A stretch of DNA of 64,000 nucleotides from positions 6,249 through 70,248 of the forward strand of contig JAWKQJ010000026.1 of the NCBI GenBank assembly GCA_041390205.1, in the 5' to 3' direction. A model generated the notes under the pieces. It had not been told where the DNA came from, ran no database searches, and saw nothing but the letters and a program-made list of their open reading frames with translations. This document shows, piece by piece, positions 1 to 64,000 of this stretch (its first letter is position 1; every line of letters begins with the position of its first letter). Source of the stretch: Gemmatimonadales bacterium. Its GTDB lineage: Bacteria > Gemmatimonadota > Gemmatimonadetes > Gemmatimonadales > GWC2-71-9. The position numbers and the translations under genes are program-made.

Positions 1-84
1 GGGCGCCGAGGAGCGGACCTCGGCGACGCCGCACGCCGCAAGGCGCGAAGCGGGTCCCATCGACTCTCTCACCCCAGAATCGAC

Positions 85-609
85 ATGCCGAGCTCACTCA
101 CGAATCCAGGTCGGCTCTCGCTGAAGCCGCACGCGCTCCTCCTCACCGCGTTGCTGCTTCCGGCGGCCAGCGCGCTCCCGGCCCAGGATCGCGAGCGCCC
201 GAACGAGCTCACCCTCGCGGTCGAGACGGCCGCCGGTGGCGCACGCTACCTCCGCACGCTCGGCACCGGGGTCGACCTCGGGATCGAGCTGACCCTCGGC
301 CCGGCGTACTCGGTTCACCTGGCTGGTCCGAAAGGCGACCTGCGTGAATGGGGCGAGGCCTACCCGGTGCTCCGGCTCCGGCCGACCGAGTCGCTCGCGC
401 TGCTGCTCAGCCCGATCGGCATCGGCGCCATCATCGGCGACGACTTCGGGACGGTTTACCCGAGCGGTCAGGCCGGAGTCGAGCTCGCCCTGGGCCGGCT
501 CCGGCTCGCCTCGCTGGTTCGGACCGTTCGGATCGCGGGTGGCAACGGCACGGGGGAGTACCGGACCACCTGGGTGCCGCTCCGCGCCGCCCTCGCCTTC
601 CCCTGGTGA
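85..609 (+). CDS. Secreted hypothetical protein, possibly a small outer-membrane beta-barrel
   Basis: N-terminal hydrophobic signal (LLLTALLLPAASALPAQ), alternating beta-strand pattern, terminal aromatic residues (FPW). Confidence 0.65.
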   Translation: MPSSLTNPGRLSLKPHALLLTALLLPAASALPAQDRERPNELTLAVETAAGGARYLRTLGTGVDLGIELTLGPAYSVHLAGPKGDLREWGEAYPVLRLRPTESLALLLSPIGIGAIIGDDFGTVYPSGQAGVELALGRLRLASLVRTVRIAGGNGTGEYRTTWVPLRAALAFPW

Positions 610-620
610 GAGACGGCCGT

Positions 621-669
621 TTGACAGCATCGGTCGGCGAGCCTAGCTTCCACTAAGCTGTTTAGTGGA
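621..669 (+). promoter_or_regulatory. Sigma70 promoter (TTGACA-17bp-TAGCTT) with an overlapping palindromic operator TCCACTAA-N5-TTAGTGGA
   Basis: TTGACA 621-626, TAGCTT 644-649, perfect 8-bp inverted repeat 649-669 just upstream of the 675 ORF. Confidence 0.75.
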
Positions 670-674
670 GTCTG

Positions 675-1892
675 TTGATGACGTCGTCCGCCCCACAGTC
701 CCGACCCCACGCCCTCGCGCGCGCCGCTCTCGTCGCGATGCTCGGGGCGTTCGCAGGATCGGCCTCGGCGCAGCCACGCCACGAGGTCCCGTCGCTCGGT
801 GTCCGGGTGTCGCTCCATTCCGACGTTCTCGACGAGGAGCGCGAGCTCTGGATCTGGACCCCCGCGGGCTACTCGGCGTCGGGCCCGGCCATGCCGGTCG
901 TCTTCCTCCTCGACCCCGAGACCCACTTTCGCCACGCCACGGCCGTGGTCGACTTTCTGGCCCGCTACCTCCGCATGCCCGAGGCGATCGTGGTCGGGGT
1001 GCTCACCCCGAGCCGGGCGCGCGACTTCACCCCCGCAAGCGGCGACGGCTCGGCCACCTCGGGCGGAGCGGCGCCGTTTCTGCGGTTCCTCACGGAGGAG
1101 GCGGCCCCGCTGGTCGAGCGGACCCATCGCGCGAGCGGATTCAGGATACTGGTGGGACACTCCCTGGGCGGGCTCTTCGCCACCTACGCGGCGTTTCGCG
1201 AGCCGAGCGCGTTCGGCGCCGTCGTGGCGCTGAGCCCGAGCCTGTACTGGGCCGACTCGCTCGCGCTCCGCTCGGCCCGGTCGGCTCTCTCCGGAGGCGG
1301 CCCGCTGCCGCGTTTCCTCTACGTCGGCATGGGCGAGCGGGAGCAGCCACGGATCGCCGCGACGACTCGGGCGCTCGTCGCCAGCCTCGCCGGTGCGGAC
1401 ACGACGCGGCTCTCTTGGACGAGCCGAGAGTTCGAGGGCGAGAATCACCTGACGGTGCCGCTGCCGGCGCTCCGCCACGCGCTCGCCTGGCTCTTCGCGG
1501 ACTGGCCCTTCTCGATCGACGGGGTGGCCGATCGGATCGCGCGCGGAGGAACGCTCGCGCCGCTCGACGAGCACTTCACCAGGCTATCGGCGCGGTACGG
1601 CTATGCGGCAGAGCCGGCGGAGCTGGCGTTCAGCATGGTGGGCGACCGGCTCTACCGCGGCCGTCACTTCGAGCTCGCCATCGAGCTGTTCGCGCGGCGG
1701 GTGGCCGCCTATCCCGAATCGCCCGAGGCGCACGACGAGCTGGCGCGCGGGTACGAGGCCGCCGGTCGGCTGGACCTGGCCGTGGCCAGCTTCGATCGGG
1801 CATGGACGCTGGCGCGGGCCCAGAGCCACCCCTCGCTCGGGGCGATCGCGGAGCGTCGCGACCGGGCCCGGGCGGCTCTCGAGCCGCGCTAG
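675..1892 (+). CDS. Secreted alpha/beta-hydrolase (IroE/BesA-like putative esterase) with C-terminal TPR
   Basis: GHSLGG nucleophile elbow, ENH catalytic His, signal peptide, TPR-like helices at the C-terminus. Confidence 0.85.
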   Translation: MMTSSAPQSRPHALARAALVAMLGAFAGSASAQPRHEVPSLGVRVSLHSDVLDEERELWIWTPAGYSASGPAMPVVFLLDPETHFRHATAVVDFLARYLRMPEAIVVGVLTPSRARDFTPASGDGSATSGGAAPFLRFLTEEAAPLVERTHRASGFRILVGHSLGGLFATYAAFREPSAFGAVVALSPSLYWADSLALRSARSALSGGGPLPRFLYVGMGEREQPRIAATTRALVASLAGADTTRLSWTSREFEGENHLTVPLPALRHALAWLFADWPFSIDGVADRIARGGTLAPLDEHFTRLSARYGYAAEPAELAFSMVGDRLYRGRHFELAIELFARRVAAYPESPEAHDELARGYEAAGRLDLAVASFDRAWTLARAQSHPSLGAIAERRDRARAALEPR

Positions 1893-3485
1893 CTAGGGCA
1901 CCGGCCGCGCGGACGGCCGCGGCATCATCTCCTCGCGGTTGGCGAGGCTGTAGATCGTGAACGCCACCACCGCGGCCGCCTGCTTCAGGTCGTCGATCAC
2001 CAGGTTCTCGTAGGTGTCGAGATTCGAGTGGTGGGTGCGGGTGCCGTACTCGATCGGGTCCTGGATGAAGTTGAAGCCCGGCACGCCCGCCGCAACGAAG
2101 GCCAGGTGGTCGGTGCCACCGGTGTTGCCGTGCTTGACTCCGACGACGCCCAGATCCTGGAACGGGGCCAGGATCTGCTGGAAGATCGGAATCGCCGCCT
2201 GGTTGCTCTGATCCCAGATGCCGCGGAGCTTGCCGGTTCCGTTGTCCACGTTGAGATAGGCCGAGATCCGCGGCAACTCCGCTTCGTGCATCCGGATCCA
2301 GGTGCGCGACCCGAACAGGCCCTGCTCCTCGCCCGTCCAGAGCGCGATCCGCACGGTCCGGCGGAGCGGCAGGTCGAGGGTCTTGAGCAGCCGGATCGCC
2401 TCCATCATCACCACCGAGCCGGCGGCGTTGTCGGTGGCGCCGGTGCCCGAGTGCCAACTGTCGAAGTGGGCGCCGAGCATCACGACCTCGTCGGCCTTGT
2501 CGGTGCCCGGGATCTCCGCGGTGACGTTGGTCGGCACCCGGTCGTCGTCGAAGAAGCGGGTCTGGAGGTTGAGCTCGATCGAGACGGGCAAGCCGCGCTG
2601 CGCGACCCGGAAGAGCGTGCCGTACTGCTCCTGCGCCACCACCAGCTCGGGGATCGGATTGTAGACGCTGTCCCGCGCGGTCCGGCCGTCGGAGTGGCCG
2701 CCGTTCAGGAACATCCCGTAGCCCCAGCGGGACGGCAGCAGGATGGCGGCGACGCCCTCGCTCCTGAAGAGCGCCGAGATCGCCGGATTGAGCGCGCGGA
2801 GCCGGCGGAACATCGCGATCCGGTCTTCCTGACTCGGCCCGCCAGAGCGATCGGCGGCCTGGTAGGGCTGGCCCGGGACCATCGACACCATCGCCGGGCG
2901 CGGAATCGAGTCCTCGATCAGGGCGTCGAGCGCGAGGCGGCGCTCCTGTTGATCGAACTCGGGACCCAACTCCGGGGCCTCGCCCCGGAGCACGCAGGCG
3001 CCCGCGAGCTTGCCGCGGTACTTGGCCAGGTCGGCCTGGTCCTGCGCCTCGAAGACCACCACCGGGCAGGTGACGGTGGCCGGGCGGCCGCGGGCGTCGA
3101 GCGTGCTGCCGCTCCACGCCTGCGGGTAGGCGGCGAGCGGCTTGCTCCAGGGCTCCAGGATCCGGCCGCTGTACGAGACCACGTCCCAGCCCCGACCGAA
3201 CTCGTGGTCCCAGGCCTCCTGCTTGACGTTGGCGAGACCCCAGGAGGTGAAGGTCTCGGCGGCCCAGGCGTTGGCCTTCCGACTGCCGGGCGAGTTGGTG
3301 AGCCGTGCGCCGATCACGTCGGTCAGGTAGAGGGCGAGGTCGTCGAGCTTGCCGCGCTTCGTCTCCTCGTCGCGGATCCGCTGCGCCACCGAATAGTCGA
3401 CCTTCTCGGCGACGACCTGCGCCACGCCGGTCGTGGGCAGGCCGAAGAGGACGGCGAGCGCGAGCACAGCACGGAAGCGAGTCAT
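1893..3485 (-). CDS. M28 family metallopeptidase (carboxypeptidase Q-like)
   Basis: AHFDSW, GATDNAAG, GEEQG, TDH and HH motifs; signal peptide from MTRFRAVLAL (ATG at 3485). Confidence 0.9.
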   Translation of the reverse strand: MTRFRAVLALAVLFGLPTTGVAQVVAEKVDYSVAQRIRDEETKRGKLDDLALYLTDVIGARLTNSPGSRKANAWAAETFTSWGLANVKQEAWDHEFGRGWDVVSYSGRILEPWSKPLAAYPQAWSGSTLDARGRPATVTCPVVVFEAQDQADLAKYRGKLAGACVLRGEAPELGPEFDQQERRLALDALIEDSIPRPAMVSMVPGQPYQAADRSGGPSQEDRIAMFRRLRALNPAISALFRSEGVAAILLPSRWGYGMFLNGGHSDGRTARDSVYNPIPELVVAQEQYGTLFRVAQRGLPVSIELNLQTRFFDDDRVPTNVTAEIPGTDKADEVVMLGAHFDSWHSGTGATDNAAGSVVMMEAIRLLKTLDLPLRRTVRIALWTGEEQGLFGSRTWIRMHEAELPRISAYLNVDNGTGKLRGIWDQSNQAAIPIFQQILAPFQDLGVVGVKHGNTGGTDHLAFVAAGVPGFNFIQDPIEYGTRTHHSNLDTYENLVIDDLKQAAAVVAFTIYSLANREEMMPRPSARPVP

Positions 3486-3517
3486 GGTCTCAATCCTGTC
3501 TCGTGAGCGAATGACGG

Positions 3518-4921
3518 CTAGGGCCGCCGCTTGCCCGGGAACGATCCCCCACCCTGCTTGAAGGTGAGCCCCGTGGCCCGATCGCCCTCGACCGTGAAGA
3601 CGATCCGGATCGCGTCGGTCAAGGGCATCCCGAAGGTATGGTTGCCATACGGCAGGAGCTCGAACGAAGTGCCGCCGCCGATCTCGAGCTTGCCGAACAG
3701 GAGGCCGTCGTCCTCGGTCACGCTGAAGCGACGGGCGGCGCCCGGCATCTCGATGTCGTACTCCCCGACGTAGCGCGCCCGCTCGGCCGCGCTCAGGGCG
3801 ACCCGCTTCGGCGGCTGCGCCAGCGGCAGGCCCAACGCGGCCCGCGCCACCTGCCGCATCAGGTTGCCGGGGTTGCCGGCGCCGGTGTTGGTGAGCACGG
3901 TGACCGAGGTCCGAGACTCCGGGAACCAGGCGTTCTCGGAGAGGAAGCCGCTGATCCCGCCGTTGTGGGCGATCATGGTCTTCCCGCCCAGGGTGTCGCG
4001 GGCCAGGGCGAAGCCATACTGGAGCGGGCCTTTCGCCGCGGCGCCCTCTGGAGTGGTCATCGCGGTGTACGACTTGGCGCTCACGACCTTGCCGCCGTGC
4101 AGCAGGTTGTTCCACCGGGCCAGGTCTCCAACCGTCGCGCACAGGGCGCCAGCCGCGTAGGGCTGGGACATGGCGAGGAACGCGGCGTTCTTGAAGCCCC
4201 TGCCGTCGGGCGAATAGCCGTGCGCGCGGCGGGGGATGATCGGGGAGACGTCGCACCACCGGGTGTCCGGCAGCCCCAGCGGCTCGGAGAACCGGGCGAC
4301 CACGTCCTCCGCCCAGGTCCGGCCGGTCACCTTCTCGATCAGCATGCCCAGCACCACGTAGCCGCTGTTGTTGTAGCTCCACTTGGTGCCCGGCTCGAAG
4401 TCCATCGGCTTCGAGGCGGTGAGCGCCACCAGGGTGTCGGGCGACATCTCCTCGCCCCACCGCCGGATCCAGCTGGGGCCGAGCGCGGTGTAGCTCGGAA
4501 TGCCCGAGGTGTGATTGAGGAGCTGTCGGACCGTGACCGGTTTCCAGGCCGCCGGCAAGGACGGGAGATAGGTCCCGATCGCCTCGTCGAGCTCGACCCG
4601 ACCGCGCTCGACCTCCTGCATCACGGCCGTGCTGGTGAATTGCTTGGTGACCGAGCCGATCTGATAGACGGTGGCCGCCGTCGCCGGAACCTGGTTCTCG
4701 AGGTCGGCGAAGCCCCAGCCGCCCGTGACCAGCGTGTCGCCCCCGCGGGTGACCGCGATCGAGACCGCGGGCGAGCCCCGGTCGGCGATCCAGGCCTTGG
4801 CGAGCGAGTCCACCCGGGCGGCGACGACCGCGGCGGGTGGGTACGACTGGGCGGCGGCCGCCAGCGCACCGAAGAGGAGCAAAGGGGCGAGGGCGGCGGC
4901 GACTCGGCGGCGGTACGGCAT
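3518..4921 (-). CDS. Serine hydrolase, beta-lactamase/AmpC-like family, with C-terminal extra domain
   Basis: SxxK (SVTK), YxN (YNN), HNG and LLNHTSG motifs, signal peptide. Confidence 0.9.
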   Translation of the reverse strand: MPYRRRVAAALAPLLLFGALAAAAQSYPPAAVVAARVDSLAKAWIADRGSPAVSIAVTRGGDTLVTGGWGFADLENQVPATAATVYQIGSVTKQFTSTAVMQEVERGRVELDEAIGTYLPSLPAAWKPVTVRQLLNHTSGIPSYTALGPSWIRRWGEEMSPDTLVALTASKPMDFEPGTKWSYNNSGYVVLGMLIEKVTGRTWAEDVVARFSEPLGLPDTRWCDVSPIIPRRAHGYSPDGRGFKNAAFLAMSQPYAAGALCATVGDLARWNNLLHGGKVVSAKSYTAMTTPEGAAAKGPLQYGFALARDTLGGKTMIAHNGGISGFLSENAWFPESRTSVTVLTNTGAGNPGNLMRQVARAALGLPLAQPPKRVALSAAERARYVGEYDIEMPGAARRFSVTEDDGLLFGKLEIGGGTSFELLPYGNHTFGMPLTDAIRIVFTVEGDRATGLTFKQGGGSFPGKRRP

Positions 4922-5058
4922 CGGAAGGCTCCTGGCTGGTCGCGGGAAGGTAGTCTGGCGGATTGGCGGCCGCGAGCGACCACCGGACCCGGTCCGCCCG
5001 GGCCCGCCGGCGACACCTTACGGGAACATCCCGCGGAGGATTCGACGGCCGGTCGGAG

Positions 5059-5772
5059 TCACTCGAGAATCGCGAAGATCGCAAAGCTGGTGAGCAACAC
5101 CATCGCCAGCACCACCATCGCGACGAGGCCGGCGAAGAGCCGCCCCATCGCCCGGTACTTCTGCTGGATCAGGACCGAGAGCCGGTGGATGATGACCACG
5201 GCCTCCGCGTTCAGCTCCGCCAGCCGGACCTCGCCCCAGGCGCGCCGATAGGCCTCCGGCTGGTAGAGGGCGATCGTCTCCCAGTAGAGCAGTCCGCGCG
5301 GCTCGTGCTCCTGCGACGGCTCCAGCCGGTGGAGCTGCCGCGGCCGGATGCAGTCGATCGCGTAGAGCACGAAGACGAAGGTGAGGGTGGCGTAGATCAC
5401 CAGGAAGCCGATCAGCCACGGCTTGACCCCTACCGGCAGCTCGGCGAAGTAGTGGCCGCGCGCGAGGATGAAGAACACCGCGGCGTTGAGGGCGCCGAGA
5501 ATGATCAGCGCGTAGCGCGCCTTGTGGTCGGCGAGGTCGATGACCTGCCGCGCTTCCTTGGCGACCTCGATCAGCATCCGCCAACGCTCGAAGCTGGTCG
5601 GCGGGCGCGAGGCGTCTCGCAGCTGCCGGGCCTGGCGCTTCTTGACCCTGCGGCGGGCCTTGTCGCCAAGGTCGTCCGAAAGCGGCTTCGGGAGCGGGGC
5701 GCCGCCGAGCACGGCCTGCATGGTCTCGCTGAGCTCCGGCGCTCGCTCGATGCTCTCGACAGTGGTCGTCAT
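5059..5772 (-). CDS. DUF5706 / Pycsar-effector-like transmembrane protein
   Basis: ADHKA before TM1, two TM helices then RP, LLYW, and KY before the last TM, matching the PycTM/DUF5706 pattern; ATG at 5772 after GGAGG. Confidence 0.7.
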   Translation of the reverse strand: MTTTVESIERAPELSETMQAVLGGAPLPKPLSDDLGDKARRRVKKRQARQLRDASRPPTSFERWRMLIEVAKEARQVIDLADHKARYALIILGALNAAVFFILARGHYFAELPVGVKPWLIGFLVIYATLTFVFVLYAIDCIRPRQLHRLEPSQEHEPRGLLYWETIALYQPEAYRRAWGEVRLAELNAEAVVIIHRLSVLIQQKYRAMGRLFAGLVAMVVLAMVLLTSFAIFAILE

Positions 5773-5860
5773 CGAATCCTCCGGGCGGAAGCTCCCGGAT
5801 GGAACATGCCGAACCGCCCGTGAAGGGAGCCACAAGGCGGATTGAGTCCGACTTCAGGGG

Positions 5861-6358
5861 TCAGCGGCCGAGCCGGACTCCGGCCTGGAGCGAGACGTAG
5901 GTGTTGATCCGCCGGCGGAAGGGCTCGTCCGCGGTCAGGCGGTCGACCCGAGCCTCCGCGAAGAACCCGCGAGTCGTGAGACCGGCCAGGGCGCTCAGCA
6001 CCACGCCATGGTCGCCCTCGGTGATCTTGCCGCGGCCCACGGCGCCGAGGAGGTAGGGGCGCGCCGAGCCGCCGGTCGCGGTCACCCCGAGGCCGGCGGT
6101 GGCGGCCAGCAGAGTTCCCAGCCTGGCTCCGTGCGCCCGGCCGTCGACCCGCAGGATCAGCGCTCCGGCGTGGACGCCCAGCGCCGCCATCGCGAGCGGC
6201 TGGGTCTCGGTACCCCGCGGGTCGGCGGGGGCACCGTGCTCGGCTCGAAAGAGCGCAACCCCACCGCCGGCCTGGGCGAATGGGCGCTGCCCCAGGAGGG
6301 GCCCGACGGCGACGCCGCTCGAAAGCAGCGCGCCCAGCAACACCAGCCGGCGGATCAT
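5861..6358 (-). CDS. Secreted hypothetical protein, OmpA-like small beta-barrel
   Basis: Signal peptide MIRRLVLLGALL, RPYLLGAVG strand, C-terminal SLQAGVRLGR. Confidence 0.6.
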   Translation of the reverse strand: MIRRLVLLGALLSSGVAVGPLLGQRPFAQAGGGVALFRAEHGAPADPRGTETQPLAMAALGVHAGALILRVDGRAHGARLGTLLAATAGLGVTATGGSARPYLLGAVGRGKITEGDHGVVLSALAGLTTRGFFAEARVDRLTADEPFRRRINTYVSLQAGVRLGR

Positions 6359-6419
6359 CGAGCCACGACCTCGCGAACGTCGCCGCGACCAGGGACACGG
6401 TCGCACCTGGCGGTCACGG

Positions 6420-7115
6420 TCAGCGCCAGACCGCGATCTCGTCGAGCGGCTTCCGCTCGAGGTTCGGCACCCGGGCGTCGGGCGCGGGGTAGCCGACCGG
6501 CATCACCAGCATCGCCTTCTCGTTGGCGGGCCGGCCGAGCACCTCGGCCAGGAAGCCCATCGGGTTGGGCGTGTGGGTCAGGGTGACCAGGCCCATCATG
6601 TGGATCGCGGCGATGAAGAACCCGGCGGCGATGCCGCAGGACTCCTGGGTGTAGTAATAGGTCCGCTTGGAGCCGTCGGGCCGATAGCCGTGCGCCTGGC
6701 GGAAGAGCACCACCACCCAGGGCGCGTCGGTCAGGTGGGACTTGACCTCGTCGGTGCCGAGCGGGGCGAGCGCCTCGAGCCACTCGGCGGGCGCGCGGCC
6801 GTGATAGAACTCGTGCTCCTCCGTCTCGGCCGCCTCGCGGATCCGCCGCTTGAGCTCGGGATCGGAGACGGCGACGAAGGTCCAGGGCTGCTGGTGGGCT
6901 CCGCTCGGCGCCGTGCCGGCCGTGCGGATGGCCCACTCGATCAGCGCCCGATCGACCGGGTCGGTGGCGAAGTGGCGGGTGGTCCGCCGCCGGTTCATCT
7001 CGTCGTGGAAGGCCCGGGCCCGCGCGAGCGAGTCCGCCGGGTCATGCCGCACGAACTCGAGGGGCACGAACGGCAGTGATCGGGCGGCGAATTCCCTGCT
7101 GACGGCGTCGTCCAC
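6420..7115 (-). CDS. iyd: Iodotyrosine deiodinase (IYD)-type nitroreductase-family flavoprotein
   Basis: RRTTRHF, TAPSGAHQQPW, active-site lid EEHEFY...LAPLGTD..K.HL, YYTQES, LTHTP; GTG start after GGAGG. Confidence 0.85.
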   Translation of the reverse strand: MDDAVSREFAARSLPFVPLEFVRHDPADSLARARAFHDEMNRRRTTRHFATDPVDRALIEWAIRTAGTAPSGAHQQPWTFVAVSDPELKRRIREAAETEEHEFYHGRAPAEWLEALAPLGTDEVKSHLTDAPWVVVLFRQAHGYRPDGSKRTYYYTQESCGIAAGFFIAAIHMMGLVTLTHTPNPMGFLAEVLGRPANEKAMLVMPVGYPAPDARVPNLERKPLDEIAVWR

Positions 7116-7323
7116 CGGTTCCTCCCTGCTCGAGTCGAGGCGGCGGAGCCCTGCTGCTGCCCCGCTCCCATGTGCGATCGCTCTCGGTGCGTGGTCGTGG
7201 TCACCTAACGTCGTCCCGGCGCTCCAGGCCCGGGCGACGGGCGCGGCCGGCAATGTATCGCGGGCGACCGGGACCCCACCAGGCGGTCTGGCTCGCGACC
7301 CGCTCCGGTGATATGGTTCCGCC

Positions 7324-9081
7324 GTGGAGCCCCGCCCCCTCGGCCAGACGATCGTCACCGTGGCGTTCTTCGCCACCATCGGGCTCGCCGTTCTGCTCGA
7401 CCGCCGCCCCGACCCGGCTCCGACGGACGCGGAGCACCCCGGCTTCGCGTTCACCGAGGTGAGCGAGGCCACCGGAATCCGTTTCACCCATCGCGCCGCC
7501 CGCTTCGATCCGAAGCTCGCCAACGTCGAGCCGCACGTGGCCGCCGTCGGCGCCGCGGTGTCCGTGAGCGACGTCGACGGCGACGGCTGGGTCGACCTCT
7601 ACTTCTCGAACAGCCGGCTCGGCGAAGCGAACGCGCTCTTTCTGAACCGGGGCGACGGCCACTTCGAGGACGTGGCGGCCGCGGCCGGGGTGGCGCTGGC
7701 GAGCACGCCCGAGCGCGGCGCCTCGATGGGGAGTGTCTGGGGCGACTACGACAACGACGGCCGCGAGGACCTCCTGGTCTACCGCTACGGCTATCTCGAG
7801 CTCTATCGCAACGCCGGCGGGCTCCGCTTCGAGCGGGTGACCGCGAGCGCGGGACTCGACCGCTGGATCAACAGCAACGGCGCGATCTGGGTCGACTACG
7901 ACCGCGACGGTTTCCTCGACCTCTACGTGACCGCGTACTTCCGCCCCGAGGTGAATCTCTGGGCCGTCCAGTCCACCCGGATCATGCACGACAGCTTCGA
8001 GTTCTCCTCGAACGGCGGCGCCAACGTGCTCTTCCGGAACCGGGGCGACGGCACCTTCGAGGACGTCACCGCCCGGATGGGCGTCGGCAGCACCCGCTGG
8101 ACCCTGGCCGCGGCCGCCGCGGACTTCGACGGAAACGGCTGGCCCGACCTCTATCTCGCGAACGACTACGGACCGGAGGAGCTCTTCCTCAACCAGCAGG
8201 GCCGGGGGTTCGTCCTGGCCCGTGCCGGCCTCGAGTCCAGCTCCAAGAGCGGCATGGCCGTGGCGCTCGGCGACATCTACAACCGCGGGCGGCTCGACGT
8301 CTTCGTCACCAACATCTCGGAGAAGGGCTACCTCTTCCAGAACAACAACCTGCGGCTCAACCTCCTGGACGAGGCGGGTCGGTTCGAGAACCTGGCGGAG
8401 GGTGTGGTGGCGGACGCCGGCTGGGCCTGGGGCTCGCAGTTCGGCGACTTCAACAACGACGGCTTCGTCGACCTGTTCGTCGCCAACGGCTTCATCTCGG
8501 CGGACCGCGACCGGAGCTACTGGTACGACATGTCGAAGATCGCGGGCGCGAACCGCCACATCTTCGAGGACGCGGCCAACTGGCCACCGTTCGGAAACGC
8601 GAGCCTGTCGGGCTACGAGCGCTCGCGCGTGCTGCTCAACCGGCGGGGTCAGGGCTGGGCGGACGTCGCCGAGCGGGTCGGGGTGCGGGACCTCTACGAC
8701 GGCCGGGCGGTGGCGCTCGCCGACCTCTTCAACGACGGCAGCCTCGCCGTGATCGTCGCCAACCAGAATCAGCCGGCGACCGTCTATCGCGGCGCGGCCG
8801 ATCCGGCCAACCACTGGATCGCCTTCGCGCTCGAGGGCACCGCGAGCAATCGGAGCGCGATCGGCGCCGAAGTGATCGCCAGCTACGGCGGCGCGCGACA
8901 GCGCCGGGTAGTCGACGGCGGAATGGGCTTCGCCAGCCAGAACGATCGCCGGGTCCACTTCGGTCTCGGGCAGGCCGGCTGGGTGGAACGGGTCGAGGTC
9001 CGCTGGCCGTCGGGTCGAATCCAAACCCTCGCCTTCCCCCGAATCGATCGTCTCCATCGGCTGATCGAGCCGGGGTCCTGA
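7324..9081 (+). CDS. CRTAC1 / ASPIC-UnbV family FG-GAP beta-propeller protein
   Basis: Repeated DxDxDGxxD Ca-binding loops, C-terminal NRSAIGA...GGMGFASQN..VHFGLG...VRWPSG (ASPIC/UnbV), N-terminal anchor. Confidence 0.9.
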   Translation: MEPRPLGQTIVTVAFFATIGLAVLLDRRPDPAPTDAEHPGFAFTEVSEATGIRFTHRAARFDPKLANVEPHVAAVGAAVSVSDVDGDGWVDLYFSNSRLGEANALFLNRGDGHFEDVAAAAGVALASTPERGASMGSVWGDYDNDGREDLLVYRYGYLELYRNAGGLRFERVTASAGLDRWINSNGAIWVDYDRDGFLDLYVTAYFRPEVNLWAVQSTRIMHDSFEFSSNGGANVLFRNRGDGTFEDVTARMGVGSTRWTLAAAAADFDGNGWPDLYLANDYGPEELFLNQQGRGFVLARAGLESSSKSGMAVALGDIYNRGRLDVFVTNISEKGYLFQNNNLRLNLLDEAGRFENLAEGVVADAGWAWGSQFGDFNNDGFVDLFVANGFISADRDRSYWYDMSKIAGANRHIFEDAANWPPFGNASLSGYERSRVLLNRRGQGWADVAERVGVRDLYDGRAVALADLFNDGSLAVIVANQNQPATVYRGAADPANHWIAFALEGTASNRSAIGAEVIASYGGARQRRVVDGGMGFASQNDRRVHFGLGQAGWVERVEVRWPSGRIQTLAFPRIDRLHRLIEPGS

Positions 9082-9153
9082 GTGCCCGACGCCGCGCTCG
9101 GACCCCACGGGGCAACCGTCGGACCTGGTCGGCCAATCGGGCCGGAATCCTGA

Positions 9154-10026
<873 letters not shown>

Positions 10027-10033
10027 GCCGAGC

Positions 10034-11617
10034 CTAACGTCCGTCGATCCGTGGCAGCAGCCGGTCCAGCTCGTCGCGGTCGAGGCCGAGGAGCTCGTGC
10101 CGGTCGATCAGCTCCAGATTGTCGATCGGATAGAGGTTCCCCCGCGCGGGGTCCGCCAGCCCGGCGAGGTTCCGCGGCTCGATCGTCTCCCGCACCCAGG
10201 CCTCGAACCCAGCCGCGGCCCCCTCCCGGTCGGCCCCTCGGGCCGCAGCCGCCCGCCGCACCCGGCGGAGCGACTCGGCCACCGCGCCGCGGAGCACCGC
10301 GTCGTCCGCGCCGAGAAAGCCGCTCCAGGCCGGATCGGCCGTCAGACCGAGACGCTGCCGGATCTCGGCCCACGACACCGCCGCGAAATAGAGCTGCGCC
10401 TGCGCCGCGAAGAGCCGGAACCGGCCGAGCGCCGAGTAGGCGCCGGCGATCAGCCGATCGATCTGGTCGGCCTCGGCGTTGAGCAGACGATCGTAGGCGC
10501 GGAGTCTCGCGCCCGAGGGGTGGGAACGCGGACCCTCCTCGAACAGTCCCGCCAGACGCTCGACCCCGATCAGCGACCAGGCGATTCCGGTGGAGAAGAG
10601 CGGATCGACGAAGGCGAAGGTGTGGGGCAGCACCGCCCAGTGCTGGCCGGTGGCTCGGGTGAGCCGGTGTTGCACCCGCGGGCGGTACTCGACGGGTCGG
10701 ACGGCCTTGGCGTCGCCGAACTGGAGCGCGAGGCTCGGGAGCCGGAGCAGCAGACTGGCCCAGGCCGTCTCCGGATCGCGGGCCGCGAGCGCCGACACGG
10801 CCCGATGCCGCGGCACCGGCGCGAGCAGCGCGCCCGCGCTCGTCAGTCCGTCGTCGAAGCGGAGCGAGTAGCACCAGCCACCCGCGAAGAGGTGGTGCAC
10901 GGCGGCCCACTCGTCCGGATAGGGGCCTGGGACGAACGGCGCGTCCACCACGTGGGCCAGCTCGCGCACCCCGCGGAAATGTCCGAAGAGGAGCGCCGAG
11001 CGGGTGCGGAGCCGGCGGAGCGCCGACGGAATCGGGATCTCCCGGGCCAGGAATCCGGCCGGACCGGAGGCGTCGACGACGAAGCGCGCCCGAATCTCGA
11101 GCGCCTCGCCGTCGCGGGCCCCGACGAGGCGGACGCCGTCGGGCTCGCTCCGAGCCTCGCGGAGGGTGACCCGGTCCCGGTAGTCGGCGCCGGCGGCGAC
11201 GGCCTGGCGGACGAAATGATGATCGACGTCCGCGCGGAGCCAATGGGTGTCGGCCACGCTGGCGCGGGGGTTTGCCGCCACCAGCATCCGGCTCGCCGGG
11301 GACGGCCGATAGGGCTGGTCCAGCTCGTGGTGATAGAAGGTGAATCCGCGCTTCAGCCCGCAGCGGAGCTCCGGATGGCACCGCTTCCAGCGGCCGTGGG
11401 TGGCCAGCTGGTGCAGGTCCTCGAAGCCGTAGCGGCTGGCCAGGCGCTCGAGCGCCAGGTTGGCAAGCGGCGTGCTCGACTCGCCCAGCGCGAAGCGCGG
11501 ATGGGATCCCTTCTCGAGCAGCACGACGTCGACGCCCCTGGCCGCGAGGATCCGCGCGAGCAGCGAGCCCGCGAACCCCGCGCCCACGATCGCGACCTGG
11601 CGACGCTCAGCCGCCAT
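10034..11617 (-). CDS. FAD-dependent halogenase, PrnC/tetracycline-halogenase-like
   Basis: GAGFAG, HPRFALGESS, GLKRGF (catalytic Lys position), HHLFAGGWCYSLRF, FVDPLFSTG; ATG at 11617. Confidence 0.8.
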   Translation of the reverse strand: MAAERRQVAIVGAGFAGSLLARILAARGVDVVLLEKGSHPRFALGESSTPLANLALERLASRYGFEDLHQLATHGRWKRCHPELRCGLKRGFTFYHHELDQPYRPSPASRMLVAANPRASVADTHWLRADVDHHFVRQAVAAGADYRDRVTLREARSEPDGVRLVGARDGEALEIRARFVVDASGPAGFLAREIPIPSALRRLRTRSALLFGHFRGVRELAHVVDAPFVPGPYPDEWAAVHHLFAGGWCYSLRFDDGLTSAGALLAPVPRHRAVSALAARDPETAWASLLLRLPSLALQFGDAKAVRPVEYRPRVQHRLTRATGQHWAVLPHTFAFVDPLFSTGIAWSLIGVERLAGLFEEGPRSHPSGARLRAYDRLLNAEADQIDRLIAGAYSALGRFRLFAAQAQLYFAAVSWAEIRQRLGLTADPAWSGFLGADDAVLRGAVAESLRRVRRAAAARGADREGAAAGFEAWVRETIEPRNLAGLADPARGNLYPIDNLELIDRHELLGLDRDELDRLLPRIDGR

Positions 11618-12579
11618 CGGTGCCGCAGCGGGGGCAGAAGATCCGCGGCGCCCGCACTCCGCCCAGGTTCCAGACCCGCAGCCGCTCGACCGCGCGGGGC
11701 CGCACTCGGGACAGGTCGCGATCCGATCGGCGTCCCAGAGATCCGCGGTGACCACGGCGTGCTCGCCAGCGGGCGCGGCGTCGATCACGACCTCGAGCTC
11801 GGTCAGGTGGGCGGTCGCCAGGCGCCCTCCGCGCGGAGGCGATCCAGCTCCCCGTTGCCGTCGCGCACCGGAATCACCGAGACCACCGCCGCGCCGGCGG
11901 CCACCGCATGCTCGACCGAGCGAATGGTCCACTCGACGGATTCGGCCTCCGGGATCCCAGGCACGCCGAGCAGCACGAACGCGCGCAGATCGAGATCCGC
12001 GGCGCGGAGCGTCGCCGCGGCGCGGTCGAAGTCGTCCAGCGTCATCCGCTTGTTGAGCCCGGCCAGCGCGGCGGGATGAACGGTCTCCAACCCCACCGCC
12101 ACCTCGAGCTGCCCCGCGAGCCGGTCGGCGAAGCGGCGGCAGGCCGGCCCGACCAACCGCGCGTGGGTCTCGACGGTGACGGCGGCGCCGCCCGCCAGCT
12201 CGGCGAGCCAGGCGTGATCCTCCGGCGGCACCGCGCGGCGGTCGAAGAAGTTGCTGGCGTTGTAGAGCTTGATCCGATCGGGCAGCGGCCCGGTGTGCCG
12301 GCGCTCCTCCAGCGCGAGGTCGAGCTGGCCGGGCAACGCGCCGGGCGGCGTCGGCCCGTCGAGCGTCTGCCGCCAGAGATCGCAGAAGCTGCAGGTGAAC
12401 GGGCACTCGGCCCCGGCCAGGAAGACCGTGAGCGCGCGCTCGATCCTGCCGCCGGGCCGGCGCTCGGGCTCGAGCTGGCTCCCCAACGGCCGGCGGGCGC
12501 CGATCGCCACCTTGGCCGGACGGAGCGCTCGAATCCGGCGATCGGCCTCGGCCGGGCCGGGGCCGACGGCGGCTTTCAT
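11607..12579 (-). CDS. Radical SAM protein, RaSEA/TIGR01210-like; two single-base frameshifts (~11806, ~11691), probably sequencing errors
   Basis: CPFTCSFC, IKLYNASNFFD, LEVAVGLET, LNKR; adding one base at each site restores ...PPTLTELE...CPEC...RVERLRVWNL...CPRC stop. Confidence 0.85.
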
Positions 12580-12587
12580 CGGGTCCT

Positions 12588-13913
12588 TCAGGCCCCGGCG
12601 AAGAGCGACTGGAAGTGCCGGCGGTAGCGGGGCTCGTCCTGGAACAGCCGCGCCGCGCGATCCGGCGCGGTGGAGCCGTCCTGGAACCGGCGCTTGGGAA
12701 AGACCGGCATCTCGAGACCGAGCACCGCGCGAACCCCGGCCGCCACGATCTCGCCCTTCAACGCGTAGAGCCGGGCCGTGCTGCCCTCGGTCATCGCCTT
12801 GAACGGGATCGCCTCGGCCACCGCGATCACCGCCGGTCGGGTGTAGGGACTGAAGCCCTCGAAGCCAAGCCGCCGGGCGCAGGCATAGGTCCGAACGCAG
12901 CCCCGGCTCAGCCCGCCGCTGTAGACCGCGGAGTGCTTGAGCGACTCGACGCCCCACCCTTCCTGGTAGAGCATCCGGTTGTTGACCACGCTCCGGATGG
13001 TGAGCTCGGCGTTCTCCTCGATCGGATAGTCCTTCAGGTTCTCGTCGCCGCCGTCGCCGTCGACCAGCAAGCGCCAGGTCGGGTAGCGGCGCCGGAGCTC
13101 GGTCAACAAGGCGAGGTTGGCCGCGGCGCAATCGACGTCGAGTGGTTTGTAGTCTTCGATCACCGCGATCGCGGCGAGCGGGTCGACCCGATCGGCCGGC
13201 ACCTCGATCGCCTCGCCGAGGAGCTCGAGACCGGTCTCCCGGAGGAAGCGGACCGCCTGATCGGCGTCCGCGCCGGCGCCGTCGACGGAGAGGGTGAACG
13301 CCTTGAGGCGTGCCGGGCTCTCCCCGCGATCGAGCAGCGCGCGATAGAGCGCGAGGAGCACCGCGCCGCTGTCGATCCCGCCGGAGAACGGCACCCCGAT
13401 CGGCGCCGCGCGATCCTGACGCTCGAGCCAGCGGACGATCTCGTGATAGAGCGCCGAGACGTAGCGCTCGCCGATGGTCGCCGGATCCGGCGGCAGCGTC
13501 TCGCGGGGCGGATCGAAGAACCGGCGATGGACCGGGCTCGGATCAGGACAGCCGACCAGACGGAGCGTGGTGACGTGATGCGCGGGGACCATGCGCGAGT
13601 AGCTGGGGTGGAACTGCGCGCCCCACCTCCGTCGCCCGAGCTCGGCCTGGAGCTCGTCGATCCGCTCGGCCACGATCAGCGCGGGGCCGGCGGCGTCCTT
13701 GGCGAGGAAATAGCGGAGCGGCCGATCGAGGCTCCGGGCGAGACAGACCCGATCGCCGTCCCGGGCCCAGAGCGCGAAGGAGCCGTCGATGCCGAGCACC
13801 CCGGTTGGATCGGCGTCGAGCAGGCGGCGCCTCGCCTCGTCGGGCGAGAGGTTCCAGATCCGCTGCGTGGCCGGGTCCACCAGATCGATGACCTGGGCGA
13901 TGGGATGCTGCAT
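12588..13913 (-). CDS. Asparagine-synthetase-like ATP-dependent amide ligase lacking the Cys1 glutaminase N-terminus
   Basis: PP-loop SGGIDS, GDGGDE, LK..V....G and KRRFQ motifs; partial GATase remnant GSFALW..LARS..PLRY; no N-terminal Cys. Confidence 0.85.
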   Translation of the reverse strand: MQHPIAQVIDLVDPATQRIWNLSPDEARRRLLDADPTGVLGIDGSFALWARDGDRVCLARSLDRPLRYFLAKDAAGPALIVAERIDELQAELGRRRWGAQFHPSYSRMVPAHHVTTLRLVGCPDPSPVHRRFFDPPRETLPPDPATIGERYVSALYHEIVRWLERQDRAAPIGVPFSGGIDSGAVLLALYRALLDRGESPARLKAFTLSVDGAGADADQAVRFLRETGLELLGEAIEVPADRVDPLAAIAVIEDYKPLDVDCAAANLALLTELRRRYPTWRLLVDGDGGDENLKDYPIEENAELTIRSVVNNRMLYQEGWGVESLKHSAVYSGGLSRGCVRTYACARRLGFEGFSPYTRPAVIAVAEAIPFKAMTEGSTARLYALKGEIVAAGVRAVLGLEMPVFPKRRFQDGSTAPDRAARLFQDEPRYRRHFQSLFAGA

Positions 13914-14078
13914 CACACGCTCCGAGCGCCTGGGATGAGAGGGCGGCGAGCGCCGTCCTGTCCCGAAATATAGAGACACCGCATCCGTCGCCCATGGCGG
14001 GGCCGGCGCGGCGGTCTAGATTCCGGAGCCGCCCGATTCGGGCCGGCGCCTCCTCACCACGACTCGACCGGAGCCCCG

Positions 14079-15077
14079 ATGCGCATCATCCGTCGGTTCG
14101 TCCTCGCCTGCGCGGGCCTGCTCGCCGCCTCCTGCAAGGCCCCGCCGGCCGAAACGCCGGCGTGGGTGGACCCGTCGCCGCATTCCGTGGGCGAGGTGGC
14201 CACCAACGGCACCCGACTCAACTACCTCGACTGGGGCGGCAGCGGCCCCGCGCTGGTCCTGATCCACGGCCTGGGCGATTCGCCTCACGTGTGGGACGAC
14301 CTGGCGCCGAGGTTGACCGGCAGCTTCCGGGTGCTGGCCTACGCGCGGCGAGGGCACGCGCACTCGGGGATGGAGGGCCCCTACGACAACGGCACCCTGA
14401 CCGACGACCTCCGCGGCCTGCTCGACAGCCTGCGGGTCGACCGGGTGAACCTGCTGGGCTGGTCGATGGGCGGCAACGAGATCACCGAGTTCGCGATCCG
14501 CTATCCCGAGCGGACCATCGCGCTGGTCTATCTCGACGCCGCCTACGACTGGGCGGACCCCAGGCTTGGCGCGGCCTTCGAGGCGACACCGGTGTCGCTC
14601 ACGCCCGGCCCCGCCGATCTCGCCTCGCTCGAGGTGCTCAGAGCCTGGTTCCAGAACACCTGGCTCGCCGACGTGCCCTGGCCCGACGCCTGGGAGGCGC
14701 ACCTCCGCGACCTGGTGGAGGTCCAGCCCGACGGCTCGGTGCGGTACCGCCAGTCGGACGCGATCAACGGCGCGATGTTCGAGAGCCTGATGGGCTACGC
14801 CAAGGATTACACCAGGATCCAGGCCCCGGCGCTCGGTCTCTTCGCTCCGATCTTCTTCCCGCCCGGCGCCGACTCCGCCCGCGCCACGGCGCTCGCGCAA
14901 TGGGAGACCGCGATGTTCGAGCCCTACCGCCAGGCCAGCGTCGAGCGCTTCCGGACCGAGGTGGCCGTGAGTCAGGACACCCTGCTCCCGAACACCAATC
15001 ACGCCTCGATCGGGGTGGCGGATCTGCCGGGCGTGGCGACGCTGATCCGGGGCTTCCTGACCGTACATCAGCGTTAG
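14079..15077 (+). CDS. Alpha/beta-fold hydrolase, lipoprotein
   Basis: HGLG oxyanion motif, GWSMGG nucleophile, LLAASC lipobox-like. Confidence 0.85.
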   Translation: MRIIRRFVLACAGLLAASCKAPPAETPAWVDPSPHSVGEVATNGTRLNYLDWGGSGPALVLIHGLGDSPHVWDDLAPRLTGSFRVLAYARRGHAHSGMEGPYDNGTLTDDLRGLLDSLRVDRVNLLGWSMGGNEITEFAIRYPERTIALVYLDAAYDWADPRLGAAFEATPVSLTPGPADLASLEVLRAWFQNTWLADVPWPDAWEAHLRDLVEVQPDGSVRYRQSDAINGAMFESLMGYAKDYTRIQAPALGLFAPIFFPPGADSARATALAQWETAMFEPYRQASVERFRTEVAVSQDTLLPNTNHASIGVADLPGVATLIRGFLTVHQR

Positions 15078-15179
15078 GCAGGCCCCGGCGGGGCGCCATG
15101 GCGCCCGGACCCGATGGGACGCAGATTGAAAGCCTCGGGCGGGCGCGCCGGCCGGCCCGAGCAACCCCAAGGAGTCGTC

Positions 15180-15641
15180 ATGTCGCGCCGCGCTCGGATC
15201 CTGTCGACCGCCGCCTTCGCCGTGCTCGCGGTGGGCACCGCCCGGGCCCAGGCGGTTCCCAATCTCTCGGGCACCTGGAAGCTCGACCCGGCCAGGAGCG
15301 CCTTCGGTCCGGCGCCAGCGCAGCAGCGCACCGAGGCGATCGACCACCAGGGGACCAAGCTGGTCATCGAGCGCACCATCGACGGCACCGTCGGGACGCT
15401 GACTTACGCGGTGGACGGCAAGCCGCATCAGAACAGCTTCGGCGGCGGAATGTCGACCAGCACGCTCGCCTGGGACGGTCCGGTTCTCGTGATGACCAGC
15501 GAGGTGCAGTCGCCCCAGGGGCTCGTCAAGATCGTGGACCGGTTCTCGCTCTCCGAGGACGGCAAGCACCTGACCATCGCTCGGGCGGTCGACTACCCGA
15601 ATCAGCCGTTCGACCAGACGCTGGTGTTCGCCAAGCAATGA
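15180..15641 (+). CDS. Secreted hypothetical protein (lipocalin-like beta protein)
   Basis: AAGGAG RBS, signal peptide, PNLSGTWKLD...S motif. Confidence 0.75.
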   Translation: MSRRARILSTAAFAVLAVGTARAQAVPNLSGTWKLDPARSAFGPAPAQQRTEAIDHQGTKLVIERTIDGTVGTLTYAVDGKPHQNSFGGGMSTSTLAWDGPVLVMTSEVQSPQGLVKIVDRFSLSEDGKHLTIARAVDYPNQPFDQTLVFAKQ

Positions 15642-16888
15642 TGGCGCTCCCCGCACTCCGGGCCGGCTCGTCGCGCTCGCGGCTGCCTGAGCCTCGCCAC
15701 GCTTCTCGGCTGCGGGGCGACGCCTCCGCCCCCGAGCGACCGGAGCCGACCAGCGGAATCCTCGTCGACTCGTCCCACAGCGTGGGCCTCCTCGCCCGCG
15801 AGCCGATGCTGGCGTTGCACCCGAGCGGCGCCCGGTTCGTGAGCGGCTACGGCGACCCGGGCCCCAAGCTCTTTCCGGAGCGACGACCAGGCGCCAGCTG
15901 GTCGCAGGTGCAGGTCGGGACCGAGGCCGACGGCGCGGTGGCCAACTCCGACGTCGACCTCGCGGTCGGTCCGGACGGGCACCCTCTACTTCATGAGCAT
16001 GGCTTCGACCGGACCACGTTCGAAGGCACCGTCGATGGGCGTGAGCCACGACGTGGGCGCGACCTGGGCCTGGACCTGGCTCTCCGACGATCGCTTCGAC
16101 GATCGGCCCTGGGTCGAGGTGACGCCGGACGGCACCGCGCACGCGATCTGGAACGACGGCGCCGGGGTCAGCCACGCGGTGAGTCGGGACGGCGGGCGAA
16201 CTTGGCGGGAAGGCCCCTCGGATCCACGACTCGGCGGCTCGAGCCACCTCGCGGTGGGTCCCGCCAACGAGGTCGCCGTTCGGATCGTTCCGCTCTCGGC
16301 CTCGGGCAACAAGATCGATCGCGGCACCGACCTGGATCGCGGTGAGCGCCGATGGCGGCGCTACCTGGACCAAGCACGCCCCACCCGGCGACCGGGCCTG
16401 GGGCTTCCCGCTCGGCAACCCTGCCGATCTGCCGCGCTGGGTGGAGCCGATCGCGTTCGACGAACAGGGCGCGCTCTACTACCTCTGAGCGAGGAGACCG
16501 CGATGCGCCTCGCCCGCTCGACGGATCGGGGCGCCACCTGGACCACCTGGACCATCGCGAGCGGTTCCGAGCGCTGCTACTTCCCCTACCTCATCGCACG
16601 AGGCGACGGGGAGCTGGTGGCCTCCTGGGTCCGGGCGCGCTGGCGACAGGCTGGCGAGCGTGGCCGGCGCGGCTGGCGCTGGCGGAGCCTGATGCTCATC
16701 CTGCGCCCATCCGGCCCGACAGCTGGGCACCCTGGCAGAAGACCCTGGACCCGCAGACCCGCGACGCGGCTGGCGAGTACCTGGCGATCGCGTTCGACGG
16801 CGAGGACGGCGTCGCGATGGTCTCCCCGATCCAGAACGCCCAGGCCGACCGCTTCGGCTTCTCCTTCTGGCGGCTCGCGTTGCGCTGA
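15638..16888 (+). pseudogene. Sialidase/BNR-repeat protein with multiple frameshifts (likely sequencing errors)
   Basis: Asp-box motifs SHDVGATW, SRDGGRTW and STDRGATW spread over different frames. Confidence 0.65.
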
Positions 16889-16954
16889 TCGGCGTCTTGG
16901 ACCGATCGCCGGCAGCCGGTATCTTCGCACCATCCCGGGTTCGGAGAATCGCCG

Positions 16955-19153
<2,199 letters not shown>

Positions 19154-19180
19154 GCCTCCGGCCCCCATTTCCGTCCGGCG

Positions 19181-19234
19181 TTGCGGCGCCGGGCCCTAGG
19201 ACATAGGTTGCCTATGGCCCTAGACTATCTACTG
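19181..19234 (+). promoter_or_regulatory. Putative promoter (TTGCGG-17bp-TAGGTT) with palindromic PadR-type operator sites
   Basis: CATAGG-TTG-CCTATG inverted repeat at 19202-19216 and CTAGACTATCTAC at 19220-19232, in an AT-richer patch just upstream of padR. Confidence 0.55.
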
Positions 19235-19238
19235 CCCT

Positions 19239-19580
19239 ATGACGCCCCTGGCCCGACGCGAGCTGCTCCCCGGCGTGCTCGACATGCTGATCCTCCAGAC
19301 CCTGACCGGCGGCCCGATGCACGGCTACGGCATCGCCCGCCAGATCGAGCAGCTCTCCCGCGAGGTGCTCCGGATCGAAGAGGGCTCGCTCTATCCGGCG
19401 CTGCAGCGGATGCGGCAGAAGCGCTGGGTCAGCGCCTCGTGGGGCCAGACGCCCAACAACCAGCGCGCCCGCTACTACACCCTGACCGATCTCGGCCGCC
19501 GGCAGCTGGCGGCGGAGGCTTCCCGGTTCGAAGAGCTCTGGTCGGCGATCGGGCGGGTGATGAAACCCGCGAAAGGCTGA
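19239..19580 (+). CDS. PadR family transcriptional regulator (acidobacterial type)
   Basis: LDMLIL, HGYGI, EGSLYPAL, RARYY.LT..GR. Confidence 0.93.
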   Translation: MTPLARRELLPGVLDMLILQTLTGGPMHGYGIARQIEQLSREVLRIEEGSLYPALQRMRQKRWVSASWGQTPNNQRARYYTLTDLGRRQLAAEASRFEELWSAIGRVMKPAKG

Positions 19581-19586
19581 GCGCCC

Positions 19587-22260
19587 GTGCTGCGCGAATG
19601 GTGGGCCCGCCTCCGCGACTGGCTCCGGCGTGACCAGCTCGAGGTCGAGCTCGCCGAGGAGCTCGAGTTCCATCGCCGGCAGCTCGCCGCCGCGGCGAGC
19701 GACGCGGGACACGACGGAGAAGAGTCCCGCCGCCACGCGGCCGGGCGGCTCGGCAACCTGACTCGGATCAGAGACGACGCCCGCGCGCGGTGGTCGTGGC
19801 CCTGGCTCGACCACACCCTTCGCGACCTGCGCCACGCGCTCCGGAGTCTCCGCCGGTCGCCCGGCTTCACCGCGGCCGCCGTGCTCACCCTGGCGCTCGG
19901 GATCGGCGCCAACGCCGCGATGTTCGGCATCGTCGACCGGCTGATGCTGCGGCCGTTTCCGATGCTCCGGAACGCCGAGCGGGTCCATCGGGTCTACTTC
20001 CAGTACCGGAGCCGCGACACCGAGCGCACCAACACCTGGACCGAGTACACCCGGTACCTCGACCTCCAACGCTGGACCGGCTCCTTCGAGCGGTTCGCCG
20101 CCTTCTTTCCGACCGACCGCGCGGTCGGTCAGGGCGAGGCGGCGGTGGAGCGCCCGGTCGCCACGGTGAGCGCGAGCTACTTCGACTTCTTCGACGCGCC
20201 GCCCGCGCTCGGCCGCTATTTCACCGCCCAGGAGGACAGCATCCCGGTGGGCGCCGACGTGGTGGTCCTGAGCTACCCGTTCTGGCAGGCCGAATTCGGG
20301 GGCCGGAACGTGCTCGGCCAGACCCTGCTGGTGGGCACGATCCGGAGCACGATCATCGGGGTGACGCCGCCGGGCTTCGTCGGGGCAACGGAAGGGGCCG
20401 CTCCGGCGCTCTACTTCCCGATCACCACCTTCGGGGCGTCGATCAACCCGGACACCTACTTCCGCGACTACGAGTGGGGCTGGATGCAGATCATGGTCGC
20501 GCGCAAGCCGGGCGTCTCGCTCGAGGCCGCGTCGGCCGATCTGACCCAGGCCTTTCATCGGAGCTGGAACGCCGAGCGCGAGCTCGCCCCCGACCTGCCG
20601 GCGCTCGAGCTGGCGCAACCGCGGGCCCTGGCTGGGTCGATGAAGACGGCGGCGGGCCCGGCTCCCGAGCTCGAGGCGCAGACCCTCGTCTGGGTCCTCG
20701 GCGTGGCGGCGATCGTGCTGCTGATCGCCTGCGCCAACGTGGCCAACCTGCTGCTGGTCCGGGCGCTCCGGCGCCGGCGCGAGATCGCCCTCCGCCGCGC
20801 GCTCGGCGTGAGCCGGGCGCGGCTCGCGGCGCAGGCGCTCACCGAGAGTCTCTTGCTCGCGGGTTTCGGCTGCGGCGTGGGGCTGCTCCTGGCGCAATGG
20901 GGAATCTCGCTGCTCGGCCGCGAGGTGCTGGGCGCCGGCGCGGACCTCTCGCTCGGGACCGACTGGCGGACGATCGGGACGGCGGTCGTCGTCTCCCTCG
21001 TGGCCGCGGGCCTGACCGGTCTGGTGCCGGTGCTCTTCGGCGGGCGCGCCGACCTGGCCACGACCCTCAAGGCCGGCGCGCGCGAGGGCACCTATCAACG
21101 GTCGCGGGCGCGGTCGGCGTTGCTGGTGACCCAGGCGGCGCTCTCGGTGGTGCTGCTGGTGGGCGCCGGGCTCTTCGTCTCGAGCCTGACTCGGGTGCGC
21201 GACCTCCGCCTCGGCTACGACGCCGACCGGATCCTGGTGGCGACCGCAATCTGCGAGGGAACCCGACTCGAGCCCGCCGAGCTGGTGAGTCTCGGCGAGC
21301 GGCTGCTCGAGACGGCGGAGCGGGTTGCCCGGCGTCGAGGCGGCGACGCTCGCGAGCAGCGTCCCGTTCTGGAGCACCTCCAACTGCGCTCTTCGTGCCC
21401 GGGATCGACTCGGTCAGCTCCGGACGCTTCACCACCAGCTGGCCAGCGCCGACTATTTCGAGGCGACAGGCACCCGGATCCTCCGCGGCCGCCCCTTCGC
21501 GCCGGCCGATCACGACGGCGCGCCCGGCGTGGCGGTGGTGAGCGATGGCCTCGGTGCTCTGGCCCGGCGACGACGCGCTGGGCAAGTGCCTCCGCGTCGG
21601 GGCGGACACGGTGCCCTGCCACCGTGATCGGGATCGCGGAGGGCCGTCCAGAACAGTCTGACAGCAGCCGACCCGAAGCTCCGCTACTACGTCCCCCTCT
21701 CCCAGTTTCGTCCGACGCGCGGAGAGTTCATCCTGGTCCGCACGACGGGGTCGACCCGAGGATCTGGCGGATCAGGTGCGCTAGCCGCGCGCTGCAGCCC
21801 TTGATGCCCGGCAACGGCTGCGTCCATCTCACCGATGCGGGACTGATCAGCCACCAGCGGCGCTCCTGGCGAGTCGGAGCCGACGATGTTCGTCGGCCTC
21901 GGGTTCCTGGCGCTCCTGGTGGCGAGCATCGGGCTCTACGGCGCGATCGCCTTCACGGTGGCGCAGCGGCGTCACGAGCTGGCGGTGCGGGTGGCGATGG
22001 GCGCGCGTCCGCCGCATCTCCTCCGGCTGGTGCTGTTCCAGGGTCTGGGCTACGGGGTGGCCGGGGTGGCGATCGGAAGCGTCCTGGCGCTGCTCGCGGC
22101 CCGCTGGATCGAGCCCCTGCTCTTTCAGCAGTCGGCCACGGACGCGAGGGTGTTCGTCACGGTGGCGGCGGTGCTGCTCGGGGTGACGGTGGCGGCCAGC
22201 TCGTTCCCCGCCCGACGCGCGTCGCGCTCCGATCCGAACAGCGTGCTCCGCGCCGAGTGA
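19587..22260 (+). CDS. ADOP/MacB-like duplicated ABC permease; frameshifted between ~21.3 and 21.9 kb
   Basis: LALGIGANAAMF, LLIACANVANLLL, and C-terminal GLYG...QRRHELAVRVAMGA...LRAE in another frame. Confidence 0.85.
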
Positions 22261-22272
22261 GCGGGGCCGCGA

Positions 22273-23061
22273 TCAGGACACGGCCCGCCGCGAGAAGGTG
22301 CGGATCCCCAGCCGCAGGAACAGTCCGGTGAGCACGATCAGCGCGCCGACCACGGCGAGCAGCGGCATGTGCGGCAGCCCCGGCGTGAGCGCCCCCCGCA
22401 ACCCTTCCGCCACGTAGACCAGCGGATTGACCAGCACGGCGTACTGCATCACCGGCACCGCGGCGAGGCCGGACCACGGGTAGTACGCGCACCCGAAGAA
22501 GATCATCGGCGCCACGATGAAGCCGAAGAGCAGCCCGATCTGCTGGGGGTTGATCGCGGTGCCGAGCAGGAGGCCGAAGGCCGAGAAGGCGGTGGCGCCG
22601 AGCAGGGTGACGCCCACGATCTCGACGCCGTTGGCGAGCGAGATCCCGTCGATCGGCCCCATGATCAGCCTGGCGATCGGCAGCACGAAGAGCGCGGCGA
22701 TCACCCCCTGGACGATGCCCGAGATCACCTTGGCGTAGGCGACCACCTGGATCGGCGCCGGCGCGAGCAACCGATCCTCGATCTCGAAGGTCCAGCCGAA
22801 GTCGGCCACCATCGGCAGGGCGACCGCCTGCACGCTCGAAAAGGCCAGGCTGATCGCCAGAATGCCCGGCAGCAGCGCCGCGCCGTACCCCCGCTGGACG
22901 AATCCCATCTTGGGCAGCAGGTAGCCGAAGACGATCACGAACATCAGCGGCTGCAGCGTGGTCCGGAGCAGGAAGAAGGGCAGTTCCCGCATCGCGACGT
23001 GGAAGTCGCGGCGGAGGAGCGCCCGGAGCACCAGGCCGGTCGGGACGGCCCGGCCGCTCAC
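22273..23061 (-). CDS. ABC-2 type exporter permease
   Basis: Six TM helices, EDRLLAP, NPLVY; GTG start overlaps the ATPase stop. Confidence 0.88.
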   Translation of the reverse strand: MSGRAVPTGLVLRALLRRDFHVAMRELPFFLLRTTLQPLMFVIVFGYLLPKMGFVQRGYGAALLPGILAISLAFSSVQAVALPMVADFGWTFEIEDRLLAPAPIQVVAYAKVISGIVQGVIAALFVLPIARLIMGPIDGISLANGVEIVGVTLLGATAFSAFGLLLGTAINPQQIGLLFGFIVAPMIFFGCAYYPWSGLAAVPVMQYAVLVNPLVYVAEGLRGALTPGLPHMPLLAVVGALIVLTGLFLRLGIRTFSRRAVS

Positions 23062-24080
23062 TGGAGGCTCCGGCCGGTCATCGAGACGAAGAGCGTCTCC
23101 AGGCTCGGCGGCGAGAGGTGGATGTCGGTCACCTGGCGCCCCGCCGGCTCGGCCAGGCGGATCAGCGCGGGGATGGTCTCGCCGGGGCGCTCGGCGAAGA
23201 CCCGGAGCGCCCGGCCCTCGAACTCGGTGCGCAGCACGCCGGGGAGCCGGTCGGCGCCGGCCACCGCGTCGGCCGGCCCGTCGAGGGTGAGCACGATCAG
23301 GGTGCCGCCCGGGGCGCGCGCCTTGAGGTTGGCGGTGGTGTCGCACGCCAGGAGCACGCCGCGATCGACGATCCCGACCCGATCGCAGAGCTGGTCGGCC
23401 TCGTCCATGTAGTGGGTCGTCATCACGATGGTGCGTCCCTCCGCGTGGAGCCGGCGGAGGATCTCCCAGAGCGCGAGGCGCGCCTGCGGGTCGAGACCGA
23501 CCGTCGGCTCGTCCAGGAAGAGCACCGCGGGCGCGTGCATCAGCGCCCGGACCAGCATCAGCCGCTGCTGCTGTCCGCCCGACATCTCGTGGACCTTGCT
23601 CTCCGCCCGGTCCGCGAGCCCGAAGACCGCGAGCAACTCGTCCGCCATCCGACCGGACTCGGCGCGAGCGATGCCGAAGTAGTCGGCGTGGAACAGGAGA
23701 TTCTGCCGGGCGGTGAGCGCCCGGTCCGGGTTGGGCCGCTGCGGGACCACCCCGATCCGGCGCTTGACCCCGACCGGATCGCGCACCACGTCGACGCCCA
23801 TCACGCTGGCGCTGCCGCCGGAGGGCAGCACCCGGGTGGTGAGCACCCCGATGGTGGTCGACTTCCCCGCGCCGTTCGGTCCGAGCAGACCGAAGAACTC
23901 GCCCTCCTCGACCGTCAGGTCGAGCCCGTCGAGGGCCAGGATCTCCCGCCCGGCGCTCCCGCCCGCCGGCGCCATCGGCGGCCGCCCGAACGGCGACTGG
24001 GCCATCGACGGCCCTCCCCGGCGCTGCTTGGGCGCGGGATAGACCTTGCGCAGTCCCTGGGTGACGATCGCGGACGGCAT
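23058..24080 (-). CDS. ABC transporter ATP-binding protein (DrrA-like)
   Basis: GPNGAGKST, MSGGQ, LDEPT, TTHYMDE. Confidence 0.95.
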   Translation of the reverse strand: MPSAIVTQGLRKVYPAPKQRRGGPSMAQSPFGRPPMAPAGGSAGREILALDGLDLTVEEGEFFGLLGPNGAGKSTTIGVLTTRVLPSGGSASVMGVDVVRDPVGVKRRIGVVPQRPNPDRALTARQNLLFHADYFGIARAESGRMADELLAVFGLADRAESKVHEMSGGQQQRLMLVRALMHAPAVLFLDEPTVGLDPQARLALWEILRRLHAEGRTIVMTTHYMDEADQLCDRVGIVDRGVLLACDTTANLKARAPGGTLIVLTLDGPADAVAGADRLPGVLRTEFEGRALRVFAERPGETIPALIRLAEPAGRQVTDIHLSPPSLETLFVSMTGRSLQ

Positions 24081-24214
24081 CGCTGGAGCTCGAATTCGAC
24101 GGGGAAGCCGGCGCGCAACTTAGCCCGAGCGACGATCGCCGACAAATCGAGCCGGGCGAAACCGCCCGACCCCAATCGACGTCGTGGGGAACCGTCCAGC
24201 ACCCGAGGTCCTCG

Positions 24215-25339
24215 ATGCGCAACGCCCGGACGATCGCGGCCGGATGGCTGCTCCTGGCGAGCGGGTTGGCGGCACAGTCTCCTCCGGTCACGGTCCGCGC
24301 GCTCCCGGCGGAGCCGCTGATCGAGCGGGACGGCGACGGCCAGCGGCTCAACTTCGATTTCTCCCTGGAGAACGGCGGCACGACCCCGCTCGCGCTCGAG
24401 CGGATCGACCTCTCGGTCTTCGATCGCGCCGACCGCCTGGTGCACCGCCAGTTCATCTGGGCCAAGGGTGCGGCGAGCCCCGGCCTGCTCACCATCCCGG
24501 AACGGACCATCCCGGCGGGCAGCTCGCTCAGCGTGTTCAACCCCTTCTATCACCTGCCCAGCCATCTCGAGCTGGCGCGGCTCCGCTACGACTTCGTCTT
24601 CGAGACCCGGGGCATCGAGCCGACCCGGAGCGTCGGGCTCGAGGTGACCCCGAAGCTGGCCGAGACGGTGCCGCTGGTCCTCCCGACCGACGGCCCCACG
24701 CTCGTCTACGACGGCCACGATTACTACTCCCATCACCGCCGGATCCCGCTCGGCGGCGAGCTGGCCAAGCGAGTCGGGATCAGCCGGAACCCGGTTCGCT
24801 ACGCCAACGACCTCACCCCGGTCGGTCCGCGCGGCGAGCTGTCGAAGGGCGCTCTCGCCGACCCGACCGCGTGGTACGCCTACGGGGCGGTGGTGCGAGC
24901 CCCGGCGGCCGGCGTCGTGGTGTGGGCGGCCGACGACGTCCCCGACAACCGGATCGATGGCGGCGAGCTGATCGTGCCGGACGAAGTCGGGGCCGACCCG
25001 ATCAAGAGCGCGCTCGGCAATCACCTCGTAATCCGCCACGGGCCCCGGACCTATTCGGTGCTGGCCCACCTCCGGGCCGGCACGGTGACTCCAGCGGTCG
25101 GCGACAGCGTGCGCCAGGGCGAGCGGGTGGCCGAGATCGGCTTCAGCGGCGACACCGGCTTCCACGTCCACCTGCACCAAATGCTGGTGACGGAAGCCAA
25201 GCTCGACACCGAGGGGCTCCCCAGCTACTTCGACGGGGTGCGGCGGGTCGCCCTGCCGCTCGGCCCCGCTGGCGCGGCCGGCCCGGCGCAGGATCGGGTG
25301 CGGCTTGACACGGGGGACATCGTCCAGTCCGCGCGCTGA
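24215..25339 (+). CDS. M23 family metallopeptidase
   Basis: HRR...YAND, GNHLVIRH, AHL, HxH (HLH), signal peptide. Confidence 0.85.
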   Translation: MRNARTIAAGWLLLASGLAAQSPPVTVRALPAEPLIERDGDGQRLNFDFSLENGGTTPLALERIDLSVFDRADRLVHRQFIWAKGAASPGLLTIPERTIPAGSSLSVFNPFYHLPSHLELARLRYDFVFETRGIEPTRSVGLEVTPKLAETVPLVLPTDGPTLVYDGHDYYSHHRRIPLGGELAKRVGISRNPVRYANDLTPVGPRGELSKGALADPTAWYAYGAVVRAPAAGVVVWAADDVPDNRIDGGELIVPDEVGADPIKSALGNHLVIRHGPRTYSVLAHLRAGTVTPAVGDSVRQGERVAEIGFSGDTGFHVHLHQMLVTEAKLDTEGLPSYFDGVRRVALPLGPAGAAGPAQDRVRLDTGDIVQSAR

Positions 25340-25454
25340 GCCCTCGGCTTGGCGGGCGCGTGGGGCTCCGTCTATCGTTCATGCGCGCTGGGTGTGACAG
25401 ACGAACGTGAGGCGAGGTCGTATGCAGCGGGTGCGGGCGGGAGCCGGTGAGCGA

Positions 25455-25874
25455 ATGACGAACACGCGGGTTTGGAGGGGCCGCCGGTGGGCGATCGGCG
25501 CCCTGCTGGCGGGCGTGCTGGCGTTGACGAGCGGGTTTACCTCGTGCGCCGGCACGACCGGCCCCCTCTTCGCGCCGATGGAGATCACCCCCGGTGAGCT
25601 GTTGCTCCGCGCCTCGCTCTCGAACCAGGTCGAGGCCATCGGCCTCGCCCGGATCGACGGTGGCGAAGAGGGCGATCGCTATACGGTCGACGTGGCCCTC
25701 GTCAAGAACCCACCGGCCTCCTGGCTCACCGTCGACCTCGGCGGCACGAACCTGACTCTGCATGCCCGCCCCGACGGCCTCGAGGAGGGCCTCTACCTCG
25801 CCGACGTCACCGTGACCGGCCGGTCGTCGGGCGAGTCGGCCGTGCTGCACGTGGAGTTCACCGTCATCCCGTAG
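25455..25874 (+). CDS. Hypothetical lipoprotein-like protein (Ig/BACON-like)
   Basis: Signal peptide ending FTSC, beta-rich, SWLTV motif; start codon uncertain. Confidence 0.6.
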   Translation: MTNTRVWRGRRWAIGALLAGVLALTSGFTSCAGTTGPLFAPMEITPGELLLRASLSNQVEAIGLARIDGGEEGDRYTVDVALVKNPPASWLTVDLGGTNLTLHARPDGLEEGLYLADVTVTGRSSGESAVLHVEFTVIP

Positions 25875-28068
25875 GCTTCGGCTGCGCCAGGATCGAGGCC
25901 TCGGTCCCGCTCCGCTGCTCGCAGAACCTCGCTCGCCGGCGCAGGCCGACGAAGCTCGGCGCGTCGAGCCCCCGAATCGTGGTATCGGGAACCAGTGACA
26001 GCTCGAGCCCGAGCAGGGTCGCGAGATGGGTGCGCTCGTCCTCCCGGATCGGATCGGTTCCGAAGAGCACCTCGCGCGGATTGAGACAGAACGCCGGGCC
26101 CACCGACGCGATCAGGAGGCGGGCCGAGAGCGAGTCGATCCGGCCGGTCACCGCCAACCGCTCCAGTCGCGCGTCGATCGGAATTCGGGCCAGCAACACC
26201 TTGGCCGTCTCGGGATCGAGCGGCCGGGCGCCGGCCAGCGACGCCGTGTCGGCGCGCTCGGCCAGCCAGCGCTCGGCCGCGTCGTGCCCCGTCGCGAGCC
26301 TGGCGCTCGAGCCGAAGACCGCGATCAGGCCGTAGGCCGCGATCAGCACGACCAGCATCCCGATCAGCATCGCGATCACCCCGGCGCCACGGATCGCGAA
26401 CCGGCTGCCCGCCTCCCGCTCGACCCGGTGCCCGCTGGTCCTGATCCAACCCTCCAGCACGTCACGTCGAATCGCCGCCCGGCGGCCGCCGCTCGGCCGG
26501 TAGCGCCGGCTCGCGCCGAGGTCGATGGCGGCGAGCACCAGAAAGGCGACGAAGGCGATCGCCGCCGGTCCGGTGATCAACAGCAGCTCGCTCAGCGGGA
26601 GGAGACCCTGGTCCGCCGGCAGCCCGAGGGAGAGCACACCCGCGAGCCAGAGCAGACACCCGCCGATCAGCAGCAGGATGGCCAGCCCCTGCAGCTCCGC
26701 CGCCCGGGTCCGGCGCCGGAGCAGGAGCCGCTGGCGCTCCGGGGCGAGCAGGGCGTAGCGCCCGGTGAGATTGATCAGCGAGCCCGTGTCGCGATGGCGG
26801 TCCCAGGCCACCCGGCCGAGGACCCGAAACGGATACCCGTTCCGCCGGCCCGACACCAGCAACCGGCCGAGCTCGGCCGTCCTCCAGATCAGCGGGAGCA
26901 ATCCCGCCAGCAGGACGAAGAAGGCCGCGTCGAGCAGGAAGTACCAGATCGCGAGCGCGTCCGGGTCGTCGAAGCGGATCGGGGTGAGCATCGAGAGCTG
27001 CTTGAGGATCAGCCACCCGGGCGAGCGATCGGGGGTGCCGGTGCAGCAGGGGCGAGCCGCCGACGGATGGACGCCGAGGATCAGCACGAAGAGCAGCAGG
27101 GTGATCGCGAAGAGCCCGGCCGAGCGGACCCACTTCACGCCGTTCTGGTGGAGGCTCTCGAGCCCGGGTGGGGGCCACTCGACGGCGGCACGCTGGACCG
27201 CGCCGAGCGCGCGGGCGACTTCGGCCGCGGAGGGGCGCTGGTCCGGCTCCTTGAGCAGGCAGCGCATGACCAGGAGGGCCAGCTCGGTCGAGAGATCCGA
27301 TCGGAGCCCACCGACCGAGGGCGGCGCCTTCTGGAGATGCCCGGCCACCACGGACACCGGGGTCGGCCCGGAGAACGGCGGACGGCCGGTCAGCAGCTCG
27401 AAGGCCAGACAGCCGAGGCTGTAGACGTCGCTCTTCGGGCCGACCGGGTCGCCGGCGGCCTGCTCGGGGCTCATGTACGCCGGGGTCCCGATCGGCCGCC
27501 CCTCGGCCGTTAGGCGGGCGCCGGCCGGCGACGCGGGGCCCTCGAGCGCGGCGATCCCGAAGTCGACCACCACCCACCGGCCGCCGAGCGGGTCCTGGAG
27601 CACGTTGGCCGGCTTGATGTCGCGGTGGACCACGCCGCGGGCGTGCGCCGCCGAGAGCGCCGAGGCGACCTGCGCCATGACCTGCCGGACCTCCGACTCG
27701 GACGCGACGCTGCCCTCCGGAAAGAGCTCCCGGAGCGAGTGCCCCTCGACGTGGGCCATCACGATGTAGGCGAGCTTGCTCTTCGGGAGCGCGCCGATCC
27801 GGTAGATCGGGACGACGTTGGGATGGGCGACGGCCGCGGCCGCTTCAGCCTCGCGCAGGAACCGCTGGCGGGCCTCGGCGCTCTCGCCCAGATGGCGGGC
27901 GAGCACTTTGACCGCGACGTTCCGCTTCAGGACCGGATCGCGGGCGAGGAAGACGTCTCCCATGCCGCCCTGCCCGATCCGCTCGAGCAGGAGCAGCTCC
28001 GGAGCCAGCGCGTCTCTGAGCTCCTGCTGGAGGTCGTGCCCCTGAACGGCCTGGTCGTCGGCGCTCAT
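25864..28068 (-). CDS. Hanks-type Ser/Thr protein kinase with multi-pass membrane C-terminus
   Basis: GQGGMG, VAVK, HRDIKPAN, DFG, GTPAYMSPEQ, DVYSLG; about five TM segments follow. Confidence 0.92.
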   Translation of the reverse strand: MSADDQAVQGHDLQQELRDALAPELLLLERIGQGGMGDVFLARDPVLKRNVAVKVLARHLGESAEARQRFLREAEAAAAVAHPNVVPIYRIGALPKSKLAYIVMAHVEGHSLRELFPEGSVASESEVRQVMAQVASALSAAHARGVVHRDIKPANVLQDPLGGRWVVVDFGIAALEGPASPAGARLTAEGRPIGTPAYMSPEQAAGDPVGPKSDVYSLGCLAFELLTGRPPFSGPTPVSVVAGHLQKAPPSVGGLRSDLSTELALLVMRCLLKEPDQRPSAAEVARALGAVQRAAVEWPPPGLESLHQNGVKWVRSAGLFAITLLLFVLILGVHPSAARPCCTGTPDRSPGWLILKQLSMLTPIRFDDPDALAIWYFLLDAAFFVLLAGLLPLIWRTAELGRLLVSGRRNGYPFRVLGRVAWDRHRDTGSLINLTGRYALLAPERQRLLLRRRTRAAELQGLAILLLIGGCLLWLAGVLSLGLPADQGLLPLSELLLITGPAAIAFVAFLVLAAIDLGASRRYRPSGGRRAAIRRDVLEGWIRTSGHRVEREAGSRFAIRGAGVIAMLIGMLVVLIAAYGLIAVFGSSARLATGHDAAERWLAERADTASLAGARPLDPETAKVLLARIPIDARLERLAVTGRIDSLSARLLIASVGPAFCLNPREVLFGTDPIREDERTHLATLLGLELSLVPDTTIRGLDAPSFVGLRRRARFCEQRSGTEASILAQPKPTG

Positions 28069-28120
28069 GCGGCGGGAAACGTAATCTGGCCGGCGGCGCC
28101 ACACCCGCCCCGCGCCGAGA

Positions 28121-30028
28121 CTAGGTCACCGGGGCCGGTGGGACCGGGCGCGAGGCTCCGGCGCGCACGAGCGCCTCGACCTCGGGGCCGGTCAGCGTCT
28201 CCCGCTCGATCAACGCGAGTGCGATGGCGGCCAGCTCGGTGCGATGCTCAGCGATCAGCCGCCAGGCCTCGTTGTACGCCTCGCTGGCGATCCGCCGAAC
28301 CTCGGCGTCGATGACCCGCGCGGTCTCCTCCGAGTGCTCCCGACGACGGATCAGGTCGCCCCGGGCGAGGACCTGGGCGGGGCCGGACTCGGCAAACGAC
28401 AGCGGGCCCAGGGCCTCGCTCATCCCGAACTCGGTCACCATGCGGCGGGCCAGGTCGGTCGCCTGCTGGAAGTCCTGCGCCGCGCCGGTGGTCACCTTGT
28501 CCGCGCCGTAGATCTGCTCTTCCGCGACTCGGCCGCCATACGCCGCGACCAGGCGGCCGCGGACGTACTCCCGGGTGTAGTTGTGGCGATCCTCTTCGGG
28601 CAGGCTGAAGGTGACGCCCAGCGCCCGCCCCCGCGGCACGATCGAGACCTTGTGGAGCGGGTCGAGCCCCGGCACGAGCAGGTGGAGCAGTGCGTGGCCG
28701 GCCTCGTGATAGGCGGTCAGCCGCCGCTCGGCATCGGTCAGCACCAGACTCCGTCGCTCGACGCCGAGCATCACCTTGTCCTTCGCGTCCTCGAAGTCCG
28801 CCATCGACACCGCGGGCTTGTTGCGGCGGGCGGCGAGCAGGGCGGCTTCGTTGATCAGGTTCGCCAGGTCGGCGCCCGAGAGCCCGGGCGTGCCGCGCGC
28901 CACGGTGGCCAGGTCGACGTCGCCGGCCAGCGGCACCTTGCGGGCGTGCACGGCGAGGATCTGCTCGCGGCCGCGCACGTCGGGCAGGTCGACCACGATC
29001 TGCCGGTCGAAGCGCCCCGGCCGGAGCAGTGCCGGGTCGAGCACGTCCGGCCGATTGGTGGCCGCGAGCAGCACCACTCCGTCGTTCGGCTCGAAGCCGT
29101 CGAGCTCGACCAGCAGCTGATTGAGGGTCTGCTCCCGCTCGTCGTTGCCGCCCCCCACGCCGACGCCGCGCACCCGGCCGACCGCGTCCAGCTCGTCGAT
29201 CAGGATGATGCACGGCGCGTTGGACTTGCCGGTCTTGAAGAGGTCGCGCACCCGAGCGGCGCCGACCCCGACGAACATCTCGACGAAGTCCGATCCGGAG
29301 ATCGAGAAGAAGGGCACCTCCGCTTCGCCGGCCACGGCGCGGGCCAACAGCGTCTTTCCGGTGCCGGGCGGGCCGATCAGGAGCACGCCCTTGGGCATCC
29401 GCCCGCCGAGACGCTGGAACCGGCCCGGATCCTTGAGGAACTCGATGATCTCCTGCAGCTCGGCCTTGGCTTCGTCGGCGCCGGCGACGTCGTCGAAGGT
29501 CGTCTTGGGCCGATCGGGACGGATCGTCTTGTCGCCCATGGTGCCGAAGGAGAGCGCCTGGGTCGGCCCCTTCCGCATCTGCCGGAGCATCAGCATCCAG
29601 ACCCCGATGATCAGCACCCAGGGCAGGAGCGTCATCAGGAGGGTCAGCAGCGTCGAGCTCTGTCGGCTCACGTCGATCGCGACCCCGTGCTCCTCCAGCC
29701 GCGCGACCAGCGGCGCGGGATCGTCGAACGGGAGCTCGGTGCGGAAGCGGTTGGTCTCCTTGCCGGAGACGTCAATCGCCCGCTTGAGCACGCCCTCCAG
29801 CGCGCCGGTGGAGGGAAAGAGCTCGACCCGCTCGACGTTGCCCCGATCGAGCTGCGCCCCGAGCTCCGAGTAGCTGAGGGTGGGCGTCCCGCCGCCCAGG
29901 CCGCCACGGAAGGTCAGCAACAGCACGGCGGCCATGCCGAGCACCCACGGCAGGGCCAGCCGCCAGCCGGGAGTGGCCGGGGTTGGGGCGTGCCGGGCGA
30001 CTGCTGTCGGGCGGGGGCCATACGCCAA
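28121..30028 (-). CDS. ftsH: ATP-dependent zinc metalloprotease FtsH
   Basis: Two TM helices, [40 protein letters not shown]. Confidence 0.96.
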
Positions 30029-30186
30029 CCTAGGGAACGGGACGTCTCCGCAAACCTACCCGCCGGAGCCTGAAGTACCGTGGTGAACCGGGGCGTCCCC
30101 AACGATTCAGGGGTTCACCGCCCCTTCATGAAATCGTCAATTCCGGCCGGATAGGTTCGAGATGGACCGCTCTGCAGGAGGGCGAG

Positions 30187-30396
30187 ATGGGCAAGAACAT
30201 CGGACTGATCGATCGGGTCGCGCGGCTGGTGATCGGCGCGTTGCTCCTGGGCCTCTATGGCGCGGTCGACCCGCCGCTCAAGTACCTGACCCTGATCGGA
30301 TTGTTGCCGGTAGGGACCGCCCTGCTCGGGCGCTGCCCCCTCTACAGCGCGCTCGGCGTGAGCACGATCCGCCGGCGGCCCGAACCGCCGCGTTAG
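30187..30396 (+). CDS. DUF2892 (YgaP-like) small membrane protein
   Basis: N.G..DR..R, CPLY..LG.ST; GGAGG RBS. Confidence 0.88.
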   Translation: MGKNIGLIDRVARLVIGALLLGLYGAVDPPLKYLTLIGLLPVGTALLGRCPLYSALGVSTIRRRPEPPR

Positions 30397-30407
30397 GGTC
30401 GCGCGCG

Positions 30408-31427
30408 ATGGCCGATCTCTGGCTCGAGCCGTACGAGGAGGCGATCGCCGAGTTCCCGGTCACCGGGACGGCCGCGGCCAAGTTCGAGGCCGCGCTCCGC
30501 TTCGCGCTGCGGGCGCCGTCGATCCACAATACCCAGCCGTGGCGCTGCAGCGTCGAGGGCGAGTCGCTCCTGGTCCATGCGGACGAGTCCCGCCGGCTCC
30601 GGGTCGCCGATCCGGACGGCCGCTGGATGCTGCAGAGCGTCGGGGCGTTGGTGGAGTACCTCCAGCTCACGCTCCGCCGCTTCGGCTTCGACGCCCCGGT
30701 GACCGTTCCGCGCGAACCGGGCACCCTGGTGGCGCGAATCGACCTCGGAGCGATGCGCCGCGTCGATCCCGGCGACCGGCGCCTGTTCGACGCGATGCCC
30801 CGCCGGCGCACCAATCGCGGTCCGTTCCGGCATCAGGCGATCCCCGATGCGATCCTGGACCGGGCCGCGCGGCACGCAGCCGATCGGGGCGTCAGGCTGA
30901 CGACCCTGATTCGGCCGAGCGAGCGCGAGCTGCTCGCCGATTGGGTCAGCGCGGCCGACCGGCTCCAGATGACCGATCCCGAGTTCCGGCGCGAGCTCTC
31001 CCGTTGGCTCCGGCCGGTCGCGACCCGGAAGCACGACGGCATTCCGTCGTATGCCGGCAAGGCGCCGCCGGTGCTGCGGCCCGTGGCGCCTCTGCTGGTG
31101 CGGACCTTCGACGTGGGCGAGGGCATCGCCGCGATCGACCGGCGGCTCGCCACCGGCAGCCCGGCGCTCGCGATCCTCTTCACCCGCGGGGACGGACGCG
31201 GGGACTGGGTCGCGGCGGGCCGCGGGCTGGTGCGCACGCTGCTCTCGCTCGCCGCCGACGGCGTCTCGGCGTCGTTCCTCAATCAGGCCGTGGAAGTGAG
31301 CTCGATCCGCCGGGAGCTGAACGCGCGCTACGGCCAGGGCGAGCACGCGCAGGCGGTGCTCCGACTCGGCATCGGGGAGGACGTCCCGCTCACCCCGAGA
31401 CGAACGGTGCGCGCGCTGCTTCGCTGA
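30408..31427 (+). CDS. Acg-family FMN-binding nitroreductase
   Basis: APSIHNTQPW, DP.GR, RRTNR.PF, TPRR. Confidence 0.88.
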   Translation: MADLWLEPYEEAIAEFPVTGTAAAKFEAALRFALRAPSIHNTQPWRCSVEGESLLVHADESRRLRVADPDGRWMLQSVGALVEYLQLTLRRFGFDAPVTVPREPGTLVARIDLGAMRRVDPGDRRLFDAMPRRRTNRGPFRHQAIPDAILDRAARHAADRGVRLTTLIRPSERELLADWVSAADRLQMTDPEFRRELSRWLRPVATRKHDGIPSYAGKAPPVLRPVAPLLVRTFDVGEGIAAIDRRLATGSPALAILFTRGDGRGDWVAAGRGLVRTLLSLAADGVSASFLNQAVEVSSIRRELNARYGQGEHAQAVLRLGIGEDVPLTPRRTVRALLR

Positions 31428-31448
31428 CCCGCTGGAGGTAGAACGGAG

Positions 31449-32018
31449 ATGTTGCGGATTCTGGTGGTCTATGCGAGCGATCACGGTCAGACGGCCAAGA
31501 TCGTCGAGCGAATGGCTTCACGATGGCTGGAGGCCGGCCACGGCGTCACGGTTCGGCGCGCCGACCAGCCGACGGCGATCCCCTCGCTCGGCGACTTCGA
31601 CGTCGCGCTGGTGGCCGGGTCGGTGCGCTTCGGCAAGCACCAACGGTCGGTACGTCGCTACGCGACCACCCATCGGCGTGCCCTCGAGCGGATGCCCGCC
31701 GCCTTCGTCTCGGTCTGCGGCGCGCTGGTCGGCGATTGGGCCGAGGGCCCGGCCACGGCGCGCGGCTACCTGGCCCGCTTCGTCGAGGAGACCGGGTGGC
31801 GGCCGCGGATCGTCCGGTCGTTCGCCGGCGCGGTCCGCTACACGGCCTACGGACCGCTCACTCGCTGGATGATGAAGCAGGTGAGCCGGAAGACCGGCCG
31901 GCCGACCGACACCTCGCGGGATTGGGAGGGCACCGACTGGACCCGGGTCGATCGGCTCGCCGAGGAGGTGGTGGCGATGGGTGAGTCGCGCAAGGAAGCG
32001 GAGCTCTCCCCGGCATAG
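31449..32018 (+). CDS. hemG: HemG-like flavodoxin (menaquinone-dependent protoporphyrinogen oxidase family)
   Basis: YASDHGQT.KI, FAGAVRY, DTSRD.E.TDW. Confidence 0.8.
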   Translation: MLRILVVYASDHGQTAKIVERMASRWLEAGHGVTVRRADQPTAIPSLGDFDVALVAGSVRFGKHQRSVRRYATTHRRALERMPAAFVSVCGALVGDWAEGPATARGYLARFVEETGWRPRIVRSFAGAVRYTAYGPLTRWMMKQVSRKTGRPTDTSRDWEGTDWTRVDRLAEEVVAMGESRKEAELSPA

Positions 32019-32130
32019 CACGCCGGCACGCCGATCCCCTCCAGGGTGAAGCCCAGGGAAAGAGCAGTTCGTCGAGTCGCGCCGACCAGCCGCGCGGACT
32101 AGCTTGCAGCGCAGGGGCTTCGCCCGAGCG

Positions 32131-33984
32131 ATGTTCGCGTACCCACCGGTCCGTCACCAGATCATTCCAGTCGTGCTCCGTCGTGTTTGGTGCGCGATCG
32201 GTCTCGTCGTGGTCTCCGCCAACCGCGCTGAGGGGCAAGCGATTCGGGTCCGAGCCGTGGAGGCCGAGACGGATCGGCCGGTCGCCGGCGCAATCGTGTC
32301 GGCGCTCGACAGCACCGGGCGCCCATGGGCCCGCGGACTGACCGACGAGCGCGGTCGCCTGGTCCTCCATCCCCCGAACCCCGGCGTCTATCGACTCCGA
32401 GCGGATCGCCTCGGGCACGAAGGCACGACTACCGAGCCCTTCGCGCTCACCGACACGATCTCGCTCACCGTCGTCATGCCGCTCGGTCGAGTGCGACTGT
32501 CCGAGGTCGTGGCGACGGCGGAGACGAGCTGCCACCAGGGCGGGCGGCCGGTTGGAGACCTCGACCTGGCCAGGGTCTGGTCCGAAGCTCGCAAAGGGCT
32601 GCTCTCGAGTGAGATCACGGCCGAGGACAAGGAGCTGCGCCTCGTGGTGCGGAAGTTCCGCCGACGGCGAACGCTGGGCGGCGCGCTCCGATCCGACAGC
32701 ACCCTGGCGACCTACCTGACCGCGCCACCCGCGTTCGTGAGCGAAGACCCCGGAAGCCTCCTCGCCCTGGGCTTCATCCAGGCGGAGGACGGCCGATATC
32801 GATTCCTGGCTCCCGACGCGGCCGCTCTCCTCTCGGAGGAGTTCCTCCTGGTCCACTGTCTCTCCGCCGTCTCGGCCGGAGCGGAACGCCCCGGCCTGGT
32901 CGGCGTCGCGTTCGAGCCCGACGGGGAACGCCGGGTGCCGGACGTCCGAGGCGTGGTCTGGCTGGACCGCGACTCCGCCTGGGTGAGGGAGATCGATTTC
33001 GCCTATCAGGGCGCGCCGGGCGCCGTGCGGTTTCCGGGAATCGGGGGACGGCTCTCGTTCCTGCGACTGAGGGGTGGCCGCGTGGTCGTCGGCGACTGGC
33101 ACGTCCGGCTCCCGGACCGCGTGCGAGTCGCCGGGCTGGACGGCGCGACTCGCGACACCATCGTCGGCTACCTCGAAGAAGGCGGCACCGCGCGCCTCGC
33201 CGGTAACGCCGCGCTCCACCTCGAAGGGTACGCTCCGCGAGTCGTCGCCACGACGACCGAGCTGCTCGACCTCCGCCTCCGGGTGCTCACACCCGACTCG
33301 CTCCCGATCCGCGGCGCGCGACTCGCGCTCGGCGGCATCGACACCGCGCTCGTGACCGATGGCGAAGGCAGAGTGATGGTCACGACCGCGCTCCGCGGCG
33401 TGCTCCGCTTTCGGGCGACGGCCGTCGGCTTTCAGCCCGTCGTGGCGGCCATCGACCTGTCTCACCGCGCTCGCGAGCTGGACACGGTGCTGGTTCTCGC
33501 GCCCTATGCGCAACGTCTCGCCCCGCTCGAGGTGACGGGCGCGGCTCCCCGCTCGCCGGGCAAGCTGCTCGACTTCGAGCGGCGGCGGCGGTTGGGCATC
33601 GGCAGCTTCCTCGATCGGGCCGCGCTCGCGGCCTGGGAGCCGCTGCCCTTGAGCACCGCCATGAGAACGATCCGCGGGGTCACGCTCGTTCCGCGGGCGG
33701 CGCGATGCGGCGGCGGCTTCGCGGCCGGAAGCTGGCGGTCGTCCCGTGGTGGGGCCTGCACAGCCATGCCGGCCTGCTTTTTCTCTGTGTACGTCGACGG
33801 CGTCCGGCGGTTCGATCCCGCCGACGGCGGCGCCCCGCCGAACGTCGACGAGTTCCTGACCGAGCGGGTGGAGGCGATCGAGGTCTACCGCGGGCCGGGT
33901 GAAACGCCCGCCGAGTACGGTGGCACCGGCGACGCGTGCGGCGCGCTGGTCATCTGGACTCGAATTACCGGGTCACCGCCCTGA
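32131..33984 (+). CDS. Secreted protein with tandem carboxypeptidase-regulatory-like domains and a C-terminal TonB plug-like domain (no barrel)
   Basis: PVAGAIV...TDERG..., G.F; C-terminal YVDG...EAIEVYRG...P.EY...CGALVIWT; start uncertain. Confidence 0.75.
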   Translation: MFAYPPVRHQIIPVVLRRVWCAIGLVVVSANRAEGQAIRVRAVEAETDRPVAGAIVSALDSTGRPWARGLTDERGRLVLHPPNPGVYRLRADRLGHEGTTTEPFALTDTISLTVVMPLGRVRLSEVVATAETSCHQGGRPVGDLDLARVWSEARKGLLSSEITAEDKELRLVVRKFRRRRTLGGALRSDSTLATYLTAPPAFVSEDPGSLLALGFIQAEDGRYRFLAPDAAALLSEEFLLVHCLSAVSAGAERPGLVGVAFEPDGERRVPDVRGVVWLDRDSAWVREIDFAYQGAPGAVRFPGIGGRLSFLRLRGGRVVVGDWHVRLPDRVRVAGLDGATRDTIVGYLEEGGTARLAGNAALHLEGYAPRVVATTTELLDLRLRVLTPDSLPIRGARLALGGIDTALVTDGEGRVMVTTALRGVLRFRATAVGFQPVVAAIDLSHRARELDTVLVLAPYAQRLAPLEVTGAAPRSPGKLLDFERRRRLGIGSFLDRAALAAWEPLPLSTAMRTIRGVTLVPRAARCGGGFAAGSWRSSRGGACTAMPACFFSVYVDGVRRFDPADGGAPPNVDEFLTERVEAIEVYRGPGETPAEYGGTGDACGALVIWTRITGSPP

Positions 33985-34059
33985 GGCTCCGATCGGGTCC
34001 TCAGCGGTCATGGAGGTCGCTCCTCGTCGAGCCGGTCGGGGCGGCCTACGAGGAGGACG

Positions 34060-34290
34060 TCACGGACGCGTGGCTGGATCGGCGGTGAGGGTTAGGAGCC
34101 GCTCGTGGGCCCGAGCGTCGCCCTCGAGCGTGTAGGCGAGGAAATCCACGATCAGCCGCAGGGTCTCCGCGTACTCCGCCGCGGCCCGGTCGGGGTCGTG
34201 CTCGATCCCGAACCTGGAGTAGTCGACGAAGCGCGAGCGCTCGAGATCCATCGGCACGAAGTCCGGATGCTCCATGGCCATCAGGTCCAT
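34060..34290 (-). CDS. Small hypothetical protein or gene fragment
   Basis: 76-aa ORF with protein-like composition and host-like codon use, directly after the amidohydrolase. Confidence 0.4.
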   Translation of the reverse strand: MDLMAMEHPDFVPMDLERSRFVDYSRFGIEHDPDRAAAEYAETLRLIVDFLAYTLEGDARAHERLLTLTADPATRP

Positions 34291-34302
34291 CGCGTAGCCA
34301 CG

Positions 34303-35757
34303 CTAGTAGCGCCCCACCTTCCCCTTGACCGCCGCGATCAGCTTGGCCGAGTCGTATCCGATGCCCTGCTTGAAGACGTAGACCGGATTCTCCATGTCGA
34401 CAATCCGCTCGGCCGGGTTGCCGCGGACTACGACGAGGTCCGCCTGCTTGCCCACCTCGAGCGTCCCGATCCGCTCCTCCATGCCGAGGATGCGGGCGCC
34501 GTTTCGGCTCGCGATCGTGATCGCCTCGATCGGCGTAAAGCCGGCCTCCACCAAGAGCTCCAGCTCCCGGATGTTGCCATAACCCGCGATCGTCCCGCCG
34601 TAGCCGGTAGGATCGGTGCCCGCACCGAGCAGCCCGCCAGCCCTCACGAATTCGCGCTCCCAGCGGAGCGCGTTGGCGAAGGCCGCGGCGAATGTGGAAG
34701 TCTCGTCGCTCGCGATCCGGCGCTGGATGGTGAGGTAGTCCTCGCGCAGCTCGGGGCTCAGCGCCTCGAGCGCGCCCGGCTGCACGATCCGCCCCGGCAC
34801 CATCGTCTCCCAGATCGGGAGTGTGGAGGTCATCGGGATCTTCCGCTCGACCAGGTTCCGCATCGCGCGGCGGACCGCCGGGCTATCGAGATCGAGCGTG
34901 GCGGCCGCCTGGTAGATCAGGCCTTCGCCCGGACAGCGGTCGGGCTCCTTGTCGGGAAGAAACTCGGTGTTGGTGAGCAAGCCGTGCTCGAGCTCGTCGA
35001 TGCCGAGCGCCGCGGCCTCGCTGTGCGTCACGGAACAGAGATGCGCCGTCACCTTCCGGCCGAGGCGGTGGGCCTCGTCGATCACGGCCTCGAGATCAGC
35101 CCGGGTGACGAAGGTGTAGGCCTTGAACCAGCTCATGCCCTCGTCCGCCCAATAGCGAACCACCCGGCGCGCGGCCTCGGGGCTGTCGATGTGCTTGAAG
35201 TAGGGGATCGGATACCCGGGCCGATCGATGAAGGGCCCGGTGAGCACGATGTGTGGGCCGGCCTGCAGCCCCGAGTCGATGTCGTGCTTGACGGAGATGT
35301 CGGAATAGGGCGACGTGGTGCCCGCGGTGCGGATGGTGGTGGCGCCGAAGGCGAGATAGAGCTTCGGGAAGGTCGAGTTCTGCGCCACGTAGCTGAGGAG
35401 GCCGGGCTGCATCCGACCCACCGGATAGAAGAGGTGCTCGTGCAGCATCACGAGCCCGGGGGTGACCGTGTGGCCGGCGAGGTCGAGGACCCTGGCCCCC
35501 GCGGGGATGTTGGCGCCGGCGCCGATCGCCGAGATCCGCCCATCGGTGAGCACCACCGTCTGGCGCTCCCGTGCTGGCGCGCCGGTGCCGTCGATCACCC
35601 GCACGTTGGTGAGCGCCACCACCGGCGCGTCGACGGCCACGAAGCGCCGGGCGTCCGGTCCCATCGAGGCGCTCTGCTGCGCCGTGAGGGGCGAGGCGAG
35701 CAGGCAGAGGCACGCCGCGACGAGCGCGAATGCGACGGGTCGACGAGCTGAGTTCAT
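34303..35757 (-). CDS. Secreted amidohydrolase-family protein
   Basis: PGLVMLHEH, AH, EHG, GTD, G.LEVGK.ADLV. Confidence 0.9.
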   Translation of the reverse strand: MNSARRPVAFALVAACLCLLASPLTAQQSASMGPDARRFVAVDAPVVALTNVRVIDGTGAPARERQTVVLTDGRISAIGAGANIPAGARVLDLAGHTVTPGLVMLHEHLFYPVGRMQPGLLSYVAQNSTFPKLYLAFGATTIRTAGTTSPYSDISVKHDIDSGLQAGPHIVLTGPFIDRPGYPIPYFKHIDSPEAARRVVRYWADEGMSWFKAYTFVTRADLEAVIDEAHRLGRKVTAHLCSVTHSEAAALGIDELEHGLLTNTEFLPDKEPDRCPGEGLIYQAAATLDLDSPAVRRAMRNLVERKIPMTSTLPIWETMVPGRIVQPGALEALSPELREDYLTIQRRIASDETSTFAAAFANALRWEREFVRAGGLLGAGTDPTGYGGTIAGYGNIRELELLVEAGFTPIEAITIASRNGARILGMEERIGTLEVGKQADLVVVRGNPAERIVDMENPVYVFKQGIGYDSAKLIAAVKGKVGRY

Positions 35758-35850
35758 CAGGAGTCTCCTCGGCGGACGGTTGGCGCGGTGGTCCTTCGGG
35801 TAGTCCGGCCGCGACCCGCCGGCTTACAGACACCGGGCGAGGTGGCGAGC

Positions 35851-35893
35851 GAAAGACGAAGCCCCGCCCGACCGGCTCGGTCGGGTCGGGGCT
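35851..35893 (-). terminator. Intrinsic terminator downstream of tRNA-Ile
   Basis: AGCCCCG(A)CCCGACC stem-loop at 35860-35893 followed on the minus strand by TCGTCTTTC. Confidence 0.75.
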
Positions 35894-35906
35894 CAGACAT
35901 GTCCTA

Positions 35907-35980
<74 letters not shown>

Positions 35981-36014
35981 TCTGTCTCATCCCGCCAAGC
36001 TCAAGCGGGACAGT

Positions 36015-36043
36015 AGGATAGCTTGTCCGGCTCCGGCGATCAA
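36015..36043 (-). promoter_or_regulatory. Sigma70 promoter for tRNA-Ile (TTGATC-17bp-TATCCT)
   Basis: Minus-strand hexamers with 17-bp spacing about 35 bp upstream of the tRNA. Confidence 0.55.
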
Positions 36044-36161
36044 CCTCCCGCTGTCAAGCGCTCGCCTCCCCCTCCGGCGCGCCGCTGGCCCGCTCGGGCC
36101 GGGCCGATCGCCGGCCCCCGGTCTCCTTGCTGGCTCTCCCGCCGACTCGTATCGTCCGCCC

Positions 36162-37586
36162 ATGCCGAAATCTCCCGAGCGTCCGACGCGGCAGGCACGA
36201 CTCCGAGTGCCTTCCATCCTGTCCCCTTCGCTCCTCGCCGCCGCCGGCTGCGGCGGCGACCGTTCCACGGCTTGCCCGGAGCCGAACGGCCACTGGGCTT
36301 CCGAGGGCTACGGCATGGTCCTGTCCGTCCAGGACTCGACCTTCTCGGCCTACGAGGTCACTCAGGCGGCCTGCCTGCCGGTGCCGACCACCTCGCCCGG
36401 CTCGCCGACGAAGACGGACACCGGACCTACGGAGAGGCCGGTGGCGAGCCGGCCTTGCTGCTGCTCCCGACAGCCTCCGGGGACGGGCTCCAGATCCATC
36501 GACCGGGCACCGCCTCCGACATCGTGATCCGCCGGATCGACTCCTGCCGGCGCGCTGCGCGGTTCGCCGCCCTCGACGCCGACGGCGGTGCTCGACCACT
36601 TCATCCGACCGGAGAGCAGTACATCCTCCTTTCTCGACGAGAAGCCGGTCGACTGGGCCGGGCTGACCAGGGCGGCCCGAGCGAAGATCACCGACCAATC
36701 GACGGACCCGGAGCTGTTCGAGACGCTCCGCGACCTGGTCCCGTCTTCGGCGACGCCCACAACAGCCTCGCGGCCGGCAGATCGGTCGGGTGAGCGGCTT
36801 TCGCCCCGGCGCCGACGCCGCCATCCCCGGTGGGATCGGCAGGCGGACCCGCGGCCGCGACTGGTTCGTCGGCGCGAGGTGCTGCCCGACTCTTCTCCGT
36901 GGCCGACCGGATGGCGGGCTGCTCGGCGCTGGCAACGACCAGCTCCAGGCCGGCACCATCGCCGGGACGGTGCGGCCATCTCCGGATCCTCTTCCTGGGG
37001 CTACGCCGACGGGGGCTATCGTGGTGAGCGGCGCTGTCTCGACGACGCGCTCGACCAGGTCTTCGCCGACACCAGCGGAGGCGGGGACTGGTGATCGACG
37101 TCCGTCAATCTCTGGGGCTGACCCGTCGCGTTAGGCATCGCCGAGCGGCTCGCCACGGCGGAGTACGTGGCGTACTCGAAGCAGGCGGGCGACCCGGTCG
37201 ATCGGACCCCGGTGGACCTCTCGGCCAGGCGAGCCTGGTCCGACCCAGCGAGCGGCCCGCTACCACGGACCGGTGGTGGAGCTGACCGGCCTGATCACGA
37301 TCAGCGCGGCGAGACCTTCACGCAGGCGCTGATGGGCCGCACGCCGGCGATCGCCCGGGTGGGTGAGCACACCCAGGGGGTCTTCTCCGACGTGCTGAGC
37401 CGACGGCTCCCGAACGGCTGGCAGTTCTGGCTGCCCAACGAAGTGTTCCGAACGGCGGAGGGGACCACCTTCGACGGTCCGGGCATTCCGCCGACGGATC
37501 CGGCGCCGGTCTTCGCCGCGGCCGACCGCAGGGCCGGACGGGACCCCGCGCTGGCCAGGGCTCTCGAGCTGCTCGCGGGCCAATAG
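36162..37586 (+). pseudogene. S41 family peptidase (lipoprotein), heavily frameshifted
   Basis: W.SEGYG N-terminus, IDVR, GETF, GEHTQGVFSDVL.R.LPNGW, FDGPGIPP motifs in different frames. Confidence 0.7.
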
Positions 37587-37617
37587 GCAAGGCGGGCCGC
37601 GGCCGGGGCGTGGCGGT

Positions 37618-38703
37618 CTAGCGGCGGCTGCCCGGAGGCGGCGGGCCGGTGTTGATCTCGATCCTCGTCACCTCGGTCACGAACTCGAACCCCTTGCCGC
37701 CGGTCAGCATCTCCATCTGGGCCTTGGCGCGCGCCATCTGGCGGTCGACCATGCCCCTGGCGGCGGCGGGGATCTTGTCCCGCTGCGCCTCGAATTCGGC
37801 CATCTGCTTCTGCATCTCCTCCAGCTTCTTCTTGTCCTTGGGGTCCATCTCGCCCATCAGACCCGACATCCGCATCACCTGGCGGAACGACTCATAGAGG
37901 GGGCCGACCTTACGATAGTCCTGGAAGTGCTGCTCGAAGGTCACTTCGCGCCGCTGCCCCTCGGCCTCCACCACTCCCGCCATCGTGGTCCGCAGGTTGA
38001 CGTACTCCTTGGTGTCGACCCAGAGATCGACCGATCGAATCGTGAGGCGGTGCTTCTCCCCGGGCTCGCTCACCACTCGGCCGAGGCCCTCCGCTCTCAG
38101 ATGGAAGGCCTCGCGCTCGTCGACTCGCTCGACCCCGACCAGCTTGAGCTTCCTGCCCATCTCCGCCATCGCGGCCAGGCTCGCGGCGGCGTTCGCGCGC
38201 CCGAAGTCGCCGGCCTCCGCCTCGCGAACCGCCTCGGCGCCGGCATCCATGAAGACGGCGTTGTCCCGCATCATCTGGCCGGGGTAGTCCATGCCCGGGA
38301 GCTTCGGCATGCCCGAGCGCGCCATTTCGGCGTCGAACGCGTCGGCCGTCATCCGCTGCGCTTCGGCGCCACGCTGGAAGAACTCCGGGGTGACGTACTC
38401 GCCCTGCTCGCCCGCCTGCGCCACCGCGACCTGGTACTCGTTGCCCGGCACCAGACCGAAGGCCGGCTGGCCCTCGATCTCGTGCTTCTGGAAGTGCATC
38501 GGGATCTCGAGCTCGCGCCCCTCGCCCATCCCGGGCAGCTCGACCGCGGTCGGCTTCTGGAAGACGGTGTAGTTGTCGACCGTGTCCCAGCGCGCGAGCT
38601 GGCGGGCGCGCATGGTCTCGAGGATCTCGCTGGCGCTCGGCTGCTCACCCGCCTGACCCAGGGCGAGGGTCCCGAGCAGGATCGCGGTCACGCGGTACAG
38701 CAT
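37618..38703 (-). CDS. Secreted hypothetical protein (LolA-like beta region, coiled-coil C-terminus)
   Basis: Signal peptide, LWVD..Y and F.DYRKV motifs, Met-rich helices; GGAGG RBS. Confidence 0.75.
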   Translation of the reverse strand: MLYRVTAILLGTLALGQAGEQPSASEILETMRARQLARWDTVDNYTVFQKPTAVELPGMGEGRELEIPMHFQKHEIEGQPAFGLVPGNEYQVAVAQAGEQGEYVTPEFFQRGAEAQRMTADAFDAEMARSGMPKLPGMDYPGQMMRDNAVFMDAGAEAVREAEAGDFGRANAAASLAAMAEMGRKLKLVGVERVDEREAFHLRAEGLGRVVSEPGEKHRLTIRSVDLWVDTKEYVNLRTTMAGVVEAEGQRREVTFEQHFQDYRKVGPLYESFRQVMRMSGLMGEMDPKDKKKLEEMQKQMAEFEAQRDKIPAAARGMVDRQMARAKAQMEMLTGGKGFEFVTEVTRIEINTGPPPPGSRR

Positions 38704-39113
38704 GGTCGGCCTCCCCGTGGATCAGCTGGACCCCCTCGAACGCGTCAGGCGGGTCGTGTCTGACCCTTGAACGCCTTCGGGCGCGAGAATCCGCCATTTG
38801 GCGGGTCCCGGACCGGAGTTCCGTTCAGGATTATGACCGCGGCAGCAACGATCGACCGGGACTTGGATTCCGGAGACGGCATGCAGGTACCTCGGCGAGC
38901 CGATTCCCGATGCTCCCCGCTCCCGCGCCAGGCTGGCCAGGCCCGGCGCCGGCCAGGCCGTCTCGGGGCACGCGCTCCCGGGCGACTGGGTCCGGATCGA
39001 CGGCAACGACCGGACGACCAGGAGCGTGACGGGAACCACTGCCCGGCCACGATGAAGCGCACCAGCGTCGACGCCACGGTGCGCTATCGCACCGCCAACA
39101 GGAGCCCAGTGTG

Positions 39114-40432
39114 ATGAGAATCAGACCGTTCGTCCTCTCGATCCTGGTCATGGCCGGGGTTGCCCTGGCGCTGCCCACGTCACTCGACGCCCAGCTGAAG
39201 CGGCTCCGCGACGTTGCCCGCCGGGCAGCCGAGAGCGAAGCCGAGTCGATGGTCGACCGGCTGATCCGGAACGCGATCCGCTGCGCCGTCGACGATCCGG
39301 GCTGCGCCGACCAGGCCACGGCCGACGGCAAAGACGTGATCTTCGTCGACGACGACGGCGAGATCATCATGGACGACGAGGGGGCGCCGATCACCGACCG
39401 GGAGAAGGCCAAGGCGGCGGCCGGCTCGGGGGCCCGGCCCGGCGAGGGCCTCTGGGCCAACTACGATTTCGTGCCCGGGGACCAGATCCTCTTCTACGAC
39501 GACTATCAGAACGACCGGGTCGGCAATTTCCCCCGGCGGTTCGAGTTCATCGAGGGCAACTGGGAGATCGTCTCGTCCGGCGACGCGCGGTTCCTCCGGG
39601 CAACCTCGGCGGGGATCATCAAGATCCCGCTGCCCGATACGCTCCCCGAACGCTTCACCGTGGAGTTCATGGTCAACACCACCCATGGCAACTCCTACAT
39701 CCACCTCACCACCGGTCCGGCGTTTCACGGGCCCGATCGATCCTACAAGGGCTCGACCGTCGTGGTGCGCTCCACGACGGCCGGGATCGAGCAGGTGGGT
39801 GACGTGGGTCCCAAGGCGATGACGCTCTACCAGGAAGACGTGCTCCGCAAGTTCCGTAACGAGCGCACGGCCATGCCGATCCGCGTGATGGCCGATGGCG
39901 ACTACATGAAGGTGTATCTCCAGGAGCACCGGGTCGCGAACGTGCCGAACGCCGTGTTCCCGCGGACGGACGCGCTCTACATCGCCGCCTCGTCGGTGAC
40001 GCCCGAGGATCCCGGCCTGATCGGACCGATCCGGATCGCGGCCGGCGGGAGCGTTCTCTACGACCGCCTCGCGGCCGACGGGCGGGTGGCGACCCAGGGC
40101 ATCCTCTTCGCCGTCGACAGCGACCGGCTCCGACCCGAGTCGACCCCGACGTTGGAGGAGATCGGCCGGATGCTCAAGGACCACCCGAGCTCGGCTCGCG
40201 ATCGGGGAGCCACACCGACGCCGACGGCGACGACGCCACAACCTCGATCTCTCGAAGCGCCGGGCCGCGGCGGTCGGAAGTTCATCGTCGCGGTACAAGA
40301 GATGAGCGAGTCTCGTCTGGAACGGCGGGCTTCCCGGCGAGTCGCGGCCCGCCGCGGACAACGGCACCGGAGGGGAAGAGCAGCAGGAGTCGGCGAGTCG
40401 AGCTGGTCGGCTGCCTCGCGTCGGATCAGTAG
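39114..40432 (+). CDS. OmpA-family peptidoglycan-binding protein; C-terminus frameshifted
   Basis: YDFVPG..I.FYDD, G.FP..., GILFAVDS..LRPES, then frameshifted HTD / RRVELV remnants. Confidence 0.8.
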
Positions 40433-40630
40433 CCAGCGCCGCGCTGACCACGCGGGCGGAGCTCGCGACCGGTAACTTCCGGTTGGGAAGGGCGCAGGTC
40501 GGGGCCCGGGTCCTCACGGGCATTCTCTGCTGCGGCTCCCGCCGACCCATTATCGTCACGCCATCTCTTCACGAGCGCCTGCTGGAAGGCCAGCGCCGCC
40601 GGCAGGCGCTCTCGACCTGCTCGAAGGCAG

Positions 40631-41722
40631 ATGAGACGCGTGGTGCGGCCGCCTGGCTCGCCCTCGGCCTCGCCCTGTTTCCGGCGCGCTCGTCGCTGCC
40701 AGCCATCGGCCGAGCAGCCCTCCTGCCCGGGCGCCGATCCCAACGACCGGAGGCCTACTACGCGCTCGAGCTCGAGGCGGCTCCAATCGCGGATGGCCAC
40801 GCGATTGCGCCACCGCCTGGGCGACCCGCCGCCAGCGCCCCGATCGGGGCGAGCCCACCTGTTCGCCCGCTGGTTCACGGTCGCGACGACCGGTTCCTGA
40901 GCTATCCTCGACGACGACAGGCGGTGTGTGGATCCGGCGGTCCGCGCCGATAACTCGGGTATCGCGCCTTCCTGCTCAACCCCTACGTGCATCAAGGCGC
41001 CTTCCCGCTGATCTACAACGAGTTCAACGGGCGCTTCCGGCAGGGACCGGCGCTCACCGGCTGGCTCGCCCTGGCCGCGGCGGACCTCCCGACCGCGAGC
41101 GCCGCCTTCGCCCGGGCGATCCGCGAGGGGCCTCGCGACAACGCCTGGCTCCGTCAGGTCCGGGCCAGCATCTTCGTGCTGCAGCGGCAATACGACAGCG
41201 CGGCGGCCGAGACCCAGGCGGTGCTCGCCACGCTCCGCGAAGAGGACCGCGACCGGACCGACTATCGCTCGAAGGAGCTGCTCGAGTATGGGCTCGGCCT
41301 CCTGGCGATCGCCCGGAATCGGCCGGGTGAGGCCGAGGCCGCCCTGGGACGCGCGCTCGGCGAGAACCTCGCCTTCTGGCCCGCCCGCCGGTCGATCGCC
41401 ATGCTCTGGGTCGACCGCGACCCCGCGCGCGCCGTCACCGAGCTGGAGCACGCCGCCGAGCTGGCGCCCGACGAGGTCGTGATCCACCAGGAGCTCGGCG
41501 CCGCTGCCGCAACCGGGCGGAGACAGGAAGGCGCGCGGCCGCGTACCGCCGGGCGATCGAGCTCGATCCCGATTGCGCCGATCCGTACTACGGGTTGTCC
41601 TGATGCTCGAAGGGCTGGGCGACCAAGCGGCGCCATCGTCGCGCTCGAGGGCCACATCGCGCGCCGGCGGCGCTCGCCGTTCCGCCCGCGCGAGAGCCGT
41701 CTCACTGCCGCAAGGGTCCTGA
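40631..41722 (+). pseudogene. Tetratricopeptide-repeat protein, frameshifted; boundaries approximate
   Basis: TPR-like helices (A...F.RA...P, RAL.ENLAFW.A) in the 40987 ORF; signal-like start near 40631. Confidence 0.55.
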
Positions 41723-41742
41723 CCGAACCGGAGCGCCGTCAC

Positions 41743-43501
41743 ATGAAAGCTCGGATCGTCTGACGCGCTCGTGGCATGTCTGGCTGCTCGGGCAGCCGTA
41801 ACCTCGGCCGACCACTCCAGACCACGCTGGATCGACCTGCTCGCCGCCACGCACGAAGCGAGCATCCGCGCCAACGTGGCCGCTAACTCAAGCGTGCGGC
41901 CGCCCGGTCAGCGCGTCTGCCGAGGGCGTCTCGCTGGCCGGAGTCGAGGCCCGCGCCGCCGGGCCAGCGCCTTTGCTCTTCAGCTGCCCTCTCCACGATC
42001 GAGCGCGAGCTGCTCACCGGACGACCACCGGCGCCGAGGTGCTGGGTGGCTCCTCACCGAGGCCGTGCAGGCGCCGAGCACCACTGGATCTCGCTCGCGA
42101 CGTCGATCACCTTGCCGAGCCCCGCTCACCGGCCAGCTGCTCTTCCTGGGCCGCGACATGCCCGCTCGACACCCCGGAAGCGCCTTGGTCCCCGCTATCT
42201 CGCCCGCCTGGCCGACGGCGGCCGCTCGCCGACAGCATCCTGGTCGGTCTGGCGCAGCGGGCCGAGCGCGGCATCCAGGTGCCCAAGCCCGAGATCGATC
42301 AGATCGTGGGGCCTGGGCACGCTCCGGCGCCCGGGGCTCGCGGACGTCCCTACGCGCGCCGGTAACCGTCATGCACCCTGCCCGATTCCCAGCCGGCCGG
42401 CGTTCGAGGCGCGGTGGCACAGGCGGTGAACGAATCGACCCGGCGCTGGGCCGGCTGATCGGGATTCCTCGGCGGCGCGTATCGCGGCGTCGCGCCGGAG
42501 GGCATCAGGCTGAGCCAGTACGAGGCGGAGAGGCGTACTACCGCTACCTGGTGGCCCGCAACGACGCTCGACCTGACGCCGGAGTCGATCCACATCGAAC
42601 CGGCCTCGACTATCTCGCGAAGCTGGAAGCCGAGATGGACAGCCTGCTCCGGGTGATCGGCTTCCAGGGCACCCGGAAGGAGTTCCAGGCCGCGATGAGC
42701 CGCGATCCGCGATTCCGGGCCAGGACCGCCGAGGAGGTCGGCGCGAGGTACCAGCGCTACTACGACGCGATTCGCCCCAGGATCTCGGAGCTCTTCTCCC
42801 GCACGCCCAAGGCGCCGGCCGAGTTCCGGCGGCTCAACCCGGCGCTCGAGGCGTCGCAGACCTACGGGTTCTATCAGCCGCCGAGCCCCGCGTCGCCCGT
42901 CGGGATCTACTTCTACAACGCGTCCAACCTGGCGGAGCGGAGCCTCTTCATGGTGGCGCCGATCGCCTACCACGAGCTGGTGCCCGGGCACCACTTCCAG
43001 TTCGCGCTGGGCCAGGAGAACGAAGGGCTGCCGCCGCTCCGCCGGGAGTTCTACACCACGGCCAACGGAGAGGGCTGGGCCGAGTACGCGTCGGAGCTTC
43101 CCAACGAGCTCGGCCTCTACGCCGACCCGTACGACCGCTATGGTCGCCTGATCAGCGAGGCGTTCCTGACCGTGCGCCTGATCGTCGACCCCGGCATGAA
43201 CCTGCTCGGTTGGTCACGCGAGCGGGCAATGGAGTTCATGCGGGAGCACGCGATGATGGCGGAGTCGGAGATCGCCTCCGAGACGCTCCGCTACTCGGTG
43301 GACATGCCCGCGCAGGCGCTCGGCTACAAGGTGGGCGCGATGGAGTTCTGGCGGCTCCGCCACCTGGCCGAGCGCGAGCTGGGCGACCGGTTCGACGTGC
43401 GGGCCTTTCACGAGGTGATCCTGCGCGAGGGCGGCCTGCCGATGACGGTGGTGGGCCGGCTGGTCGAGCGCTGGATCGCGGACGTCAAGGCGGGCGGCTG
43501 A
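41743..43501 (+). CDS. DUF885 family protein (putative metallopeptidase); 5' half frameshifted
   Basis: YHELVPGHHFQ, EGWAEYA, RLIVD.G, RY...PAQALGYK.G, FD.RAFH. Confidence 0.85.
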
Positions 43502-43504
43502 GCG

Positions 43505-44602
43505 CTACTCGCCCCAGACCTCCTCGAAGACGCGGAGATAGTTGCCGCCGAGGAACTTGAGAATCACCTCGTCGGAGTGCCCCCGGGCGACCAGCGCGTC
43601 GGTGAGCCGGGGCACCAGCGAGATGTCCTCCAACCCCCTGGGCGCGAACTCGAGCCCGTAGTGGTCGCTCCCGAGACCCACGTGGTCGGGGCCCATCACC
43701 TCGAGCGCGGTCTCCACGTCGCGCACCACGCCTTCCAGGTCCCGCTGGGCGAAATGGATCACCCCCAGCACGCCGCCGTTGGCCGCGAGCGCGTCGAGCA
43801 TCGCCTTGTCGCGGGGCAGCTCGAGGCGCGGGCGCGGCAGGCGGCCGTCGGCCAGGTCGCGTGCCTCCGGACTGGTGTCCGGGAACATCGTCGAGGTGGA
43901 GTGGGAGAGGATCACCGGGCGGGAGACCTGCTCCAGGATCTCGAAGAAGCCGATCTCCCCGATGTGGACCAGGTCGACCACGATCCGGAGGCGCTCGAGC
44001 CGGGCGACGGTCTCCTTGCCGAGCGCGGTGAGCCCGCCGCGCCGATCGGCCGCCCAGCAGCCGTCGGCGAAGACGTTGCGGCGGGTGTGGGTCAGGCTCA
44101 CCGCCCGAAGCCCGAGCCGATGGTAGATGTCGAGCAGCCTGGGGTCGCCGCCGAGCGGGTCGGCGCCCTCGAAGCTGAGCACCAGAGCCACCTCGCCCCG
44201 GGTCTTGGCCTCGCGGATCTCCCTCACGCTGGTGGCGAGCGCCAGACCGGGCGTCTTCGCGATCTGATCGTGGAGCTGCCAGACCATCTCCATCGCCCGC
44301 TGCACCGGGTCGCGGAGCCAGCGGTCGTCGAGGTAGATGGCGCAGAGCTGGGCGGTGACCCCGCCCTCCTTCCAGCGCGGCAGGTCGTACTGGCCCATGC
44401 AGCCGAACCAGACCGTGTGCGGCCCGAAACCGAATCCGACCAACGACGACCGCTCGAGACCGGGTGGCGGCTCCCAGTCGAGCGGCGGCAGCTCGACCCG
44501 CTCGGCCAGGTCCATCTTGCCCTCGGTGACCGGGATCAGGATGTCGCTGTGACCGTCGATCACGATCGCCTGCCGGTGCAGCGCATCGGCCCTCTCACTC
44601 AT
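43505..44602 (-). CDS. M19 membrane dipeptidase family
   Basis: IDGHSD, SFEG, LTH, DLVH, SHS, GLGSD, GGNYLRV. Confidence 0.9.
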   Translation of the reverse strand: MSERADALHRQAIVIDGHSDILIPVTEGKMDLAERVELPPLDWEPPPGLERSSLVGFGFGPHTVWFGCMGQYDLPRWKEGGVTAQLCAIYLDDRWLRDPVQRAMEMVWQLHDQIAKTPGLALATSVREIREAKTRGEVALVLSFEGADPLGGDPRLLDIYHRLGLRAVSLTHTRRNVFADGCWAADRRGGLTALGKETVARLERLRIVVDLVHIGEIGFFEILEQVSRPVILSHSTSTMFPDTSPEARDLADGRLPRPRLELPRDKAMLDALAANGGVLGVIHFAQRDLEGVVRDVETALEVMGPDHVGLGSDHYGLEFAPRGLEDISLVPRLTDALVARGHSDEVILKFLGGNYLRVFEEVWGE

Positions 44603-44612
44603 TCGGGTCTCC

Positions 44613-46052
44613 TCAGAGGTACGGTTGCGCGAGCCGGGCGACGCCGTCGCGCAGCTTGATCGGCAGCGGGCGTCCGTCCAGGTCGGCGAGGGTCAGCAGC
44701 TTCGCGTTCGCGATCTTGGCGTCGAGCAGCCCGTCGAGCTCTCGCGCCAGCTCGGCGGAGTAACACTCGACCCCGAACTCGAAGTTGAGACGCAGGCTGC
44801 GCGGATCCCAATTGGCCGAGCCGATCAGCGTCCAGCCGCCGTCGATCACCAGCACCTTGGAGTGATCGAAGGGCCGGGGCGCGAGATAGACCCGACACCC
44901 CGACTCGATGATCTGCCGGACGTGCGCCATCATCGCCCACTGCACCAGACGGAGATTGCCGCGCTCGGGCAGCACGATCTCGACCCGCACGCCACGGAGC
45001 GCGGCCGTCTGAAAGCCCGCGATCAGGGCGCCACCGGGAAGGAAGTACGGCGTCGCGAGCCGGATCGTCCGGGTGGCCTGGCTGAGGGCGCCGAGCAGGG
45101 TCTGGAGCAGGGTCTCGAAGTCCTCGTCCGGTCCGTCCGGAATCCCGCGCGCCGCCACCGGGCCGCGCTGCTCGAGTGGCGGAAACCACCCCGGCCCGTC
45201 CAGCCGCTCCTTGGCGGCGAAATTCCAGTCGAGCGCGAAGGCCGCCATCAGCTGGCGGACCACCGGGCCCTCGATCCTGAAGTGGAGGTCCTGGGTGGGC
45301 GATCTGGGCGATCGCTCGAGCAGACAGCCGTCCCGGATGTTGATCCCGCCGCAGAAGCCGACCTCGCCGTCGACCACCAGGATCTTCCGATGGTTGCGGA
45401 GGTTGAAGTAGGGGTGCAGGACCGGCACCGCCGAGGGGAGAAAGAGGGCGACCCGCACGCCCCGGCGGCGGAGCGCCTTGGTGATCGGCGGCCGGCTGTA
45501 GCGCACCCCGATCCCGTCGATCAGCACCCGCACCTCCACCCCGCGGGCCACCGCCCGCGCCAGCGCGTCGACGAACCACTCGGCGGCCACCCCGCGATCG
45601 AAGATGTAGGTCGCGAGCGCGACGCTCCGGGTGGCCTGGTCGATCGCGGCCAGCATCTCGGGGTAGGCGCGGTCGCCGTTCACCAGCGGCACGACCGTGT
45701 TGCCGGTGGTGAGCCGCTGCCCGGTGGCGCTCCCGACCAGCGTGGCGAGGGAGCGGATCGCCGGTGGGGTCTCGGCCGGCAGCGCCGCCGCCGCGCCGCG
45801 ATGCACCTCGAGCTCGGCGGTGTAGCGGTCGGCCAGGGCGTTGCGCCCGCGGATCTTGACCGCTTGCCGCCGGATCCGGTTGATCCCCATCAGCCCGTAG
45901 AGCACCGACCCGACGATCGGCGTGAGCCAGACCAGCCCGGTCCAGCCGATCGCCGCGCGGACGTCGCGCTTGGTGAGCACCACGTGGGCGGAGACCACCG
46001 AGGCCAGCACCACGTGGAGGGTTCCAAGCGCGAGCTGGCCGAGGGTTGGCAT
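44613..46052 (-). CDS. cls: Cardiolipin synthase (PLD family)
   Basis: Two HKD motifs (HRKILVVD, HSKVLVID) and N-terminal PLDc_N TM helices. Confidence 0.92.
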   Translation of the reverse strand: MPTLGQLALGTLHVVLASVVSAHVVLTKRDVRAAIGWTGLVWLTPIVGSVLYGLMGINRIRRQAVKIRGRNALADRYTAELEVHRGAAAALPAETPPAIRSLATLVGSATGQRLTTGNTVVPLVNGDRAYPEMLAAIDQATRSVALATYIFDRGVAAEWFVDALARAVARGVEVRVLIDGIGVRYSRPPITKALRRRGVRVALFLPSAVPVLHPYFNLRNHRKILVVDGEVGFCGGINIRDGCLLERSPRSPTQDLHFRIEGPVVRQLMAAFALDWNFAAKERLDGPGWFPPLEQRGPVAARGIPDGPDEDFETLLQTLLGALSQATRTIRLATPYFLPGGALIAGFQTAALRGVRVEIVLPERGNLRLVQWAMMAHVRQIIESGCRVYLAPRPFDHSKVLVIDGGWTLIGSANWDPRSLRLNFEFGVECYSAELARELDGLLDAKIANAKLLTLADLDGRPLPIKLRDGVARLAQPYL

Positions 46053-46067
46053 CGCCTGGCGCCCGGG

Positions 46068-47096
46068 TCAGCGCTCGCCCGCGCCCGAGAGCCGGTGGAC
46101 GGTGAGCAGGGTGGCGGCGAGGAGGACGACGGCGCCGCCCTGGTGGAGCGCCGCGACCGGCACGGGCACGGAGGCGAGCAGGGTCCAGAGCCCCGAGGTG
46201 AACTGGATGGCCACCACCAGGCCGAGCACCACGGCCAGCGCCCAGCCGCCCCGGGCCCGGCCCAGCCGCACGGCGAGCGCGCCGACCACCACCACGAGCA
46301 GCACGGCCAGCAGGCGGTGGTTGAACTGCACCGCGGCCACGTTGTCGAAGAGGTTGCGATACCAGGGTGAGAGCGAGAGGTATCCGGCCGGCACCACGCG
46401 CCCCGCCATCAGCGGGAACTCGTTGTAGACCTTGCCGGCGTTGGTCCCGGCCACGAAGCCGCCCGCCATGGCGGTGAGCAGCACGACGGCCGTGGCGGCA
46501 ACCGCGTGCCGCCGGAGTGAGGGGCCGAGGTCGAGGCGCCAACGGGAGCCCGCGACGAGGGTCGCCGCGGTCCAGACCGCCACCATGAAGATCAGCAGTG
46601 CGAGGGTGAGGTGGGCCGTGAGGCGGTACTGACTCACGTCGGTGCGGCCGCTCAGCCCGCTGGCGACCATGTACCAGCCCAGCGCGCCCTGGAGCCCGAC
46701 CAGCACGACGAGGCCGAGCAGCCGCCCGCGCAGCTCCCGGGGAACGGCCCCCCGCGCCCAGCCGACCAGGAGCGGCAGCGCGAGCGCCTCGCCCACCAGG
46801 CGGGCCCAGAGCCGGTGCAGGTATTCCCAGAAGTAGATCCGCTTGAAGCCGTCGAGGGTCATGTCCGGGGCTTCGAGCTGGAACTCGGGAATGGCCTGGT
46901 ACTTCGCGAACTCGGCTTCCCAGGCGGCCTGGCCGATCGGGGGCACCACCCCGCTCACGGGCCGCCACTCGGTGATGGAAAGGCCCGACTCGGTGAGGCG
47001 GGTCACGCCGCCGATCACCACCGTCAGGCCTACCATCACCGCCCACCCGGCCAGCCACCACCCGATTCGGGTCGCCGGGCGGTCCGACGTCCTCAC
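46068..47096 (-). CDS. ctaA: Heme A synthase, COX15/CtaA type 2
   Basis: GGVTRLTESGLSITEW, WEYLHR, YRL..HL, HR, HQ. Confidence 0.93.
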   Translation of the reverse strand: MRTSDRPATRIGWWLAGWAVMVGLTVVIGGVTRLTESGLSITEWRPVSGVVPPIGQAAWEAEFAKYQAIPEFQLEAPDMTLDGFKRIYFWEYLHRLWARLVGEALALPLLVGWARGAVPRELRGRLLGLVVLVGLQGALGWYMVASGLSGRTDVSQYRLTAHLTLALLIFMVAVWTAATLVAGSRWRLDLGPSLRRHAVAATAVVLLTAMAGGFVAGTNAGKVYNEFPLMAGRVVPAGYLSLSPWYRNLFDNVAAVQFNHRLLAVLLVVVVGALAVRLGRARGGWALAVVLGLVVAIQFTSGLWTLLASVPVPVAALHQGGAVVLLAATLLTVHRLSGAGER

Positions 47097-47114
47097 GACG
47101 AGACGCCGATCCGA

Positions 47115-47324
47115 CTAGTCGTCGTCGTCGTCGTAGCCGATGTCGTCGAGGTCGTCGTCGTCGTCCTCGTCGTCGTCGTCGTAGTCCTCGTCGTCGTCGA
47201 ACTCCTCGTCCTCGTCGAGGTCTTCGTCGTTGTCGTCGAGGTCGAAGCCGTCTTCGTACTCTCCGTCGTCATCGCTGCGGCGCTTGAGCTCCACATCGAA
47301 CAACGAGTCCAGCAGGGCCGACAT
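47115..47324 (-). CDS. Small highly acidic protein
   Basis: 69-aa ORF, about 60% Asp/Glu, sits between typA and ctaA in the same orientation; alternative GTG at 47369 overlaps the typA stop. Confidence 0.65.
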   Translation of the reverse strand: MSALLDSLFDVELKRRSDDDGEYEDGFDLDDNDEDLDEDEEFDDDEDYDDDDEDDDDDLDDIGYDDDDD

Positions 47325-47365
47325 CTGGTCTTCCGCCTTCCCGGATGAAGGGTGAATCGCTGCGC

Positions 47366-49216
<1,851 letters not shown>

Positions 49217-49310
49217 GCAGCTAGCCCCCTCGGGGGGCCATATATAGAACGCCGGCCGGACCCGGGCAAGGGCCCCGTCACGGACCGATCACGCCGGCCG
49301 GTTCGGGCGG

Positions 49311-50210
49311 CTAGTGGTGGTGGTGGTGATGGTGGCCGAGGGCCCCGACCGGCTCCCGGCGGAGGCAGTCGAGGCCCTCGCAGTGATCCACGATCTCGAG
49401 CTGCATCGTGGCGTGCTGGATCCCCATGCCCTCGAGCCGGTCCAGCATGGCGCGGAGCACGGTGGGGTGGTCGTCGAGCTCCGGCACGACGGCGTGGCCG
49501 CTCATGGCGATCACCCCGCTGGTGACGGTCCAGACGTGGAGATCGTGAACGTCCCGCACCCCCTCGACCTCGAGCAGGGTGGCCCGCACCTCTTCGAGCG
49601 GAACGTTCGCCGGGGCCGACTCCAGCAGCACGTTGGTGCTCTCCCGGAGCAGCGACCAGGCGCCGACCATGATCATCAGCGAGAGCAGGATCGAGACGAT
49701 CGCGTCGGCCGCGGTCCATCCGGTCAGGATCACGATGGTGGCGGCGAGCAGCGCGCCCACCGATCCCAGCGCGTCGCCCAGCACGTGGAGGTAGGCCCCG
49801 CGCACGTTGAGGCTGCCGTGCCGGAACCCGTGCAGCATCCGCAGGCTGATCAGGTTGACCACCAGGCCGAGCGCGGCCACCACCAGGAAGATCCCGGCGT
49901 CGATCTCGTAGGGCTCGCCCATCCGCTTGACGGCCTCGACGATCACGCCGATCGCGATACCCACCAGCGCCACGCCGTTGACCAGCGCGGCGAGGATCTC
50001 GAGCCGGAGATAGCCGTAGGTCTTCGAGGGGCTCGGCGGGCGCTGGGCCAGCCACGCCGTGAACGCGGAGAGCCCGAGCGCGCCGACGTCGATCAGCATG
50101 TGCCCGGCGTCGGCCAGCAGCGCGAGCGCGCCGCTCACCCACCCGGCCACCGCCTCCACCGCCATGAACCCGGCGGTGAGGATCACCACCAGAATCAGGC
50201 GCCTGGACAC
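49311..50210 (-). CDS. Cation diffusion facilitator (CzcD/ZitB-like) with poly-His tail
   Basis: ADAGHML.D, YGYLR.E, YLHVLGD, HDLHVW, C-terminal H7. Confidence 0.93.
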   Translation of the reverse strand: MSRRLILVVILTAGFMAVEAVAGWVSGALALLADAGHMLIDVGALGLSAFTAWLAQRPPSPSKTYGYLRLEILAALVNGVALVGIAIGVIVEAVKRMGEPYEIDAGIFLVVAALGLVVNLISLRMLHGFRHGSLNVRGAYLHVLGDALGSVGALLAATIVILTGWTAADAIVSILLSLMIMVGAWSLLRESTNVLLESAPANVPLEEVRATLLEVEGVRDVHDLHVWTVTSGVIAMSGHAVVPELDDHPTVLRAMLDRLEGMGIQHATMQLEIVDHCEGLDCLRREPVGALGHHHHHHH

Positions 50211-50253
50211 GACCTCTCGCCCGTCGCGATCGGTCCGGCTACTGTTCGTTCCT

Positions 50254-51585
50254 ATGGACCCCCCTCAGAGCGGATCGATCGTGATCGGCCTGGCGGCCGT
50301 GCTCGGCCTGGTGCTGGCCAATGCCTTCTTCGTGGCGGCCGAATTTGCCCTGGTCGGCGCGCGGAAGACCCGGCTCGACGAGATGAGCCGGGCCGGGGAT
50401 CGCAAAGCTACCCTGGCCCGTCGGGCCATTCAATCGCTCGATCGCTACATCTCCGCCACCCAGCTGGGCATCACGCTGAGCTCCCTGGGCCTGGGCTGGA
50501 TCGGCGAGCCCGCGCTGGCGCACCTGATCGACGGACTCTTCGCCTTCCTCCCGGCGAACGCTCAGGCCGTGGCCGCCCACTCCCTCGCGGTGGCGATCGC
50601 CTTCGCGATCATCACCGTGCTCCACATCGTCCTGGGCGAGCTGATGCCCAAGGCGCTCGCCCTGCTCTACCCCGAGGACGTCAGCCGCTGGACCGCGCCG
50701 CCCCTGATGGGCTTCACCTGGGCGATGGCCTGGCCGATCAAGCTGCTGAACGGCTCCGCCAACGCGCTGCTCCGGATGATGGGGGTCCGGGGTCCGAGCG
50801 AGCACGAGCGGGTCCACTCGCCCGAGGAGATTCGGCTCCTGGTGGCGCAGAGCGAGGAGGGCGGGAGCCTCGCGCGCGACGACGCCCGGCTCCTGGCCGG
50901 CGTCTTCGAGTTCAGCGAGAAGACGGCCGAAGAGGTGATGACGCCCAGGACCCAGGTCGTGGCGCTCGACGCCTCCGCCACCGTCGAGCAGGCCGCGGAG
51001 GTCGTCGCCAACGCGCACCGCTCCCGCTACCCGGTCCACACCGACTCGCTCGACGAGGTGGTCGGGGTGGTGCACGCCAAGGACATCCTTCGCGCGCTCC
51101 GCACCTCCCCCACGGCCACCCTGGGCAGCATCGCCCGCCCGCCGCTGCTGGTGCCGGGCACCCGCGAGGTCGAGGACGTCCTGGCCGACATGAAACGGCT
51201 CAAGAACCACATGGCGATCGTGCTCGACGAGTACGGCGGCACGGCCGGGCTGGTGACGATGGAGGACCTGATCGAGGAGATCGTCGGCGACATTTACGAC
51301 GAGCACGATCTCCCGCAGCCGGGCGGGCCGATCCCCGGCGGGCAGACGCTGCTCGACGGGGCGATGCCGATCACCGACTTCAACACCCGCCACGACGCCA
51401 AGCTCGACGACTCCGACTACACCACCCTCGGTGGCTTGCTCTTCGGTCAGCTGGGACGCCTGCCCGTCGTGGGCGACCGGGTCGAGGTCGGCGGCTTCGG
51501 CTTCGAGATCGCGGCGATGGACGGGCGGCGGGTGAAGCGGGTACGGCTCCTGCCGAAGGAGACGCCGGCGCCCGCCGACGCCTGA
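50254..51585 (+). CDS. HlyC/CorC (CNNM-CBS-CorC) transporter-associated protein
   Basis: FFVAAEFA, QLGIT, GELMPK, VMTPR, DEYGGTAG. Confidence 0.93.
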   Translation: MDPPQSGSIVIGLAAVLGLVLANAFFVAAEFALVGARKTRLDEMSRAGDRKATLARRAIQSLDRYISATQLGITLSSLGLGWIGEPALAHLIDGLFAFLPANAQAVAAHSLAVAIAFAIITVLHIVLGELMPKALALLYPEDVSRWTAPPLMGFTWAMAWPIKLLNGSANALLRMMGVRGPSEHERVHSPEEIRLLVAQSEEGGSLARDDARLLAGVFEFSEKTAEEVMTPRTQVVALDASATVEQAAEVVANAHRSRYPVHTDSLDEVVGVVHAKDILRALRTSPTATLGSIARPPLLVPGTREVEDVLADMKRLKNHMAIVLDEYGGTAGLVTMEDLIEEIVGDIYDEHDLPQPGGPIPGGQTLLDGAMPITDFNTRHDAKLDDSDYTTLGGLLFGQLGRLPVVGDRVEVGGFGFEIAAMDGRRVKRVRLLPKETPAPADA

Positions 51586-51589
51586 GCCG

Positions 51590-52552
51590 TCAGGATTCGG
51601 CGGGCGCTTCCACCAGCGGGTTCGAAGCCGCGATCGCGCGGGAGCGACCACCCAGGTCGACCGCGAGCTCCAGGGCGGCCCGCATGCTGCTCGGGTCGGC
51701 GCGACCCGTTCCGGCCAGGTCGAACGCGGTGCCGTGGTCGGGCGAGGTCCGCGGAAACGGCAGCCCGAGCGTGACGTTCACGCCACGGCCGAACGCGGCC
51801 ACCTTGATCGCGGTCATCCCCACGTCGTGATAGGGCGCCAGCACGGCGTCGAACTCGCCCCGGAGGGCTCGCACGAAGACCGTGTCCGCCGGCAGCGGGC
51901 CCGCGGCGCCGAGCTGATTGGCCGCGGGGGCGAGCAGCCTGGCCTCCTCGTCGCCGAAGAGCCCCTGCTCGCCGGCGTGCGGGTTGAGCGCGCAGAGCGC
52001 CAGCCTGGGCTCCGCGATGCCGAACCAGCGGGAGAGATGCTGCTGGGTGAGCCGGCCGGTCCGCACCACCCGGTCGACGGTGATCAGCGAGGGCACGTCG
52101 CGGAGGGCCACGTGGGTGGTGACCAGCACCACCCGGAAGTTGCCCGACGCGAGCATCATCGCCACGTCGCAGTCGCCGGCGAGGTGCGCCAGCCACTCGG
52201 TGTGCCCGGGGTAGCGGAAGCCCGCGAGATGGAGCGCGTGCTTCTCCACCGGCGCCGTCACGATCGCGTCCACCATCCCTGCCATCGCGAGCTGGGCGGC
52301 CCGCTCCACCGCGTGGCCGGCGAGCCGCCCGGCTCGCTGCGCTCGAGGCCGGTCTTCCGGCATCGCCCCACTGCCGCCCCGCCAGGCGCCGATCGAGACC
52401 CGATGCTCCGCCGGGATCGCGCCGATCAGGTCCTCGGGCCCAACCACGGTGATCGCCGCGTCGAGCGGGGTGGCCAGCGCCCGGCCGACGATCTCCGGGC
52501 CGATCCCGCGGGGATCGCCCAGAGTGACCGCGATCCTGGGGCGCTCGGTCAT
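51590..52552 (-). CDS. pdxA: 4-hydroxythreonine-4-phosphate dehydrogenase
   Basis: GDP.GIGPE, GHTE, LNPHAGE, YHD, RTSPDHGTA. Confidence 0.95.
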   Translation of the reverse strand: MTERPRIAVTLGDPRGIGPEIVGRALATPLDAAITVVGPEDLIGAIPAEHRVSIGAWRGGSGAMPEDRPRAQRAGRLAGHAVERAAQLAMAGMVDAIVTAPVEKHALHLAGFRYPGHTEWLAHLAGDCDVAMMLASGNFRVVLVTTHVALRDVPSLITVDRVVRTGRLTQQHLSRWFGIAEPRLALCALNPHAGEQGLFGDEEARLLAPAANQLGAAGPLPADTVFVRALRGEFDAVLAPYHDVGMTAIKVAAFGRGVNVTLGLPFPRTSPDHGTAFDLAGTGRADPSSMRAALELAVDLGGRSRAIAASNPLVEAPAES

Positions 52553-53865
52553 CCCTGGCGGATCTCGACGAAGTTGGCTTCCCGCATCTTCTCGAGGTAA
52601 CGCTGCCGGGCGAGCTGGCGGCTCAAACCCGCCCGGATGTCGTCGCGCACGTCCTCGAAGCGCACGTCGCCCGCGGGGACCCGGGTGGTGACTCGGACGA
52701 TCACGAACTTCGATCGATTCGGGTCCGGCGCCTCGAGCTGGAAGATCGGCGCCACGTCGCCCTCGGCCACGCCCTGGAGCGCGGTCGCGTACCCCGGCGG
52801 CAGCCGATCGAGCGGATACTGGCTCACGTCCCGCTCTTCGCCCTTGTCGTGATGGAGCCGCTGGAGACTGTCGAACGACGCCCCGCTCTTGGCCGCGCGG
52901 TAGATCGACTCCGCCCGGAGCCGCGCGCTGTCCGCCTGCGCCGAGTCGATCACCGCCGAGATCAGGATGTGCCGCACCGAGACTTCGGCCGGCTGCACCC
53001 GCTCCACCTGGATCAGGTGGAAGCCGTAGCTGGTCTCGACCGGGTTCGACACCTGGCCGGGCCGCAGGGAGAACGCGGCATCCTCGAACGCGGGCTCCAG
53101 TCCCTGCCCGCGCCGGATCCAGCCGATCGACCCGCCCTGCTCCTTCGAGCCGGGATCGCCCGACCAGCGCCGGGCGGCGTTGGCGAAGTCGGCCCCGCCC
53201 CGGAGCTCGACCAGGATCGAGTCGGCCTGCGCCTTGGCCTTGGCCCGCTCGGCCTCGCTCGGGCGCGGGCTCACCACGATCTGCTGGAAGGAGACCGCCT
53301 CGGAGCGCTTCGGATAGGTGAGCCGCTTGCTCTCGAACTCCTCCCGCACCTCTTCGTCCGTCGGTGGAATCGACTTGATCTCGCCCCGGGCCTCGAGCTG
53401 CTCCCAGAAGCGGCTCCAGAGGAACTCCCGGCGCTGCAGATCGGCGGTGTGGCTCCGCCACTCCTCGAGGGTGTTGAACCCGGTCTTGTTGAGCTCGCGG
53501 CGGAAGGCCTCCTCGTTCGGATAGCGGCTCCGCACGTTCCGATAGAGCTGGTCGACCGACTGGGTCACCTCGTCGTCGGAGACCTTGATCGCCGTGTCCT
53601 TCCGGGCCGCCTGGACCACCAGCTCCCGGTCGATCATGTCGCTCAGGATGGTCTTTCGGAGCGAGCGCAGCACGCCCGGATCACCGGGCAGGTCCTGCCC
53701 CCGGAGCGCGGCGTAGAGCTGCTCCACCACCTGACTCTCGAGGATCGGCCGATTGCCGACCACGGCCACGATCCGGTCGATCGCGGCGCTGTCGGCTCCT
53801 TGCGCGCTGGCGGGCGTCGCGAGAGCGGCGCCCGCCAGCAGGATGAGAGGTACCACGTTCCGCAT
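52549..53865 (-). CDS. surA: SurA-like parvulin peptidyl-prolyl isomerase
   Basis: DRIVAVV N-domain, S.DPGS...GG.IG, FE.AAF, YGFHLI; adjacent to pdxA. Confidence 0.85.
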   Translation of the reverse strand: MRNVVPLILLAGAALATPASAQGADSAAIDRIVAVVGNRPILESQVVEQLYAALRGQDLPGDPGVLRSLRKTILSDMIDRELVVQAARKDTAIKVSDDEVTQSVDQLYRNVRSRYPNEEAFRRELNKTGFNTLEEWRSHTADLQRREFLWSRFWEQLEARGEIKSIPPTDEEVREEFESKRLTYPKRSEAVSFQQIVVSPRPSEAERAKAKAQADSILVELRGGADFANAARRWSGDPGSKEQGGSIGWIRRGQGLEPAFEDAAFSLRPGQVSNPVETSYGFHLIQVERVQPAEVSVRHILISAVIDSAQADSARLRAESIYRAAKSGASFDSLQRLHHDKGEERDVSQYPLDRLPPGYATALQGVAEGDVAPIFQLEAPDPNRSKFVIVRVTTRVPAGDVRFEDVRDDIRAGLSRQLARQRYLEKMREANFVEIRQG

Positions 53866-53883
53866 GAGCGACTCCGACTCCGG

Positions 53884-55326
53884 TTACTGCGATCCGCTCG
53901 AATCGCCGATCGGCGGTCCGCCCGGCGCGGGCACGATGCCCTGCGGCGGGGGCGCGTTGGCCGCCGCGGCGGCCGAATCCCGGCGCCGCTGGGCCATCGC
54001 CAGCTCCACCGCGCGCGAGACCCCGGCGGTGTAGACCCGGCCGAGCTTCTCGGAGCGGAGGTCGGCCGCGAGGGTCGGCAGCACCGTCTGCACCTGCGCC
54101 TGCCCGTTGAGCAGCCGGCCGAAGTACTCCTCGATCTTCTCGGCCGCCAGCTTGGAGCGCTGGTCGCCGGTGAGCGACGACGAGTCGCTCAGCTCGGGCA
54201 CGTCGAGCCCGAGGTCGCGGCGGAGGGTGCTGACCGAGTTGTTGTACTTGTAGGTGACGAACTGCCACTGCGCCGGCGCGAGATGCACCCCGGCCGAGTC
54301 GGCCTTGCGGAGCATCGCCGTGGTCTGCGCGAGCCCCTTGGCGTACTGGCTCAGGATGGTGTCGTTGGCGTTCCGGATCTGGGCCAGGACGTTCGGGGGG
54401 AACATTCCGATCCAGCGGACGTACTCGCCGACGCTCAGGTCGTCGCCCTTCATCGACACCAGAGTCTTGCCCGAGCCGACGAAGTCCTGGGGATTCGAGG
54501 CCGCGTTCCGCATCAGCGCGGCCGCGCCGCCCGAGACCTCGATGCCGTAGTCCCGATCGAGCGACTCCATGTAGAGCGAGTCGTTCCGCTGGGCGGACTG
54601 CTCCGCCAGGAACTTGCTGATCCGGGCCCGCGCCTCGACCAGGGTCGGGCGGCGGATGATGTGCCAGCCGAACTGGCTCTCGACCACCCCGCTGGTCTGG
54701 CCCGGGGCCAGCGCCCAGGCGGCGTTCTCGAACTCGGGCACGAACTGCCCCTTGGGACCGACGGGCAGATACCCCTCGTCCGTCTTGCTCCCGTCGGCGC
54801 TCACCTCGGCGGCGACCGCGCCGAAGTTCTCGCCGCGCTGCACCCGGCCGAGGGCCTGCTGGATCGCCTGCTTCGCCTGCGCGCTGTCGGCGGCGGAGCC
54901 GCCGTTCGGCACGGCGATGATGTGCTGGAAGACCTTGACCGTGCCGTCGCCGTAGGTGCTGTCGACGGCCGCGTCCGAGGCGCCGCCCATCGCGACCATC
55001 ACCGAGTCGTGCCAGATCCGCACCCGCGCCTGCGAGATCTCGGGCCACATCACCCGGGCGATCGAGGCCGAGTCGGCCTTGATCCGCCCCTTGGCGATCG
55101 CCTCCGCGAACATCGCGTAGTCGAGCCAGATGTTGGAGATGTATTCGGCGGCCTGCACGTTGGCGCCGCCGCCGGCCTTCGCCAGAATCTCGGCGACCCG
55201 ATCCGACGACAGCTCGTGACCCGCCACCTCCGCCGCGACGTCCGACCGTCCGTCCAGGTCGTCGAGGCTACACCCGGCGGAGACCACCACGCCTGCCGCC
55301 AACACACTCGCCGTCCACCTGCGCAT
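53884..55326 (-). CDS. Parvulin-type PPIase lipoprotein (PrsA/PpiD-like)
   Basis: Lipobox VSAGC, HII, G.FVPEFE.AA, SQFGWHII. Confidence 0.85.
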   Translation of the reverse strand: MRRWTASVLAAGVVVSAGCSLDDLDGRSDVAAEVAGHELSSDRVAEILAKAGGGANVQAAEYISNIWLDYAMFAEAIAKGRIKADSASIARVMWPEISQARVRIWHDSVMVAMGGASDAAVDSTYGDGTVKVFQHIIAVPNGGSAADSAQAKQAIQQALGRVQRGENFGAVAAEVSADGSKTDEGYLPVGPKGQFVPEFENAAWALAPGQTSGVVESQFGWHIIRRPTLVEARARISKFLAEQSAQRNDSLYMESLDRDYGIEVSGGAAALMRNAASNPQDFVGSGKTLVSMKGDDLSVGEYVRWIGMFPPNVLAQIRNANDTILSQYAKGLAQTTAMLRKADSAGVHLAPAQWQFVTYKYNNSVSTLRRDLGLDVPELSDSSSLTGDQRSKLAAEKIEEYFGRLLNGQAQVQTVLPTLAADLRSEKLGRVYTAGVSRAVELAMAQRRRDSAAAAANAPPPQGIVPAPGGPPIGDSSGSQ

Positions 55327-55400
55327 GTACCACTCCCGTCGAAAAAGACCTGACCCGGGTGGACCACCCGAACGGATGCCCCAGCTTCCCGAGCCGTCGC

Positions 55401-58400
55401 TCACCCGCTCGATCCGACCGCCTTGAGCGCCCGCACCAGCGCGGGGACGATCTCCTGCCCCCCCAACCGCACCAGCCGGAGCGAGAGCGGGACCGTGCGG
55501 CGGACGTCGGCCGCCAGCTGGACGTTGTCCAGCGCGGCCGTGAGCCTCGCCAGCCGGGGCGCGGCGCCGGCCCGGAAGCTCACCCGGGCCTCTTCGCCCC
55601 GCACCAGGATGTGTTGAATCCCGAGGACGGCCCCGATCACGCGAAGCCGGGTGAGATCCAGCAGATGCTCGGCCTCCTTGGGCGGAGGCCCGAACCGCTC
55701 GCGCAGCTCCTGGCGAAGCTCATCAATTTCACCAGGGTCGGCCGCCCGCGCCAGTCGCCGGTAGAGGTCCAGCTTGACGTCGTCGTCGCCCACGTAGCTG
55801 TCCGGCAGATGGGCCGGACGATCGAAGACAACTTCAGGCGGCAGAGGGGCTTCCACGGCCCCGCCCTGCTGCTGGAGGGCCCGGACCGTCTCCTCCAGCC
55901 AGCGCAGGTAGAGGTCGAATCCGACCGCCTGGGCGTGCCCCGACTGCTGGCTGCCGAGCAGGTTGCCCGCGCCCCGGATCTCGAGATCCTTGAGCGCGAT
56001 CCGGTAGCCGGCGCCGAGCTCGGTGTGATGCTCCAGGACCTTGAGCCGCTCCTCGGCGTCGGCGTCGAGCAGGTCGGGCGTGAGCAGGTAGCAGTAGGCC
56101 CTCCGGTGGCTCCGCCCGACCCGGCCGCGCAGCTGATAGAGCTGCCAGCCCGAAAGCGGTGGGCGTCGTGGACCACCATGGTGTTCGCGTTGGGCACGTC
56201 GAGGCCCGACTCGACGATCATGGTGGAGACCAGGATGTCCACCTCGCCCGCGACGAACTGCCGCGTCACCGTGTCGAGCTGGTCGGCGGCCATCTGCCCT
56301 TGCGCCACGCCGACCTTCACCGGGGGCCAGGGCCCGCACCCGCGCCGCGATCGTGTCGATGGTCTCGATCCGGTTGTGGACCACGAACACCTGCCCGCCG
56401 CGATCGAGCTCCCGCGCGAACGCCTCCTCCAGGAGTCCGTCGTCCCAGGGCTCGACGAAGGTGAGCACCGGCGAGCGGTCCCGCGGCGCGGTCTCGATCA
56501 GGGTGAGGTCGCGGAGCCCCGCGAGCGACATGTGCAGGGTGCGCGGAATCGGCGTCGCGGTGAGCGTTAGCACGTCGACCGAGAGCCGGAGGGTCTTGAG
56601 CCGCTCCTTGTGGCGCACCCCGAAGCGGTGCTCCTCGTCGATCACCAGGAGCCCCAGATCCTTGAAGGTCACGTCCTTCGAGAGCAGGCGATGGGTGCCG
56701 ATGATCACGTCGATCCCGCCGGCCGCGAGCTCGGCCAGCGCCGCCTTCTGCTCCTTGGCCGTCCGGAAGCGGGAGAGCACCACCACCTTGACCGGGAAGT
56801 CGGCCAGCCGGTCGCTGAAGGTGCGGCCGTGCTGCTCCGCGAGGATCGTGGTCGGCACCAGCACCGCCACCTGCTTGCCCCCCTGCACCGCCTTGAACGC
56901 GGCCCGCACCGCGATCTCGGTCTTGCCGTAGCCCACGTCGCCCACCAGCAGGCGGTCCATCGGGCGGGGCTGCTCGAGGTCGTGCTTGACGTCCTCGGTG
57001 GCCTTCCGCTGGTCGGGCGTGTCCTCGTAGAGGAAGCTCGACTCCAGCTCGCGCTGCCACTTGGTGTCCGGCGGAAAGGCGAAGCCCGCCGAGAGCCGGC
57101 GCTTGGCGTAGAGCTCGAGCAGCTCGGCGGCCATCTGCTGGATCGCCTCGCGGGTCTTCTCCCGGGTCTTCTTCCAGGCCGTGGTGCCGAGCTTGTGGAT
57201 CCGCGGGGGCGGCTCATCGCCCTGCTCGCCGGCGCTCCGGTAGCGCTCGATCTGGTCGAGCCGGTAGAGCGGCACGTGGAGCTTGTCGCCGCCCTCGTAC
57301 TCGATCACCGCGACCTCGATCAGCCCGCCCTCGACCGCGATCGTGTCGATCCCGCGATAGATCCCGATCCCGTGGTCGAGGTGGACCACGTAGTCGCCGT
57401 TGGTCAGCGCGCCGAGCGCGGTGGTCGGCGCCGCCTGGCGGTAGCGGCGCGGGCGGCGGAGCCGGCGGGCCCGGCGGAAGACTTCGTGATCGGTGAGGAC
57501 CCTGAGCTCGGGCATCACGAAGCCGCCGTCGAGCGCGCCCACCACCAGGGTCGCGACCGCGGGGCGGTCGTCCTCCTCGAGCAGCTCGAGCAGCCGCTCC
57601 CGCTGCCCCTCGTTGTCGCAGAGGATCACGGTGCTCGGTCCGCTGCCCAGGAGCCGCCGGAGCTTCTTCAGATCGCGATCGATCCGCTCGGGAGGGAGGA
57701 ACCCTGCCTGGAGCGCAACGGGCTCCTCGCGCACCGCGAGCCGGGCGAAGCGCTCGACGGCGCTGGTCCAGACGCCCGGGTCGACGAAGAGGGCGTCGCG
57801 CGAGGGAATCTCCTCGCCGAGCCGGCGGGCCACCTCGAGGTGGTGCTCGGCCTCGCGCCAGGCGCGGGAGACCTCTTCCTGGTTGGCGGTGCTGGACTCC
57901 GTCACCAGCAGGGCGCCCGCGGGCAGCAGCTCAAGCAGCGAGCGGCGGCTCGCCGGTCCGGCCGCCTCCGTCGATCGGGCCCGGATCGGGAGCAGGGTCA
58001 CCCGCTCGATCGGGTGGCCGCTCCGCTGGGTGGTGAGATCGAAGCTCCGGATCGCCTCGATCTCGTCGCCCCACCACTCGGCGCGCACCGGCTCGCCCTC
58101 GCCGAAGCCGTAGACGTCCACGATCCCGCCGCGGACGCTGAACTGCCCCACCTCGGTGACCATCGGGACCCGGCGGTAACCCATCGCGTCGAGGGTTTCC
58201 GCCACGGCGCCGAGCGCGAGGGCATCCGCGCCGGCCACCAGCTCCAGTCGATGAGCCGCGAGCGCGTCCGGGACGGCCGTGCGCTCCGCCGTGGCCCGGG
58301 CGGTGGTCACCAGGAGCCGGAGCCTGCCCGCCACCAGCGCCTCGATCGTCTCGGTCCGCTCCCCCGCGATCTCGAGGTGCGGCTCTTCCTCGCCGAGGGC

Positions 58401-58664
58401 CTCGCGCTGGGGATAGAGCGCGACCGGGAGCTCGGTCACCTGGCTCAGGTCGGCGAGCCAGCGCTCGGCGTCCGCCGGGGTCGGGACCACCACCACGATC
58501 AGCTGGGTCGGGCGCTCGCGGGCGAGCCAGCCGGCCAGCACGGCCGGGCTCGAGCCGGGCAGGCCGCCGAGGTTGAGCTGGGCCCCGGGCGCCGGGAGCG
58601 CGTGCTCGAGCTCGCGGGCGAAGCGGGTCTCCCCGAACGCCCGGATCAGGGCGTCGAGGCTCAC
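55401..58664 (-). CDS. mfd: Transcription-repair coupling factor; locally frameshifted at ~56150-56320
   Basis: CarD/RID GDYVVH..HGIG, GDVGYGKT, DEEHRFG, TATPIPRT, QLRGRVGR, DLEIRGAGNLLG. Confidence 0.95.
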   Translation of the reverse strand: MSLDALIRAFGETRFARELEHALPAPGAQLNLGGLPGSSPAVLAGWLARERPTQLIVVVVPTPADAERWLADLSQVTELPVALYPQREALGEEEPHLEIAGERTETIEALVAGRLRLLVTTARATAERTAVPDALAAHRLELVAGADALALGAVAETLDAMGYRRVPMVTEVGQFSVRGGIVDVYGFGEGEPVRAEWWGDEIEAIRSFDLTTQRSGHPIERVTLLPIRARSTEAAGPASRRSLLELLPAGALLVTESSTANQEEVSRAWREAEHHLEVARRLGEEIPSRDALFVDPGVWTSAVERFARLAVREEPVALQAGFLPPERIDRDLKKLRRLLGSGPSTVILCDNEGQRERLLELLEEDDRPAVATLVVGALDGGFVMPELRVLTDHEVFRRARRLRRPRRYRQAAPTTALGALTNGDYVVHLDHGIGIYRGIDTIAVEGGLIEVAVIEYEGGDKLHVPLYRLDQIERYRSAGEQGDEPPPRIHKLGTTAWKKTREKTREAIQQMAAELLELYAKRRLSAGFAFPPDTKWQRELESSFLYEDTPDQRKATEDVKHDLEQPRPMDRLLVGDVGYGKTEIAVRAAFKAVQGGKQVAVLVPTTILAEQHGRTFSDRLADFPVKVVVLSRFRTAKEQKAALAELAAGGIDVIIGTHRLLSKDVTFKDLGLLVIDEEHRFGVRHKERLKTLRLSVDVLTLTATPIPRTLHMSLAGLRDLTLIETAPRDRSPVLTFVEPWDDGLLEEAFARELDRGGQVFVVHNRIETIDTIAARVRALAPGEGRRGARADGRRPARHGDAAVRRGRGGHPGLHHDRRVGPRRAQREHHGGPRRPPLSGWQLYQLRGRVGRSHRRAYCYLLTPDLLDADAEERLKVLEHHTELGAGYRIALKDLEIRGAGNLLGSQQSGHAQAVGFDLYLRWLEETVRALQQQGGAVEAPLPPEVVFDRPAHLPDSYVGDDDVKLDLYRRLARAADPGEIDELRQELRERFGPPPKEAEHLLDLTRLRVIGAVLGIQHILVRGEEARVSFRAGAAPRLARLTAALDNVQLAADVRRTVPLSLRLVRLGGQEIVPALVRALKAVGSSG

Positions 58665-60435
58665 CGCTTCCGCACGCGGCTGGCCAGGAGCACCTCGGCG
58701 GCGAGCAGGAAGGCCGCGAGCCAGAGCAGCGGCCCGCGGAGGTCGCTCCGAGCCCCGGCCGCGAAGGCCAGGCGGGCCGCGTCGTCCGTGGTCGAGATCC
58801 GGACCGACGGCCACAGGCTCCTGAGCTCGCCGTGGGTGGCGGGCGTGAGATCGGTCTCGCGGGGATCGGGATTGACGGCGAGCGCACCGACGGTGTCGCG
58901 GCCGGCCATCAGGAAGTGGATCCCGAGCTCGAGCGGCCGGTAGGCGGCGCCGCCCTCGATCGCGCGCTCGCCCGCCGGCCCGAGCACCCGGGTGACCCGA
59001 TCGGGCAGCAGGCTGCGGTCCCCGGGAGCCGCGGAGAGCGCAACCAGCTCGCCCCGGACCGCGCGGTTCACCAGCCCGTCCAGAAAGGGCAGGAAGCCGG
59101 CCGAGACGGGAAGGTCCGTCCAGTCCGGATCGAAACGGCTTCCGACCAGCACCATCGAGCCGCTCCGGACCAGCCAGGGCTCGCCGGCGACGGTGGCCAG
59201 CACGTCGAGATCGGCGCCGCCGCCGTGCACCAGCCGGTGCCGCCGGGTAACCCGCTGGCGGCCGATCCAGGCCCCGCTGTCGGTCGTGGCCGCGAGGAGC
59301 TCCTGGTCGCCGAAGCGCCAGCGTGAGCCCCGCGCCGCGAGCGCCCGGTTGAGGGCACCGATCAACGCCGGGTCGGCCGGCGGCAGCACCACCGAGGCGC
59401 CCCGGCCGAGGCTGCCCAGCGTCACGTCGTCGCCCGCCACGATCCGGCCGTTCTGGGAAAGCACCTGGGCGGCCGTGGCCACGAAGCGATCCTCGTCCGA
59501 CCACCCTACCCGGGCCGGCGGGGCCACCCGCACCGCGCCGGAGCGGCGATCGTCGGCGCGCAGCTCGTCCGGGTCGAGCACCGCGTCCACCACCCACCAG
59601 CCGGGACCGGGCGCGGTGATCCGGCTGGTCTCCTGCCCGCCCACCGGCGCGAGCAGTTGCTTCGAGGGTCGGTCGCGGAAGCCCAGCGTCACCGGCCGGG
59701 AGCCTTGGCCGGTGCCGCCGATCAGCACCCCCACGACGCCGTTGTCACCGGCCCAGGGCTGGGTCCCGACCGTGAGCGCGGCGACGCCGGCGTTGGCGGG
59801 TGGCTGGCCCTCGGGCTCGAGCAGCACGGCCTCCGACCAGGCCTCCCCCTGGCCCAGCGCCGAGCGCTGCAGGTCGCTCACCACCAGCACCTCGCCGGCG
59901 CCTTCGGCTTCGAGGATCCGGGTGGCGAGCGTCATCGCCGTGCCCAGGTCGAGCCGGCGGGGATCGGGCTCCAGAGCGGCCACCGTGGCCGAGAGCTCTT
60001 CGGCCGACCCCGGCCTCACCACGCCGTCCGCCGCGATCAGCCAGAGCTTGTCTTCGGGCGTCGCCTTGGCGAGCGCGGCCTGGGCGGCTCGCTTGAGGAG
60101 ATCGAGCACCGGCACGCCGCCCCGGATGGCGCCGCTGGAAGCGAGTTGTCGACCACGAGCACGAGGGGCGTCGGAGCGTGGGTGCCGACCGAGCCGGCCG
60201 GCCAGCTCGGGCCCGCGGCCGCGAGCACCAGCGCCACGATCAGGAGGGTCCGGACCAGGAGCAGCAGCAGGTGCTGGAGCTGGAGCCGGCGCTGATGCTG
60301 CCGGGCCGCCTGGGCCAGGTAGCGGGTGGCCGGAAACACCACGGTCGGGGGCTCGCGCCGCGCGAGCAGGTGGAGCAGGATCGGCACCGCGGCAAAGGCG
60401 AGGCCGGCGAGGGCCCAGGGCGCCGCGAAGCTCAT
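58661..60435 (-). CDS. BatA N-terminal / vWA-like membrane-anchored protein; frameshift near 60130
   Basis: F.AP..L......PILLHL, FP..RYL, LLLLVR, DNS MIDAS start, VSD.Q, C-terminal TM. Confidence 0.8.
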
Positions 60436-61337
60436 CAAGCGACGTGCGTCGAGCGCACCAGCGCCTGCCGGAGCGCGATCCCGAAGGGCGTGTCGGTGGT
60501 GACCCGCTCGTAGGCGATGCCGTGGCGGCGGCACGCCAGCCGCCAGTCGGTCACCGCGCCCTCGACCGTCTTCGCGTACGCGCCGGCGAAGTCGGCGGGC
60601 CGCAGGGTGACCGCCTCACCCGTCTCGGGATCCTCGAAACGCGCCTCGGCGGGCCCGCCCAGCGAGATCTCCGCGGGATCCATCACGTGGAGCACCAGCA
60701 CCTGGTGGCCCCGGTGACGCAGGAAGCGGAGCGCCTTCAAGGCCAGCTCCCGGTCGAGCAGCAGGTCGGAGATGAACACCACCAGGCCGCGACGCCGCAG
60801 CTGGTCGACCACCTGGCGGAGGGCCGCTTCCGCGCTGGTCTCGAGGCCGGCCTGAGCCTCGTGGAGCACGGTGAGCAGATGGCGCCAGTGGGTGAGCCGG
60901 GCACGGGGCGGGGTGAGACTCCTGACCTCGCTGTCGAAGGTGATCAGACCGGTGGCGTCGCGCTGCCGGAGCAGCACCAGCGCGATCGCGGCGACCAGCC
61001 GGCGGGTGTAATCGAGCTTGGTGAGCCGGACGCCCGGGGCGCCCGACCAGGCCATCGAGCGGCTCACGTCCATGACGAGCATCGCCCGGAGGTTGGTTTC
61101 TTCCTCGAATTGTTTGACGTAGAGCCGGTCGGTCCGGGCCAGGAGCTTCCAGTCGACGTAACGCAGCTCGTCGCCCGGCTGATAGGCCCGATGCTCGGCG
61201 AACTCGACCGAGAAGCCGCGCCGGGGCGAGCGGTGGAGCCCGGTGAGGAAGCCCTCGACGATGCCCGCCGTGAGCACTTCGACCCCACCCAGCCGGGCGA
61301 CTTCCATCGGGTCGAGGAGATCGAGGCGGGCGGTCAT
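60435..61337 (-). CDS. DUF58 domain protein (MoxR-associated)
   Basis: G.HRS...G.S.EF.EHR.Y.PGD...DWK, D.S.SM, ISD. Confidence 0.92.
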   Translation of the reverse strand: MTARLDLLDPMEVARLGGVEVLTAGIVEGFLTGLHRSPRRGFSVEFAEHRAYQPGDELRYVDWKLLARTDRLYVKQFEEETNLRAMLVMDVSRSMAWSGAPGVRLTKLDYTRRLVAAIALVLLRQRDATGLITFDSEVRSLTPPRARLTHWRHLLTVLHEAQAGLETSAEAALRQVVDQLRRRGLVVFISDLLLDRELALKALRFLRHRGHQVLVLHVMDPAEISLGGPAEARFEDPETGEAVTLRPADFAGAYAKTVEGAVTDWRLACRRHGIAYERVTTDTPFGIALRQALVRSTHVA

Positions 61338-61478
61338 AGGGGCCGCAACGTACGGCGCCCGGTCGGGCGAGTCAAATGAAGGCGCGGTTGTCCGTGATCA
61401 GAGACAGAATTGGCTTGCGTCAGCACCCGGCCTTTCGCTAGAACGTTCTGTGGCAGTCACTTGCGTTCGGAGACCCGG

Positions 61479-61494
61479 TGGCATGGCCTCTGCA
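61479..61494 (+). promoter_or_regulatory. Putative sigma54 (-24/-12) promoter
   Basis: TGGCATGGCCTCTGCA has GG-N10-GC spacing, just upstream of ATG 61508. Confidence 0.5.
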
Positions 61495-61507
61495 ATCCGG
61501 TCTCGCC

Positions 61508-61741
61508 ATGAAGTGGACGGTGCTGATTCTCGGTCTGGGGCTCTTCACCTCGAGCGGCCCACCCGCCTCGAGCCACCGAGAGGCGGCCTCGCAGGACACC
61601 ACCCGAGCGAAGCCCGCGAGCGTGGAGCGCGACTCGACCCGAGCCAGGCCCAGGATCGTTCGACCTGCACCGGCCGGCGAGCCCCACCTCGAACGGCGGA
61701 AGCCGCCCGGCCGAAGCAAGCCGGCTCGCCCCTTCCGGTAG
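61508..61741 (+). CDS. Small secreted basic, Pro/Arg-rich protein
   Basis: MKWTVLILGLGLF signal peptide followed by a low-complexity tail. Confidence 0.55.
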   Translation: MKWTVLILGLGLFTSSGPPASSHREAASQDTTRAKPASVERDSTRARPRIVRPAPAGEPHLERRKPPGRSKPARPFR

Positions 61742-61786
61742 CCGGCCCTTGCCGGAGCCCGCGATCCGGCGCTTTCCTTGATCGCC

Positions 61787-62152
61787 ATGAGCCACAGTCA
61801 CGAATCGCTGGCGGAATTCGACGCATTCCGCAGCCGGATGAACGAGCGGATCGGCGCCGCCGGCAACCTCACCATCAATCGGTTCTTCAACCTGGATCAC
61901 CGGGCCTACGAGGCCGGCGCGCTCGACGTCCGGACCAAGGAGATGCTCGGGCTGGTCGCCTCGCTGGTGCTCCGCTGCGACGACTGCATCACCTACCACG
62001 TGGTCCGCTGCGTCGAGGAGGGGTGGAGCGACGCGGAGATCCAGGAGGCGATGGCGGTCGGGCTGGTGGTCGGCGGCTCGATCGTGATCCCCCACCTCCG
62101 GCGGGCCTTCGCCCGGCTCGACGAGCTCAGGCAGGCTCCTCCCGCTTCTTGA
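61787..62152 (+). CDS. Carboxymuconolactone decarboxylase / AhpD family protein
   Basis: GALD..TKE, LRCDDCITYH (CxxC). Confidence 0.9.
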   Translation: MSHSHESLAEFDAFRSRMNERIGAAGNLTINRFFNLDHRAYEAGALDVRTKEMLGLVASLVLRCDDCITYHVVRCVEEGWSDAEIQEAMAVGLVVGGSIVIPHLRRAFARLDELRQAPPAS

Positions 62153-63023
62153 GCGCCGGCAGCGCGCTCAGGAGCACCGCGGAGATCACCAGGAGCGCGC
62201 CGAGGCCCTGGAGCGGCACCGGCTTCTCGCCCAGGGCCGCCCAGGCGATCGCGCCGGCGAAGATCGGGGTCACCCCGCTGTAGAGCGCGGTCCGGTTGCC
62301 CCCGAGGGCCTGCAGGCTCCGGGTCCAGAGCACCGCGGCGATCAGGGAAGAGGCGCCGGCCGAGTAGAGCAGCGCGGCCCAGACCTCGACGTGGCTCACC
62401 GACTCCGCGATCGTGCCCGCCGACGGCGCGGCGAGCAGGAGGAGGCCGGGTGTGGCGCCGAGGTGGGTCCACATGGTCACCTGGAGGGAGCCGACTCCGC
62501 GGGCGGCCCAGCGGACCCCGACCGTGAACGCGGCCCAGAGCAGCACCGCGACCATCGTGATCAGGTCGCCCTTCAGGGTCTCCGAGGAGAAGCTCACCCC
62601 GCGGGCGCCGGCCACGAGCGCCACGCCCGCCGCCGCCAGCGCGATCGCCAGCGTCGTCCTCCGATCGGGGCGCTCGTGGCCCAGCGCGGCGCCCATCAGC
62701 GCCACCACCACCGGCATCGCCGCGAAGATCAGGGCGCTGTTGGTCGCGGTGGTGTACTGGAGCCCGCCCACGAAGGCGATCTGATTCAGGGCGTGGCCGA
62801 GGACCCCGAAGAGGAGCAGGCGACGACGGGTGTCGGCGGGCACGTCGCCGGTGCGGCCGGTCAGGCGCACCGCGGCGAGCAAGAGCGCGCTGCTCAGGAC
62901 GAAGCGGAGCGCCGCGAACGGCACCGGCGCGATGAAGGCCAGCGCGCGCTTGGTGACGGTGAAGTTGCCGCCCCAGATCAGCGATACGACGACCAGCGCC
63001 GCGTCGTGGCGGTTCAGCCGCAC
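62127..63023 (-). CDS. EamA/DMT family transporter
   Basis: IWG.NF...K, two EamA repeats, about 10 TM helices. Confidence 0.9.
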   Translation of the reverse strand: MRLNRHDAALVVVSLIWGGNFTVTKRALAFIAPVPFAALRFVLSSALLLAAVRLTGRTGDVPADTRRRLLLFGVLGHALNQIAFVGGLQYTTATNSALIFAAMPVVVALMGAALGHERPDRRTTLAIALAAAGVALVAGARGVSFSSETLKGDLITMVAVLLWAAFTVGVRWAARGVGSLQVTMWTHLGATPGLLLLAAPSAGTIAESVSHVEVWAALLYSAGASSLIAAVLWTRSLQALGGNRTALYSGVTPIFAGAIAWAALGEKPVPLQGLGALLVISAVLLSALPALKKREEPA

Positions 63024-63033
63024 GACGGATCCG

Positions 63034-63951
63034 TCACTCCGGCACCACCGGCATCGGCGATCGCGTCATCGGCCGGAATCGGCTGTAGAGCACCCCGGTG
63101 ATCACCAGCGCGGCGCCGACTCCCTGCCCGGGGCCCGGTTGCTCGCCCAAGGCCAGCCACGCCACGGCGAGCGCGACGACCGGAATCACGCTGTTGTAGA
63201 TCGCGGTCCGGCTTCCGCCGATGTGCTTGACCGCCGCGTTCCAGAGGAGATAGGCCACGCCGATCGCGAGGATCCCCGAGTAGAGCAGGCCGAACCAGGT
63301 GCCCGCGCCAAGCTGGTCCCAGCGCACCTGGCGAAGCTCCGGCCAGCCGATCAAGAGGAGCCCCGGGGTGCCCGCGTAGGTCGTGATCTCGGTGACCCGG
63401 AGCGGGCTCACGCCCCGATCGACCCGGCGGAGCCCGACGGTGAAGACGGCCCAGCAGGCGCAGGCCACCAGGATCAGGAGGTCGCCGATCCGGTCGGCGC
63501 CGGCGCGGCTGGCCGAGCCCGTGGCGATGACCAGCACCACGCCCGCCACGGCGAGCACCATCCCGATCCAGAGTCTCCGGCCGAGCCGCTCGATGCCGGT
63601 GGTGGTGGCGAGCAGGGCCACCATCACGGGCATCGACGCCATGATCAGCGAGCTGTTGGTGGCCGAGGTGCGGTCGAGGCCGATCATGAACGCGGCCTGG
63701 TAGGCGGTGTTGCCCACCACCCCGAGCCCGATCAGGAAGCGGAGGTCCTTGGCCGGGACCCGGCTCCGGGGCTCGAGCAGCCGCACCACCACCCAGAAGA
63801 GCACCGACGCCAGGATGAAGCGGACCGCGGAGAAGGCGAGCGGGGGCATCTCCGCCAGGGCGTACTTGATCGCACTGAAGTTGGCCCCCCAGATGAGGGC
63901 GACCAACAACAGACCGGCATCGTAACGGGTGAAGCCGTCGGGGCGAGGCAC
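63034..63951 (-). CDS. EamA/DMT family transporter (tandem paralogue)
   Basis: IWGANF..IK, two EamA repeats. Confidence 0.9.
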   Translation of the reverse strand: MPRPDGFTRYDAGLLLVALIWGANFSAIKYALAEMPPLAFSAVRFILASVLFWVVVRLLEPRSRVPAKDLRFLIGLGVVGNTAYQAAFMIGLDRTSATNSSLIMASMPVMVALLATTTGIERLGRRLWIGMVLAVAGVVLVIATGSASRAGADRIGDLLILVACACWAVFTVGLRRVDRGVSPLRVTEITTYAGTPGLLLIGWPELRQVRWDQLGAGTWFGLLYSGILAIGVAYLLWNAAVKHIGGSRTAIYNSVIPVVALAVAWLALGEQPGPGQGVGAALVITGVLYSRFRPMTRSPMPVVPE

Positions 63952-64000
63952 GTCCGAAGATAGACGGACAGGGGGAGATTCGGGTGGGGGTGTGCGGCTA

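Follow-up and report, generated by a model that had tools for sequence, protein, structure and literature searches.

The reaction of beta-lactam synthetase is a ring closure inside a single substrate and needs no donor, and flavin-dependent halogenases carry WxWxIP as a canonical motif. In enediyne clusters, the UnbV and UnbU genes presumably correspond to an ASPIC-UnbV propeller protein and an adjoining RnfD-like membrane protein. In the ArcS-RaSEA system of archaea, the radical SAM enzyme RaSEA removes a lysine that a ligase has attached and leaves its nitrogen in place (PMC11298593). The catalytic lysine of PltM is K87 (PMC6424973).

We analyzed a window of 64,000 nucleotides from a Gemmatimonadales bacterium, in which an operon (hereafter the module) encodes relatives of these enzymes, beside propeller and membrane protein genes:

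1..72, minus strand: 5' tip of the frame for a large TPR/FG-GAP/ASPIC protein, whose gene sits immediately beyond the left edge of the window (contig C26 of source genome G000, 2670-6320)
7324..9081, plus strand: FG-GAP/ASPIC-UnbV propeller protein, 585 aa (Pfam FG-GAP_3, UnbV_ASPIC), convergent with the module
9154..10026, plus strand: RnfD/NqrB-like membrane protein, 290 aa (Pfam NQR2_RnfD_RnfE, 3.4e-12)
ATG 11617 to TAG 10036-10034, minus strand: PltM/CtcP-type halogenase-like enzyme, 527 aa
11607..12579, minus strand: RaSEA-related radical SAM enzyme, from ATG 12579 to the tail stop TGA 11609-11607
ATG 13913 to TGA 12590-12588, minus strand: AsnB-fold ligase, 441 aa

The three minus-strand genes are tightly coupled, as a first-pass annotation of this DNA had described. 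Eight bases (12587-12580) separate the ligase stop from the radical SAM ATG, the radical SAM tail ends inside the halogenase start with an 11-nt overlap, and codon-position GC agrees with the assigned frames of all three genes. The operon is a genuine conserved unit. Of the 170 loci with room for it, 169 have the ligase immediately upstream of the radical SAM gene; a radical SAM gene is present in 168 of 174 ligase loci and is missing from the neighborhood in the other 6; and the halogenase follows downstream in 140/150 loci. Of 251 Gemmatimonadota genomes, 21 carry the radical SAM gene, and 20 of these have the halogenase, against 0 of the 230 others. The co-conservation on which the annotation had staked its trio is therefore present, but the trio is not fixed: the halogenase is accessory to a core of ligase and radical SAM enzyme. 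A halogenase orthologue was searched for and not found in genomes G160, G044, and G056. The three-gene order recurs across several bacterial phyla, with the module present in 21/251 Gemmatimonadota and 18/201 Acidobacteriota genomes and an estimated 1500 or so matching stretches across the species collection. A radical SAM protein recorded for Gemmatirosa kalamazoonensis is 66% identical to the one encoded here.

No NRPS, PKS, or obvious precursor gene accompanies the module. DedA-rhodanese, SusC/SusD, GH97, GMC oxidoreductase, MFS, and multiheme cytochrome neighbors recur only within lineages. Positions 1-25000 gave no Rfam match, promoter and terminator signals did not rise above chance, and there were no RNA data among the sequencing runs listed. 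We considered and rejected a role in phage biology or defense: there was no relative in viral contigs, no PADLOC match for any of six proteins, and no plasmid match. We found no description of a ligase, radical SAM, and halogenase module in the literature covered, a scope that excludes most subscription journals and supplements, so that a mention in print is possible.

Profile comparisons, motifs, and trees indicate full-length homology between the radical SAM enzyme and RaSEA, yet the enzyme is not RaSEA. By hhalign, the family matched RaSEA with a probability of 99.8 (E 1.4e-29, 288 columns), and the two have in common K-x-Y/F..S..F-x-D, VES, GLE, NK, and a C-terminal D...C..C. On the RaSEA model TIGR01210, however, the truncated window protein scored 60.6 bits and eight family members scored 52.6-107.4 bits, below the cut-off of 212; archaeal-type RaSEA proteins scored 306-388 bits. 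The cluster motif of the family is CX3CX2C, with C-terminal cysteine pairs, in place of the CX6-8CX2C of RaSEA, and the RaSEA-invariant K203 and RGxHN are absent (invariance as judged from 15 aligned RaSEA proteins). We built a quick tree and an IQ-TREE phylogeny (LG+F+G4, 43 rows). In the latter, the family forms its own clade (98.5/97), which joins RaSEA and RaSEA-like proteins (89.9/95) as sister, outside the RaSEA clade. YhcC and Elp3, the latter with one row only, form a separate clade (94.4/98); scores on TIGR01212 were at most 20.7 bits, and there was no ELP3 match. The grouping with RaSEA rather than with Elp3 or YhcC, a point the first-pass annotation had made critical, is thus recovered. 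Its label of RaSEA-like stands for full-length homology but not for membership, given the scores, the tree position, and the cysteine motif.

As in ArcS-RaSEA, a radical SAM enzyme is paired with an enzyme that would join an amine to a substrate. Unlike that system, the partner is an ATP-dependent AsnB-fold ligase instead of ArcS, and the module is bacterial, patchy, and equipped with an accessory halogenase. The ArcS domain PF17884 was found neither in the source genome (0/1) nor in other carriers (0/5), but was detected in three control archaea. Other RaSEA-like proteins, closer to RaSEA, belong to fatty-acid/PKS clusters or to P450 clusters or stand alone, and these varied contexts mean that kinship does not fix chemistry.

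The ligase model (pLDDT 85.7) has the AsnB/beta-lactam-synthetase fold without the glutaminase start. The protein matches Pfam Asn_synthase PF00733 above the cut-off (3.7e-8) but reaches only 27.9 bits on TIGR01536, glutamine-hydrolysing AsnB, against a cut-off of 267. Its model superposes on E. coli AsnB only from AsnB residue 39, which implies that the N-terminal Cys1 strand has been lost; the first cysteine of the ligase is residue 57. With the glutaminase start missing, the ligase would need an outside amine. The PP-loop reads SGGIDS here and SGGxDS in 175 copies read, GCPDP and K407 are invariant, and a K-x-R-F-Q loop is conserved. The ligase shares a two-domain fold over 355-386 residues, the PP-loop, and the conserved lysine loop with beta-lactam synthetase, CarA, and AsnB, and like beta-lactam synthetase, whose amidotransferase domain is vestigial, it cannot hydrolyze glutamine. 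It differs from these three enzymes in its low identity to them (12-20%, with beta-lactam synthetase at 20%), in having no counterpart to their first 30-43 residues, and in its peculiar, invariant GCPDP and EGWG motifs.

The flavoprotein appears to be a PltM/CtcP-type flavin-dependent halogenase-like enzyme, closest to PltM. The first-pass annotation had labeled it PrnC-type; no PrnC sequence came up in any comparison, and its closest solved relatives by phmmer are PltM (6.1e-43, 150 bits) and tetracycline 7-halogenase (6.5e-41). It shares with them GxGxxG (here the FAD motif GAGFAG), the catalytic lysine, F-x-D-P-L-F-S-x-G, several pocket residues, and a helical C-terminal region. K89 aligns with PltM K87 and is invariant in 30/30 sequences; in each of the 144 copies read for the pattern, this residue is a lysine. 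The PltM pocket residues P48, F90, E115, and W400 align with P50, F92, D123, and Y410, consistent with a small aromatic compound as free substrate. In contrast to both relatives, the flavoprotein is encoded alongside a ligase and a radical SAM enzyme, and WxYxL(R/P) replaces WxWxIP. Among 136 copies, 113 have this form, 23 have WxWxL(R/Q), and none has the canonical form, while the first Trp is invariant. PltM E49 and N405 are replaced by L51 and S415, and the substrate therefore probably differs.

The module is nested almost only in genomes that encode a TPR/FG-GAP/ASPIC propeller protein. This large protein ends in an unnamed C-terminal domain with no match in Pfam, the PDB, or named Atlas entries. 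The domain is found in 19/21 module-positive versus 37/230 module-negative Gemmatimonadota genomes, and in 17/17 versus 63/181 Acidobacteriota genomes; the two module-positive genomes without it (G305, G381) are drafts. Often the module shares one operon with the propeller gene and UnbV/UnbU-like genes, and co-directional operons of module and propeller gene occur at loci L010, L129, L132, L191, L195, L211, and L219. In G437 and G041, both of them complete genomes, the propeller gene is not linked to the module. We note that these recurring partners had no place in the earlier trio reading.

An orthologue of the smaller propeller protein (7324..9081) lies within 24 of 83 long loci. The stop of the RnfD/NqrB-like gene, whose product we take to be UnbU-like, is 7 bp from the halogenase stop, and this gene occurs in 17/21 module-positive versus 16/230 module-negative Gemmatimonadota genomes. 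It is absent from 4 of the 21 carriers, two of them single-contig genomes, and we regard it as accessory rather than obligatory. The arrangement resembles that of enediyne UnbV/UnbU clusters in that an ASPIC-UnbV propeller adjoins an RnfD-like membrane protein, but here a TPR/FG-GAP protein with the unnamed C-terminal domain joins, and there was no enediyne PKS in any locus examined. An iodotyrosine deiodinase homologue at 6423-7118 (5.7e-70 to PDB 5ko7) was rejected as a part of the system. It occurs in 7/21 carriers versus 112/230 non-carriers (p 0.25) and near the module in only 4/187 other loci, which share surrounding genes and so count as about one event.

The reactions, the amine donor, the substrate, and the link between product and propeller system are what we infer from these observations. 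The reading we favor, tentatively and at somewhat less than even confidence, is a module that attaches an amino acid and then cleaves it. The ligase would likely adenylate a carboxylate and couple it to the amine of an amino acid, lysine being predicted as donor; cutting of the C-N bond of the attached amino acid by the radical SAM enzyme would leave a primary amide; the halogenase would likely act on an aromatic ring of this small molecule; and we predict that the TPR/FG-GAP/ASPIC propeller system is what the product serves. The first-pass annotation had proposed the same logic. Co-conservation and RaSEA kinship speak for it, while the sister position, the different cysteine motif, and the two absent RaSEA-invariant motifs leave it partly supported.

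Other observations also weigh against attachment and cleavage. A ligase without a glutaminase could simply take ammonia, its best fold match needs no donor, the TIGR01210 scores fall below the cut-off, the WxWxIP motif is variant, and six ligases are unpaired. The strongest alternative, possible but less probable, is ring closure: the ligase would form a lactam within a substrate derived from an amino acid, as beta-lactam synthetase or CarA does, the radical SAM enzyme would create a C-C or C-heteroatom bond or catalyze a rearrangement, and the halogenase would decorate the ring. Beta-lactam synthetase entries do top the fold list of the ligase at Z 23.9-25.2 (best match Z 25.2, rmsd 3.1, 358 aligned), ahead of asparagine synthetases (22.8-23.4) and CarA (20.6-21.7). 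The radical SAM enzyme has a canonical CX3CX2C, lacks RaSEA motifs, and gives generic fold ties among HydE, queuine lyase, and BioB (Z 16-17). However, the margin over AsnB is below 2 Z units at about 20% identity, the ligase has no sequence match to beta-lactam synthetase or CarA entries at E 1, no beta-lactam pathway genes recur near the module, and the near-fixed pairing with a RaSEA relative fits a shared intermediate better.

As assembled, the radical SAM reading frame stops at 11803 (258 aa), without the C-terminal cysteine motifs. The earlier repair was right about the stop at 11607 and its overlap with the halogenase ATG at 11617, but read-through takes two frameshifts rather than one, near 11806 and 11695; intact homologues align in frame -2 to 11806, in frame -1 to about 11690, and in frame -3 to about 11622. 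These breaks, together with two other runs that show depth at 11805/11806 without a listed insertion (possibly short unrelated matches), could mean that the gene is a true pseudogene in the source strain, a decaying copy of a family functional elsewhere. We consider this improbable. Two other studies supply related contigs, about 97% and 92% alike, that have an extra base at 11805/11806; each shows two gaps across the gene, with a position given for the first. A second gene in the window (19587-22331) likewise shifts frame, and this and the extra base make assembly errors the likely cause. Moreover, both flanking genes are intact, the shifted-frame tail still encodes conserved protein, and 162 of 176 loci have a full-length match.

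We likewise give little weight to peptide or protein modification, in which the flavoprotein would be either a peptide halogenase or a QhpG/LodB-like hydroxylase, with the trio maturing a peptide or protein-derived cofactor, possibly on the propeller proteins. QhpG is the top NCBIfam match of the flavoprotein, the WxWxIP motif is altered, and the genomic link to propeller proteins is tight; but QhpG scores 53.5 bits against a cut-off of 240 where PltM reaches 150 bits with catalytic lysine and pocket kept, no precursor family recurs near the module among ORFs of at least 80 aa, and most propeller-positive genomes (37/56 and 63/80) lack the module. Least probable is that the pair acts on a 7-deazapurine or other tRNA or DNA base as ArcS-RaSEA does, with the halogenase halogenating the base, since RaSEA kinship, queuine lyase among the tied folds, and a QueC gene in the source genome are set against the missing ArcS domain, a ligase without an RNA-binding domain in Pfam, no que/tgt/dpd family recurring near the module, no viral relative, and patchy carriage.

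Returning to attachment and cleavage, a more specific and rather unlikely version has lysine donating nitrogen through radical C-N cleavage, so that the product of the module would be halogenated, would bear an amide, and would act as cofactor or ligand of a widespread exported beta-propeller family. For PQQ, producers are a minority among many users; a similar division would account for the nesting of the module in 19/56 and 17/80 propeller-positive genomes. If true, ArcS-RaSEA logic would for the first time be seen at work on a small molecule in bacteria, and the TPR/FG-GAP/ASPIC-UnbV-UnbU system would gain its first functional handle. Among poorly cultured bacteria of soil and water, the module is common. 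It (i) allows one to test directly whether nitrogen is generally delivered outside archaeal tRNA by radical C-N cleavage of the RaSEA type, (ii) provides a halogenase subfamily that is new and has a pocket of its own, and (iii) opens a way into the function of the ASPIC/UnbV propeller proteins, which are abundant but unexplained.

The module occupies the minus strand as three closely packed genes, with propeller-type and membrane-protein genes alongside that the first-pass annotation had missed:

13913-12588, minus strand: AsnB-fold ligase
12579 (start) to 11609-11607 (stop of the tail), minus strand: RaSEA-related radical SAM enzyme, frame broken in the assembly
11617-10034, minus strand: halogenase-like flavoprotein
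9154-10026, convergent with the module: RnfD-like membrane protein
7324-9081, convergent with the module: FG-GAP/ASPIC-UnbV protein
2670-6320 of the source contig (G000:C26, locus L139), just left of the window: large TPR/FG-GAP/ASPIC reading frame, 1216 aa

The tight coupling of the three minus-strand genes noted in that annotation was confirmed: 8 bases separate the ligase and radical SAM genes, and the radical SAM stop (11609-11607) lies inside the halogenase start, an overlap of 11 nt. Judged by intact homologues, the radical SAM gene requires two frameshifts (frame -2 to 11806, frame -1 to ~11690, frame -3 to ~11622). Two other studies yielded contigs of close relatives, which diverge by 66 differences in 2054 bases and 106 in 1403; these contigs place an extra base at 11805/11806 and show two gaps each, the second of which is not displayed. 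Two further sequencing runs have depth at this first break, without a listed insertion there. The breaks are likely assembly errors. Elsewhere in the window, an ABC-permease-like gene (19587-22331, plus strand) switches reading frame after ~21200, and a long ORF (1893-5084, minus strand) resembles two genes fused across a frame change; both are further signs of indel errors in the contig. The source genome is 73.7% complete, and its closest relatives are Gemmatimonadota.

We compared 187 genome and metagenome loci, selected for similarity to either enzyme of the ligase-radical SAM pair, with one known duplicate removed. In this Gemmatimonadaceae-rich, non-independent set, the gene just upstream of the radical SAM enzyme was the ligase at 169 of the 170 loci with room, 168 of 174 ligase loci also had a radical SAM gene, and the halogenase came next in order at 140 of 150, bearing out the expected co-conservation in other genomes. 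Named carriers include Gemmatimonadota, Acidobacteriota and one Deltaproteobacteria bin; the Atlas clusters closest to the ligase are mainly Acidobacteriota and Planctomycetota, and the metagenome loci range from 38 to 71% GC. The radical SAM gene occurs in 21/251 Gemmatimonadota genomes, and 18/201 Acidobacteriota genomes have a match (E < 1e-30). All 20 Gemmatimonadota genomes with the halogenase (of 251) are among the 21 carriers; in the remaining carrier, the gene is cut off at a contig end. Three genomes carrying the ligase and radical SAM genes (G160, G044 and G056) yielded no orthologue of the halogenase, and a fourth (G480) has only a distant one. Hence, the three genes do recur together, but the core is the ligase-radical SAM pair, with the halogenase a frequent accessory rather than part of a fixed trio.

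Individual loci vary. A divergent copy in G056 (L137:2215-7038), a genome without the halogenase, has a toxin-antitoxin-like pair inserted between the ligase and a radical SAM gene that encodes an additional cysteine and is overlapped by an FG-GAP/ASPIC gene. Five metagenome contigs (L190, L192, L200, L203, L210) have the ligase with no neighbouring radical SAM gene. In Gemmatimonadaceae loci (e.g. L018, L022, L042, L048), the module often sits within a SusC/SusD locus with GH97, multiheme cytochromes, a set comprising GMC oxidoreductase, gluconate dehydrogenase subunit 3 and 3-keto-disaccharide hydrolase, and three tiny recurring ORFs (80-99 aa, no Pfam match).

The radical SAM enzyme had been called RaSEA-like. 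All module members scanned had RaSEA (TIGR01210) as their top family, with scores of 52.6-107.4 bits where the cut-off is 212 (15 reference RaSEA proteins score 306-388); YhcC (TIGR01212) reached at most 20.7 bits. A profile comparison with the 15 RaSEA proteins gave a probability of 99.8 over 288 columns, covering the C-terminal cysteines. In a 43-row tree, the module clade (98.5/97) is sister to RaSEA plus other RaSEA-likes (84.4/95), with joint support of 89.9/95; six YhcC proteins and one Elp3 fall apart from it (94.4/98), against an Elp3/YhcC placement, and a quick 81-row tree agrees. Homology and grouping with RaSEA-likes therefore stand, but as a sister clade only, scoring well below the cut-off. 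The module enzymes have a CX3CX2C cluster motif, whereas RaSEA has CX6-8CX2C, and they have lost RaSEA K203 and RGxHN. The structure model (pLDDT 95.5) gave tied, non-discriminating fold matches to HydE, queuine lyase and BioB. PMC11298593 describes ArcS moving lysine onto preQ0, RaSEA then converting the adduct, and the two associating in a complex; no ArcS domain was found in six carriers of the module.

Asn_synthase is the only Pfam domain of the ligase. Its model (pLDDT 85.7, 49 sequences) best matches beta-lactam synthetase (Z 25.2, rmsd 3.1, 358 aligned), followed by asparagine synthetases (22.8-23.4) and then CarA. The overlay with E. coli AsnB begins only at AsnB residue 39, which means that the ligase has no Cys1 strand; its earliest cysteine is residue 57. 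The family keeps SGGxDS, DGDGGDENLK and the loop of K407, which we take to be the catalytic lysine of AsnB-fold enzymes, and has its own GCPDP motif (Cys in 173/174 copies). By sequence and model, the ligase is a predicted adenylating enzyme unable to split glutamine, so the amine would have to come from ammonia, from a second substrate or from within the substrate itself.

The nearest solved relatives of the flavoprotein are PltM (6.1e-43) and tetracycline 7-halogenase (6.5e-41). PMC6424973 gives K87 as catalytic in PltM, with a pocket lined by P48, E49, F90, L111, E115, W400, S404 and N405. K89 of the flavoprotein, invariant in the family, aligns with K87, and by alignment P50, F92, D123 and Y410 match pocket residues, whereas E49 and N405 are replaced by L51 and S415. 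This pattern points to a small aromatic compound as substrate, and one different from phloroglucinol. WxWxIP is a motif of flavin-dependent halogenases; most copies have WxYxL(R/P) in its place, and the flavoprotein may hydroxylate.

Partner genes of the kinds listed above occur in 48/83 loci of at least 12 kb, co-directional and tightly spaced with the module at L010, L129, L132, L191, L195, L211 and L219. By inspection, the N-termini of these proteins read as those of exported proteins. The ~420-aa C-terminal domain of the TPR/FG-GAP/ASPIC proteins matched nothing in Pfam or the PDB and no named Atlas entry; invariant residues in its alignment (A8) are S6-C7, E78, D83, W259-D260, R288-G289 and K378-D379. 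It occurs in 56/251 Gemmatimonadota and 83/201 Acidobacteriota genomes. Because the genomes are related and non-independent, p-values exaggerate the association of the domain with the module. It is found in 19/21 carriers versus 37/230 other Gemmatimonadota (including unpublished G384, G329 and G290 as non-carriers, with no claim on them alone), and in 17/17 carriers versus 63/181 Acidobacteriota (excluding unpublished G068, G093 and G190). By coordinates, it lies within ~17 kb of the module in 15/19 and 5/17 of these, respectively. An iodotyrosine deiodinase homologue (6423-7118, minus strand; 5.7e-70 to PDB 5ko7), divergent from the UnbV-like gene, was rejected as a module member for lack of co-inheritance.

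We tentatively favor a reading in which the ligase would adenylate a carboxylate for attack by an amino-acid amine, the radical SAM enzyme would cleave the C-N bond of that amino acid to leave an amide, halogenation would be optional, and the propeller system would use the product; as a whole, it has somewhat less than an even chance. Attachment followed by cleavage would account for the nearly constant pairing of a glutaminase-less ligase with a relative of RaSEA. Ring closure by the ligase with other radical chemistry has perhaps one chance in four, and peptide or protein maturation is improbable. Nucleoside modification is slightly less probable still.

Other RaSEA-like genes score above the module enzymes on TIGR01210 (173-198 bits, three scanned). 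They lie at L230 (NZ_CP068720.1), on Streptomyces plasmids (L228, L231) and on a Clostridium acetobutylicum plasmid (L229), in settings comprising a fatty-acid/type II PKS cluster with asnB, a P450, SHMT, GT9 and carbamoyltransferase operon, or alone, and represent further orphan pathways. At L138:7375-9928 (G055), a RaSEA-like gene with CX8CX2C lies directly upstream of an ATP-grasp-like gene, possibly a second pairing of ligase and RaSEA-like enzyme. The literature searched, with most subscription journals and all supplements outside its scope, held no description of the module. The module is real, widespread and uncharacterised, its folds themselves being known, and the RaSEA-like group has clearly spread into several pathways.
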